A stretch of 64,000 nt of DNA from Eledone cirrhosa (taxonomy: Eukaryota), in the NCBI GenBank assembly GCA_964016885.1, contig OZ024742.1, positions 134,478,001 through 134,542,000 on the forward strand. Reading direction: 5' to 3'. Numbering within the stretch: position 1 is the first letter of the stretch; every line of letters starts with the position of its first letter. A program made the position numbers and the translations under genes. The notes below the pieces were generated by a model. It was given only the letters and a program-made list of their open reading frames with translations, was not told where the DNA came from and made no database searches. Shown piece by piece: positions 1 through 64,000 of the stretch.

Positions 1-2693
1 CTTCTCAACATTCTCTACCAGATATTTTGTTTTAGTCTCATTCATTCTCAGCCCCACACTCATCGACACAGTCTCAACCTCCCGCATCAAATCCTCTGCC
101 TCCTTCACTGTATTTGTCACCCAAAACTATGTCGTCGGCAAATTCAGCATCCGATACCTTTTTCGCCCCAACTCTCCTGCTCTGAGCCGGTGCTACAGTA
201 AAGCCAGTGTCCTGGTGTTTCTCCAGTGCAAGGCGCATACAATAGTCCACTACGATGATAAAAAGGTAGGGAGCCAATGTATCTCCCTGGAGCACTCCAG
301 CCAGTATCGCAAAGAACTGTGTCATCCCATCAGGTGTAATGACTTGGGCTTTGGTGTTGGTGTAGAGCAGTGATATCAGGTCCACTATCCTCTTGGGGAT
401 TCCATAAGCCTGTAAGATCTTCATCAGGCAGTAACGGTCCACAGAATCAAAGGCCTTCCTAAAGTCAATGAAAACCATAACCGCAGGAAGGCACTTTGCT
501 CTAGCTCCCTCTAATATCCTCCTCAGCATCAGGATGTGACTGGTGGTTGATCTACCCTCTCTGAAGCCGTTCTGGTTGTCCCCGAGCTTCTTCTCCATCT
601 CAGGCTGGATCCTGTTAAGAATCATCCTGTTGAGGGTCTTTGCCACAAGTGACGTCAGTGAGATCCCCCGGTAGTTGTTGGTGTTAGAGAGATCTCCCTT
701 CTTTGGCACTGGGACGATGTTACTGATCCTCCACTGATTCAGGGCAACTCCTTTCTCCAGTGCCCCGTTACAGAACCCCAGGATGATATCATCAAAATCA
801 CACCTCTTCATCACATCTGATGCCACTCCATCTTCTCCATGAGCCTTGCCCTCTTTGATCTTCTTCTTGGCTCTCTGAAGCTCCTCTCTGGTGAAGGGCT
901 CTGTCTCAACATCCAGTTCCTCAAACAGCCGCCTGATCTCCCCAGTGCTCTGGGCTGTTGAGGGTGGCTCTCCTAGTAGGGTCCTAAAATGGTCTAGCCA
1001 TTTCCTCTTCCTATCCTCGGGCCCCGTTCCCTGGATCTGACTCGAACACCTTTTCTTCCTCCCTGTGATCTCGTTGATGATCATCCAGCTCTCCTTACAT
1101 CCAGATCTGTCAACCGCTCTCTCCACACTTCTGATCTTCTCTATCAGTGCCTCCTCTCTGACCTCAGTGTAAGCGGTACAGAGCTCTTCCCTCATCACCT
1201 CCACAGTCTCCATCCTCTCCTCCGTAGGATCAGCATAGAATTGGTCCCTGGCAGCTTTCAGGTGTTCTCTGGCTGCACACACTTTTGGGTTTGCGGAGCT
1301 GACGCGCTTCCCTTTGTTCTTTTTCCTCGGCACCAGGGTTTCACTTGCTTTCGCCACTGCATTGGTGAAGTGCCCGTACCTCCTCGTCACACTCTCCTCA
1401 GTCCATCCAATCTCTCTCTCCTCTGACTCTCCACACAGAGCACTAAACCTGTTTCTCACTTCCACTGTGAACCTCTCCTGTAGCTTATCATCTTCCTTGA
1501 AAGCTCGCCAGTCATAGATTGTTCTCCGTGGCTGAGCCTTGCTCTTTCTTAAGCTCACGCGGACCTCACTCATAACAAGCCGGTGGTCACTACCCAGTGT
1601 ACTGAAATAGCTGTATGGTTCCGTGTTCAGAACACTATTCCGCCACTTTTTCCTCACCAGAATGAAATCAATCTGGGACTTGGACAGGTGCATATCTGAG
1701 ATGTAGGTCCACATCTTCCCCAGATTCTTCCTAAACCTTAGGTTGGTCGCCATCAAGTTCGCCTCCAGCAGGGTGTCTCTCAGTAGTCTTCCATTTCGGT
1801 TGGTGTTGTTATGGAAGTACCAGCAAGGATCTTCACTGCCCTCCTTACTCAGATGTGCATTGAAGTCCCCCAAAACAAGCAGGATATTGTGTGCCTGAGT
1901 GGTGTTGACAGCTCTACACACCTCCTCATGGAACTCCTCGGCATTCACATCACTGTCCCCCTCGGTTGGACTATAGGCTGAGATGACTGTCAGTCTTGGG
2001 TTTCCATTGAAGGTCACCCTCAACACTCGCGGGGAGATAGGCATTATTTCCCTCACCAACAGATTGGTTTTTGCACTGAACACAAAACCCACTCCTCCTA
2101 CTGCAGCATTTGTTGTGTTCTTCACTGCCGATGTAGTGATGAGCTGGCTCTTCCTCCCGATCATCACACTCCTCACGGGCTCATCGTGTAGAATCTCGTG
2201 TTCTTGGATCGCAAGTATCTGTATACCACTCTCCTCGAACAGATGTCCCAACTCCTCTCTCTTGTCCAGCGTTCGAATAGTCCTCACATTCAAAGTGCCC
2301 ATTTTGATGGGTCTTCTGCAGGACAAAACTGCATTCTTTATATTTGTCTCAGAGACAGCTGATCCATCATCCACTGGCCCTCTCTGCGGCTCTAAGCCAG
2401 CAGAGTCATAACGACCAGGCTGCTCCTTGACAGTGTAATTAGGGGCTCTAACCCTAGTGCTGTTAGATCGACTCTCCATATTTCTTTTCAATGGCTGACA
2501 ATACCTTACCGGCGACACTCGAATAAGGTAGTTATTTAACCCATAAATGGAGCCCTAACAGGTACTACCACCCCGGGCCAGGGCAGACCTGGGAGTCATG
2601 ACAACTAAGGGGTAACTCCACATTCCCCACATCTCCTGAACTCCCGAACTGGAGCCTTGCCACTGGATGTAGTTTAATGTCATACCCAGGACA
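1..2693 (-). mobile_element. RTE-clade non-LTR retrotransposon (APE endonuclease + RT), runs off the window start
   Basis: ORF 74-2518 has APE motifs (GTLNVRT, IQEH, LGDFNAH, SQIDFIL, GSDH) and RT motifs (NYRGISL, FIDFRKAFDSV, GVLQGDTLAP, FADD). The putative 5' UTR extends to ~2693 and abuts (TA)n. Confidence 0.93.
74..2518 (-). pseudogene. RTE APE-RT ORF with a 1-nt frameshift near position 120
   Basis: gtcacccaaaac here versus gtcaccaaaac in the second copy (~29490), so the reading frame is lost just after FADD. Confidence 0.85.
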
Positions 2694-2745
<52 letters not shown>

Positions 2746-2749
<4 letters not shown>

Positions 2750-3263
2750 GTAATAATAATAAATGTGAAGATTAAAATTCGAAGAGGGCTCGATAAGGAT
2801 AATATATATATCAAATATATACAAAATCATAGACCAAATATTGATTAAAATAACCGATTAATGTTTAAGCAAAGAATCACTGTTTTCACCCTTACCCGGA
2901 TCTTCTGAAACTAAAAAAGAACCATCTGTGGACGCAGAAATAAATATTTCAAAAAAGTTTGCAACTAGAGAAAAACTTTGGTTCGTGAAGACGTTCTCTG
3001 GCAATTGCACGCAAAGACAAAACCAAGTTTATGGTATAAATGGAGTCATTGGAGTAATATTCTATTTAGGAAACAAATATTTCTCAGCTTCGGAGTTAAG
3101 AATAATGTAAATAATTTTGTTTAACGAAAATGAAAGTGTTTATTAAAATCATATGAGCAATATTTACCTCTGCGTCCACAGATTATTTTTTTTTTTGCGG
3201 TTTTTCAGTTTCAGAGGATCCCGTTAAGGGCGAAAGCAGTGATTCTTTGCATAACATTTAATC
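2746..3263. mobile_element. TA-flanked non-coding element with inverted arms (family A)
   Basis: 2856-2948 is the inverted repeat of ~3160-3263. A homologous copy lies at ~31975-32457. HHR-like motifs occur at 2863-2911(-) and 3208-3255(+). Confidence 0.65.
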
Positions 3264-3493
3264 TCATATGTATATAAGAGCGTATGTAATACTACACACA
3301 CATATATATATATAAAAGAGCGTATGTAATACTACACACACATATATATATTTAGGTTTGTTTGTTCACCACTGGATAGAACTGGTCATTCTGTATGGTC
3401 AATCTCGATGTAATATTATGGAGAGCACTCAAGGTAATGCATCTCCCCCGTCTTCGTTTGTGTGGTTGGTGGGGCGAGTACGGAGTTAATTAT

Positions 3494-3895
3494 TATAAAA
3501 TAACAGGATGCTGGACTGGTGTAAATCCTTGAAAGCTTTATTATACTATGATCATTTCAATGATCGGGTTCAGTATGAATACGGTGATATCAGGTATTCA
3601 AAATATAACAAAGGAATATAACAGATAAAATCCATGGGGTTGAGAATCAGAGACAGGAGGACGGCCGACTATTTAGCAGCTTCTACCTCGAGGGCGGCCG
3701 ACTGAGTTAGAAGCTGCTAAATAGTCGGTCGTCCTCTTGTCTCTGATGTTCATCCACATGGATTTTATCTGTTATATTCCGTTGTTATATTTTGAATACC
3801 TGATGATATCACCGGATTCATACTGAACCCGGTGATTGAAATGATCATAGTATAATAACACTTTCAAGGATTTACACCAGTCCAGCCTCCTGTTA

Positions 3896-3902
<7 letters not shown>
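3494..3902. mobile_element. Fold-back (palindromic) element with hammerhead (family B)
   Basis: ~190-bp inverted arms around a ~22-nt loop (3685-3706). The right end runs into (TA)n. Confidence 0.85.
3796..3853 (+). ncRNA. Minimal type I hammerhead ribozyme
   Basis: ATAC-CTGATGA-tATCACCGG..CCGGTGATt-GAAA-TGATCA-TA-GTAT: stem I ATAC/GTAT, palindromic stem III ATGATCAT. Confidence 0.85.
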
Positions 3903-3934
<32 letters not shown>

Positions 3935-3940
<6 letters not shown>

Positions 3941-5022
3941 TAGAGTATGTACATAGAATCATTTGATAAAATATATACACCATTTCCTCTCCCAATTAGC
4001 ATAATTAACCACATAAAAAATCAATTAGACCAGGCTATAAGAATAAAGGCTCCTATGAAGAAATAGTTGATAAATAAACTACAGCAGCTTCTTCGCGGCC
4101 GAACGCAATAGAATATTTACCCAACATTTCAACAGCATGTAGAAATTGACTAAATATACCGTCAACCACACACAATTAGGTATAAATTTAAAGTTAGAAG
4201 AAATGCGTACACTGTTACCATGATTATGTCCCTACCCTGGGGTTTCGTTCGCGTTTTGAGATATCCTATTAAGGACAAAATCTCGAGGAGCCACACCGTG
4301 AATGGTTGCCACATATATATCTGTGACTTTGTTTAGTTTGTATATATGTAATTATTTGTATTTAATAATCTCCCATTAGGTTGAGATGCAATTTGGGCAA
4401 TGTTGGGCTGCGCTTTCTAGCAACCAGCCCACTTGCCATAAGCAACTAATCAGATTCTTTCTAACTTGACCACTGCCACGTCACGATTCTTAGCCATTTT
4501 TTAATCTATTTCTGGCGGGGATCGCTTTGGAAAATTACCTGTCCTATGAGTTTGTCTCCTGATGAGTTCGAAACTCGAGATTTTATCCTTAATAGGATAT
4601 CTCAAAACGCGTACGAAACCCCAGGGTAGGGACATAATCATGGTAAGAGTGTACGCATTTCTTCTAACTTTAAATTTATACCTAATTGTTAATGGTTGAC
4701 GGTATATTTAGTCGATTTTTACATGCTGTTGAAATGTGTAAATATTCTATTGCGGTCGTCAGCGAAGAGGCTGCTGCGGTTTATTTATCAACTATTTCTT
4801 CATAGGAGCCTTTATTCTTATAGCCTGGTCTAATTGATTTTTTTATGTGGTTAATTATGGTAACTGGGAGAGAAAATGGTGTATATATTTTATCAAATGA
4901 TTCTATGGACATAATTTATGATATATTGCTCTGATTATTTAATTTATTAACTCTTAAATTCAGCCACATCGTGAATGGTTGCCACATATATATCTGTGAC
5001 TTTGTTTAGTTTGTATATATGT
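3935..5022 (+). mobile_element. Retrozyme/PLE-derived element with inverted 5' arm and terminally redundant 673-nt monomer (family C)
   Basis: 3935-4287 is inverted relative to 4574-4925. Direct repeats lie at 4289-4349 and 4962-5022. (TA)n flanks both sides. Confidence 0.85.
4553..4634 (+). ncRNA. Type I hammerhead ribozyme
   Basis: TGTCTC-CTGATGA-GTTCG..(inner hairpin)..CGTAC-GAAA-CCC-CA-GGG-TA-GGGACA: 6-bp stem I, intact core, GUA cleavage triplet. Confidence 0.92.
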
Positions 5023-5042
5023 CAATCTTTATATATATATAT

Positions 5043-5102
<60 letters not shown>

Positions 5103-5104
<2 letters not shown>

Positions 5105-6147
5105 AGTGGGTTTAACTAGGAGTTACTGCATGTTCACCCGGGTGAGCACTCGATGTTTAGGTTCACTTCTGTGATGATGTGTAGAGCTATACAGAGTGTA
5201 AAATATAGAAAGGACAAAAAGGACGATTGATTATTCCTTCTTTGCATTTATTGATAGGTGACGCGCGTTTCGCCACTGATCAGCTCAAAGTTCGATCTAT
5301 ATCGATCCTACCCGACTCAATAATCGGCAGCTCGACGGACCCTCTTAAAATGCTATAAGAAAATGAAATACATGCTATGTGGTAATGTCAGAGTTTCAAG
5401 AGTTTGACAAAATGAGGTGTTTTGATTGGTGAGAAGGATCAAGGCGGTGTACTGGCCTGTAGTGTATATGGGGTTGGGTGTGATGGTGAGATGTTGGTGA
5501 CGGTCTGTGGATGAGGTGGGCTGTGGTGTGGTGGTGGTGGGTTGGCCTTGGCGTGTTGAGTATGTGGGGGTGGATGTGATGATATGGTGGTGGTTAAGGT
5601 TATTTAGTGGGATGGGCTGTGGTATGAGGTTAGTGGATTTTCAGTAGACAGGTTGGCGTGTGGGTGGGGGTGTGGTAGTGGTGTCTTTGTCTATGGTAGC
5701 GGCGTTTGTGGTGGTGTGGTAGATGTATTGGTGGCGTCAGGTGCTTACATAGATACATAGTTACGCGCTCTTCGTCTGACAGATACCTTGTATATACGTA
5801 TACGTACACACATATATGTATATATGTGCACATATATTGTTGCATGAACACACACAACATAAAACACATACGCACATTCTTGCCCACACATAACGGCATA
5901 CGCTCACACACACCCATATGTATATGTACACACATGTATGTGCATGCACGCATGCGGATACGAATATGGAGAGTGGGGAGTATCGGTGGGGGTGGCGAAC
6001 GACAGAGATGGGGGGAAGGTGAGAGGCGATGTAGAAGGTGTTTTACATATATACATACACATATATACAAATGGGTATGGGCACATGGACTCACACTCAT
6101 GTATGCAAGATATACACATACACACTCGCACACGCGTATACTCATAC

Positions 6148-6178
<31 letters not shown>

Positions 6179-7278
6179 CACACATATGTACCGACAACAC
6201 ACACATACACGCACATATACACATACATGCACATATATGAGCTCACCTACACATACAGTCAGATTTACCCATATACATATATGTAGACGTACACATACAC
6301 ACACATACATACACATACATATATACACACACATACACATATGCATAAACATAAATACATATATATACAGATATATATATATACACACATATAGACATAT
6401 GCATACTCATGTGTTCACATACACACACACACACATACAGATAAATTTGCGTACACGCAAGCACACTTAAAACGCCCGTATGAGTAAAATACTTACACAC
6501 AGACACACACACTATTGTTGGTTGGGGAGTGGAGGTACGTGTTGTCGGTGTTGATGAAGTATGGAGTTGTGTTTTGTGGTGGTAGTGGTGGTGGAGTTGT
6601 GAGGGACAAAAATATATATACCGCATCGAATACCGGTTAAAAGGTGACATAGGGAACGCGGGGTAAAGCGTTTATGAACGTACGGCGACGTGTGTTGTGG
6701 ACATGGTGATGGTGGTGGTGCTGGGGTGATATGTTCGGCAAGATGATTACATGATCAGAGGTTACAGTGTGTTATATGGTAGGCAGACAGGTGGTGGGGG
6801 TTATATAATACAGTCGATTTGAGAGCGAGGGATGATATGTGTTGATGATGTTAATGATAATGATTGTTGAAGTATGTGGATGTATTTAGTGGTGGCGATG
6901 GTTGTGTGTGCGTGCAACAGTACAGTTACAGGGTCGAATTTAGCGTGGGGTTGCAGGTTAGGGTAGATAGAGGGAACATGGGGGGATGAGGTTGTAGGCG
7001 TGTATGGTATGCACATGACGATGTGTGGTGTGGTGGTGGTGGCGATGGTGTGATATGATCTACATTGTATCCACAAGGTCCCTTGTCATTGTGGATTGCA
7101 AGGTAGAACGTATCATATGGTACCGATTTAATGCGATGTTGCAACTATGAGGTGTGTATGTTGATGTGAATTTTGGTGGCGGTGATGGTGATGTGTGCGG
7201 CATGATATACAAATGGGGGCTTAGAGATGGTAACATGGAGTACAATACAATAAGATCATTGAGGTGGGCGATGTTGAA
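5103..7278 (-). mobile_element. Probable 5'-truncated PLE 3' region (CA-rich low-complexity UTR + pLTR with degenerate HHR)
   Basis: Minus strand at 5256-5342 reads GGGT-CCGTCGA-GCTGC..GTGGC-GAAA-CGCGCG-TC-ACCT. The preceding CA-rich tract parallels the UTR of the PLE at 52080-52368. Confidence 0.5.
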
Positions 7279-7940
7279 GTGTACTCAACCAAACAGAGAT
7301 AGGAAAGACTGTTATTAGGAGCGAAATATCACGATAAATTAACGTTAATTTATCGTGATATTTCGCTCCTAACTCTGTTTGGTTGAGCACACTTCTCTGA
7401 GTGGGTTTGGGCTGCCCTTTCTAGCAGTTCGTCTCTCAGAAGCCACTGGTTCACTGCCCCTGAACACGTTTTGACTTCTCTCTCCCACGTGTAGCTGGAC
7501 AGTCAATTGTAAAATTCTCTTAGTGTTCTCTGAAATGTATGGCCTTACACACGCTGATGAACCGAGACTAGACCATTTCTTTCAACAAAATTTGTTGGTG
7601 AAACATATCTTTGGATTTGTACGTGTGTTATATAGTTATAAAGGTATTTATTTACGCTTTAATTTATATTTTTAATTATCGTGTCTATAGTCTGCCTTTC
7701 ATAGGTTATAGATACCATACACTGGTGGTTTTTTCCCTGTATTATTGATAACGCACTATATATCTCTCTCTGGTGTGTTATTGCATATTGTATTTTAAAG
7801 AGCATATTGTATTTTAAAGAGCTCAGGATATTGTATTTTACAGCATATTGTATTTTAAAGAGCTCAGGATCTCTTCTCCTGTGAGAACACTATTTACAGG
7901 GAATAACGACGGCCTATGCCTCCGTTAATTTATCGTTATA
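7279..7940 (+). mobile_element. Hammerhead element with 5' fold-back cap and short terminal redundancy (family E)
   Basis: 58-bp perfect palindrome at 7315-7372. cgttaatttatcgt occurs at 7343 and again at 7923. The element ends in (TA)n. Confidence 0.75.
7547..7628 (+). ncRNA. Type I hammerhead ribozyme
   Basis: ACACACG-CTGATGA-ACCGA..TTGGT-GAAA-CATATCT-TT-GGATTTG-TA-CGTGTGT: 7-bp stem I, intact core, GUA triplet. Confidence 0.93.
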
Positions 7941-8007
7941 TATATATATATATATATATAGTCCATTTATCGTTTTCGGTGCATCCAGCCGACTGGACTC
8001 ACTCGAT

Positions 8008-8015
8008 ATGCAAAT
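8008..8015 (+). promoter_or_regulatory. Octamer motif ATGCAAAT conserved in family F units
   Basis: Present ~88 nt upstream of the HHR core in all six HHR-bearing units (e.g. 8449, 27727). Confidence 0.35.
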
Positions 8016-8089
8016 TAGGCTGCTAACCCGTTAATATGCATACGGAAAGTATATACTTTCAGACATTCAACCATCTGGCAGGAAGGTAT

Positions 8090-8132
8090 ACGATGCTGAC
8101 GATAGCTAATAAGCTTGAAACTAGTACATCGT
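8090..8132 (+). ncRNA. Minimal type I hammerhead ribozyme (family F)
   Basis: ACGATG-CTGACGA-tAGCT-AATA-AGCTt-GAAA-CTAG-TA-CATCGT: palindromic stem III ACTAGT. Stem I can extend via CAGGA/TCCTG. Confidence 0.92.
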
Positions 8133-8530
8133 TCCTGTGTCATTTTGAACAAAAAGGTGACGTGGTTGCCTAAACACTGTACGGCGTAATTCGAACTATT
8201 TGTTTACAAACAAACAAACCGAGCATTATAATAAATGTTCGGTAAACCGATACGTGCATATATATATGTGCATGTATGTATATATATATACACACTACTG
8301 TACGTCTGTATACTTATAGGTATGTACGTATACATACATACATACTTACAATTAAGTAAGTGCCGTACTAAGAGTGAGAAATGAAATTCCGTTTCATTCT
8401 ATTCCATTTATCGTTTTCGGTGCGCCCAACCGACTGAACTGACTCGATATGCAAATTGGGCTGCTCAGCCGTTATTATGCATAAGGAAAGTATACACTTT
8501 CAGACGTTCAACCCTTTGGCAGGAAGGTAT

Positions 8531-8573
8531 AATATGCTGACGATAGCTAATAAGCTTGAAACTAGTACATCGT
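8531..8573 (+). ncRNA. Hammerhead ribozyme (family F, stem I partly mutated)
   Basis: Intact CTGACGA/GAAA-CTAG-TA core. The 5' strand of stem I reads AATATG. Confidence 0.8.
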
Positions 8574-9769
8574 TCCTGTGTCAGTGTTGAACCAAACGGT
8601 GACGTGGTTGCCTAAACACTGTACGGCGTAATTCAGGCTGTTTGTTTGTAAACAAACAAACAAACCGAGCATAAAAATAAATGTTCGGTAAACCGATAGG
8701 TGCATATATATATGTGTGCATATATGTATATATATACATACTACTGTACCTCTGTATATATATGTATGTACGCATACATGCATACATACTTACATTTAAG
8801 TAAGTGCCGTACTAAGAGTGAGAAATTAAATTTCGTTTCATTCTATTCCATTTATATATATATATGTATATATACGCTCAGGGACTCAATATATATAATA
8901 TATATATATATATATATAAGATTTATGGAGTTGTGCTTGGTTGCACAAAGTTTAGATACGAATACAATTAGTTCTCCATCAGTGATCTTCCAATTTGCAT
9001 TGGTATTTCATCGCTTTAAAAATCATATACCTCTGGTTGGTGCGAGCAATAACAAAATAAAGTTATTCGAACAAGTAAAATAGGGTGAAACGGGCGAGAA
9101 ATGTAAACAAACAACGATGGTAGTGCAACGGAAATATATGAAGAGACAACTACATGATATCTGTAAACTTAAGCTTGGTGAATTCATGGAGGAGAGATAC
9201 AGACCATCCGACATGAGTGAGATGTGAGCGAGAAAAGGGCTTCACACAGGTCAAACGGGAGGAAGTGAGAAAGGGGGAGAAGCAGAGAGTGAGTGAGTGT
9301 AAGTGTAAGGAAGAGGCCAACCGAGAGAGAGAGTGTGACTGGCAGAGGGGTTGAAAGGAAGGTGAAAGATACAGCGAGAGGGCAAGCAGTAAGAAAGAAA
9401 CAGACAATCGCAGCTGAGGAAAAAATATAAATATAAGAACAATGGAGTTTATTCTGTGGTTGCACATGGGTTACATATGAATCAAATTAGTATATATATA
9501 TATGTACTATTACATACGCTGAGGTACTCAAAATCACCCCATATGTATGCACGGGAAATATACTTCCGCCTATCTTGCAGAACATGAAATTATTGTATAG
9601 TGATCATCTATTCGTCTCCGGACATTGATTTATGAAAGCTGAACGCTTTCACGTTTCTATTGACAGTGCAGTGTAAACAAAATCAAGCGAGCTCATATAC
9701 TTCATCAGGATATCACCTTTCATAAAATATACAATTTCTCCTTTGATCTCTACTTTTGAATATATTTAC

Positions 9770-9841
9770 CATCAGATATGTGAAATTGTATACACAATTT
9801 ATTGCATGTGTGTCTGAAATCCAATATAATTGTAGACATTT
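9770..9841 (-). CDS. Weak candidate host-gene exon (72 nt)
   Basis: Acceptor ttttcatctattccag and donor ATG|gtaaat. Open in two frames, with no recognised homology. Confidence 0.2.
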
Positions 9842-12138
9842 CTGGAATAGATGAAAATGATCAAATTTACTTCTAATTTCAATTTTAATTGCTACCCAAC
9901 CGTCGTTATACTCTGATCATTTGCGTGCCACAAACACATCAACATTCCTTACCATTCATTAACTTACTATTATCTCTTCAAACAGTTCAGACATGGTTAA
10001 TTAACATCATTTTTACTTTGAATATTAAGTAACTTTCAATGCTTGTAATAACTTAATTTTATATATGTCGGCTAGAAATTTATGCACATATATATAAAAT
10101 TATTCTGGACCTGCGCTGAATGAATTAATGTCTGTATAACTTCAATTTCCTGGCATTAATTGGATAAGCGGTATATGTTCACATACACAGGATGCTAAAC
10201 GTTGATAAACTTCCTGCATTATTTCTAATATATTCGAAAATGTTGCTGGATAATGCAAAATATGTCATTATTTAAATAAAGATAAATTTACAAATACTTG
10301 AGGAAATGATTTAGTTAATTCGGAAAGAAAATATGTACTTTTAATTTCAGTCAAATATCCATTAGACCATTTTCATTCGACCATTCTGTCTTTTAGTATC
10401 TAATTGTCGATCAAAACCTGGTGACACCCTTTATGAATTTACAGGTTTCTCATGTAATGTTTGATAATGAATACAATACTGGTTTCCCATTGCTTTCTAT
10501 CATGTATTTTTCAAAGACTCAGTAACATACTGATATCGATGTAATTGGCAGCCTGTCTGTGCCAACACACAATGTGCAAGCAAGGTCAACACAATTTGTT
10601 CTGATATAAACGATCTATAATTTTAAAACAATTTCAATTTGAATCATCGAAATTTGATTAAGGTTCGACTGGAATATCATGATAAAGCAGACTAAGCTAC
10701 AAATGCCACTAATCCTCAGCCAATTTTATACATAAAATCTGGAGGTGTAAAAATACTGAAAACCTTTAAAATGTTGCGGAAGTTTAATGCAAAACTTATG
10801 AAGATATGAGAATAATAATTTTCAATTTATAGAGCGAAAACTTTATGAATTAATTAAATGAAATTTTCTTATTGCAAATATCGTTTTGTCTGATACGTTG
10901 ACTGACTGAAATTTCGGAACCAAGACCATTCGAATCAATTGAATATTAGTATTCAATTTTTTTTTTATTGTCGACGTATACACCAGCTTCACTAAATTTC
11001 GGATTTTAACATTTACTACATCTAATCGAAAAAGATTTCTATGTTTTCACTGTTGTGTACGAATTTTGTAATAATGGACGAAGTTATTGAAAAGTCTGTG
11101 TCTATTATTGCACGAACATCATTAAAAAACGACGGTAGGTAATTTCTCAATATTTCAAGGATGGTTTAAATTATCAGGAAAATTAATAATAAATAACTGA
11201 TTTATGAGTTGCGTGTAAAAGAACTCTCTTTAACTCCAAAAGGTTAACATCTTAGCGGTTGATTAGTAAATATCGAGACATTTCTACACATCAAAACAGA
11301 CCAATTCAATAAATCAATTTAGATTTATTTATTTTTGGTTTTCAGTTCTATTTATTTTTACGGTCAACACACTTATTTCAAAAAGATTTGTTCGCCTCCT
11401 GCCAAGTCCTCATGAAATATTGATTTCCCAGATAGGTAGTAAGTTTGAAATGTGTTCTACAGTATTAACGATTAACTTAATCATAATGCATTAATCGTAT
11501 TTTATTTTATTAACGGCGGGAGAATTTTGAATGCCAAATTTGATTTGTGGGATTTGATCGCAGAATGTGGTGGTCCTCATGGACTAAAACGTTTTCGAAT
11601 ACTAAATGTATCATTTCACTGAAAATTACGCCAGTATTGGCAACGATATCTGTATAGACAAAATTTCGGTGGATCAAGAATATCTAGTTTTTATATATTT
11701 ACGATTAAAATGTTGAAAAGAAAATCTTCAACAAGTATTCCATCCAGGAGGATTACTGGCAGATTGCGCCAGCACATATTATTTCAATGAGTGGCGTTGA
11801 AAAACAAGAATAAAGTACTTTACCAGAGATGTTTCCATAAATTTCTTCCGAATTCTATATATTAAAGAATACTAATTTATATTTATAGCACACAAACAAC
11901 GCATTCTACAAAATAGTTAACTGAATACACATGAGCTTTTTCTAAAACTAAACAAGTACCCTTCTTTTCTCTTCCCATTCTCACTCTTTTTATTTCACTT
12001 TTTAATTCTCATTCTATCTTCAACTGAAAAACTAGTGTTCACAATTTACAGACACTTTTCCTAAAATATGAAGTGTAAACTAATAGCATTCTTCATTTTA
12101 CTGTCCAATTTCCATTAATTTTGCCGTCGTTAATGTTT

Positions 12139-12182
<44 letters not shown>

Positions 12183-12395
12183 TAGAAAGTGAGGTTTTTT
12201 TTACAAAATGAAAAATAACCGAGGTGTCCTACACGAGTGAAAGTATAAAGAAAAAGAGATGAAATCGAAAATGCAACTGGAGTCTTATTTTTTAAAAAAT
12301 ATATATATATTTATTTGGTTCCTTTACCGGTTTCGCAGTTCTTCTGCTTTTCAAAAGGTGAGTTGAGATGGAGGGTCTGTGATTTTTCTCACATC

Positions 12396-12396
<1 letters not shown>
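12183..12396 (-). mobile_element. Short TA-flanked hammerhead element (family G)
   Basis: Homologous to 48540-48715(+) and more distantly to the 14442-14844 palindrome. Confidence 0.7.
12321..12358 (-). ncRNA. Minimal hammerhead with U3-A8 core
   Basis: CCTT-TTGAAAA-GCAG-AAGAA-CTGC-GAAA-CCGG-TA-AAGG: palindromic stem III ACCGGT. Confidence 0.8.
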
Positions 12397-12456
<60 letters not shown>

Positions 12457-12666
12457 GTATTGGTGCCTCCGAAACACCGATGTATATATGCGAAGTACGT
12501 ATTGTATGTTTAATAATAGAATTCATAGCGAACGGTCTTCAAAATGTTTTTGATTAAACATACAGTATATTATTATAATATATTATAAATATTATATATA
12601 GATATATAAATATATATATATAGATATTATAAATATATATATATAGATATATATATATATTTATAT

Positions 12667-12702
<36 letters not shown>

Positions 12703-14193
12703 ACAGATAGATAGATAGATGAATCTTCTATACACTCATCACGTTGTAACTAAAATTGTAACTAACATTTTAGAGGTGAAAATTTGTTTTAAATATTGTT
12801 CTATATGTTCTGAATAGATTCAAGCTAACCTCACCACACACACACGCAGACAAAGCAATGATATTATTAAAAGTGTAAATATGATGAATATAAAACATCT
12901 CCCCAAGGAGATTATCCTCCCGTACGTAACAACAATTGTAAAGAATAGAATGGAAAATGATATATAAGTGTAGTGAGTCAGAGGTAAGTTGGCGGGGTGA
13001 AGGATAGAAAGATAGATAGAAACATAGATAAAAATATATGGGAATAAATAGAGCGAGAGGGATAGAGATAAACGGGGAGAAAGACAGGTAAACATGTTTA
13101 TAGGTTAAATGTTCAATGTTTGTTGTATAGGCGGAAAAGAAATAGGTGAAGAGAGAAATCAGAGAACTCGATTGAGAGGTTACAGTTTAAGGTAACCATT
13201 TTGACGATCATATTTTGGATTAACTGAAACACAATTATCTAGGGATTATATACCTAAAGTGGTTCGAAATAAATACTAATTATGAATTCTTTTCTTTGAG
13301 GTTACATTCTCTGTTTATTTTGGACTTGAGTTTACTGTGTTTATCCTGTGGCATTTTTCTTTTAAATCATATATTTTATCATCTGTGCATGAATCATGTT
13401 TTTGTGTCTTTAGTAAGTGGACTTGATACCTTCAGTATATTCTATCAAACAATGTAAATAGAAACAGCGACTTTCATTGAAAAACATAGAATCATGCTTG
13501 ACACTTTGATTAATTCCGAAGATAGATGGACCTTTCCATTAGGGAGACTACAACTTTCCTTTCCCCATCTCTCTTTGTAATTTGATGATGTTGCCAAGTT
13601 TCAGGTTTTCTTTAATAATTACGGTTTCTGAGGAAAATTCTTTAGCTATAGAGAATGCCTACAATCTTTTTGTCTACAAACTTTTTCCAGTCTCGGGCTT
13701 TTAATCCTATGATTATTTATTTTACTATGTTGGTTGTACAATCTTGCTAACTGAAACTTTATATCTGTGATTTGGTGGAATTGTCATAGCTGAATCTTGA
13801 AAGGTCTACGTATTTTCGACGTTATATAATGAAAATAATGTGGAGTGACCAAGAATGAATCTCACACATTTTTCTACTTTACCAGTCTCGTGAATAGTGT
13901 GTATTTTATGAGGTTATACCATTGTGCTTTTCGATATCCAAACATTCAGGTCATTTTAAAAATATAGGGTATGCTTACGCAATATAGATTCAATTGTGGG
14001 GATCTTCAATACCATTCAATTAAGGTTCAAGACAAGCATCTTGTATTTGGCATTTGAGTAACTAAATACGTTTCAGAACGGAAAAATATATATTGAGAGA
14101 GAAGAATTGACAAAGAAATAAAAAGACGAATCGACTGCATTACTATACTGGTACTATTTTTTAACTCGGCAATTCTTAAATCATTATTTATAA

Positions 14194-14254
<61 letters not shown>

Positions 14255-14441
14255 TGTGTGTGTGTCTGTGTGTGTGTGCGTGTATGTATGTGTGGCGGTG
14301 GGTATCCGTGTGTTTGTGTGTGTATGTGTGCGCGTGTGCGTGTATATTTATATATATATATATATATATATATGGGTGTGTGTATATGTGTATATATATA
14401 TCTATATAGTTAAAAGAATAGAGGTGTAACACACAAGTTAT

Positions 14442-14834
14442 TATATATTGGTAAACGGAATAGAAAATGCTGACAAATTGTTCACGGTTGAAAAATGGTT
14501 TACTTAGGAATAAAAGAGTATTAGTGATTGTATGGGTTAGTATTCAGTTGTGGTTTTAAGTTTTTAAGTTTTTACCGGTTGCGCATTTCTAAATGCTTTT
14601 CAAAAATAATTTTGAGATAGAGCGTCCGTGTTGATTGCTCTGATCTGAGCAAACAACACGGACACTCTATCTCAAAATTATTTTTGAAAAGCATTTAGAA
14701 ATGCGCAACCGGTAAAAACTTAAAAACTTAAAACCACAACTGAATACTAACCCATACAATCACTAATACTCTTTTATTCCTAATTAAAACATTTTCAACT
14801 GTGAACAATTTGTCAGCAGTTTCTATTCCGTTTA

Positions 14835-14844
<10 letters not shown>
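14442..14844. mobile_element. ~400-bp near-perfect palindrome, family G-related
   Basis: Arms are symmetric about ~14643. Each arm carries TTT-TTGAAAA-GCATTT-AG-AAATGC-GCAA-CCGG-TA-AAA (14570-14606 on -, 14681-14717 on +). Confidence 0.85.
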
Positions 14845-14892
<48 letters not shown>

Positions 14893-14895
<3 letters not shown>

Positions 14896-15680
14896 CGTTT
14901 CTGAATTTGTTTAGCAAGATTCTTTATCTGAAAACGTATGTTGAAACCGATAGTGTTATACTTTGGGTGGGCTATGTTGCCAATAAAAATACACGCACCA
15001 GTTGCATTCACTTCAATTTATTATAAATTTTCGGTTGGTTTGTTGGTTCCACAACCGGATGGTCGTTCATATATTGTCAGAGTTCTTTTGCCACACATTA
15101 TGTGAACTCTTCAGTGACTAGGGATACTTTTCTGTGTTTTGTGTCTCTCCTTTATTCTGTCCTACGCCAAGTTCTTTTTGTGTGTGTTGTGTGCTTAGTT
15201 TGCGCATGTGTTACATCCGGGTGTATGTGTGTGTTTTTATTTGTTTATTTATTTGTTTATTTACATGTTGCTAGCTAGTTGTGTGTGTGTTTTCCTTTTA
15301 TCCTTAATTGTAAGTTGTGATGTTGCTATTCCATTCATGTTTTCTATTTAATTTGGTTGGAGTTCATTTATGTTTATTGCCTCTGTGATTTGTCTAAACA
15401 TTGCGTCTTTTCTGTGTGTAGATTCTATTTTTATTTCTATGTTCTCTAATCTGCCCTCATGTTCTATTTTAGCATGTTGGTGGAGTACTGATGAGTCTTT
15501 TCTATCTTGGAGTTCTCGCCAGTGTTCATTTAATGCTTCTCCTATGCTACGAGCTGTCTCACCTATGTACATTATATTCTTATTTTTACATTGTCCCTCA
15601 GTACATCTTATGCTATATACTATGTTTCTAGTATTACAGTTAATATAGGAGCTTAGTTTACAGATTATGCATTTCCTTAG
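14893..15680 (-). mobile_element. Penelope-like element 3' fragment (GIY-YIG + pLTR, family H)
   Basis: YIGETARS..EH..SSVLHQH..ITEAINI in ORF 15348-15572. HHR at 15076-15118(-) has GAAA mutated to AAAA. Same family as 62290-63640. Confidence 0.88.
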
Positions 15681-16238
15681 TTTTCCTATCTGCTTCGTAG
15701 AATCAAGTCGTATCTGAGGACCTTGCGGTTTTCAGAGTCATGTTGGATCATCACATCGATTGTGCCTCGATTGTAATATGTCCAATAAATCCCATTCGTC
15801 ACAACACTGATTCTCTTGTTTTATGTACACATATATATATATATATGTGTGCGTGTGCCTGTGTCTATATGTGTGTATGTATATGTTTATATGTGTATAT
15901 GAGTGTGTATTTCTGTGCGTGTGTGTGTGTGAGAGTGAGGGCATATGTGTGTGCGAGTGTGATTGTAGGCACCTGGCCATTTCAGCGGAGCTACAAATGA
16001 GTAGCCATTGTTAGCTTAAGTGAACCTCAAACATCAGGAGTGCCCCCCCCCCTCAAGTCTGAACCTGTCGATAGAACTCTTTCTGCCTTTCTTACTCTAA
16101 ATGTAGTTTTTAAAGAATTCCCTTTTCTTTAAATCTATCAAACAATGAGCTCCAACAATCCCAATCACCACACCTCCTACCACTGGAAAAGGTATAAATA
16201 CCACCATATTACTTGGACAGAATATATATATATATATA

Positions 16239-16556
16239 TAGGAAAAGTATGACCACGACGGCAGAGCTCAAGCCGTTTCGACGGCTATTTCTGGACTAAA
16301 TTAGAATTTTTAGCCTGGTGAATAAATACCCGAATTTGACAATTACAATCTTCCCATATAAGGAAGTACCTCCTTGAGAAGTCGGCGATTTGTTGATCAG
16401 GCTTAAAATTCTGATTTAGTCAAGAAATAGCCGTCAAAACGGCTTGCGCTCTGCCGTCGGGGTCATACTTTTTCCTATTTGCCACTCTACTACCCTAGGT
16501 ATTGAGTACTCTGGTGCGTTATGGTCCATCTGGTTCCTTACCACAACTCCTTTGTT
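16239..16556 (+). mobile_element. TA-flanked fold-back element with hammerhead (family I)
   Basis: 16239-16317 is inverted relative to ~16398-16477. A partial copy lies at 16745-16823. Confidence 0.75.
16370..16462 (+). ncRNA. Hammerhead with U3-A8 core, long stem II (G12A in this copy)
   Basis: CTCC-TTGAGAA-GTCGGCGATTT..AAATAGCCGTC-aAAA-CGGC..GCCG-TC-GGGG. The inverted arm and the ~16780 copy retain GTCGAAAC. Confidence 0.7.
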
Positions 16557-16819
16557 ATATATATATATATATTTCGTTTCTGAATTTGTTTAGCAAGATT
16601 ATTTATCTGAAAATTTGAGTTGAAACCGATATTGTTATACTTTGGGAGGGTCATGTTGCCAATAAGAAACACAGGCACCAAATTCCTCACATGTTGCTGT
16701 TCCATTCATGAATGGAACAGCAACATCACAACTTACAACCTCACCAGGCTAAACATTCTAGTTAGTCCAGAAATAGCCGTCGAAACGGCTTGAGCTCTGC
16801 CGTCGGGGTCATACTTTTT

Positions 16820-16939
<120 letters not shown>

Positions 16940-18159
16940 TAAATATATTAAATATATATTTGTATATACACCAATAAACATAATCACAAAAGTTCACATT
17001 CAGACATACACATGCACGGATTATCTTTACATATTTGATAAAAATATAAGTTGTGTTTCGATGAATTTTTCTGAAAGTTCGCAAGAAATACAAAGAAAAT
17101 AGTAGATACGTTTAGAATTTATTTGGTGAAAAATTAAAAGTCTACCGCTGCAGATTTTATATTAGTGAGTATAATGTATAATGTTTGATTAGTTGGGAGA
17201 GATACAAATGAATATGATTAATTAAAACACTCTACTGTAATTAATCTAATTAGATATTCGTATATGGTCTATTACGTTAAGTAGATAATTGAGAAATTAT
17301 ATTTTTAAGTATATGTCATAATTCAATATTTAATCTGTAAATACAATTACATAAAATTGTGTTCTTCTATTTATCAATCAATTATGAATCACAAAACTAC
17401 TATCCGTTTAGGTGATTGGTGTGCAGCAAGCCATTTATCTACTAGATATAGGAACTCAATTTGAATATTGATATCAATAAGCAATATCATTTATATATTT
17501 AATTCATTGTTCTTTCAAATGTGTCATTTTAAACATACATATATAGGCTCGGATGTTTTTGGAAACAATGGGATACATAGAATATTAGAAATATATTTAC
17601 ACGCAGAGGTATGAAATATGCTCGTATAAATCAATGTTTTTTCATGTGCGATACATTCAAATATCCTTTACATTGTTTGTAATGTTTGCATCAGAAATGA
17701 AGTTAAAACGTTGTAAATGATATTTAATTTCAAATACAAATATTAATGCATACATAATTTACAAATCGTTAAAACTATCTTTATGTATTTTAAGCTTACA
17801 CCACAATTACATGAAATTAATTTCAAAATATTAACGAACAACTCATGTTTTTGCGAACGTAACCCTCGTAGACCTATTTATATTTGTAATCTTATTTTCG
17901 ATATGAAAATTATGTTTATGCACAGAAAAAATCAACATATAATAAGATTAATGCAATCGTATGTAAAATATTCACGAAACAAATGGGTTGAGGTAACAGC
18001 AGGAAAAACGATAATATATATTATCAAACATCGTTAATGGTATGTTAAACACTCCTAAAAAATGTACAGAAACAAAATATCGAAGAGATATTCATCTTAA
18101 ACAGCTGTATTTTTTTTATCACATTAAGTAATATCTTTCCCATGTTTTTAGTACAAACA

Positions 18160-18960
18160 TCATCATTCAACATCATTTTGCGTCCGACTTTCCTTGCTTG
18201 CAAATGTAGGACGGGTCCTTTTCCGCACATCATCATTCCCTTCGTCATCACCTCTGTGAGCTTCAGCGATCTGAGGTCAGCTCTAACCACCTCCACCCAT
18301 GTTTTTTGTAGTCTTCTCTACTGCGTCTTCCTTCGACTGGGAATACTTGGCACTTTTTCACCCAGCGGTCATCTTTCATGCGCATCACATGGCCATACCA
18401 ACACATACTTCTCTCCTGTACACTACATTTTATTCCTCTTATACTTAGTTTCACTCTCAACTCGTTCATTTTTGGTCGTTCACGGACATTGAACTAGCAC
18501 ATCCAGTGGAGCATGCTTTTCTTCGTTTTCCTCCATCTTTTATATATCCTCCGCATACACTGTCCATGTCTCACTAGCATGCAGCATCGCGCTGCTCACA
18601 TAGGCATCATATCACCGACCTTTCATTCGTAGGCAGATACCCTTCTTAGTCAACAGAGGAAGCAGCTCTCTAAACTTCTTTCATCTGGTCCTTATCCAAG
18701 AGCATCCTCTTCCCTCGCTAATTTGATCATCTAGACATCGGAAGCTATCAACCACCTCAATAGATTCTTCCTGCGTTTGAGAAATGTGTTTATCACAGAA
18801 ACTTCTACTATCAATTTTCCCTGAAGATTTTCCCTGAAGATTTCCTTTCCTGTTAGTTTGCCTGCTATCCTGCTACACATCTTGAGTACCCAATATCTGA
18901 ATTGTGTACATTCTTTAAAGTTTATGTCAACTCCTTTTCTACATATCGGGCATGGAATCA
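18160..18960 (-). mobile_element. Degenerate RTE-type LINE 3' fragment
   Basis: ELRVKLSIRGIKCSVQERSMCWYGHVMRM..VEGRRSR C-terminus and an (ATG)n-type tail. Confidence 0.75.
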
Positions 18961-19009
18961 ATCCTACAAAAAGAATATGGCGCTAAAATGTGTATGCTGC
19001 TAGAAAAAT

Positions 19010-19985
19010 AATAGCAATGTTGATGTTCTTTTGTCTTGGTGCCTATAATTCGTTTTCTGGTTTAGGAAGCGGTTTTTGAACTTACCTTCCGACATTGCTA
19101 TAGACGTCCTGATATTCTGCTACACATTCAGTTGGATGGAAGTTACCTAAGATACATATACAATTACGGCTGTGTTTAGGCCTACTAAACGTTGAGTTAA
19201 CGACATGAGTTTTTCTGGATTTTCCATTTATTGGAAAAGTCCGCAAAGGTTTCCTTAAGGGACCAGATATGATTTGCGAACATTATGGCTGTTCGAATAT
19301 CATGGTGTTTAAAAGTAGTTTCATGGTACAGGAAGCAGTTTGAGGCGACTTTCCAGCTCACCCGAATAAATTCTGATATCCTTCTGCTGATTCGGTTGGA
19401 TGGAGTTCACCTCGGTGTCAAATGCCACCGTGAATTGCACTGAGTATACAGAGGTTTAGACTTTCTTCATAAACGCACTAGGATTGGTGAACTGGGATTT
19501 CATGACCTCGAAACAGGAGTTGACAATTTTCAATATATGTTTTTTGTTTCCGATCCGGCCTTTCATCGATTTGGTACATGACTAGAACATATTCACTGTA
19601 TTTTGGCCAAACTTTGGTCTATACATAGGGATGTGCTTCTCAATAATCGCATTGTCCTTATTTACCCCAACATCTGGATAGATAGTATATATTGTTTTAA
19701 CACGCAAGCTGGTTTTGACTTACTAAAGAGACTGTATATCTCAATTAATCAATATATCAAAAAGCATTATGACGCAGATGTATGTTAATTCATATCGAAA
19801 TAATTTTCTTCTAATCCACCCTTCAACATTTCTAGTTATATATGCTGTTTTCTCAGCGTCTGAACACGTAGATGGCTCCCAAGTACCAATAGCTGTTGGG
19901 AGATTGTATTAGGAACATTAACATCATGTTTGCCCTCAAATGGCACTATATTGTGTGTCTTGCCTTTTTGGGGGATATTCAAACT
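19010..19985 (-). mobile_element. Highly degenerate Penelope-like remnant with two GIY-YIG-like segments
   Basis: Manual minus-strand translation gives FGQNTVNMF*SC (cf. FNRNTVKVSYSC), HETTFKH..ANHIWSLKE..KWKI, and a second SIAMSEGKFKNRFLNQKTNYRH. Confidence 0.6.
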
Positions 19986-20072
19986 CCTATTTAGGACAGC
20001 ACTGTCTTACATATCTTACTACAAATATGGAATACGTGCATATATTCTTGAAATAAATGTGCGTAGCAATTA

Positions 20073-20135
<63 letters not shown>

Positions 20136-20232
20136 TAGAAAGAGAGAGAGAGAGAGAGTGTGAGAGAGAGAGAGAGAGAGAGAGAAAGTGATACATAGAT
20201 AGATATGTACATATATATTTGTTTTCATATGC

Positions 20233-20275
<43 letters not shown>

Positions 20276-20659
20276 CACACACACCTATTTGAGTGTAATA
20301 TGTAAGGGTTCTGTGTGTGCGTACGTCTATTAGAACAGGGACCTGTGTATATTTGTCCGCGTTTTTATGCATGTATATCTTGCAATTATTCTTGACTTTA
20401 CTTTTTCTCTTCTTGCTGTTATAACAATGAATGTGATGCGCGGTCAAAGTTCAGATTGCTTTTGGCATTGAGTGCTGGGCAGTGAGTTAGGAGGGATATG
20501 CACATGTCTTCATTTGGGACACTATAGATGCAAAATGGAACATATCTACTGACCGATGAAGAATATGTCGTATATTATTCTCCCTATCTATCAGCTTCTC
20601 ACCGGAAATTTGGAATACATTGACAGCAAGTTTATATACATACATATATATAAATATAT

Positions 20660-20811
<152 letters not shown>

Positions 20812-22629
20812 ATAGATATACATGCAATTACAGATATGTATATTGGTTAGTGCGATGTGTGTATATCTAAACTCACGTTATTTACTTTTGACAGTTCATG
20901 CATGATTTTAGAGAGAGAGGGGGAATATGAGAGAGATATTGAGATTATATGTGTGTATGTACGTATATATAGACATATATATATATATATATATATATAT
21001 TCATGCAATCACATCCACTCGAAGAAATACATGTGTATGTGTTTGTGGAGGGCGTGTGTGACAAAGTCTCTGTCACTGTCGAAGTTCCCTGAACCCATTT
21101 TTCATTCTGCTTTACGAAATTTCTTTTTCCTTGCATTATTTTATTTAATTACTTTGTTTTCCTTCGTTTGTTTTTATTGCTTTCTTTTTCGCCTTATTAT
21201 TTATCTCTTCATGTGTGTTTTATAATTCTGTTCAAAATATTTTGTCATCCTTGCTTGTCAAATATCTATAAATACTGCAATGATTCAGTGATTGTGAGGT
21301 TGGAGGTGCAAGTAGGTATGGTAACTAGGTTTCGTACTTTGGTGATGGATGAACTGTCGTGTGGAGCATATATGTCGGAGTTTTTATGGCGACAATATTA
21401 GTGAATGCTTAGTGTATGTATCTTGTTTCTTTTGTAATATTTGTTTGTGTGTGTAGTGGTCGGTCAGCTGTCAATTCTTCGTATAAAAGTTGTGGGGTTT
21501 CAGCTGTCAAGTTTAGAGATATATTTGGATCATGCTTTATTTCTATGTGTATGTTGTAAGGTAGGAATGTGTGTGGCGGTTGTATGAAGACGTATCAGAT
21601 ATGGAGATAATTATTATTGTTTAAGGATACTATAAGCTTTTGTACTAACATATCTCTATAAAATGTCCCTAGTAAAACAGTCATAATTTTCCGTGCGTTT
21701 GCGGAATAATCTTAAATGTATTCTAAATTAATCCGACCGTGACTATCCATTTGTTTCACTTGTAACATAAGTAAGTGTAACTTAGGCAATGATTCTTCTT
21801 TTCCATATTACCTTTCGTTTTTCAGTACCTCATTCGAGGGAGTTAGAGATATTACTTTTTATATGTCAAGTGAGCAGCATGGAGTTTCTTCGTTGGTTCG
21901 TCTTCATAGATACATTTGATGGTATTGATGTTAGTGATGTAAGTGCGTTGGCTGGAGATGATTTTTTCTCCCCAGCGTTAGCTCGGTCCTGATTCAACAT
22001 GCCTGACACTAAAGCCATTCTAGATTTTTACAATCCCATATCTAATTTTATATCGCTATATAGAGACCTATATTTTCCAAAGTATTATTTAATTTCAACA
22101 CGGATTGCTTGATATTATTGTTTAGCTACAGTTTCTAGCAGATGAGAACGACAGTTTAGAGGCTCAAGATTTGATTGGATTGTTTTCTTCTTTAGTCACT
22201 GCTTAATCATGGTCAAGCAACCTGAGATTAATGCCATTTTCTTCGTAAACCTCCAGACTTATATTTTCAAACATATTATTTCCTATGAATATTTTGCTCT
22301 GTGAATCATTCTTTTTCTTAAGCGGAATGTGAGGATATGTGGGATATTTACTGGCGATTTCTAGCCCGTTATATTACGACCTAGAAGCTGTACTCTGTAA
22401 TATTACATTTTAGTGCGACATGCACTAGTAATTTTTAAATTATTTTACTGTCTTAATATTAAAAGTTAAACACATAATTGTGGATGTTGGAACATGTATG
22501 TGCTGCAGAATAATATCTTTGTCGTATTGATTATGCACTTGTTGAATTTATCTTCTACTTATTCATTTCTTTGTTGCTTTAATTGTAATTGTTGCGTGCA
22601 CTATTTCTCCCTCATCCTGTACAACATAT

Positions 22630-22885
22630 TGTACAACAATAACAATAACAACAACTTCTACTACTACAAGTGATGCTGATGATTCTACTACTACTGCGAC
22701 TACTACAACTACTAATACTAGTACTGATGCTGATGCTTCTACTACTGCTACTACTACTACTACTACTACTACGACTACTGCTGCTGCTGCTGCTATTATT
22801 ACTACTACTACTACTACTACTACAGGTGCTGCTGCTGCTACTGCTACTACTACTACTACTACTACAGGTGCTGCTGCTGCTGTTG

Positions 22886-22954
<69 letters not shown>

Positions 22955-22995
22955 GTACTACTACTATTACTACTACTACTGATTCTACTGCTGCC
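22630..22995. repeat. (CTA/CTG)n trinucleotide microsatellite
   Basis: Direct inspection. Confidence 0.95.
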
Positions 22996-23547
22996 CAAAA
23001 TTCACGCGAGGGTTTTAGTTTTTATTAACTTCCTGAAATGTAAAGATTGATGTATGAAATGTTGATACAACTTAAAGGACATAATGCACATTATTTTGCA
23101 CCCGTCCATCCTTGTCACACCTCTACATTACTAAATATTATAAAATAAATATATATATATATACAGTTGCAAGCCCTGTGTGACTTTTGGACCACACTGT
23201 ACTACTACTACTGATACTGCTGCTAATGCTGCTGCTGCTGCTGTTGCTACTCTTAATACCACGTGATAGTAGTATAAATAGCTGTATTGGACATTATGGT
23301 AATAGTTAAATTTCTTGTTTATCTCCTTACTAAATTTTCACCATTTCGCTGTTTTGTGTATAAGAAGGAATGCTATATATTAAGCTATTTACATCTTGGC
23401 TTACTTTTCCAATGATTTTGTATGTATGTTTGCTTCTTTGTATTATTATTCTTTAAATCGACTACAACTGAAACTCCAAATAATATATCCATACGCACAA
23501 CATGCACAAATATAACATCACCTCTCACATGAGTAATCACACAAACG

Positions 23548-23586
<39 letters not shown>

Positions 23587-23615
23587 CAAATATTAAGCAA
23601 GCAAACAAATTCATG

Positions 23616-23809
<194 letters not shown>

Positions 23810-23811
23810 AA

Positions 23812-24232
23812 TATAAATTTCGCGAGAATCGCATTTCGGCGGGTAGAAATTAGCGAAACGCAACTTCCGTATTGTGCAGACAAGCGCTCCATGGATATGA
23901 AGGAGAAGATACCAGAGCTATAAACATAAGTTAAAATGGTCATACACGCTGAGACGATTATTAAGAAGCCATTAACCACCTTACCCAAAAAAGCGAACAA
24001 GCTAAACGGGTCAAACAAAATAAGATATGATTGAAATAGTTACCCGGACCCTCGGGGAAGATGGAATACACCGAAATTGGGTTTCTGAAACACCTAAATC
24101 AATAATACTGTCTGCTTATAAAAAATAAGGTTTTGGTATATTGATCGAACAAGGCATCGCTTTCTCAACAGGTTTTTGTTCATCGTGCGCCAGAATCTCA
24201 CAGGTTATGAAAGCACATGTGAGGTTCTAAAT
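23812..24232 (-). mobile_element. Short hammerhead element (family J)
   Basis: Homologous to 31520-31937(+). Both 3' ends stop at the same position against (TA)n. Confidence 0.7.
24042..24173 (-). ncRNA. Hammerhead with U3-A8 core and large stem II
   Basis: ACCTG-TTGAGAA-aGcGATGCCT..AGGTGTTtCa-GAAA-CCC..GGG-TC-CGGGT. Confidence 0.75.
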
Positions 24233-24274
24233 GTGTGTGTGTGTATGTGTGTGTGTGTGTATGTGTGTGTGTGT

Positions 24275-24311
<37 letters not shown>

Positions 24312-24474
24312 CATGTGTGTGTGTGTGTGTGTGTGTATTGAGCAATGAAAATAATATAAAAGTCAGAGATGGGTAGCTAATTAGTTCATTGATTTACCAT
24401 TATGTCAGACGTTTGATTTATCATTTGAGATCGATATATCGAACACAAGATAATGTTTAGGCCGCTACATATTT

Positions 24475-24580
24475 CTACACTCGAAATCCTGTGTCAGTTC
24501 CATCGTCTTCTTTAGAACCCAAAACTATGATGTTATTTGCGATATATTTATATTTAGATGCAGGAATAATCGGCTCGGGT
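24475..24580 (-). CDS. Candidate terminal host-gene exon
   Basis: Strong acceptor gtttctatttcttccccacttggcag, then PEPIIPASKYKY..GFRV* (or TRADYSCI* in phase 0). No recognised homology. Confidence 0.25.
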
Positions 24581-25192
24581 CTGCCAAGTGGGGAAGAAAT
24601 AGAAACACGTAGATGCATAAACAAATTAGGAAGAGAGATAATTGGAGTAGTAAGCATATAATAGTGTGTAAATTAAATAAGGATATCATATATATATATA
24701 TATAAACCGTATTAGATTGTGACTTCCCTATAATAGTCATAAAAGTAATGGATGAAATTACGTGTACGAGACATATATATGTATGTATGTATATATGTAT
24801 GTACGTATGTATGTATGCATGTATACAATATTGCCTTGTTTACTTCCAAGTCAGATTCTCCATAAACGTTTTTGGTTTTGAAGGACGTCCCTCAAATAAA
24901 TGCCATTTCTTTGATGATATATTTCAATGCAGAATATTTTCTTAATTTCATACTTTGCGCCAATGTGTGTTTTCCGTATGATATGAACTTCTTTTATCCT
25001 TTGACCTGAAGCGTACATCTGAAAATATATCTAAACATTTATCTCACCATTTATTTACATAAGTCAATAGCAAATATATCAATGATAGATCTAACTATAT
25101 ATCGCGTTATTTGTCCATCTATCTATCTATTTCTTTCTCTCTCTCTCACTCTCGCACTCTCTCTCACCTCCCTCCGTCTCTCTCTCTCTCTC

Positions 25193-25257
<65 letters not shown>

Positions 25258-25309
25258 GCACTTTGATATATATATATACATATATATATACACAGACACA
25301 CACACACAT

Positions 25310-25375
<66 letters not shown>

Positions 25376-25384
25376 GGAGCGAGC

Positions 25385-25680
25385 TGAAGATAGAGATACA
25401 ACCAACCGTGGAACAGGACGTTACTGTGTGCTTCCAAAGGTCCCGTTTTACACATCTAGAATAAGGAGCAGATATTGCGATAGGCTTGCGTTCAAGGGCC
25501 CTCAACTCTTCACCAAGCTGCCGAGGGATGTGAGAGATCTCGAAACATCTCGAAACCTTGCTATCCAAGATCCCGGATGAGCCCACCGCAAGGCACGAGG
25601 GAAACCTAAGGGCAGCAGCAACGAACTCCTTGTTGGCCAAACAATACAGGCTGGAGATAAAATGTGTTGCAACAAGGGCG
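25385..25680 (+). mobile_element. CR1/L2-type LINE 3' fragment
   Basis: RTGRYCVLPKV..FKGPQLFTKLP..LSKIPDEP..RAAATNSL C-terminal motifs. Confidence 0.65.
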
Positions 25681-25739
25681 GAACCCCAGCATTCCCTAGG
25701 CCGGGTGGCTGGAACAGGTCAACTCGGCAAAGTCGGAGG

Positions 25740-27170
25740 TGGTGAATGTCAGCCTCGATGCAGCGATCTTTGCAGCCTCCGTCTTGGACGTGCGGTCAAT
25801 TCGCCGCCAGGTTCAGGTGACCCCCAAAGAGGATGTCCTCATCCTCGGGTCACCGATCCACCCACCGGCCATCCGCTCCACCATCAGGTCCGGGCTTCAA
25901 CAGCTCCAGACTCTCACGAGCCGACTGGGCTTGATTGGCGGCCATCCTGCTCTTTTTCTGCTGACGAACTGCTTCGCCATGCCGAAGCTCCTCTATACAC
26001 TCCGCAGGGCTCCGTACTGCACCCAGACATCTCTCCTCGCTGACATCGATACTTGTATCCGAGCAGCAGCCTAGGGGATATGCAATGTCAAGTTTGACGA
26101 CATAGGGTGGCAACAGACCACTGTACTTCTCAGTTATGGCGGCCTTGGCATCCGGTCCCCGATCTCACTAGCTTTGCCGGCGTATCTTTCGTCGGTAACC
26201 TCCTGCCGCGTCCTCGTCAGCGGGGTTTTTCAAAACACAACAGAACCCTCTGTGTTCACAGAAGGTGAGGTCGCCTGTGAGACGTGAGACCGACTGGGAC
26301 TTAGCCCAGTAGACGTCCTTGTTCCTTCTCCCCCTGTTTAACTGAAGACCCCCAACGCACTTGGGATGCCACCAGTGCAGCCTGGCCTCAGACAGGCTCA
26401 CGCGCCACCTCGAGCAGCACCGCCTTGCTTGTTTTCGTGCGGCCTCCAAACCCTACAGTGGTGCCTGGCTCCATGCCCTGCCCTCCTTCTCCACTAGTAC
26501 GCAGCTAGACAACCATAAGCTTCAAATAGGCGTTTCCGTAAGGTTCGGCTTCCGGATATGCCAGCCACACCATTGTAGCTGCGGTTCCACCGTGGATACT
26601 TTCTGCCTCCACTCGCTTTCCTGTCGCCACAGTGCCGGCCACATTCTAGGCCATCCTGCCTTCAACGAGGTCATTAAGCATGGTTTGAACGCTGCAGGCT
26701 TTCCTTCCCAGCTCGAGCCTGTGGGGCTGGATCGAGGGGACGGAAAAAGTCCAGATGGCATGACGATCTTCCCGTTCCGCGGTGTCAAGCCCATCGTCTG
26801 GGATGCCACTTGCACCGACACTTTCTGCAACCGCAACCTGGTGCAGGCTACGACTGACCCAGGTTCTGATGCAGGTCGGGCTGAGGGTGCCAAACGCCTC
26901 AAATACAGGTCGCTCTCAGGCAGGTTTGCGGTTGAACCCTTAGCAGTGGAGACTTCTGTTGTCCTCGGCCCCAGGGCTACCTCCTTACTCACCACCATAG
27001 GGGCTGAGCTGGCCAGCCGCAGGTGTGAGCCCCGCGAGTTGGAGTGCCTTTTCCAGCGCGTCTCACTTGCCCTCCTCAGGGGAAACGCCTTCTCCATTCT
27101 GTCGACCGGGTCTGTGGGTGTGCCCCATCGCGTACCGTTGTAGTTGTTGTATTGAGATACTAACTCATCA
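25740..27170 (+). mobile_element. CRE-clade non-LTR retrotransposon 3' half (restriction-like endonuclease)
   Basis: GAWLHALP, zinc knuckle CSCG..HSLSC, PDG..WDATC..AKRLKY, PLAVET, LFQRVSLALLRGNA. Disrupted by a stop and a frameshift. Confidence 0.85.
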
Positions 27171-27320
27171 ATCCTATACAGAATTATAGTAAACGAGAAT
27201 ATATATACATATATATATATATATATGTATCGAATATGTTATAGAATATGTTATAGAATATGTATAGAATATGTTATAGAATACTATTAGCTTCTCGCTA
27301 AAACAATCTCTATACCTCTC

Positions 27321-27434
<114 letters not shown>

Positions 27435-27443
27435 GTTGTAATA

Positions 27444-27517
27444 AAATGAAAACGAAATTTCATTTCTCACTCTTAGTACGGCACTTGCGTACATATATGT
27501 ATGTGTACCTGTATGTA

Positions 27518-27593
<76 letters not shown>

Positions 27594-27998
27594 TGCTACT
27601 GTACGTCTGTATACATATATGTATGTACGTATACATACATACTTACATTTAAGTAAGTGCCGTACTAAGAGTGAGAAATGAAATTTCATCGTTTTCGGTC
27701 CGCCTGACCAATTTAACTCACTCGATATGCAAATTAGGCTGCTCATCCGTTAATTCTCATAGGGAAAGTATATACTTTCGAATGTTCAACTATCTGACAG
27801 AAGGGTATACGGTGCTGATGATAGCTAACAATCTTGAAACTAGTACATCGTTCCTGTGTCAGTGTTGAACAAAAAGGTGACGTGGTTGCCTTAACACCGT
27901 GCGGTATAAATTCAGGCTGTTCAGTATACAAACGAACGAAGCGGGCGCTATAATATGCGTCCGCTAAACTGATGCGTACATATATGTAAGTGTACCTG

Positions 27999-28082
<84 letters not shown>

Positions 28083-28135
28083 TGCTACTGTACGTCTGTA
28101 TACATATATGTATGTACGTATACATACATACTTAC

Positions 28136-28140
<5 letters not shown>
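27444..28140 (+). mobile_element. Family F retrozyme locus 2 (>1 unit with inverted 5' cap)
   Basis: 27444-27486 is the reverse complement of the unit end. HHR at 27809-27851 reads ACGGTG-CTGATGA..GAAA-CTAG-TA-CATCGT. Confidence 0.85.
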
Positions 28141-28196
<56 letters not shown>

Positions 28197-28199
<3 letters not shown>

Positions 28200-28570
28200 T
28201 AGGAGAAGGAAAACTCTGATTAAACACCTGCAACCCTGATGGTATCTAATGATGTTGACTTGTTCTTCTTTTTGGTAAATATCATATAGGTTAAGAGAGT
28301 GGGACTGGCTTTGTGCAGTGCCTTTGCTCACTATAAAAGCTTCACGGCACAGGCATTGCTTTATATCTGGAGATCTCTCTGCACTTGTCGTCACATGGTA
28401 CCATGGGCCCAGCACTATGTGTCAATAATTGTCACAAGTGTAGTGTTTGTACCAGAGTTTTCAAGTCGCTGGCTGGACTAAAAAGTCACACTCGTTCAGC
28501 GCCACGGTAGGGGTTCTCCTACTTGGATATAAAGTAGTGGCCGTACTCGAAAACGAGTTGGCAGCCACCA
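28197..28570 (+). mobile_element. Short non-autonomous RTE derivative
   Basis: RTE-like 5' motif ctaggagaaggaaaactctg joined to a 3' end encoding [21 protein letters not shown] (C2H2 finger). TA-flanked. Confidence 0.55.
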
Positions 28571-28583
28571 TATATAAATATAT

Positions 28584-28738
<155 letters not shown>

Positions 28739-28797
28739 CGTGTATGTGTGTGTGTGTGCGTGTGTGTGTATGTGTGTGTGTGTGTGTGTGTTTGTGT

Positions 28798-31264
28798 ATT
28801 CTAGGACGGTTAAACTTCCCTAGATCCATGGACGAGTTCTCACCAGCGGTCTATGTCCCTCATTATCGCTGCCTTGTCCTGCGTCTCCATCTGACCAGTG
28901 TCTGTCATTAGGGCATCAACATACGTTAACTTAGGTCCTCCTCTTCCAGTGTGTCCATGTAGGGCCTCGCACAGGAGCACTGAGTGCAATGTAAACTCTG
29001 GATATCGGTGAGCATGTCCAGCAAACCTCAGTCTCCTCTGAGTTTTTCATCCTCAGTGTATACTGATTAATGTTCAGAGCCATCCTCAGCATTCTCGTGT
29101 ATCACCCATCCACCAGCTGAGTGAGTTTCTTGGTCAGTGTGTAAATCTCAGACCCGTACAGCAGCACAGACTCCACTATAGCAATGAAGAGGCGGATTTT
29201 GAGGTATTTACGAAGATCCGACTGCCACACCGATCTCAAGTTGTGACACGCCGCCCATGTTTTGTTTTTCCTATAAACCACATCATCTTCCGTATTCCCA
29301 ATCTTTGCTCCCAAATACAGGAAGTTCTCAACCAATTCTAGCGGCTTCCCGCCTACATTAGTGATCCCACCTGGCTTCTCAACATTCTCTACCAGATATT
29401 TTGTTTTAGTCTCATTCATTCTCATCCCCACACTCATCGACACAGTCGCAACCTCCCGCATCAAATCCTCTGCCTCCTTCCCTGTAATTGTCACCAAAAC
29501 TATCTCGTCGGCAAATTCAGCATCCGATATATTTTTCGCCTTAACTATCCTGATCTGAGCCGGTGCTACAGTAAAGCCATAATACTGGTGTTTCTCCAGG
29601 GCAAGGCGCATACGATGATAAATAGGTAGGGCGCCAATGTATCTCCCTAGAGCAATATCTCAAAGAACTCTGTCATCCCATCAGGTGTTATGACTGTAAA
29701 ATCTTCATCAGGCAGTGACGGTCTACAGTATCAAAGGCCTTCCTAAAGTCAATGTAAACCATGACCGCAGGAAGGCACTTTGCTCTAGCTCCCTCTAATA
29801 TCCACTTCAGCATCAGTATGTGACTGGTGGTTGATCTTCCCTCTCTGAAGCCCTTCTGGTTGTCCCTGAGCTTCTTCTCCATCTCAGCATGGATCCTGTT
29901 AAGAATCATCCTGTTGAGGATCTTTGCCACAAGTGACGTCAGTGAGTTCCCCCTATAGTGGTTGGTATTAGAGAGATCTCACTTCTTTGGCACTGGGACG
30001 ATGTTACTGATCCTCCACTGATTTGGGGCAACTCCTTTCTCCAGTGCCCGGTTACAGAACCCCAGGCTGATATCGTCAAAACCACACCTCTTCATCACCT
30101 CTGATGCCACTCCATCTTCTCCATGAGCCTTGCCCTCCTTGATCTTCTTGGCTCTCTGAAGCTCCTCTCTGGTGAAGAGCTCTGTCTCATTGTCCAATTC
30201 TTCGAACAGCCGCCTGATCTCCCCAGTGCGCTGGGCTGTGGAGGACGGCCCTCCTAGTAGTGTCCTCAAATTGTCTAGCCATTTCCTCTTCCCATCCTCG
30301 GGCCCTGTTCCCAAGATCTGACTCGAACACCTTCTCTTCCTCTCTGTGATCTCTTTGATGATCATCCAGCTCTCCTTACATCCAGACCTGTCAACCGCTC
30401 TCTCCCCACTTCTGATCATCTCTATCAGTCCTCCTCTCTGGCCTCAGTGTAAGCGGTACAGAGTTCTTCCCTCATCACTTCCACAGTCTCCATCCTCTCC
30501 TCCGTAGGATCAGCATAGAATTGGTCATTGGCAGCTTTCAGGTGTTCTTTGGCTGCACACACTTTTGGGTGACGTGCTTCCTTTTGTTCTTTCTCCTCGG
30601 CACCAGGGTCTTACTTGCTTCCGCCACTGCATTGGTGAAGTGCCCGTACCTCCTCGTCACACTCTCCTCAGTCCATCCAATCTCTCTCTCCTCTGACTCT
30701 CCACAAAGAGCACTGAACCTGTTACTCACTTGCACTGTGAACCTCTCTAGTAGCTTATCATCTTCCTTGAAAGCTCACAGTCATAGATTCTTCTCCGGGG
30801 CTGAGCCTTGCTCTTTCTTATGCTCACCCGGACCTCACTCATAACAAGCCGGTGATCACTACCCAGTGTACTGAAATAGTTGTATAGTTCTGTGATCAGA
30901 ACACTATTCCGCCACATTTTCCTCACCAGAATGAAATCAATCTGGGACTTGGACAGGTGTATATCTGAGATGTAGTCCACATCTTCCCTGGATTCTTCCT
31001 AAACCTTAGGTTGGTCGCTATTAAGTTCGCCTCCAGTAGGATGTCTCTCAGTAGTCTTCCATTTCGGTTGGTGTTGTTTTGGATGTACCAGCAAGGATCT
31101 TCACTGCCCTCATTACTCAGATGTGCATTGAGTCCCCCAAAACAAGCAGGATGTTGTGTGCTTGTGTGGGATTGACAGCTCTACACACCTCCTCTTCTGC
31201 ACTCACATCACTGTCTCCCTTGATTGGACTATAGGCTGAGATGTCTGTCAGACCTGGGTTTCCG
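28798..31264 (-). mobile_element. Second, degenerate copy of the RTE family at 1-2693 (includes 3' end)
   Basis: High nucleotide similarity to 1-2000, with multiple frameshifts and deletions. 5'-truncated within APE. Confidence 0.93.
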
Positions 31265-31278
31265 CGAGTGTGTATGTA

Positions 31279-31329
<51 letters not shown>

Positions 31330-31335
<6 letters not shown>

Positions 31336-31517
31336 ATACTTTGGGAGGGTCATGTTGCCAATAAGAAACACACGCACCAGTTGCTTTCACTTCAATTTAT
31401 TATATATTTATGAATTTATAAATTCACAAATCTACAAATTTATAAATTTCTGGTTCGTTGGTTGGTTCCACAACCAGATAGTTGTTTATATATAGTCATA
31501 GTCCTTTCGTCACACAC
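31330..31517 (-). mobile_element. Family H pLTR fragment
   Basis: Matches ~14950-15100 and retains only the 3' half of the HHR (GAC-GAAA-GGAC-TA-TGAC). Confidence 0.75.
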
Positions 31518-31562
31518 GTGGGGTCAGTTACAGACACATCTATGTGGTATTTCGAACTGAAT

Positions 31563-31697
31563 CTCGTTGATAATGCGCACTCCTAGTTCAGTCAGGATAC
31601 GAGAAACTTAACATCCTTTATGTAAGTGGACAGTAAATGACTTATGGAGCCGCAGAAACCCCAACACTGGACTTTACCATCATTAGAGGGGTCCGGG
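31563..31697 (+). ncRNA. Hammerhead with U3-A8 core and large stem II (family J)
   Basis: CTCG-TTGATAA-TGCG..CTCC..GGAG..CGCA-GAAA-CCCC..GGGG-TC-CGGG: GUC triplet. Confidence 0.82.
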
Positions 31698-31933
31698 TGA
31701 GTATAAAACATTTATGCTTTCATATATTTTTATATCTGTATATCTGTTTGACCCGAAATAGGAGATCGAATCTTCGCTGTGTGGATAATTAGTTTAACCA
31801 CCATTTCAGTGTGTTTGGCCTTTAACGTAAGTTGTAAGCGCTAATTCTTTTGAATTATTGAGCGCTTGCCTCACAATTCGAAAGTGCTCTTTCGTTATTT
31901 CATAGGCTGAAATTCGATTCTCGATAATTTTTA

Positions 31934-31974
<41 letters not shown>

Positions 31975-31979
<5 letters not shown>

Positions 31980-32457
31980 TAACAGATTACATTTTAAGCA
32001 AAGAATCGCTGCTTTCACCCTTAACCGGATCTGCTAGAACTAAAAAAATCAATCTGTGAACGCAGAAGTAATTATTTTGAAAAACGTTGCAACCGAAGGA
32101 AGACAGGAAGACGATACATAGGTTCGTGGAAACGTTCCCTGGCAAAAAACGAGAAAAAACGAAGATAATACGTCATTATTTGGAGCTGTGAAGACAATTA
32201 CACGCAAAGACAAAACCACGTTTATGGTATAAATGAAGTCGTAGACTAATATTCTATTAGGTGATTCAGGGAGAAGTTCTCTGGCAATGAACAAAAAAAA
32301 CGAAGATAATACGTCATTATGTGGATCGAGAGAATAATTACACACAAATCACTTATTTTAATAAATATTGCTCTACGAGTCTTATATATTTGATATATAT
32401 TTATCCTGATCGAGCCTTCTTTGGATTTTAGTCTTCAAATGTATTATTATTACTATA
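31975..32457. mobile_element. Family A element, second locus
   Basis: Similar to 2846-3060. Its right end is the reverse complement of 2746-2850. TA-flanked. Confidence 0.7.
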
Positions 32458-32477
32458 CATATATATAATTATTATAC

Positions 32478-32546
<69 letters not shown>

Positions 32547-32553
<7 letters not shown>

Positions 32554-33111
32554 CAAATGGAAACTATATTGATAAAACCATATTCATTTCATTATACATA
32601 TTTCAAGGACCACCAGAGCAAACTATGGTGCGCTTTCATGAGATAAAATATAATATAGGTTAGTTTTATAAATAAATATTGACATACCCTTAAAAAATGC
32701 AACCATTCTGGTTGGAATCTCCTGGCTAATGGAGTTATTAGATTTATTGTTGGCTTATTATGCAAATTAATTTTGGAAAGGTTTAAAAAGAGTATATTTG
32801 AATAATAAACCAACAATAAATCTAATAACTCCACTATCCAGGAGATCCCAACCAGAATGGTTGCATTTTTTAAGTGTATGTCAATATCTATTCATAAAAC
32901 TAACCTACATTACATTTTATCTCATGAAAGTGCACCATAGTTTGCTCTGGTGGCCCTTGAAATATGTATAATGAAATAAATATGGTTTTATAAATATAGT
33001 TTCCATTTGTTAATATATTGTATATTTACTCCAATAATTTGTTGAGTGCTTTATACCAGCTATAAATTAATTTTGCTTGTTGTATCCCAACAAATTAAAT
33101 ATAACCTCAAC
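32547..33111 (+). mobile_element. TA-flanked fold-back element with G5C hammerhead-like motif (family K)
   Basis: Arms 32547-32760 and 32802-33016. TTTTAT-CTCATGA-AAG..CTT-GAAA-TATGTA-TA-ATGAAA at 32915-32976, mirrored at 32587-32648. Confidence 0.8.
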
Positions 33112-33132
33112 ATATATATATATGTGCATTTA

Positions 33133-33195
<63 letters not shown>

Positions 33196-33249
33196 GTGGG
33201 ACAGTAAGAAATCGGAGAATAGACCGTTTAAACACGTTTATTTAAAACA

Positions 33250-33289
33250 GCACCTACGTACGTTTCGCCCAGTTGGGCTTCTCAAGGGC
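33250..33289 (-). ncRNA. Minimal hammerhead with U3-A8 core in a 180-bp TA-flanked insert (33195-33375)
   Basis: GCCC-TTGAGAA-GCCCA-AC-TGGGC-GAAA-CGTACG-TA-GGtGC: palindromic stem III ACGTACGT. Confidence 0.78.
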
Positions 33290-33393
33290 ATAAATAATCA
33301 AAAGTGTTCCTTACATAGCTCGGAAAGAGTTTTGGGGGTTAAATCCACGTCAATGTTCATTGCTCGCAAAAAATAGTATAGTATAAATATATA

Positions 33394-34333
<940 letters not shown>

Positions 34334-34430
34334 AAGCACAAACACACCAGAATGTAACAACCAACTGAAGTGAAAAACACGTGCGTGTATTTTTATCGGC
34401 GGCATGACTCTCCCAAGGGATAACAATATG

Positions 34431-34480
<50 letters not shown>

Positions 34481-36009
34481 GGGGGGGTTCGGGTGTGTGT
34501 ATGTGTGTATGTGTGTGTGTGCGCGTGTGTGTGTATGTGTATGTGTGTGCGTGTGCGTGTGTGTGTGTGTGTGTTTGTGTGTGTTTGTGTATAACCTAAC
34601 CCGAAAACTAGAATTACACAAGCCGCCGAAAAGATGCTTATTTGAAAATACATCAACATAGAAACATGGGAATACCGGTGAGTATTTATTCTTCCACCAG
34701 GACAGTAAAAGAGTATGTCAAAAGATATTAATTCTTCTGCTTTAATCACATGGCCAGAAATGTCAAAAGATAATAATAAAAATCCTATCACTGGAAACAA
34801 GGCAGGGTATGGTGCACAAAATCTATGTCAATTGTAATGTGGGAAGAAGGAAAATATAAATATAATTTCATAAAATAAGAGAGTGTGTGTATGTATGTTC
34901 GAAATAGAGTGTGGGTGAGACATTTATGTCATATTGGCAAATAAATAGTTTGGTAAACAAAGAAGGATCTCGTAGTCTTAAAGTAAAAACAAATAGCAAA
35001 GAAACAAACAAAAATGCAAAAATTACGTGTGACAAATGAACAAGCAACTATATGATACATAATATTTTTTTAAAATAATATAAGTAGTAACATCATATTA
35101 ATATTCATTTCTAATTTAGACACAAAACAGCACTTGGGAGTATATGTCGATTACCAACCAGCAATATATGGCTGTTAATATAAGTTGACATTTGGAAGGA
35201 GAAAATCAAGGTTATTCTTGTCGAGAAATGAAATGTGATCGTAAAGATCCAGAAGTGATAACGTGAGTTATGGTGTATAAAATATAATGATGTTTAAAAT
35301 ATAATGATTCTACCAGGTATTAAAACTGGGATTAGATTTACATTAAGGAATCAATGGAAGAAACACAAGACGTAATACCATAATAAAGTTTATTTAAAGA
35401 GAAAACAAGAGAACTGTTTAAAAACCAAAAGACAACAGGGAATTCTGAAATTCTTGTACGAGAATATCTAGGAAAAATTAATGACATATCCCATAAAACG
35501 GAGGGTTTTCTAATAATGTGAAAGCCATTTTGAAGACCAACATAGATTCAAATTTTCTGGAATAAAATTTGAAATTTATTAATGATATTGGCTCCAGAGT
35601 AGTAATACCTAACTACTGACTCCTATCTGAACACAATGTTGAATCAGTTTGAAAAACATCAAGTAATGATTATATAATATGTAATAAAATTAACTGATCG
35701 TTTCACAATACATCTGATTTTACAATTTAGCGACTGACACAATTCTGTTTCTAGCAAAATCGATTGCACAATATCTTAAAACATTGATGTGAAAACATAC
35801 AATTTGTATAAGTATGTAACCTACGTGGTACGTTACAATGATTTTCGCAATATTATCTCGACTGACCTCTCCAGACTAACAAGTGTAACAAGGTTGGTCT
35901 TCTCAGTATAATTGTCAGAAACAGGAAATAATGCAATTGAAATTCGAAAAGCAACTGCTCGAATTTGGATTATACGATTTTCTGCAGATAACACTGCAAA
36001 CACACATAC

Positions 36010-36108
36010 CTGTAATTTAACGTCCATGTCTACCCAACCCATAATAGCAGAGAGGATTGGAGTAGGCGGACTTTCGTAACAGAAGAACTTTCCATCCTTA
36101 AGAAGCGA
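36010..36108 (-). CDS. Candidate host-gene exon (99 nt, phase 0-0)
   Basis: Acceptor ttccattctgcacag and donor CAG|gtatgt. Encodes SLLKDGKFFCYESPPTPILSAIMGWVDMDVKLQ. Confidence 0.4.
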
Positions 36109-36899
36109 CTGTGCAGAATGGAATTACCTTCTAATTTGTAGGAGTTAACTACATTTGATCTTCATTTATGGCACTATCGTCTGGGGTAGGATAAACATAT
36201 GCTGTATAGGTATTTGGCACTTCATCTAAAACACTTTTCCTTTAAATCCGGCAATGGTATTCGCTAAAGCTGTTTGGTTTCTAAGCTCATCGCGATCTGG
36301 TTCCTTTCAAAAAAATGTTATCGTTCTAATGGCGATTACAGTATTTGTGCCTCAGACATGCTAGGCGGTAATTTGGAAACATCTATAGTTATCCTTGTTA
36401 ACGCCTGCATTTATTTCCACCTCGCATCCCTTCCATGTGGTCGAATTAGGAAATTATTGACGGATGATTCTAATGACATATACGATGTACTGACGCAGTG
36501 CTCCTATGTTCCAGTGTGAACGGAATGCTTACTGACACATCTAATTTCCGGAGAAAAGAATAATTATCGGAAGCTTACAGGACTTAAGAGATGTACTATA
36601 TTAAAGCAATAAATGTACGTTTGGAGACATCACAAACATTATCTATCGCAATTAACATTACAAAAGGAAAAACTTCTCTTTGGTGGTAACTTAAATAAAC
36701 ACTTTTAAAAATTAACAACATTACCATTGCCAGGATAATCGACATTTCTTTTCTGTATACTCTATTTATATATAGCTTTTTACCATTGTTAAATGTATAA
36801 CGGTATTAGTATATTAATCATCGGATTTGTATTAGCTATTACATTTATGAAATATCTATATTGACAATAGCCATATTTACCTAGAAATATAGATGTAAA

Positions 36900-39449
36900 A
36901 AGAACAAGAACAAGCGGAAGAGGCGAGATGCTACCGGCAAGATGTGGGTTTCTCAAAAAAGGTTCCGTGCTCTGGTTTGGAGGGATACTGGAAAATATAC
37001 TATTAAGGTGTGTCGCGAGAAACGAGTGCACATGTGGGAGTGCGGATACGCACAAAGCCCAGGCCGCCTCTAGAAGTAAGGAATTGCCTCTTGAAGGTCA
37101 GGGTGTGAGAAAGGGTTCTGTGTTTAGTGACAGCTTATGCAACAACGTGCAAATACATATCATTTCTTGATGGAGTCATTGCAGCGTTAGGTAAGTTAAG
37201 ACAAAGTCAATACATCCTAACGGAAGACTTCAGTGTACATGTTGGTACTGAACACACGACATGGAAAGGAGTGTCTCGAAGGAAACGCGGTCCCGATCTA
37301 AATAGGAACGGTGAGGTCTTAATAGACTTCTTTTCAGGTAAGGAAATCTCTATAATGAACAATATCTTCTAGCAAGAAGACATCCATAAATCCAAATGGT
37401 ATCAATCGTAATGAGAATAGGGTTCAAAAATTGATTTTGTTATTGTCTTTGCTATCTTCGGTTCGGTGATAGATGCACGTGTTAAGAGGGGGGTTCTGCA
37501 GTATTTTCTACCTAATGCGAAGACATCCCCCAACACTTACAGAACCATCTCAAACTACATAATAAAGTGGGAAGCACTGCTAGATAAGGAAGTCAGGAAC
37601 AGGTTTGCCGATACTATTATATACAAATTCTGAAAACTCGCCGAGCTAAGTAAGGACGTTGAAACAGAGTGAAAACTGTTCAGTGTGGCAGTTTCTACTT
37701 CAGCTGTTAAATGCTGCATGTGAAAGCGGCTTCTCTTGACGCCGGGAGTGGGGAGTAAAACTCAAAGGTCCAATCAAGAGATCAAAGATGTCATCCGCGC
37801 CAAAATGTAGCTTTCAGATTTTAGCTTCAAATACTTACCCTTGCGGTACAAGAAGTCACATAAAGTCGCAGAAAAGACAGTTCAGAAGTGGGCGTACCTT
37901 GGGTTAACTGGAATGAAATTTCTGATTAGCAATGCAAGTGTTCTCGCAGACTATACACTGACTTCGTAATAAGAACTCTTCCTACCCGCCTGATATCAGG
38001 GACGTGTCTCTTCTCCTCAGAGAGATGCATCATCGTGAGTTGGAGAGAATAACTTGCTGCTCTCGTACTCCCTCGTCAGAGGGGAGCGATTAAAGAACAC
38101 AATAGTGTCAAGGACAGAGGCAGCATGAAATTCGACCCGAGATATTATAAGCTAACTCTTGCGTGCCGGATGGCCAGGTCTCCGAGGCAATTAGAGTTAA
38201 TAGCTCCAATTGTCAAAAAGGGTGGCAAGATATATAGCTCCAATATACCGCGGATCTCCTTGTTAAACCTCCCTTACGAAGTATATGATGTTGTGTCAGG
38301 CAAAGCGACGTAGGGATATTGTCTCCAAGCGAGCTGACGAACACTGTTGATTTTTACATGGATGCGCCTCAGTTAACCAAATATTCACATTGCGACATGT
38401 CTTTGAGAAATCGCGGAAGGAATGCCAAATGTTGTATGTTTTAATCATATATCTCGAAATGGCACATGACCGAGTTTCCCGGGATATGTTATAGAATATT
38501 TTTCTGGGAGTAAGCAAACAATGGGCTACTTCTTGGTGCCTTGATGCCTATATACGAATGTTCTTTTGTTTCTTTTTTCATATCTGTTCGTATAAATGGT
38601 GCTAAGTCAAAATTATTCAATTCAAAATAGTGTATATGTTGGCATATTTGCTATATACATTCTTCATGAACAGTATAGACATGCCCATCCAAGTTAGAAA
38701 CAATTTGAAAATAGGCAGTTGCAGGCTGTCGGTTGGAATTTGCGGACGTTATAGTGCTACTTAACTCATCAGAAAGTAATATCCGACATGCATTTTATAG
38801 GCTTGCTGCTGAATGCTGCACGGCAGGAATAAAAGCAGTGCTCCAAAGACTAGGACACATTTTGAAAACAAGGTCTGCACAATGCATCCTACATGCCAAA
38901 GGAATTCCACTGAAGTAAATAGAGAAGGCGGGATGTCCACCGGTTGTGGATGGCAGAAGGTTGAAATGAGTGAAAGAATTGCACGTGGTAGTGCAGTAAC
39001 GTATCAGTTTCAGTATTTTGTTTTTAGAATAAGGGTGGAAATCATGCCAAACTTTAGCCTTGGTCATGATAGTTGAGTAATGGCAGAAAGTATACGACCG
39101 AGAATAGAAGTGGCTGTAGTAGGGACCCTCCGAAGGTTCTTTAGAATAACGTTACTTAATAGTAGCTAGGAGATCAGAGAGTTACCACTACTTCTCGGAA
39201 CTGAGAGATCACAGCTCGTATAATTACTGCATCTGGTTAGAATGTCTATATAAAGAACCGCTGGACAGATTATACGGGCAAAACCAAACGGCAGGAGGTG
39301 GCGCAGGGGTAGACTCCGAGCAAGGTGGCTGAATAATATCCATGAGAGTGGCTGGTCTTACTTGGGGATCCAGCCGGATCAGGTGGAGTCAGTTGCCTAA
39401 GACATGATCCACTGAGGAATTGTTTAAGTATTCTGGCCCTATCAAGAAG

Positions 39450-39480
<31 letters not shown>
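36900..39480 (+). mobile_element. Old degenerate RTE-type LINE
   Basis: APE remnants (EDFSVHVG, DLNRNGEVLIDF, IMNN), RT remnants (PIVKKG..RISLLNLP, EFADVIVLL) and a (GAA)n 3' tail at 39444-39479. Confidence 0.8.
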
Positions 39481-39504
39481 TGTATTTACGTTTAATATTG
39501 TATT

Positions 39505-39878
39505 ATAATTGTTTCTACTACTGGCCCAAGGCCAGAAATTATCCAGTATATTACTGGTACTTTATTTTATCGACCCTTTAAGGATGAAAGGCAAAGTTAA
39601 CCCCGGCGGGATTTGAACTCAGAAAGGCAAGGGCCGTAAATCTATGCGTCACAGCATGGCGTCCGACCCTCTACCGATACTGCCAATTGTATTATAGTTG
39701 TTTCTACTTTTTGTCACAAGGCCATCAATTATCCCAGTGTATGACGGGTACTTTATTTTATCGACCCCGTAAGGATGAAAGGCAAAGTTAACCTCGGCGG
39801 GATTTGAACTCAGTCCGTAAAGGGACGTAACTGTGCTGCAAAGCATGGCGTCCGACCCTCTACAGATACTGCCAATCC
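39505..39878 (-). mobile_element. Two tandem tRNA-derived SINE copies
   Basis: B-box GAGTTCAAATCCC and shared core ctttgcctttcatcctt..gggtcgataaaataagtacc. Confidence 0.85.
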
Positions 39879-41409
39879 ACCAATTGTATTATAATGTTAG
39901 TATTTGACATGTAATATAAAGTGATGACATGTGTACTTCGGCTTAGAATTGTAAAAGGTTCATATGACACATAAACCAATTATAAAAATACTTACGAGGC
40001 CCAATCACATTTTTCCACGCTTCTGCAGAAATTTGCGTTCGTATTGTTATATCCAAATCTATCTAAACACCATGACACAAATAATGAAGAATCCAATAGG
40101 TAATATTTTGTTTGAATTACTCCCCAGTTGTTAAAAGAATATTCCATATTATTTCCATTTCACTTTGATGTCGCAGGGTCAAACATTATATTTCAGTTCG
40201 TTTCCTGTGAACTGCGGCACATTTTACAACCTGTGCTTGGTCAATCCCCGTGTTTAGTATGCGTAGTAAAATGACCAGGTTTCATTCACAAATTGTATCC
40301 CGGCAGAATGCTTGAAAATATCGAGAGAATTGTGTACATTAAAAATATGTTATCGATCATAATTTTGGGCGTGTTTCTTTTTTTATATATAAGTAATAGA
40401 TTTCGTCAAACATTAGTTTTTACCATTCGATACCACTTTCAACATCTCTTTTAGCATCAATTGCAGCTATACCAGTTAAAAAGTTATAAGTGTTAAAATG
40501 CTTGTGGAAAGCAACAATATGTTTCTATGTTTCGTTCTTATCTTACATAACAGCTGAGATAGATATTTTCGTACAAGAAACAACTATAAATATATTTCTA
40601 TATGTATATACGCTTTAAAGACGTTACTTGAAGTATAATTGAATGAATGCATGAATATTCGGAAGAGTGAAGGAACGAACGAATGAATGAATGAATATAT
40701 GAATGCAATGATGAGTGAATTTATTAAAGAATCAACGAATGAATAACTGAATATATAAATATATGGGTGAATGAATATACGTTTGAATGAATTCTTGAAT
40801 AAATGAATATAGGGATGATGAAAGAATATATGAATTAATAAATGAATATATGTATAAAGGAATACTTGAATTATTAATGTGTTTAGTATGATGTAGTTCA
40901 TGTTTAATAGGGTTTCGGACAGCACGCTGAGGTGTTGAGTATTTACTTTACATTGCCGAATCTATGAAGAAGTCATTTCCCTAGGAATTGCTCCAGTCCA
41001 CCGAACTGGAAACGAAAGCTATACTCTGTTTCAATTTCCAATTCTGTGCAGTTGGAGAACACTATAATTGATGAATAACATCTTGTCTAGCAATATTCAA
41101 TTTCAAATTCTATAACATACATTGCGTAAAATCATATGGACTTACTAGGCCGGCCAAACCTAGTCTATACACCGAGAGCACGAAACTATCTCTCAGATTG
41201 TCATAGGGTTATTTGACTTATAAATGATATATCAACAAAATACATAGTTACTTTTATAAATATTAACAACTGGGCTTGAATTTGAATGTAGCCGATTTCG
41301 AATAAAACAGTGTATGATCAAGTAAATAACAAATCTTTTGAAATGCACGATACATATTCTCGTTAGAAATATTGTTTCTTCTTTTGGAAAAAGGTAAGAA
41401 ATACCTCAG

Positions 41410-41545
41410 TGCATTACTGGTGCTTTATTTTATAGACGCCGTAAGGATGAAAGGCAAAGTTAACCTCGGTGGGATTTGAACTCAGACAGTAAAGGGTTAT
41501 AACTCTATGCTGCTAAGCATGGTGTCTGACACTCTACCGATACTG
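41410..41545 (-). mobile_element. tRNA-derived SINE copy
   Basis: Same core as 39505-39878. Confidence 0.8.
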
Positions 41546-42412
41546 AGTCTGATCGCGTAAATACGAGAGAGGGAGTAGCAAATAATGTGAGGTTAAGTTT
41601 CTTTATGTACCTGATAATCTACGTGCTATATGTATAACAATGTGTGGACTAAGATATGTATCTGTAAACTTAGATACTTCAAACAGTGCTATGAACAATT
41701 ATATGATCATTAAAATTCAATGATATTCATTCTGATTAAGTATATATCTATTAATTTAAACGTAAACACATATACGAATTTCTTTCAAAGCACGACTAAA
41801 AGAAATCGAAAGGATGCGGTAGCACAGCAGAGAAAAATAAGACGGCCGAATTCCGGGATTTATATTCGCTGTCTCTATAACACTTCGGTATTCATGGACT
41901 CAACACTTAATAGCCTGTCAAATTTATCTGATCATATGTTCAGCTCAACAGAAGTAACAAGAGCAATCCTATTTCTGAAACCTCAGTTGAAGCATCGCCT
42001 GGGAATATTTTCTCTAGCTGAGAACAGACCTCCAGAATATAAGATGATGTTGCAAACGGGATACGTGAACCGAAATCACCCTACAAATAGACAGTTTTTG
42101 TGGAAACTACGCAGAAAAAAAATTAAGTCTTTTCGAGATAGCCATCCTAAATATTCAACATACACAACACAAAGCTATTTAAGAGGTATTGTCTTAAATT
42201 AAATAATCATGTAAGTAGATTTGGGAACTAAAGAAATGATATCACTGACAATCGAATCAGCCATACGTTTCTTGCGGACATTCCAGATTCCACAAAATGT
42301 ACGATTTATTATTACTCGCTTCTCGAAAATATAAAACATCTCTCCACATTTAGCAAAGCACAGCAACATATCAATAAATATATATATGTACGCACACACG
42401 CACGCACGCACA

Positions 42413-43417
<1,005 letters not shown>

Positions 43418-43545
43418 TTCCTCAGCCTAAAACTCCTGGAATTTCAAATTTGCCGGTCACTCGATGCGGGGAGGAGCAACTTAAGAGACACGATTTTTAA
43501 CTACGGTAAGAACATTTTTTTTTCTCATATCAAAGTTTAATGGGC

Positions 43546-43670
43546 TTTCATTGATGATTTATAAGCGCCCACCTAAATATATTCTTACATGAATGTATAT
43601 TAGGCTTCTACATAAACTGGAAATATTCTCCGAATGTGTAGAAAACTTATAATGAAACAATTGTTTGGAA
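43546..43670 (+). ncRNA. Family M hammerhead, unit 1 (C3U)
   Basis: TTTCA-TTGATGA..GAAA-CAATTG-TT-TGGAA. Confidence 0.65.
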
Positions 43671-44542
43671 AGAGAGATATATTTTAACTTTAATTATATC
43701 TCATAAAATAATACAACTGGCTTTTCCACATAATACATATTGTTAGCACCCCAAACACTTAAATTGGGTTTATATTAAAATATAACCTAATGTTTGTTGA
43801 GTGAGATGGTTACCAGTCAGAGATTAGCTTTAAACTATCTCTGTTATTGTATTAATATTTTACTCTTGATTGGCCAGAGGTGTTTATTTCCAGGTACCTT
43901 ATAAATTTGACTTTCCGTATTTATTACTGTTGTGCGATATTATGATTTTTATTGGTTGTAACTTCTCTGTTTTTTAGCCTAAGAAAATATATATATGCCT
44001 ATGTATATGATTACATGCATACATTTATTTTTTTTAATTAATTGAGTTCTTTACACGAGGAATTGATATTAGTTTTGAAATAACTAATTAACCCGCGTGT
44101 GTTTTATATTTTACTCTTAATTCGCCCGGAGATTTACATTCCCATTTGCCCTTTAAAGCATAACTTTCCGTATTTACTACGGTTACGAGATGCGGTTTCT
44201 TATTCAGGTACAACCTCTGATTTAGCCTAAGAAAATATCTATATGCGTGTGTAATTTATACACGCATATATTTATTTTTTTTATTTCAATTGAGTTCTTA
44301 ACACTTTGGATTGATAATGTTTCGAAAAAACTGTTTAACCCGCGTGTATATTACTTTTTTTCCTCCTTTCGTGGATCGTGGTTGTCTCCCCTTGCCGCTT
44401 AGTGACGCTATAATACTTCCTCAGCCAAAAAATGCTGGAATTTCAAATTTGCCGGTCGCTCGATGCAGGGAGGAGCAACTTAACAGACACGATTTTTAAC
44501 TACGGTAAGAAAATATTTTTCTTATATCAAAGTTTAATGGGC

Positions 44543-44667
44543 TTCAACTGATGATTTATAAGCGCTCACCTGAATATATTCTTACATGAATGTATATTAG
44601 GCTTCTACATAAACTGGAAATATTCTCCGAATTTGTAGAAAACTTATAATGAAACAATTGTTTGGAA
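44543..44667 (+). ncRNA. Family M hammerhead, unit 2
   Basis: TTCAA-CTGATGA..GAAA-CAATTG-TT-TGGAA, with one stem I mismatch. Confidence 0.75.
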
Positions 44668-45539
44668 AGAGAGATATATTTTAACTTTAATTATATCTCA
44701 TAAAATAATACAACTGGCTTTTCCACATAATACATATTGTTAGCACCCCAAACACTTAAATTGGGTTTATATTAAAATATAACCTAATGTTTGTTGAGTG
44801 AGATGGTTACCAGTCAGAGATTAGCTTTAAACTATCTCTGTTATTGTATTAATATTTTACTCTTGATTGGCCAGAGGTGTTTATTTCCAGGTACCTTATA
44901 AATTTGACTTTCCGTATTTATTACTGTTGTGCGATATTATGATTTTTATTGGTTGTAACTTCTCTGTTTTTTAGCCTAAGAAAATATATATATGCCTATG
45001 TATATGATTACATGCATACATTTATTTTTTTTAATTAATTGAGCTCTTTACACGAGGAATTGATATTAGTTTTGAAATAACTAATTAACCCGCGTGTGAT
45101 TTATATTTTACTCTTAATGCGCCCGGAGATTTACATTCCCATTTGCCCTTTAAAGCATAACTTTCCGTATTTACTACGGTTACGAGATGCGGTTTCTTAT
45201 TCAGGTACAACCTCTGATTTAGCCTAAGAAAATATCTATATGCGTGTGTATTTTATACACGCATATATTTATTTTTTTAATTTCAATTGAGTTCTTAACA
45301 CTTTGGATTGATAATGTTTCGAAAAAACTGTTTAACCCGCGTGTATATTACTTTTTTTCCTCCTTTCGTGGATCGTGGTTGTCTCCCCTTGCTGCTTAGT
45401 GACGCTATAATACTTCCTCAGCCAAAAAATGCTGGAATTTCAAATTTGCCGGTCGCTCGATGCAGGGAGGAGCAACTTAACAGACACGATTTTTAACTAC
45501 GGTAAGAACATTTTTTTCTTATATCAAAGTTTAATGGGC

Positions 45540-45664
45540 TTCCACTGATGATTTATAAGCGCCCACCTAAATATACTCTTACATGAATGTATATTAGGCT
45601 TCTACATAAACTGGAAATATTCTCCGAATTTGTAGAAAACTTATAATGAAACAATTGTTTGGAA
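45540..45664 (+). ncRNA. Family M hammerhead, unit 3
   Basis: TTCCA-CTGATGA-tTTATAAG..CTTATAAt-GAAA-CAATTG-TT-TGGAA: palindromic stem III ACAATTGT. Confidence 0.85.
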
Positions 45665-46532
45665 AGAGAGATATATTTTAATTTTAATTATATCTCATAC
45701 AACTGGCTTTTCCACATAATACATATTGTTAGCACCCCAAACACTTAAATTGGGTTTATATTAAAATATAACCTAATGTTTGTTGAGTGAGATGGTTACC
45801 AGCCAGAGATTAGCTTTAAACTATCTCTGTTATTGTATTAATATTTTACTCTTGATTGCCCAGAGGTGTTTATTTCCAGTTACCTTATAAATTTGACTTT
45901 CCGTATTGATTACTGTTGTGCGATATTGTGGTTTTTATTGGTTGTAACTTCTCTGTTTTTTAGCCTAAGAAAATATATATATGCCTATGTATATAATTAC
46001 ATGCATACATTTATTTTTTTTAATTAATTGAGATCTTTACACGAGGAATTGATATTAGTTTTGAAATAACTAATTAACCCGCGTGTGTTTTATATTTTAC
46101 TCTTAATTCGCCCGGAGATTTACATTCCCATTTGCCCTTTAAAGCATAACTTTCCGTATTTACTACGGTTACGAGATGCGGTTGCTTATTCAGGTACAAC
46201 CTCTGATTTAGCCTAAGAAAATATCTATATGCGTGTGTAGTTTATACACGCATATATTTATTTTTTTTAATTTCAATTGAGTTCTTAACACCTTGGATTG
46301 ATAATGTTTTCGAAAAAACTGTTTAACCCGCGTGTATATTATTTTTTTTCCTCCTTTCGTTGATCGTGGTTGTCTCCCCTTCCCGCTTAGTGACGCTATA
46401 ATACTTCCTCAGCCAAAAACTGCTGGAATTTCAAATATGCCGGTCACTCGATGCGGGGAGGAGCAACTTAACAGACACGATTTTTAACTACGGTAAGAAC
46501 ATTTTTTTTTCTTATATCAAAGTTTAATGGGC

Positions 46533-46657
46533 TTCCACTGATGATTTTTAGGCGCCCACCTAAATATATTCATATATGAATGTATATTACGCTTCTACAT
46601 AAACTGGAAATATTCTCCGAATTTGTAGAAAACTTATAATGAAACAATTGTTTGGAA
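46533..46657 (+). ncRNA. Family M hammerhead, unit 4
   Basis: TTCCA-CTGATGA..GAAA-CAATTG-TT-TGGAA. Confidence 0.8.
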
Positions 46658-46836
46658 AGAGAGATATATTTTAACTTTAATTATATCTCATAAAATAATA
46701 CAACTGGCTCTTCTAGATAATACATATTGTTAGCACCCCAAACACTTAAATTGGGTTTATATTAAAATATAACCTAATGTTTGTTGGGTGAGATGGTTAC
46801 CAGTCAGAGATTAGCTTTAAACTATCTCTGTTATTG

Positions 46837-46893
<57 letters not shown>

Positions 46894-47047
46894 TAGACCA
46901 CCTTTCACCCGTTGGGTACCGTTCACTTCAACATTTTTTTTCTTAAATCATGTTCACTTAAAAATAGTTTTTAAATAATTAAAATATACACAGACATGTA
47001 TATAATGTGACATGAAAGTGGAAGGCCCATATATATATACTTGTATG

Positions 47048-47078
<31 letters not shown>

Positions 47079-47199
47079 TTGTATATATATATATATGCAT
47101 ACGTATGTGTGTGTAACATATATGTGGGTGTATGTGACTTATATACACTGGTCATAGACACACATACACATATATAAACATATATACACACACATTCAC

Positions 47200-47254
<55 letters not shown>

Positions 47255-47886
47255 CAACAACCCCTTCAGCTCACTCTCTCTCTTCCATTCTCCTCCTGCT
47301 ATGTCCCCTCTCCCTCTCTATATGTCCCTCTTTTTCAAACCACTCTCTCACAACCACTATCTCTTTCTCTCTATTCTTCTATCTCTGTTTATGAAGGTAC
47401 CCGGAAAAACCCGATATCGGAACTCGTGCTCTGATTTCCGCGAATCTTCATTTATTCCATTTATATTCCCATTTCAGAGGCAACTTCATTTCAAATTATT
47501 CTCCCATTATGTGCTCTTTCGGCTGTTTTACATTAAAGACAAGCAAGCAAGCAAGCAAGCAATCACAAACTATTAGTAATATACTAGATTCTGAAAATAG
47601 TCATTCTGTTTTTGAGGGATTTTGTACTTATTTCTGTTCAGAAAACTCCATGGGATATATTTGCAGCTATGTTTGTTACAGTGTCTCAGAATATCTGCCA
47701 GGATATCTTAATGTTAGTGAAAACACCTATATATGTGTCTGTGCGTGTATGTTTCATAATATTGTCAATAAATAAATATAGTAACGCTCACTATATTTGG
47801 AATGCACTATATATGTATCAATCGTCATATCAATTCTTGATAATTAATTATACATCAAATTATGTGTGAGTGTATACATATATAAA

Positions 47887-48374
<488 letters not shown>

Positions 48375-48723
48375 TATGTGTGTGTCTGTGAATGTGTGTG
48401 TAGCTACTGAAACGGATAGAGGTCATCCGTCGGGACCCGATGGTTTATTGGGGCATCCAGCCGTAGAAAACCATCCAGAAACAGTCATGTACGTGTGACG
48501 TGTGAGACATGGTCACCCGACCAAACTTACCTCATGGAGATGGAGGGTTTGTGGTTATTCTGACATCAGATGTGAGAAAAATAACAGGCCCTCCATCTCG
48601 ACTCTATTTTTGAAAAGTAGAACTGCGTAACTGCTAAAGGAACCAAATAAATATATATATTTTTTTTAAAATAAGACTCCAGTCGCATTTTCGATTTCAT
48701 CTTTTTTTCTTTATATATATATA

Positions 48724-49190
48724 TCGTTTCTGAATTTTTTTAGCAAGATTCTTTGTCTGAAAACGTGTGTTGAAACCGATATTGTTATAATTTGGGAGGG
48801 TCATGTTGCCAATAAGAAACACACGCACCAGTTGCTTTCACTTCAATTTATTATAAATTTAGGAATTTATAAATTTCCGGTTGGTTGGTTGGTTCCACAA
48901 CCAGATGATTGTTCATATATTGTCAAAGTTATTTCGTCGTACATTACGTTAACTCTTCAGTGACTGAGGATTATTTTCTTTGTTTTTGTGCCTCTCCTTT
49001 GTTCTGTACTACGCCATCTTGTTTTGTGTGTTTTGTGTACTTAGTTTGCGCATGTGTTACAAACGGGTGTGTGTGTGTATTTTTATATTTGTTTGTTTAT
49101 TTGTTAATCTACACGTTACTGGTTGGTTTTTTTGTTCTATGTATGTGTGTGTTTTCATTTTGTCCTTAATTGTAAGTTGAGATGTTGCTG
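48724..49190 (-). mobile_element. Family H pLTR copy with hammerhead
   Basis: HHR at 48922-48964(-): GTCA-CTGAAGA-GTT..GAC-GAAA-TAAC-TT-TGAC. Confidence 0.85.
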
Positions 49191-49329
49191 TTCTGCATTA
49201 AAGGGAGACTACTCTTTGTCCACCTAACCTTAACTCTTTGACATTAGATATAGAACAGATACTCTATACCAATTCCTGTCAGCATGACTTGGCAAGCTAT
49301 TTAGAACACTTGTTTAACCGCTTTACTTC

Positions 49330-49363
49330 CCTCCGATGAGAGATATTATCTCGAAAATTAAGG
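49330..49363 (+). ncRNA. Minimal pLTR hammerhead (U4C variant)
   Basis: CCT-CCGATGA-GAGAT-ATT-ATCTC-GAAA-AT-TA-AGG. The second pLTR copy is at 52498-52532. Confidence 0.7.
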
Positions 49364-49489
49364 ACATTTAAATAAATTTAATGTAAAAATTAATTGTCAA
49401 CAGTATTTTTTGCATTTGCATTTTTATTCTATGTCCATACCAGCATTGTTTTGGCTTTACAAATACAAACGTTTATACATCATTACACA

Positions 49490-52065
49490 ATGCTTCAAGT
49501 GAACTATAATTTCCTCCTGTCCTTACGCCTGAGCCAGGCCCAGTTCACAACTGTAAAGAAACTCTCCCTGCTATCTGAAAAGCGCGCCAAAGACGGCTGC
49601 CAAATAAACTTCCTAAAACGATGCCTGAATAACATCATCCCCAAAATTATAAAAATCTTGCACCTACCAACATGCTTCAAATCACCAGGTCTCAAGCGAT
49701 CACTTAGCTACATACAAACATTCTGCCTAAGACAACTCATGTTACACCTACACCACACGCAGCAACAACACATACGGACTATTTCCAGTCTTGTACCACA
49801 ACTCGCTGAAAACTCTGAACCTCTGCCCAGAGTTATCTCCGCCGCTATAGACAGGTCATACCACCATCGCCGAGACTACGGGAAAATACGCCTAACGCAA
49901 ACATTTCTCAAACTCAGCACAGCTAACCGTCTTAACAACATCCCAACTCTAAGCACCAACAGAGGCGAACAAAACGGTACCAACACCGAACCTAGCGGCG
50001 CCCAGACCAACAACACACCTGACGTAAAATACCTCGTCACAGACTTTACAGGATCCCTCTCCCGAGAGGAATTAGACCACCTCAGCCTGGGTCCCAAGTT
50101 CATATTGAAACAGATACTGGACGACCAACTATGGCTCGACATAGAAACGAATTTCTGTCTGGCGGACTACCAACTAAAATGGATATCGACTCTCGGAAAC
50201 AACACCACGGAATCTAACAAAACCAGATTCCCGAAATACCAACTGGATCACCCATTCTGTCCACACCCTGCCAACCGCGAGCTTGAAGAAAAACTCTCGA
50301 GGCTAAGAAAATTCCGTATTTAAAATCTTACGGAAACAGAAGAATAATAGCCCCAAACCTCTCCAGGACAAAACAACTCGCCCTGAAGAACCTACGGAGT
50401 AGGGAACTTATATACTTACCATCCGACAAAGGCAAATAGTTTTGTGTCATCTCTCAAGCCACATACAACAACCTAGCTTTTGAACACCTAAGCGACAATG
50501 AACTATATACAGAGATCCCCGACATGACTGCAGCCCAGATCGAAAAACAGGCCAACTCCATCTTGTTCGATATCTGTAGGAGAAGGCAACTCCCAAATAA
50601 AGTTAAACTCAACTACACCACTAGAAATAGCAGACTGCCCACTTTCTACCACCTCATCAAGTCCGACAAGAATAGTACTAAGACACAAATAAGACCCACC
50701 GTCTCTAGCATAGAAGGACCCCTATGCAAAATCTCCTGGCTCCTCTCCCAGGTCCTCAAGCCTCTACTCTCCACCTTAAGCGGGCATGTCAGTAGCTTCG
50801 ACGAAGTCATACGTAGACTACACCAACTGCAGCCAGAACAAATTAAACAAAATAGATACGATTTTAGCCTCGACGTTGTTTCCCTCTACACTACAGTCCC
50901 CGCTCATCCAGCTGTCGATTTATTGACGGACTGCGGGGTCGCAGAGGACATCCACTGCTACGGCCTCCATCCGACGAACATACACCATATTTTGTTCTTC
51001 ACAGTGGACAACACGTACTTCACCATCCACCACCACACATACAGACAGACAACAGGATTACCCATGGGATCCAGCCTATCGGACCTGCTGGTCATCACCT
51101 ATATGAACCAGCTAGAATTCCGAGCCCTCAACACCTGCCATTTTCATACCTTCTTCACCCGATATGTAGATGACATACTCATGCTTACATCATCCCATGA
51201 GGAGGCAGATGAAATATACACAACATTCTCCAGCATGGACGCTAGTATACGGTTCAACAGGGAACACCCCGATGACCGCGGACCCCTATCCCGACTGGAC
51301 ATCCAACTCAGGGTAACAGAGGAAGGCAACATCCACACCTGCTTCTGTAAAAAAGCCGCCAGCAGGGACCTGTTCGTACATTTCAGATCAGCCCTCCCAG
51401 CCGGCGCTAAGTTCGGATACATAAGGAACGAACTACGACGTATCCGGAACAAATGCACCGACGCTAGAGACCGAGACACACACACCACACGTTTCCTGGA
51501 AGTACTCAAACTGAACGGATATCCGACATCCACCACAAACCGTGCCAGAAAGAACAGAGGACACCACACCCGAGGCACTAACACTTGCTTCCTGAAGCTC
51601 CCACACTTCAGTGACGAACAAGAACAGCCATCCGCAGAGCTATAAGAGGAGAGGGACTAGATATCCAACTAGCCCACTCAGGACGTTCTCTACGCGGACA
51701 GCTAACCAAAAGACACTCCACCAGACATGACAACCGCTGCAGGCTAGCCAACTGCCCCATCAACGACACAGACATATGCCACCAGGCTTACGTCGTATAC
51801 AAACTAGAGTGCGACAAATGCTGTAACTTCTACATAGGTAGCACCACCAGACCACTCCACATAAGAATAAAAAAATACCTAAATACAAACGCTTCCTCAT
51901 TTAAGAAACACCTAGTGAAATGCAAAAACACCGACAAAACTATAACAGTTAGGATAGAAACTAAGGAAAGAAACCTCGGCAATCTTAGAATTAAGGAAGC
52001 ACTAATTATAGACAAAACACTTCAACCAATCAATAATAGACTAGATCTCAACACCCAATTTATAA
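49490..52065 (+). pseudogene. PLE RT/GIY-YIG ORF, disrupted
   Basis: Likely ATG at 49490. Breaks near 50320, 50440 and 51620 split it across ORFs 49394-50323, 50524-51645 and a downstream frame. Confidence 0.85.
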
Positions 52066-52643
52066 CTTGATAGAGCATAAGGCCCCATAATTACACCCCA
52101 TCCCACACACACGCACACGCACACACACACGTATGCACACACATACATGCACACACACACATACACACACACACACACGCTTACATCTCCACTTATTCTC
52201 TCTCCCACACACATACGCACACAAAGACCAGTTCTAAGACGAGAGAGCACCTATCCCCCACATTTACGTATAGACATATCTTCTCACACTCACACACATA
52301 GACACACATACTTACACCTTCACTCATTCTCCCACACACTTAAACATACATGTACAAAACTCCTTTTAAAGGGGGACTACTCTTTATCCACCTAACCATA
52401 ACTCTTTGACATTAGAGATGGAACAGATACTCTATACCATTTCCTGTCAGCATGACTTGGCAAGCTATTTAGAACACTGGTTTAACCGCTTTACTTCCCT
52501 CCGAAGAAGAGATATTATCTCGAAAATTAAGGACATTTAAATACATATAAGGTAAAAGACTAATTGTCAACAATATCTTTTGCATTTGCATTTTTATTCT
52601 TTGTCCATACCTGCATTGTTTTGGGTTTACAAATACAAACGTT

Positions 52644-52697
<54 letters not shown>

Positions 52698-52739
52698 CAT
52701 TATATATATATATAATATATATATATATATATACATTAT

Positions 52740-52774
<35 letters not shown>

Positions 52775-52804
52775 CAGAGAGAGAGAGAGAGAGGGAGAGA
52801 AAGA

Positions 52805-52860
<56 letters not shown>

Positions 52861-52862
52861 TA

Positions 52863-52946
<84 letters not shown>

Positions 52947-53586
52947 TATATATTAAATGCAATAATGCTATCCAATATTTCAACTCCTACTCATAAAAAT
53001 ATGTTGCTTAACTTTATCATCAATAACTTCACATTCCATCGTACATTAAATTTTCTAATTAAAACGTATAATATTGTTTCTATATTCCCTACGGAAGTAT
53101 ATGCATTTAGCATTTCCATATCAGTGTGCCCTACTTAAATTGTAGTAGATGAATTAACAAGCATTCTATCCGTAGACAAATAATTATTAATAATTCAAAA
53201 TATTTTGTGTTTATGCTATTAAATGTTTTTCTAAATCACAAAATACCACAACTTTATAATGTTAATGATATTCTATAAAATGTAATTGATCATGGACATT
53301 TAAAATCGACATGATTCCGATAGTTCTAAATTTATATATATATATATATGTAAATCAAAAAGAAATACCAACTTATAGCTGATGATTGTCAATGCAAAAG
53401 TACATAAAAAATATAGTATAATAAAATATACAAATCAATATGCACGAATATTTAAATTTTCGTCCTCCAAGCATAAATTATTGATGGAAATTATATTCTA
53501 ACAATACATATAATATTGGGATATGTTGTTAGATGCGTTATCATCTTTGACACATTCAGCTTGATATTTTTAAATATAACAAAAAA

Positions 53587-55918
<2,332 letters not shown>

Positions 55919-56364
55919 ATATATATATATATGATATTTCAAAACATGAATCATCGACATCATGATCAGAAATCTCATCAGTATCAATATCATCATCCTC
56001 AGCCACAAGATTATCTTCATCTTCATTGTTATCGTTGTTGTAAGAATCTTCATCGCCATCATCATCATCATCACCACTCTAAACTTCATAATACACTTTA
56101 CCCATTGCATCTTTCATAAATTATTGTTGTCCTTTAGCCGGATGATTTTCATTTGGCCTCCAATCTAATAACACGAAGAATATATAATTTTGAATTCGTC
56201 TCAATTCAAATTCTTTAAGACTTTTCCCGGGGAAGCTATCAAGTAGCTTATCTATTTATGATTTCTCTTTGTGCTTTACATTATAACCGTTCTTCTAGTA
56301 CATCACGAAAAATGCCGCTTCTAACTGAACGCGACCATTGTGTTCTCATTATATTTACGGGTGA

Positions 56365-56545
56365 TTGGCAATATCGATAGAAGGCTGGACGATATGCTTT
56401 GCAGCATAGAGTTATGCCTCTGTATACTCTGAGTTCAAATCCCACCGAGGTTCACTTTGCCTTTCATCCTTACGGGGTTGATAAATAAAGTATCAGTAAT
56501 GTACTGGGATAATTGCTGGCCTTTTGCCAAAAGTAGAAACAATTA
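56365..56545 (+). mobile_element. tRNA-derived SINE copy
   Basis: GAGTTCAAATCCC B-box plus the shared core. Confidence 0.8.
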
Positions 56546-57620
56546 TATTTAATCATGATTAATCCGTACACAACGCCACTAAATAGATGAACCAATGTAC
56601 ATCGATGCAAATAGATATTTAGTCACTTGATGTTCAAATAAAATCTAGGTTGTTTCAATTGCTCGCTGTGCAGCTTGAAAGAGATGGGATTTCAGAAAAA
56701 ATTGTGAAAAAAAACTTTAAGAAAGCAACTTTAATTGAGGTTTTTTTTTTGCCAAATTTTAATTCTCAAGATTGGTTATTTATGAGGTCACTGATTGAAC
56801 GAAATCACTCCTTTCATAAAGTATGGATTGCAGATGAAATATCTTAAGTCGGTTGCAAACATTCATGAATTTGTCATCATATGTCGTATTCAAAGTAATA
56901 ATTTGAAAAATATCCAACACAATGTATGCAAGGTATCCATTTTGTATCAATAAAATTGGAAACATGATGCAGTGTTACCTCTGCCAAATATAGATTATTT
57001 ATTCGTATATACCTACTGCAGTCAGATGATTATTAAGCAGATAACTCCAAAGTTGCTGGAAACCACCGTAATTTGCAATTCCGCTTTATAACTTAATTCT
57101 ATTTATCTACTCAGTAACCACCAGATGAGTTTTCCATATATGCGAAAACATTTTCATTTTTGTTTGTCCTTTAAGAGTAGAAATAGAAAAAAAATAGAAA
57201 AGATATATGAAATACTCAACGAATTTGACTGATTTTCAAATACCTCAATTTGATTCATGTGCTTCCGTTATATCTTATCTATATATTTCTCTATCCACAC
57301 TTACATAATATAATACACTGTCCATACTACTCTACTCCATACCTTAATAATTATTACCATCTCTATATTAAATTCCATCATATAATACAATACTTCTGCT
57401 ATAGTAGTAACTAGTGATTTTAGCACGATTCGTTTTAACAGTATCTTATTTACTAGTATATGCGCTGGAAGAAAGGTCACCTATTTACTGCCGCTTGCAT
57501 GCTCGAGTTATGCTAAGTATTAGGCATTGAGATATTGGGTACCACATTTGTTCCGTACATAAACATGATTATATAATATAATATAATATAATATAATATA
57601 ATATAATATAATATGATATA

Positions 57621-57667
<47 letters not shown>

Positions 57668-57672
57668 TGATA

Positions 57673-57733
<61 letters not shown>

Positions 57734-57734
57734 C

Positions 57735-58295
57735 TCTCCAAGACAATGTCACTGGACCGAGACCTTTGGCGGTACTCAGTAACAGAGAAGACACGCCTTA
57801 CCTAAATACAAAGTAAAACCTACTAGTCAGTAGGTATCTCTAACAAAATACACCCCCGTCCCACCCCATCCACACCGCCCCCTTCAATGCACAGTTATGT
57901 TGGTGCCACAACATCCAAGCCGAAACAAACGAGATCGTGTAGGTGTCACGACAAAAAAACACACAGTCCACGCTGTAACGTGACCGTGTAGGCAACGCGG
58001 TAAAAACCTCCCAGTCCCACACTGTAAATGTGGTTGGTGTTAGGAAGGGCACCCAGCTGTAGAAAACACGCCAGACAGTCCACGCTGTAATGTGGCCGTG
58101 TAGGCAACACGGTAAAAACCTCCCAGCCCCACACTGTAAATGTGGTTGGTGTTAGGAAGGGCATCCAGCTGTAGAAAACACGCCAGATAGTCCTATGCGA
58201 GCAAGACAACCACTCTTGCCTCAAGTGGGAAAACCCCCGTCCAAACCCATGCAAGCGTGGAACAGGGACGTTAAACGATGATGATGATGATGATA
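57735..58295 (+). mobile_element. SINE-like RTE-tailed element with internal ~110-bp duplication
   Basis: Two copies of ggttggtgttaggaagggca(c/t)ccagctgtagaaaac and a 3' ggacgttaaac(gat)n tail. Confidence 0.7.
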
Positions 58296-58467
58296 TGCGG
58301 CAAATAATCTATATCATTTGTCTATTATTTCTTCATAAATACATTTTAAACCCCCATTTAAATGATTTTTTATGTGGTTAATTTATACTCATTGGGAGAG
58401 GAAATGCTGTATATATTTTATGTAATGATTCTTTCGACTTACATTTATATATATATATATATATATA

Positions 58468-59544
58468 CTAGCAGCAGTACTTAGCGTTGCCTGTGTAGAT
58501 AAAATAATATCTGCTTTGATGAAAAGGTGTTGATCTTAGCGACTGCGATTAACTTGAAAATCGGTCGTAAGGTGTATTAAATAGCGAAATGTTGAGTGAA
58601 ATCGTATGGAATATGTGGGAGGTGGAAATAATCGTATTTTATAGAGTTATACGGCTGCCACGCCGTCCCTGAACAAAAAATGTAAAGTGTAAAGCTACTA
58701 TAAGATGTGCAATGATAGGTTCTATCGTAATATAAAAGTTGAACCAAATAAATAGATCTATGTGTGAGGTCGAGTCGAAGTTTCGAATTTGAACGAAATC
58801 GGTTGAAAAATGTGGGAGCTAATGATAGTTCTCCGTCCCTGATAAAAACAAATGCAAAGTGTAAAGCTACTATAAGATGTGCAATGTTAGGTTCTATCGT
58901 AGTATAAAAGTTGAACCAAATAAATTGATTTATGTGTGAGGTCGAGCCAAAGTTTCGAATTTGAACGAAATCGGTTGAAAAATGTGGGAGCTAGAGCTGA
59001 AAAGGCGGAAATTTGGCCGAAAAGGTGGTATTTCCGAATATTTAAGCGGCTGCCACGCCTTTCATGAACAAATAATCCAACATGTAAAGCTACTTTAAGA
59101 CGTGAAATAATCAGGTCTAGTGTAGTCTAAAATTTGAACAAAGTAGGTTGATTAATGTAGGAGCTAGAGCCGAAAATTGAGTCTAAAAGAGGTATTTGTT
59201 AATTATTTAAGCGGTTGCCACACCGTCCATGAACAACAGATGCAAAATATAAAGGGATTACAGGATGTGCAATGATAAATTCTATTTGACTTTAAAATTT
59301 GAACGAAATCGGTGGCAAGATGTGGGAGCTAGAGCCAAACATTTTATTTTTCGATACCTAAAAGGTGACCACCTATCGATTTTTAACTGCAAAGTTACCC
59401 CGGGATAAAGAAAAGCTAAAGGCTGATATATAGAAAACACTCGCCGAAGACTAATCTATGAGCTTGTAAAGTTTCATGAAAATCGGTCGTACGATGTAGG
59501 CCCTTACAGGTAATACACAGACACACAGACACACACACACATAC

Positions 59545-59555
<11 letters not shown>
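58468..59555 (-). mobile_element. Non-autonomous Helitron-like element with internal ~170-bp repeats
   Basis: CTAG terminus with a degenerate hairpin at 58468-58497, aagtttcatgaaaatcgg..acagacac block at the other end, and repeats at 58662-58821 and 58833-58993. Confidence 0.6.
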
Positions 59556-59609
<54 letters not shown>

Positions 59610-59838
59610 TAATAATATAATAATAATAATATTATTTATACTTATATATACACTATATATAATTATAAACAGGAAAGGTCAGTAATTCATTACCACCATT
59701 ACCACCATAACACCAGTAAGAAAAATAGCTCAATATAAATACATCAGATGTTTGACAGAGCAGGAATATAAATTAGAGAATAATCAAAACTATGTTCAAA
59801 ACTGTTTGAACATAGTTTATATATACATATATATATAC

Positions 59839-59907
<69 letters not shown>

Positions 59908-60413
59908 GATAGATATGTATAAGAGTAAGTGTGTGTGTGTGTGTGTGTGAATGTGTGTGCGAGTGATTATGTGGGTTTATTTATGTACATATTGAGCACT
60001 GACGAAATGGGATAAACTCACTGGGAAAATATAACTAGAATGTGACACTAGATCGAAATGAAAATTGTCCCTGAACACAAACAATAAATATATAAACAGA
60101 AATTTCATGAATCCCATTGACAATATATTACATTCATGCTGTTTAAGAGTTTGCTTCACCCAAGACGAGAGCTGTAGTTTCAGAGGGTTCATATTGATGG
60201 TCTACATGTTAATAAATCAAAAACAATACAGTATGTATAGCAGTTTAATTTCACTGCACATGCCTCTTCACTGACCTTCTATTCCTCTTCAACATGGTCG
60301 GCAGGACGTGGTTATGGATTGGATGCACGTGAAATTATTGCGGGCGAATAACAATGGTGAACGAAAACGTGATATGCACACGTGCAAAAACATACTCATG
60401 CACGCGCGGGCAT

Positions 60414-60514
<101 letters not shown>

Positions 60515-60579
60515 CGTGCGCGCGAGTATGCGTGCGCGTGCAGACACACACACTGACATACACGCACATGTGTATATAT

Positions 60580-60651
<72 letters not shown>

Positions 60652-60982
60652 ATATATATATACATACATATATAAACATATATATATATATATATATTTC
60701 TCTGTGTTTACGAGCATATGGAATTAGATTCCATTTCATGACAATACACATATACGTAATGTTATACTCAGATACTTAGAGAATATATATATATATATAT
60801 ATATGTACACTTTGTCGTAGCAATATCTCCTCTTGCACATGATAATAGTATAAATCAAAACTGACCAATTCATATCTGGTTAATGGATTTCATTTGAAAT
60901 GACATCGTTATAACGGGGTAGGAATGAGGGAGAAAAATGCGTGCTAGAATCAGCAGTAAGGTTAAGATGTTTGTTTAGAGGC

Positions 60983-61065
<83 letters not shown>

Positions 61066-61415
61066 CAAGTGGTGGTTGTAGTGGTGCTGGTGCTGCTGGT
61101 ACTAGTAGTAGTAGTAGTAGTAGTATTAGTATTAATAGTAGTGGTAGTGGTAGTAATAGTAGTAGGTGTAGTGGTGGTGGTAGTAGTAGTAGCAGTAGTA
61201 TTAGTAGTAGTAGTGGTGGCGGTGGTGGTGGTGGTAACAGCAGTAGTATTAGTAGTAGTGGCGGTTGTGGTAGTAGTAATAGTAGTAATAGTAGTAGTAG
61301 TAGCAGTAGTAATAGTAGTAGTGGTGGTTGCGGTGGTGGTGGCGCTAGTAGTAGTAGTAATAGTAGTAGTAGTAGTAGTAGTGGTGGCGGTGTTAGTAGT
61401 AGTTTTAGTAGTTGA
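60983..61415. repeat. (GTA/GTG)n microsatellite
   Basis: Direct inspection. Confidence 0.95.
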
Positions 61416-62087
61416 GGAAGTGGTGGGGCGTGACCTCTTGTGGGTTAAATATCCATGAATGACTGACGTTGCTGGTCGAGGGTAATATGTGAGAAAGGCT
61501 GTCATCTTAATAGTGCAACTCTATTCAAATAGTTTAATATGTCAGATATTGTAAAATAAAATAAAGAAAGAGAATGGGTCGCCATATGACTCCGCAAAGA
61601 AACTATTCGTGCTTTCCTTCCTCCTTAATTCAGTCTCTATTCATGTGGTCTCCACTTAGGTTATTCTGCTCACGATCGTTCGGTACTGGGTACGTTGCGT
61701 CCTTCAGCGATACACTTTAATTCACGTTACTGCAGTCCACGTATCTCGCTATAAAGAGTTGTACCTGTAACTTGAAGTGTCAGTTATATTGTATGCCACG
61801 CTTTAGCTTGAGTGCTACGATAAATGTACGCCTGTCTGTGGAATTAGAAGGCATTAGTAGCGTTCATACCAGATTAACATTCACCCTAACAAATTGTGTG
61901 TTTGTGTTTTTGACATAATAGTATAATAGTTACACTTATATATTAGTTGAACAACATCAAACGTATTTTCACTTGTTTGCTGTAATCGATGAAATGAAGT
62001 CCCAGTAACGAAATAAAATCAACGTAATTGATATTTCCCTACACGGAAATTATTGGACTTGCTCCTTAAAACGTTATTTACAGTGGT

Positions 62088-62260
62088 GGATTGGCAGTAT
62101 CGGTAGATCGTCTGACAACATGCCGCATATATTTACGTCTCTTTACTTTCTGAATTAGAAACCAACCTATGTTAGTTTTGCCTTGCAACATTAAGGAGTC
62201 GATAAAATTAATAATCAGTACTGGAGTCTATTTAATCGACTTTCCCACTCCCCTTCAATT
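62088..62260 (+). mobile_element. Degenerate tRNA-derived SINE copy
   Basis: ggcagtatcggtaga start and gtcgataaaat core. Confidence 0.65.
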
Positions 62261-62289
62261 TGCTGGAATTGTGTCTAATGTAGAAACAC

Positions 62290-63640
62290 TTATTTACTGT
62301 AGAGTCTGATCCGCAAGAGAACAGTCTGGAATTAGAGAAAAACACCATGGAAAGCATCCAGCATATAGCTAACTCCATCCACCAGAGTATTATAGTAACT
62401 ACAGAATACCCAACCAAACACCCCAACCATCGTTTACCTGTACTGGACACAGAGCTCTGGTTAGAAACCATTAATAACAAAAAACAAATCCTCCATTCCC
62501 ATTATGCCAAGCCCATGACTTCCAAATATCTGGACCACACCAAAATCAACATACTGATTGTGGATTTGGTACGGATCCCGCATGTGCAACCCCAAAAAAC
62601 TAGAGAGACACATAGAACACTTCATCCACCGTATGCATTTCTCTGGTTACAATCAGAGACATAAAATCAGAGTATATAGAGGAGCCAGAACCAAATAGGA
62701 AAAAATGGTAAATAATGATACAAATGGGATCTGCCCATTGTATAGGAGCAAATTTTGGAATAGAATAGAAAGAACTAGGAATAACGTTAATAGAATAAAC
62801 TCATGGTATGATAGCAATAAATACCAGAGTGTAATGTTAATCAATACAACCCCTACAAGGGCCCTAGATAAACTAAACTCAATATTAAGATAGTAGAAAG
62901 ACCAGGTCCCTCCATAAAAACACTTATTAGCAATACATACCCTTTTCAAAGACCTCCCTCTATAGATAAGAAATGTATAATATGTAATCTAAGCCCCCAT
63001 ATTAACTGTAAAACTAGAAATGTAGTATATAGCATAATATGTACTGAAGGACAATGTAGAGATAATAAAATAGTGTACATAGGTGCAACAGCTCGTAGTA
63101 TAGAATCATCTGTACTCCACCAACATGCTAAAATAGAACATAAGGGTAAATTAGAGAACATAGAAATGAAAATAGAATCTACACACAGAAAAGACGGAAT
63201 GTTTAGACAAATCAGAGAGGTAATAAACATAAATGAACTCCAACCAAAATTAAAAATTACAATTAAATAGAAAACATGAATGGAATAGGAACATCGCAAC
63301 TTACAATTAAGGACAAAATGAAAACACACACACACATAGAACAAACAACCAACCAGTAACATGTAAATAACTAAGCACACAATACACAAAAACAAGATGG
63401 CGTAGGACAGAACAAAGTAGAGGCACAAAAACAAAGAAAATAATCCCCAGTCACTGAAGAGGTCACATAATGTGTGACGAAAGAACTTTGACAATACATG
63501 AACAATCGTCCGGTTGTGCACCCAACCAACCAACCGGAAATGTATAAATTCTTAAATTTATAAATTTAATTTATAATAAATTGGAGTGAAAGCAACTGGT
63601 TCGTGTGTTTCTTATTGGCAATATGACCCTAGCATAACAA
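62290..63640 (+). mobile_element. Penelope-like element 3' part (RT C-terminus, GIY-YIG, pLTR, family H)
   Basis: RLPVLDTELW..HYAKP and VVYSI..YIGATARS. HHR at 63450-63492: GTCA-CTGAAGA-g-GTCACA..TGTGAC-GAAA-GAAC-TT-TGAC. Confidence 0.88.
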
Positions 63641-63666
63641 TATATATATATATATATATACATATT

Positions 63667-63723
<57 letters not shown>

Positions 63724-64000
63724 ATATATGGATTTTCTATAAATCAGCTTTTCCATATTCAGGGCGGTTACCAGTAAGAATAGTATCTTGATATCATGTG
63801 TAGTATCTAATTAGAATTAAAATCTTATTTTCATTTCACGCATACCTATGTGATGACCCAAACATACGTTGATATAAAATTGCGTTTTTTTTCTTTCCCC
63901 ATCTTATTTTTTCTGTTTCTATACGGATGTTTGTATATAAAATGCGTTCAGACGAACTAAAAGAGGAGCAGTAGGGGGTGTCAAAGAAAAAGCTAGAAAT

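Follow-up and report, generated by a model that had tools for sequence, protein, structure and literature searches.

The locus described here is an old copy of a common repeat that encodes no protein and carries a predicted self-cleaving hammerhead ribozyme, and it is a fresh example of the published animal retrozyme class. It lies in a 64-kb window (the whole stretch of DNA that was analysed), and its features are displayed in Table 1. In the reading preferred here, to which a probability of about one half is given, the ORF-less unit was inserted once by the RT and endonuclease of a Penelope-like element (PLE), supplied in trans, with an uncleaved head-to-tail transcript as template. Being one decayed copy from a class already known, the finding is modest.

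Table 1. Coordinates of the features of the locus and of a related fragment in the window
Feature	Positions	Strand	Remarks
Left (TA)n run	3904..3938	.	likely left half of target microsatellite; overlaps 3' end of arm
Inverted 5'-truncated arm	3933..4287	-	copy of unit 4574-4926; 3' end is the main 3' end of the family
Terminal redundancy, copy 1 (~74 nt)	4288..4361	+	blunt junction with arm at 4287/4288
ORF-less unit, 673 nt	4289..4961	+	35% GC
Type I hammerhead	4553..4634	+	core 4559-4565 and 4615-4618; predicted cleavage after 4628; mismatch at 4612
TA-phase motif, 6 nt	4921..4926	+	at main 3' end of family
Terminal redundancy, copy 2	4961..5034	+	last 5 nt are a TA-phase motif fusing with TA run
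Right (TA)n run	5029..5102	.	likely right half of target
Diverged 5'-truncated fragment, same family	58316..58454	+	unit 4783-4926; 3' end in (TA)n

Anatomy of the locus and its hammerhead

In a self-comparison, the 354-bp arm is the reverse complement of the corresponding part of the unit with 93% identity (332 matches, 20 substitutions and 4 gap columns in an alignment of 356; BLAST E 4e-152). The initial annotation had described an inverted copy of about 350 bp cut inside stem II, and indeed the arm begins at 4574 within helix II (4566-4614); it is therefore without the CUGAUGA core, and it crosses the cleavage site intact. The junction of arm and unit is at a palindromic hexamer within a hairpin. 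The 3' ends of both point outward into (TA)n, and because such runs are present on both sides no target duplication is definable. A 673-nt monomer with 61-nt terminal repeats had also been reported. The spacing of 673 was recovered, with 60/61 identity between 4289-4349 and 4962-5022, but the repeat is longer than first described: it extends to about 74 nt with 6 mismatches (8%; the arm is similar, 6%). This extension was judged with the read-majority bases of public reads at 4352, 4354, 4358, 4961 and 5023, which lengthen the repeat and place the end of the element near 5034, not 5022.

The 3' ends of the unit occur at two phases, 4926 and 4361/5034, which are 108 nt apart. The diverged fragment, initially placed at about 58360-58440, is 76-79% identical to the unit and stops at the same 4926 point. 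Among 21 read-variable positions in the range of the arm, both arm and unit carry a non-majority base at 9, the arm carries the majority base at 11, and neither applies at 1; the common non-majority bases would fit a single source lineage with subsequent decay. The locus as a whole consists of 1.1 units with one intact hammerhead, and two consecutive HHR units, the 'active' criterion of Li 2026, are not present here. With one hammerhead only, neither a monomer nor a circle could be released from it by double self-cleavage.

The core of a type I hammerhead consists of CUGANGA, GAAA and NUH, joined by three helices. All of these, with an open helix I, are found at 4553-4634. Helix I has 6 bp, with 4553-4558 paired with 4629-4634 and C3 at 4559, and helix II is unusually long (49 nt), followed by GAAA. 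Helix III is made up of an A-U pair and 2 further bp, closed by a 4-nt loop that is not palindromic; the GUA cleavage triplet has its last base at 4628, after which cleavage had been predicted. The core motif in the accessible text of PMC4209133 agrees with CUGANGA/GAAA/NUH. The initial description of a 'canonical' hammerhead therefore holds for the core and for helices I and III, which fit the metazoan form described in the portions seen of PMC4209133 and PMC7229834; it does not hold for the 49-nt helix II or for Rfam, where no hammerhead was matched at the gathering score or at E<=10, just hairpin and TA noise at E<=10. The long helix II is probably behind this miss. Our descriptor finds 5 cores in the window, whereas 200 block-wise dinucleotide shuffles gave 0.02 on average and none of them contained a motif as strong as the one at 4559; the descriptor tolerates one helix II mismatch, a tolerance added after a stricter version (4 cores) missed the 4559 site.

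In the window copy the MFE structure differs from the active fold (MFE z -2.1; 5/200 shuffles equally stable). Position 4612 is a U-U mismatch in this copy and disfavours the active fold, which has -23.5 kcal/mol versus -26.8 kcal/mol for the MFE structure and P about 0.0007. The arm and most reads have A at this position (X5 112/124; X6 86/86), and with this read-majority base the values become -28.0 versus -28.6 kcal/mol (gap 0.6) and P about 0.09. Since the mismatch lowers the predicted active fraction, the window hammerhead is likely a weakened copy of the ribozyme.

The family, its coding capacity and its neighbours

The unit was compared with reads and contigs of four of seven listed runs (X1, X4, X5 and X6) from two organisms, A and B; the search for sequencing runs gave no RNA run among those listed. 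On the unit were placed 2312 + 46 contigs and 3153 + 2596 reads, mostly under 95% identical. The best runs contain 38% of the sampled words, so these sequences represent other copies or relatives. The 673-nt family is large, aged and high in copy number, and is present in two organisms. At 4926, 191 X5 and 156 X6 reads pass from the unit into TA repeats, against a depth of 450 (X5) and 361 (X6) at position 4914; this exit point is not an AATT site. RAD depth and molecule ends are shaped by AATT sites, which points to a restriction digest; the molecule ends at 4390/4393, 4533, 4684, 4835 and 4944, together with low-agreement loose ends, all lie at AATT sites and were rejected as biological signals.

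The seam from end to start is spanned in other copies, namely X1 record 8 (4898-5005) and X4 record 16 (4881-4984), and a 1-nt deletion at 4956 is carried by 7 X1 contigs and 6/11 X6 reads, all crossing the seam. Additionally, the repeat continues into 4350 and beyond in X1 record 1 and X4 records 9-11. The 673-nt family closes head-to-tail on itself without an intervening ORF. The recurrence of this seam indicates that the locus is not merely a one-off truncated pLTR; attachment of all longer copies to an ORF, the outcome named beforehand as contrary to the initial reading, was not seen among these copies. The whole unit or a dimer is spanned by none of the short records listed, so that tandem source loci are presumed rather than observed; besides these records there are 213 variants, 463 loose ends and 2351 pieces. 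An X1 joint from 4982 to 4315 was rejected as evidence of a dimer because both sides may lie inside the terminal repeat. Exact-pattern matches in a metagenome contig (L001) and a viral contig (L002) were attributed to chance, their flanks being dissimilar, and a second exact-pattern viral scan gave 0 matches. Depth is without a step at the 4628/4629 cleavage site (X5 bins 4589-4663: 134, 104, 105). X1 contig depth falls from 36,665 (4951) to 247 (4957), which could reflect indels or a branch to other sequence, and read depth climbs between 4314 and 4413.

As initially stated, the unit is non-coding. Its longest stop-free frame is 68 aa, and a six-frame search of the locus against 119 Penelope-type proteins, all relatives of one Penelope RT, gave no similarity (best E 0.42); the window's own GIY-YIG region, as positive control, gave 63 matches. 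An RT or GIY-YIG ORF linked to the unit is absent from the locus. The unit has the properties expected of a retrozyme, lacking coding capacity and having a GC content below 50% (35%). Compared with the pLTR of the window's Penelope it scored 33, which is not above shuffles (mean 28.6, max 40), and among 16 scores against pLTRs and PLE ends in the window, 2 were slightly over the shuffle maximum (42 vs 38 and 46 vs 44) with no clear alignment. Among the PLEs of the window, then, no autonomous partner of the unit was identified. A likeness seen by eye between the inner part of helix II and a Penelope pLTR hairpin near 49340 was unsupported by alignment.

The window is repeat-rich animal DNA with four other hammerhead-associated or Penelope families, so the element is ordinary for this genome. 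Adjoining the locus, a head-to-head foldback of an unrelated family (3494-3902; arms 90% identical) has a hammerhead at 3800 with a palindromic helix III, a left-arm core with a 3-nt deletion, and both outer ends at the same T-rich/TA motif; it is likely a second inverted PLE-type insertion. At 43409-46845 a 997-nt unit is repeated 3.4 times (96% identity, (TA)n flanks, no ORF of at least 120 aa). Each copy has a hammerhead-like motif with a helix II of about 96 nt and a palindromic helix III, and the one at 45545 passes the descriptor; if an active large retrozyme is sought, this array is more promising than the 673-nt locus. Dimers and trimers of a unit of about 445 nt, ending in (TA)n, occur at 7957-8864, 27549-28190 and 53602-55081. 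Their compact hammerheads pass the descriptor at 8096 and 53858, with similar motifs at 8537, 27815, 54309 and 54752, and the family would be a typical non-LTR retrozyme family.

A decayed Penelope with broken frames occupies 49198-52647, with RT (PF00078, E 3e-13) and GIY-YIG (E 8e-4) domains, pLTRs at 49198-49477 and 52366-52647 (93%), a 3' end in (TA)n and, by eye, a variant-core hammerhead-like motif near 49335. Among named proteins, its RT is closest to one from Octopus bimaculoides, with 57% identity across 46% of the query, which hints weakly at a cephalopod source. The 3' ends of another PLE-like family are found at 14838-15731, 48712-49193 and 62284-63729, with GIY-YIG-like remnants seen by eye, no Pfam match, and core motifs at 15114(-), 48960(-) and 63454(+). 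LINE copies with endonuclease and RT domains lie at 74-2554 and 29102-31263 (92% identical).

Origin of the insertion

A partial tandem and an adjacent inverted 5'-truncated copy are both present at the locus, (TA)n lies on both sides, and family reads pass at 4926 into TA. These are features of PLE insertions in the available text of Craig 2021 (PMC8557442), where partial tandems, adjacent inverted 5'-truncated copies and a (TA)n preference are described, and they bear out the earlier proposal of a PLE-type layout with an inverted truncated copy at the 5' side. The same window also contains the decayed Penelope, which has RT and GIY-YIG domains and whose pLTRs end in (TA)n. As far as seen in Frangieh 2024 (PMC11167929), at AT-rich DNA a PLE protein nicks the two strands and extends them from internal starts, and uncleaved RNA is the dominant PLE substrate in vitro.

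A possible course of events can be proposed from these observations. Within a (TA)n tract, the two strands would be nicked by a GIY-YIG endonuclease, and the resulting 3' ends would prime cDNA internally on the family RNA, each at a short TA-phase motif (4926 and 4361/5034). One cDNA would run through 1.1 units, the other would halt in the hairpin of the long helix II, and their head-to-head joining would be followed by about 3-4% decay in each copy, likely weakening the ribozyme. TA-phase motifs occupy 1.2% (6-mers, 8/673) and 1.9% (5-mers, 13/673) of unit positions; shorter, TAT-like template motifs are also the end points of three other families of the window, namely the Penelope, the 445-nt and the 997-nt family. 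The ends on such motifs suggest microhomology priming, a post hoc interpretation that conflicts with the portion seen of Frangieh 2024 (PMC11167929), where PAc initiates at sites non-homologous to the cut DNA; the motifs could alternatively be relics of earlier targets.

The nature of the template is constrained by the cleavage site. Both copies are intact across 4628/4629, so the template was uncleaved or re-ligated, and a cleaved linear monomer is excluded unless the RT jumped templates. An uncleaved linear tandem transcript is preferred, at roughly even odds. A re-ligated template would arise if tandem transcripts self-cleaved, a host ligase closed a 673-nt circle and the PLE RT copied it about 1.1 times; this is the circular template put forward in the initial annotation and the cycle published for retrozymes, and we regard it as a tentative possibility. 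It would account for the intact site in arm and unit and for 3' ends at two phases 108 nt apart; retrozymes of coral, mussel and axolotl accumulate as circles according to the text seen of PMC7229834, and the active fold comes within 0.6 kcal/mol of the MFE with the read-majority base. However, no observation requires a circle, since a linear tandem transcript gives the same 1.1-unit copy. Folded as a circle, the unit is only slightly more stable than 25 shuffles (-155.0 vs -145.1 +/- 5.2 kcal/mol; z -1.9), a single 3' end (4926) dominates, and HHR cleavage is dispensable for a PLE in vitro in the text seen of PMC11167929. The more specific version, in which a PLE RT copied a ribozyme-made RNA circle primed at varied phases by nicked (TA)n annealing to TA motifs, is doubtful.

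It is unlikely that the locus is a 5'-truncated autonomous PLE that lost its ORF, with the redundancy belonging to its pLTR or 3' region and the ORF-less copies being debris. According to the accessible text of PMC4209133, PLE copies are for the most part 5'-truncated and PLE-type hammerheads mainly solo motifs, some of them in opposite-strand pairs 100-700 bp apart; also, the X1 depth fall at 4951-4957 and the rise at 4314-4413 could hide a branch. Yet that fall coincides with indel variation at 4956-4957, and in other copies, including those of the second organism, the post-ribozyme region passes directly to the pre-ribozyme region. Six frames contain no remnant of a PLE protein as judged with the panel of 119 relatives of one Penelope RT, and the 6-bp helix I and non-palindromic helix III loop differ from the minimal PLE type of PMC4209133, as far as described there. 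Still far less probable is a later origin of arm and redundancy in DNA around a simple monomer, by fold-back replication, local duplication or assembly artefact. The palindromic hexamer in a hairpin at the arm junction would suit it, but, like independent insertions, the arm terminates in (TA)n at precisely the main 3' end of the family, and a second head-to-head hammerhead element of another family adjoins. Furthermore, the arm has the read-majority base at 11 of the 20 substitutions against the unit and is therefore no assembly echo.

Comparison with known systems

Mobilization of ORF-less type I hammerhead repeats by PLEs via circular RNA was proposed by Cervera and de la Pena 2020 (PMC7229834), and the retrozyme model is reviewed in PMC7761336. 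Li, Clavereau and Pollet 2026 (bioRxiv 10.64898/2026.07.22.740005) tied retrozymes to pLTRs and described units of 51-972 bp, including monomers; there, in the text seen, the link to PLEs is drawn from pLTR phylogeny and from co-occurrence. This link gains structural support from an ORF-less hammerhead family that bears a PLE insertion signature (inverted truncated arm, partial tandem, TA target). A genome-wide map of 3' end phases could discriminate between circle and linear template and test microhomology priming. If the RNA-circle reading is true, the long-helix-II hammerhead families of this genome would form a natural test set for circRNA retrotransposition, which has so far only been proposed. 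On octopus or cephalopod hammerheads, the literature seen yielded only 235 Rfam hammerhead loci in giant squid. Neither the 673-nt family nor inverted arms at retrozyme insertions were found described in open main texts, which makes this a weak gap.

From the available portions of these papers, the family resembles metazoan non-LTR retrozymes in its type I hammerhead, lack of an ORF, GC <50%, head-to-tail unit and co-occurrence with PLEs; the head-to-tail repetition is present at the family level, in the 74-nt redundancy and the seam of other copies. With 673 nt, the unit fits the 51-972 bp reported in Li 2026, where monomer derivatives are described, but is longer than the 170-400 nt RNAs of PMC7229834; its 49-nt helix II is a further difference from retrozymes. 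The 1.1-mer with one ribozyme falls short of the 'active' two-HHR criterion of Li 2026, and an inverted arm such as that at the locus is not described in the text seen of PMC7229834 or bioRxiv 10.64898/2026.07.22.740005.

Insertions of Penelope/Poseidon, Neptune and Naiad share with the locus the partial tandem, the 5'-side inverted truncated copy and the microsatellite target, and also have one end extended past the other; the locus differs in being without an RT/EN ORF and in an extension of 108 nt versus a 30-40 bp tail (PMC8557442, as accessible). Non-autonomous Chlamys and MRC1 PLEs likewise form pLTRs and head-to-tail copies (Craig 2021, PMC8557442, same portions), and a pair of a non-autonomous and an autonomous PLE is active in Chlamydomonas according to the text seen of PMC9977147. 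As far as PMC11167929 was available, the PAc Poseidon of Anolis is similar in its internal RT starts, AT-rich target, extension of both strands and hammerhead upstream of the 3' end, whereas PAc starts at non-homologous sites and the locus ends on 5-6-nt TA-phase motifs. Judged from its sequence, the element appears to act like a non-autonomous PLE or a retrozyme, and may be regarded as a candidate member.

Follow-up and report, generated by a model that had tools for sequence, protein, structure and literature searches.

The 441-bp hammerhead repeat found at three loci of the 64-kb window (the whole stretch of DNA analysed), here called family F, is probably a non-autonomous, non-LTR retrozyme that depends on the enzyme of a Penelope-like element (PLE), acting in trans, to reverse-transcribe its RNA into (TA)n runs. 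Its insertions carry the PLE 'tail' signature, a footprint that was missing from the original prediction and is the most informative feature of the family. The proposal of a high-copy non-LTR retrozyme was backed by copy number, by anatomy and by selection on the ribozyme in source lineages.

The three loci and their six type I hammerhead cores were re-found (Table 1). The expected cut after the GUA at 8126, the 441-nt monomer and the palindromic stem III matched the predicted positions. The two units of locus A are 89.8% alike; this locus belongs to an old subfamily, and its 3′ end is site E2 (see below), continuing into TA. Locus B, described as more than one unit at 27444-28140, does hold 1.3 sense units, but part of it is inverted. 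The ~3.2 units assigned to locus C are three sense units, and the remainder is an inverted arm. The claim that all six cores are intact was right for the 11 core bases, kept in 6/6 copies, but not for the stems: mismatches occur in stem II of the copies with cores at 27815 and 54752. In proximal stem I they occur in the copies at 8537, where private changes weaken the stem, and 54309. An Rfam scan at gathering thresholds gave no match in the window, hammerheads included. The only frames of ≥120 aa overlapping the window loci were of low complexity. Family F is non-coding, has no LTR architecture and has a GC content below 50% (unit GC 0.35-0.38).

Table 1. Features of family F in the window (positions read from the sequence; cuts and ribozyme activity are predicted)
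Feature	Position	Strand	Details
(TA)12 target run	7937..7960	.	left of locus A
Locus A	7962..8854	+	two head-to-tail sense units, 7962-8403 and 8403-8854; no inverted arm
Hammerhead 1, type I	8090..8132	+	predicted cut after 8126
Hammerhead 1, proximal stem I	8090-8095/8127-8132	+	
Hammerhead 1, CUGACGA	8096-8102	+	core start 8096; U.U at stem II base
Hammerhead 1, stem II	8104-8107/8112-8115	+	GAAA at 8117-8120
Hammerhead 1, palindromic stem III ACTAGT	8120-8125	+	triplet GUA at 8124-8126
Hammerhead 2, type I	8531..8573	+	core start 8537; predicted cut after 8567
Cut-to-cut monomer, 441 nt	8127..8567	+	predicted; candidate circular RNA, predicted highly self-paired
56-nt 'tail'	8799..8854	+	bounded by the fixed 3′ ends E1 (8798) and E2 (8854), unit 2
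Locus B, inverted arm	27437..27593	-	outer end = E2
Locus B, sense arm	27559..28140	+	1.3 units; core start 27815; 3′ end = E1, into (TA)29
Locus C, inverted arm	53660..53741	-	outer end = E1, adjoining (TA)31
Locus C, sense units	53742..55071	+	three; core starts 53858, 54309, 54752; 3′ end = E2
Locus C, predicted cuts	after 53888, 54339, 54782	+	

The hammerhead had been called minimal, which is the wrong class. Its helix I of ~6 bp, helix II of 4 bp and helix III of 1-2 bp are those of the canonical metazoan type I hammerhead, which in the accessible text of PMC4209133 has the same helix lengths and a palindromic loop on helix III. The min-HHR of PLEs lacks helix III and has a helix II of 7-8 bp (same text); with a helix III and a helix II of 4 bp, family F falls outside that class. 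In 80 aligned copies (55 distinct rows, mostly selected by their core), the canonical helices were paired in 97-99% of cells, and stem I contained a single pair changed on both sides. A conserved bulge and a 4-nt loop exist, candidates for the tertiary contact of loop/bulge 1 with loop 2 that belongs to this type. Stem I does extend past the bulge, but in another register than had been proposed. Common subfamily variants disrupt the CAGGA/TCCTG pairing, in which 84.6% of cells are paired and two pairs are open in 19 and 21 of the 55 distinct rows, whereas a shifted register holds, with 94.2% and 96.9% paired.

In folding models, the dimeric hammerhead fold was favoured over two monomeric folds by 7.5-16 kcal/mol for 6/6 adjacent pairs. 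The active dimer fold lay 3.7-10.2 kcal/mol above the inactive minimum-energy fold, with a pair probability of 0 in 5/6. Cleavage of family F RNA as a dimer is thus a prediction of these models. Monomers were predicted to fold far better than shuffled sequences, with z scores of -4.6 (linear) and -4.9 to -11.0 (circular; 5/5 monomers, 25 shuffles each) that are partly inflated by the internal TA block of the unit. Two long-range helices around E1 and E2 were 95.8% paired in 31 monomers, as opposed to 25-47% when slid, and had three doubly changed pairs. Changes in them are compensated between subfamilies, a covariation that reflects few lineage events in helices read from the same sequences.

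The proposed count of genome copies gave 28,554 matches to a looser core pattern and 5 to its reversed control; the family F core is therefore not a chance pattern. There were 3,761 matches to the exact 35-nt core, 6,837 to an upstream motif and 13,529 to the exact tail motif, evenly divided between the strands of the 3.0-Gb genome. At 440 bp for each of the 28,554 cores, family F would make up at least ~13 Mb of probably unclassified repeat. Units are 420-516 nt long (40 monomers), with one type I hammerhead per head-to-tail unit, and 3,035 adjacent core pairs were counted at a gap of 395-425 bases alone. A tree of 119 units had an older star-like group, to which locus A and locus C of the window belong, alongside two younger lineages, of ~422 and 466-502 bp, whose units are up to 100% identical between loci. 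The family includes recently active subfamilies. The window is part of contig C3, whereas most sampled loci come from the first 60 Mb of contig C1. Three contig runs over 7700-9100 behaved as genomic repeat collections and were uninformative on expression.

We mapped the ends of 126 distinct complete insertions from 295 fetched loci and the window. Outer 3′ ends fell at two sites 56 nt apart, E1 (72) and E2 (92), in 164 of 188 cases; the other 24 were elsewhere, none of them at the ribozyme cut site, which lies 230-290 nt upstream of E1 and E2. The 5′ ends were scattered over the unit, as expected of 5′ truncation, with 2/188 at the cut site; a peak of 5′ ends at the unit start was an artefact of the query edge. 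Most insertions were short (median about 1.8 units). A (TA)3+ run adjoined 155/164 fixed ends but only 12-19% of random 32-mers, and the ends sit in (TA)n, where a target-site duplication, longer than 4 bp in non-LTR retrozymes that have one, would be unreadable. An inverted arm was present in 62 of the 126 insertions. When both ends were at fixed sites (n=48), 46 insertions combined E1 with E2 and 2 combined E2 with E2 (binomial p=4e-12), a pairing rule that window loci B and C obey.

According to the accessible part of PMC8557442, PLE insertions show 5′ truncation, an inverted 5′ copy and a tail at one end only, and Hydra elements target (TA)n. PLEs alone have such a tail, which is the sequence separating two internal start sites of reverse transcription (PMC11167929). 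The footprint of family F insertions is this signature, and E1 and E2 would be the start sites. A PLE endonuclease may cut both strands of a (TA)n run, after which each DNA end would prime reverse transcription at E1 or E2, a mechanism modelled on the genomic pattern above. This would produce a sense arm, in many cases accompanied by an inverted one, with random 5′ truncation of both; one arm would carry the tail and the other lack it.

The structure of the arrays was compared for 57 monomers from 30 arrays. In six young arrays, units differed by 0-3 bases within an array versus 3-15 bases from the nearest other array. Alleles both fixed in and private to an array were found in 7/14 multi-unit arrays. 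In six of the 14 (L007, L129, L202, L207, L211 and window locus C), which are older or mixed, units differed from one another as much as from those of the nearest other array. The young arrays point to one template copied repeatedly and fit rolling-circle reverse transcription; repeated copying of one template was proposed for PLEs in 2014 (PMC4209133, accessible text). Insertions of 8-10 units were found at L102, L105, L284 and L285, the last a 9-unit two-armed insertion without shared variant columns. Units of two kinds, A and B, alternate in L102, L129 and L284; in two of these three arrays one ribozyme carries a stem lesion, and L284 also has mosaic units. A dimeric circle as template would fit the A/B arrays, and local duplication is possible.

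Family F might alternatively be a satellite spread at the DNA level, by unequal crossing-over or extrachromosomal circles, with the hammerhead as an inherited relic. Some loci did grow locally into long heterogeneous arrays with higher-order duplications (L205/L247 at C1 53.35-53.37 Mb, with 21 units in L205 alone, and C1 51.77-51.79 Mb). These arrays possibly represent the birth of a satellite from a retrozyme insertion, and the A/B alternation in L129 and L284 could be duplication of a local dimer. Satellites of that kind do not show 3′ ends at fixed sites with 5′ ends at random, nor inverted arms, insertion into TA, dispersal without strand bias or a ribozyme kept by lineages. As the main route it is largely refuted by the end mapping, and we consider this explanation very improbable.

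Since the 3′ ends lie away from the cut site, the template of a reverse-transcribed insertion spans the cut, as a circle, as an uncleaved multimer or through jumps. We lean towards a circular RNA step in the family F cycle. A tandem locus would be transcribed, and adjacent hammerheads would pair through the ACUAGU palindrome and cut after GUA. The unit-length RNA released would then be circularised by a host ligase. The enzyme would circle this template, or copy one molecule again, to produce 1-10 near-identical units, and some templates look dimeric. We propose more tentatively, as a reading whose truth we regard as somewhat doubtful, that the insertions are a direct record of rolling-circle, twin-primed retrotransposition. 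A dimer of a Hydra-clade PLE protein would prime at both ends of a cut (TA)n run, using two fixed positions on one ribozyme-made circle, and copy that circle for up to ten rounds, the circles being monomeric or sometimes dimeric (A/B arrays with a stem lesion in one of their two ribozymes), and the autonomous 3.5-kb element H2 (see below) would do likewise on its own RNA.

The same PLE-driven insertion could start from linear RNA, with no circle, if uncleaved multimers were used or cleaved monomers were re-copied by template jumps, and the hammerhead were kept for 5′ processing, stability or RNP folding. The one PLE studied in vitro, Poseidon, did not need hammerhead cleavage: it mainly used uncleaved RNA, hammerhead mutants still inserted, and the cut site was not the end of any read (PMC11167929). 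Only one of nine predicted Xenopus retrozyme dimers was cleaved (bioRxiv 10.64898/2026.07.22.740005). The shortness of most insertions (again, a median of about 1.8 units) and the near absence of ends at the cut site (0/188 3′ ends, 2/188 5′ ends) agree with linear templates, and identical DNA would result if the enzyme jumped between the cleaved ends of one molecule, from 5′ to 3′. However, each round on a linear template would lose sequence, yet lineages went on producing insertions of 8-10 units, as at the four loci above, and private alleles of whole arrays, inverted arm included, would need a one-unit bottleneck followed by re-multimerisation. We regard insertion from linear RNA alone as unlikely.

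The intact cores and drifting flanks noted in the six window copies do not show that these copies are under selection. We tested conservation in units located by motifs that lie outside the ribozyme; of 90 candidates, 49 spanned the ribozyme, and 42 remained after removal of duplicates. In these 42 units, private changes were not rarer in the core (7/458) than in the rest (117/7265), and the core was intact in 37/42. In contrast, variants shared by a lineage (≥3 copies) were found in 0/23 columns of the core, stem II and stem III versus 48/186 other columns (Fisher test, p=0.0017, with columns that are not mutually independent). Inserted copies decay neutrally, whereas source lineages retain the ribozyme and the long-range helices. 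Because lineage-shared changes avoid the ribozyme, the propagating masters likely need it.

PLE families are numerous in this genome. Among them are two of Hydra type, H1 (709 aa) and H2 (717 aa, counted from the first ATG), whose translations show RW, DKT, CxCX5C, CxxC and CxH motifs. Searches of Pfam and PDB with H1 and H2 gave no match; a PLE with GIY-YIG was matched weakly (E 2e-6), over both the reverse transcriptase and the endonuclease, and the best named of 2,049 homologues was from a mollusc. By these motifs, this match and these homologues, they are putative PLEs. Both insert in the manner of family F, with two end sites in (TA)n and a tail of about 90 nt (H1) or 82 nt (H2). H2 is young and often intact and forms full-length 3.53-kb head-to-tail arrays. 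Among 8 of its units from 3 arrays, differences numbered 0-7 bases inside an array and 26-33 from one array to another. Where inverted insertions of H2 were seen at both ends, the arms used opposite end sites (4/4).

H2, represented at L243:3765-7295 (G000 C1 ~437.2 Mb; protein at L243:3957-6107), has inverted arms on its arrays and a variant hammerhead-like motif just upstream of its first end site; H2 fragments lie in the window at 16238-16824. H1, represented at L139 and by window fragments at 31972-32456 and 2747-3004, is very numerous, with 85,977 first-look candidates, and in its hammerhead-like motif A replaces U4.

The likeliest mobilising enzyme of family F is that of a Hydra-clade PLE, family H2, an assignment that we see as evenly balanced. 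At L003/L193 family F is joined directly, with no TA in between, to a near-full H2-type copy; at L118 its inverted arm continues, likewise directly, into the last 45 nt of H2. A third direct join (L020/L274) is to a Neptune-type family. The L118-type junction pattern had a single match genome-wide, and family F was found in 3/30 H1 loci and 0/38 other H2 loci. Direct joins could have been made by later deletions. The Neptune-type join, the unique L118 junction and the 0/38 H2 loci speak against a single PLE partner.

Other associations were discounted. Where family F abuts H1, H2 or Neptune-type ends across TA, the elements have only a common target and are not chimeras. The likeness of the unit start to the 5′ end of H1 was no better than that of shuffles (90/300, 25/300, 216/300). 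The PLE ORF beside the repeat in L022-L024/L126 is that of a host element in which family F was inserted antisense. In L126:4500-7200, a family F dimer lies antisense in a Hydra-type PLE ORF and the composite recurs as an inverted arm, which suggests that the disrupted PLE later moved in trans.

No significant sequence in common was found between family F and an autonomous PLE among the GIY-YIG loci, H1, H2 and about 20 further Hydra-type 3′ regions, and no ORF for reverse transcriptase with GIY-YIG was found in or joined to the unit at the loci examined. Known non-autonomous PLEs usually have 3′ sequence in common with their partner, as stated in the part of PMC8557442 available to us. The family F unit might itself be the pseudo-LTR of an autonomous PLE, its copies being 5′-truncated cis products and tandem pLTRs. 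The whole footprint is compatible with this origin, and Xenopus retrozymes match pLTRs (bioRxiv 10.64898/2026.07.22.740005). The PLE survey, moreover, covered best-scoring candidates only, from about 11 library families and the about 20 Hydra-type 3′ regions. However, the unit runs seamlessly into itself, and 0/126 insertions extend 5′ into a common ORF-bearing body. The family F hammerhead is canonical, whereas those beside PLE ORFs here are minimal or variant, and unit lengths and compensated helices have evolved separately in the subfamilies. We think a pseudo-LTR origin quite improbable.

On all features testable from sequence, family F is a non-LTR retrozyme, likely moved by a PLE in trans; having no ORF, it is not an autonomous PLE, yet it has the PLE integration signature. 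Animal non-LTR retrozymes of coral, mussel and axolotl (Cervera & de la Pena 2020, PMC7229834, in the sections available) are likewise tandem non-coding repeats of 150-450 bp with one type I hammerhead each, GC below 50%, thousands of copies and self-paired RNA. Family F has a weak palindromic helix III like axolotl Amex1 and a U.U at the base of helix II like Amex2, and axolotl retrozymes cleave better as dimers (same sections). Its unit of 420-516 nt is at the top of the size range given there. A tail, an inverted arm and a TA target are not described for retrozymes in the results and discussion of that paper, and the review PMC7761336 notes, in its accessible part, that nothing in retrozyme repeats points to the element that mobilises them.

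Li, Clavereau & Pollet (bioRxiv 10.64898/2026.07.22.740005) reached the same conclusion, that PLE machinery moves tandem hammerhead repeats. Their evidence was co-occurrence and pLTR homology in vertebrates, with no mollusc, and the terms 'tail' and 'target site' are absent from their text. For family F no homologous pLTR was found among the PLEs surveyed, but an insertion footprint was. Its head-to-tail arrays, 5′ truncation, inverted 5′ copy, one-end tail and (TA)n target are those of Hydra-clade PLEs, Chlamys MRC1 (PMC8557442) and Poseidon PAc (PMC11167929), as far as the accessible text of these reports goes, and Hydra/Naiad PLEs have the same (TA)n target. It differs from those PLEs in having no ORF, a tail of 56 nt rather than 30-40 nt, a canonical hammerhead and no common 3′ sequence with the autonomous families tested.

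The retrozyme class and the link to PLEs are thus already in print, and family F is a further member. The footprint evidence and the lineage-level test of selection were not found in the literature searched, which comprised main texts without supplements. No report of a cephalopod retrozyme was found in the literature searched; supplements may list further species. The repeat annotation of Octopus vulgaris (PMC13282606) does not mention ribozymes in its accessible part.

The mover of animal retrozymes and the use of circular RNA as template are both still hypotheses in the available parts of PMC7229834, PMC7761336 and PMC4209133. Family F offers unusually clear evidence on the mover, as a PLE-specific tail signature in a ribozyme-only repeat. 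Its ribozyme is under selection in propagating lineages and not in inserted copies, and the same genome has a very young, intact PLE of like architecture. Together, the tail signature, the lineage selection and the young intact PLE make the questions of the mover and the circular template testable in vitro. If the rolling-circle reading is true, the intact young enzyme, the 440-nt substrate and the mapped start sites would form a complete kit for demonstrating PLE and retrozyme transposition via circular RNA.

Further hammerheads and PLEs were noted in the window and at the fetched loci. A near-full-length broken PLE at window 49394-52662 matches RVT_1 and GIY-YIG; near 52490 it contains a degenerate motif resembling a hammerhead. 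Hammerhead-like motifs of a second family, which has a long helix II, are found at window 63454 (+), downstream of a GIY-YIG fragment (62872-63270), and at 48960 (-); the copies of this family are probably PLE pseudo-LTRs that end in TA. A further type I hammerhead, canonical in appearance, lies beside Neptune-type PLEs (L053:25, L082:1374, L085:1358). Tandem pairs of 450-460 bp near PLE ORFs (L075:6510-7419, L076:5478-6445) may be further retrozyme families. A TA-flanked repeat at L083:6056-6233 is weakly similar to the family F tail region (69% over 126 nt) and is a possible distant relative.

The window also contains other repeats. A LINE at 74-2554 (-), which we take to be RTE-like, has an open endonuclease-reverse transcriptase frame of 826 aa, and a second, more broken copy lies at 29375-31263. 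SINE copies at 39497-39876, 41371-41545 and 56363-56547, one of them a tandem dimer, presumably resemble the tRNA-derived SINEs of octopus. An about 1-kb tandem repeat at 43409-46845, with units 96% alike, has internal subrepeats of ~250 bp.
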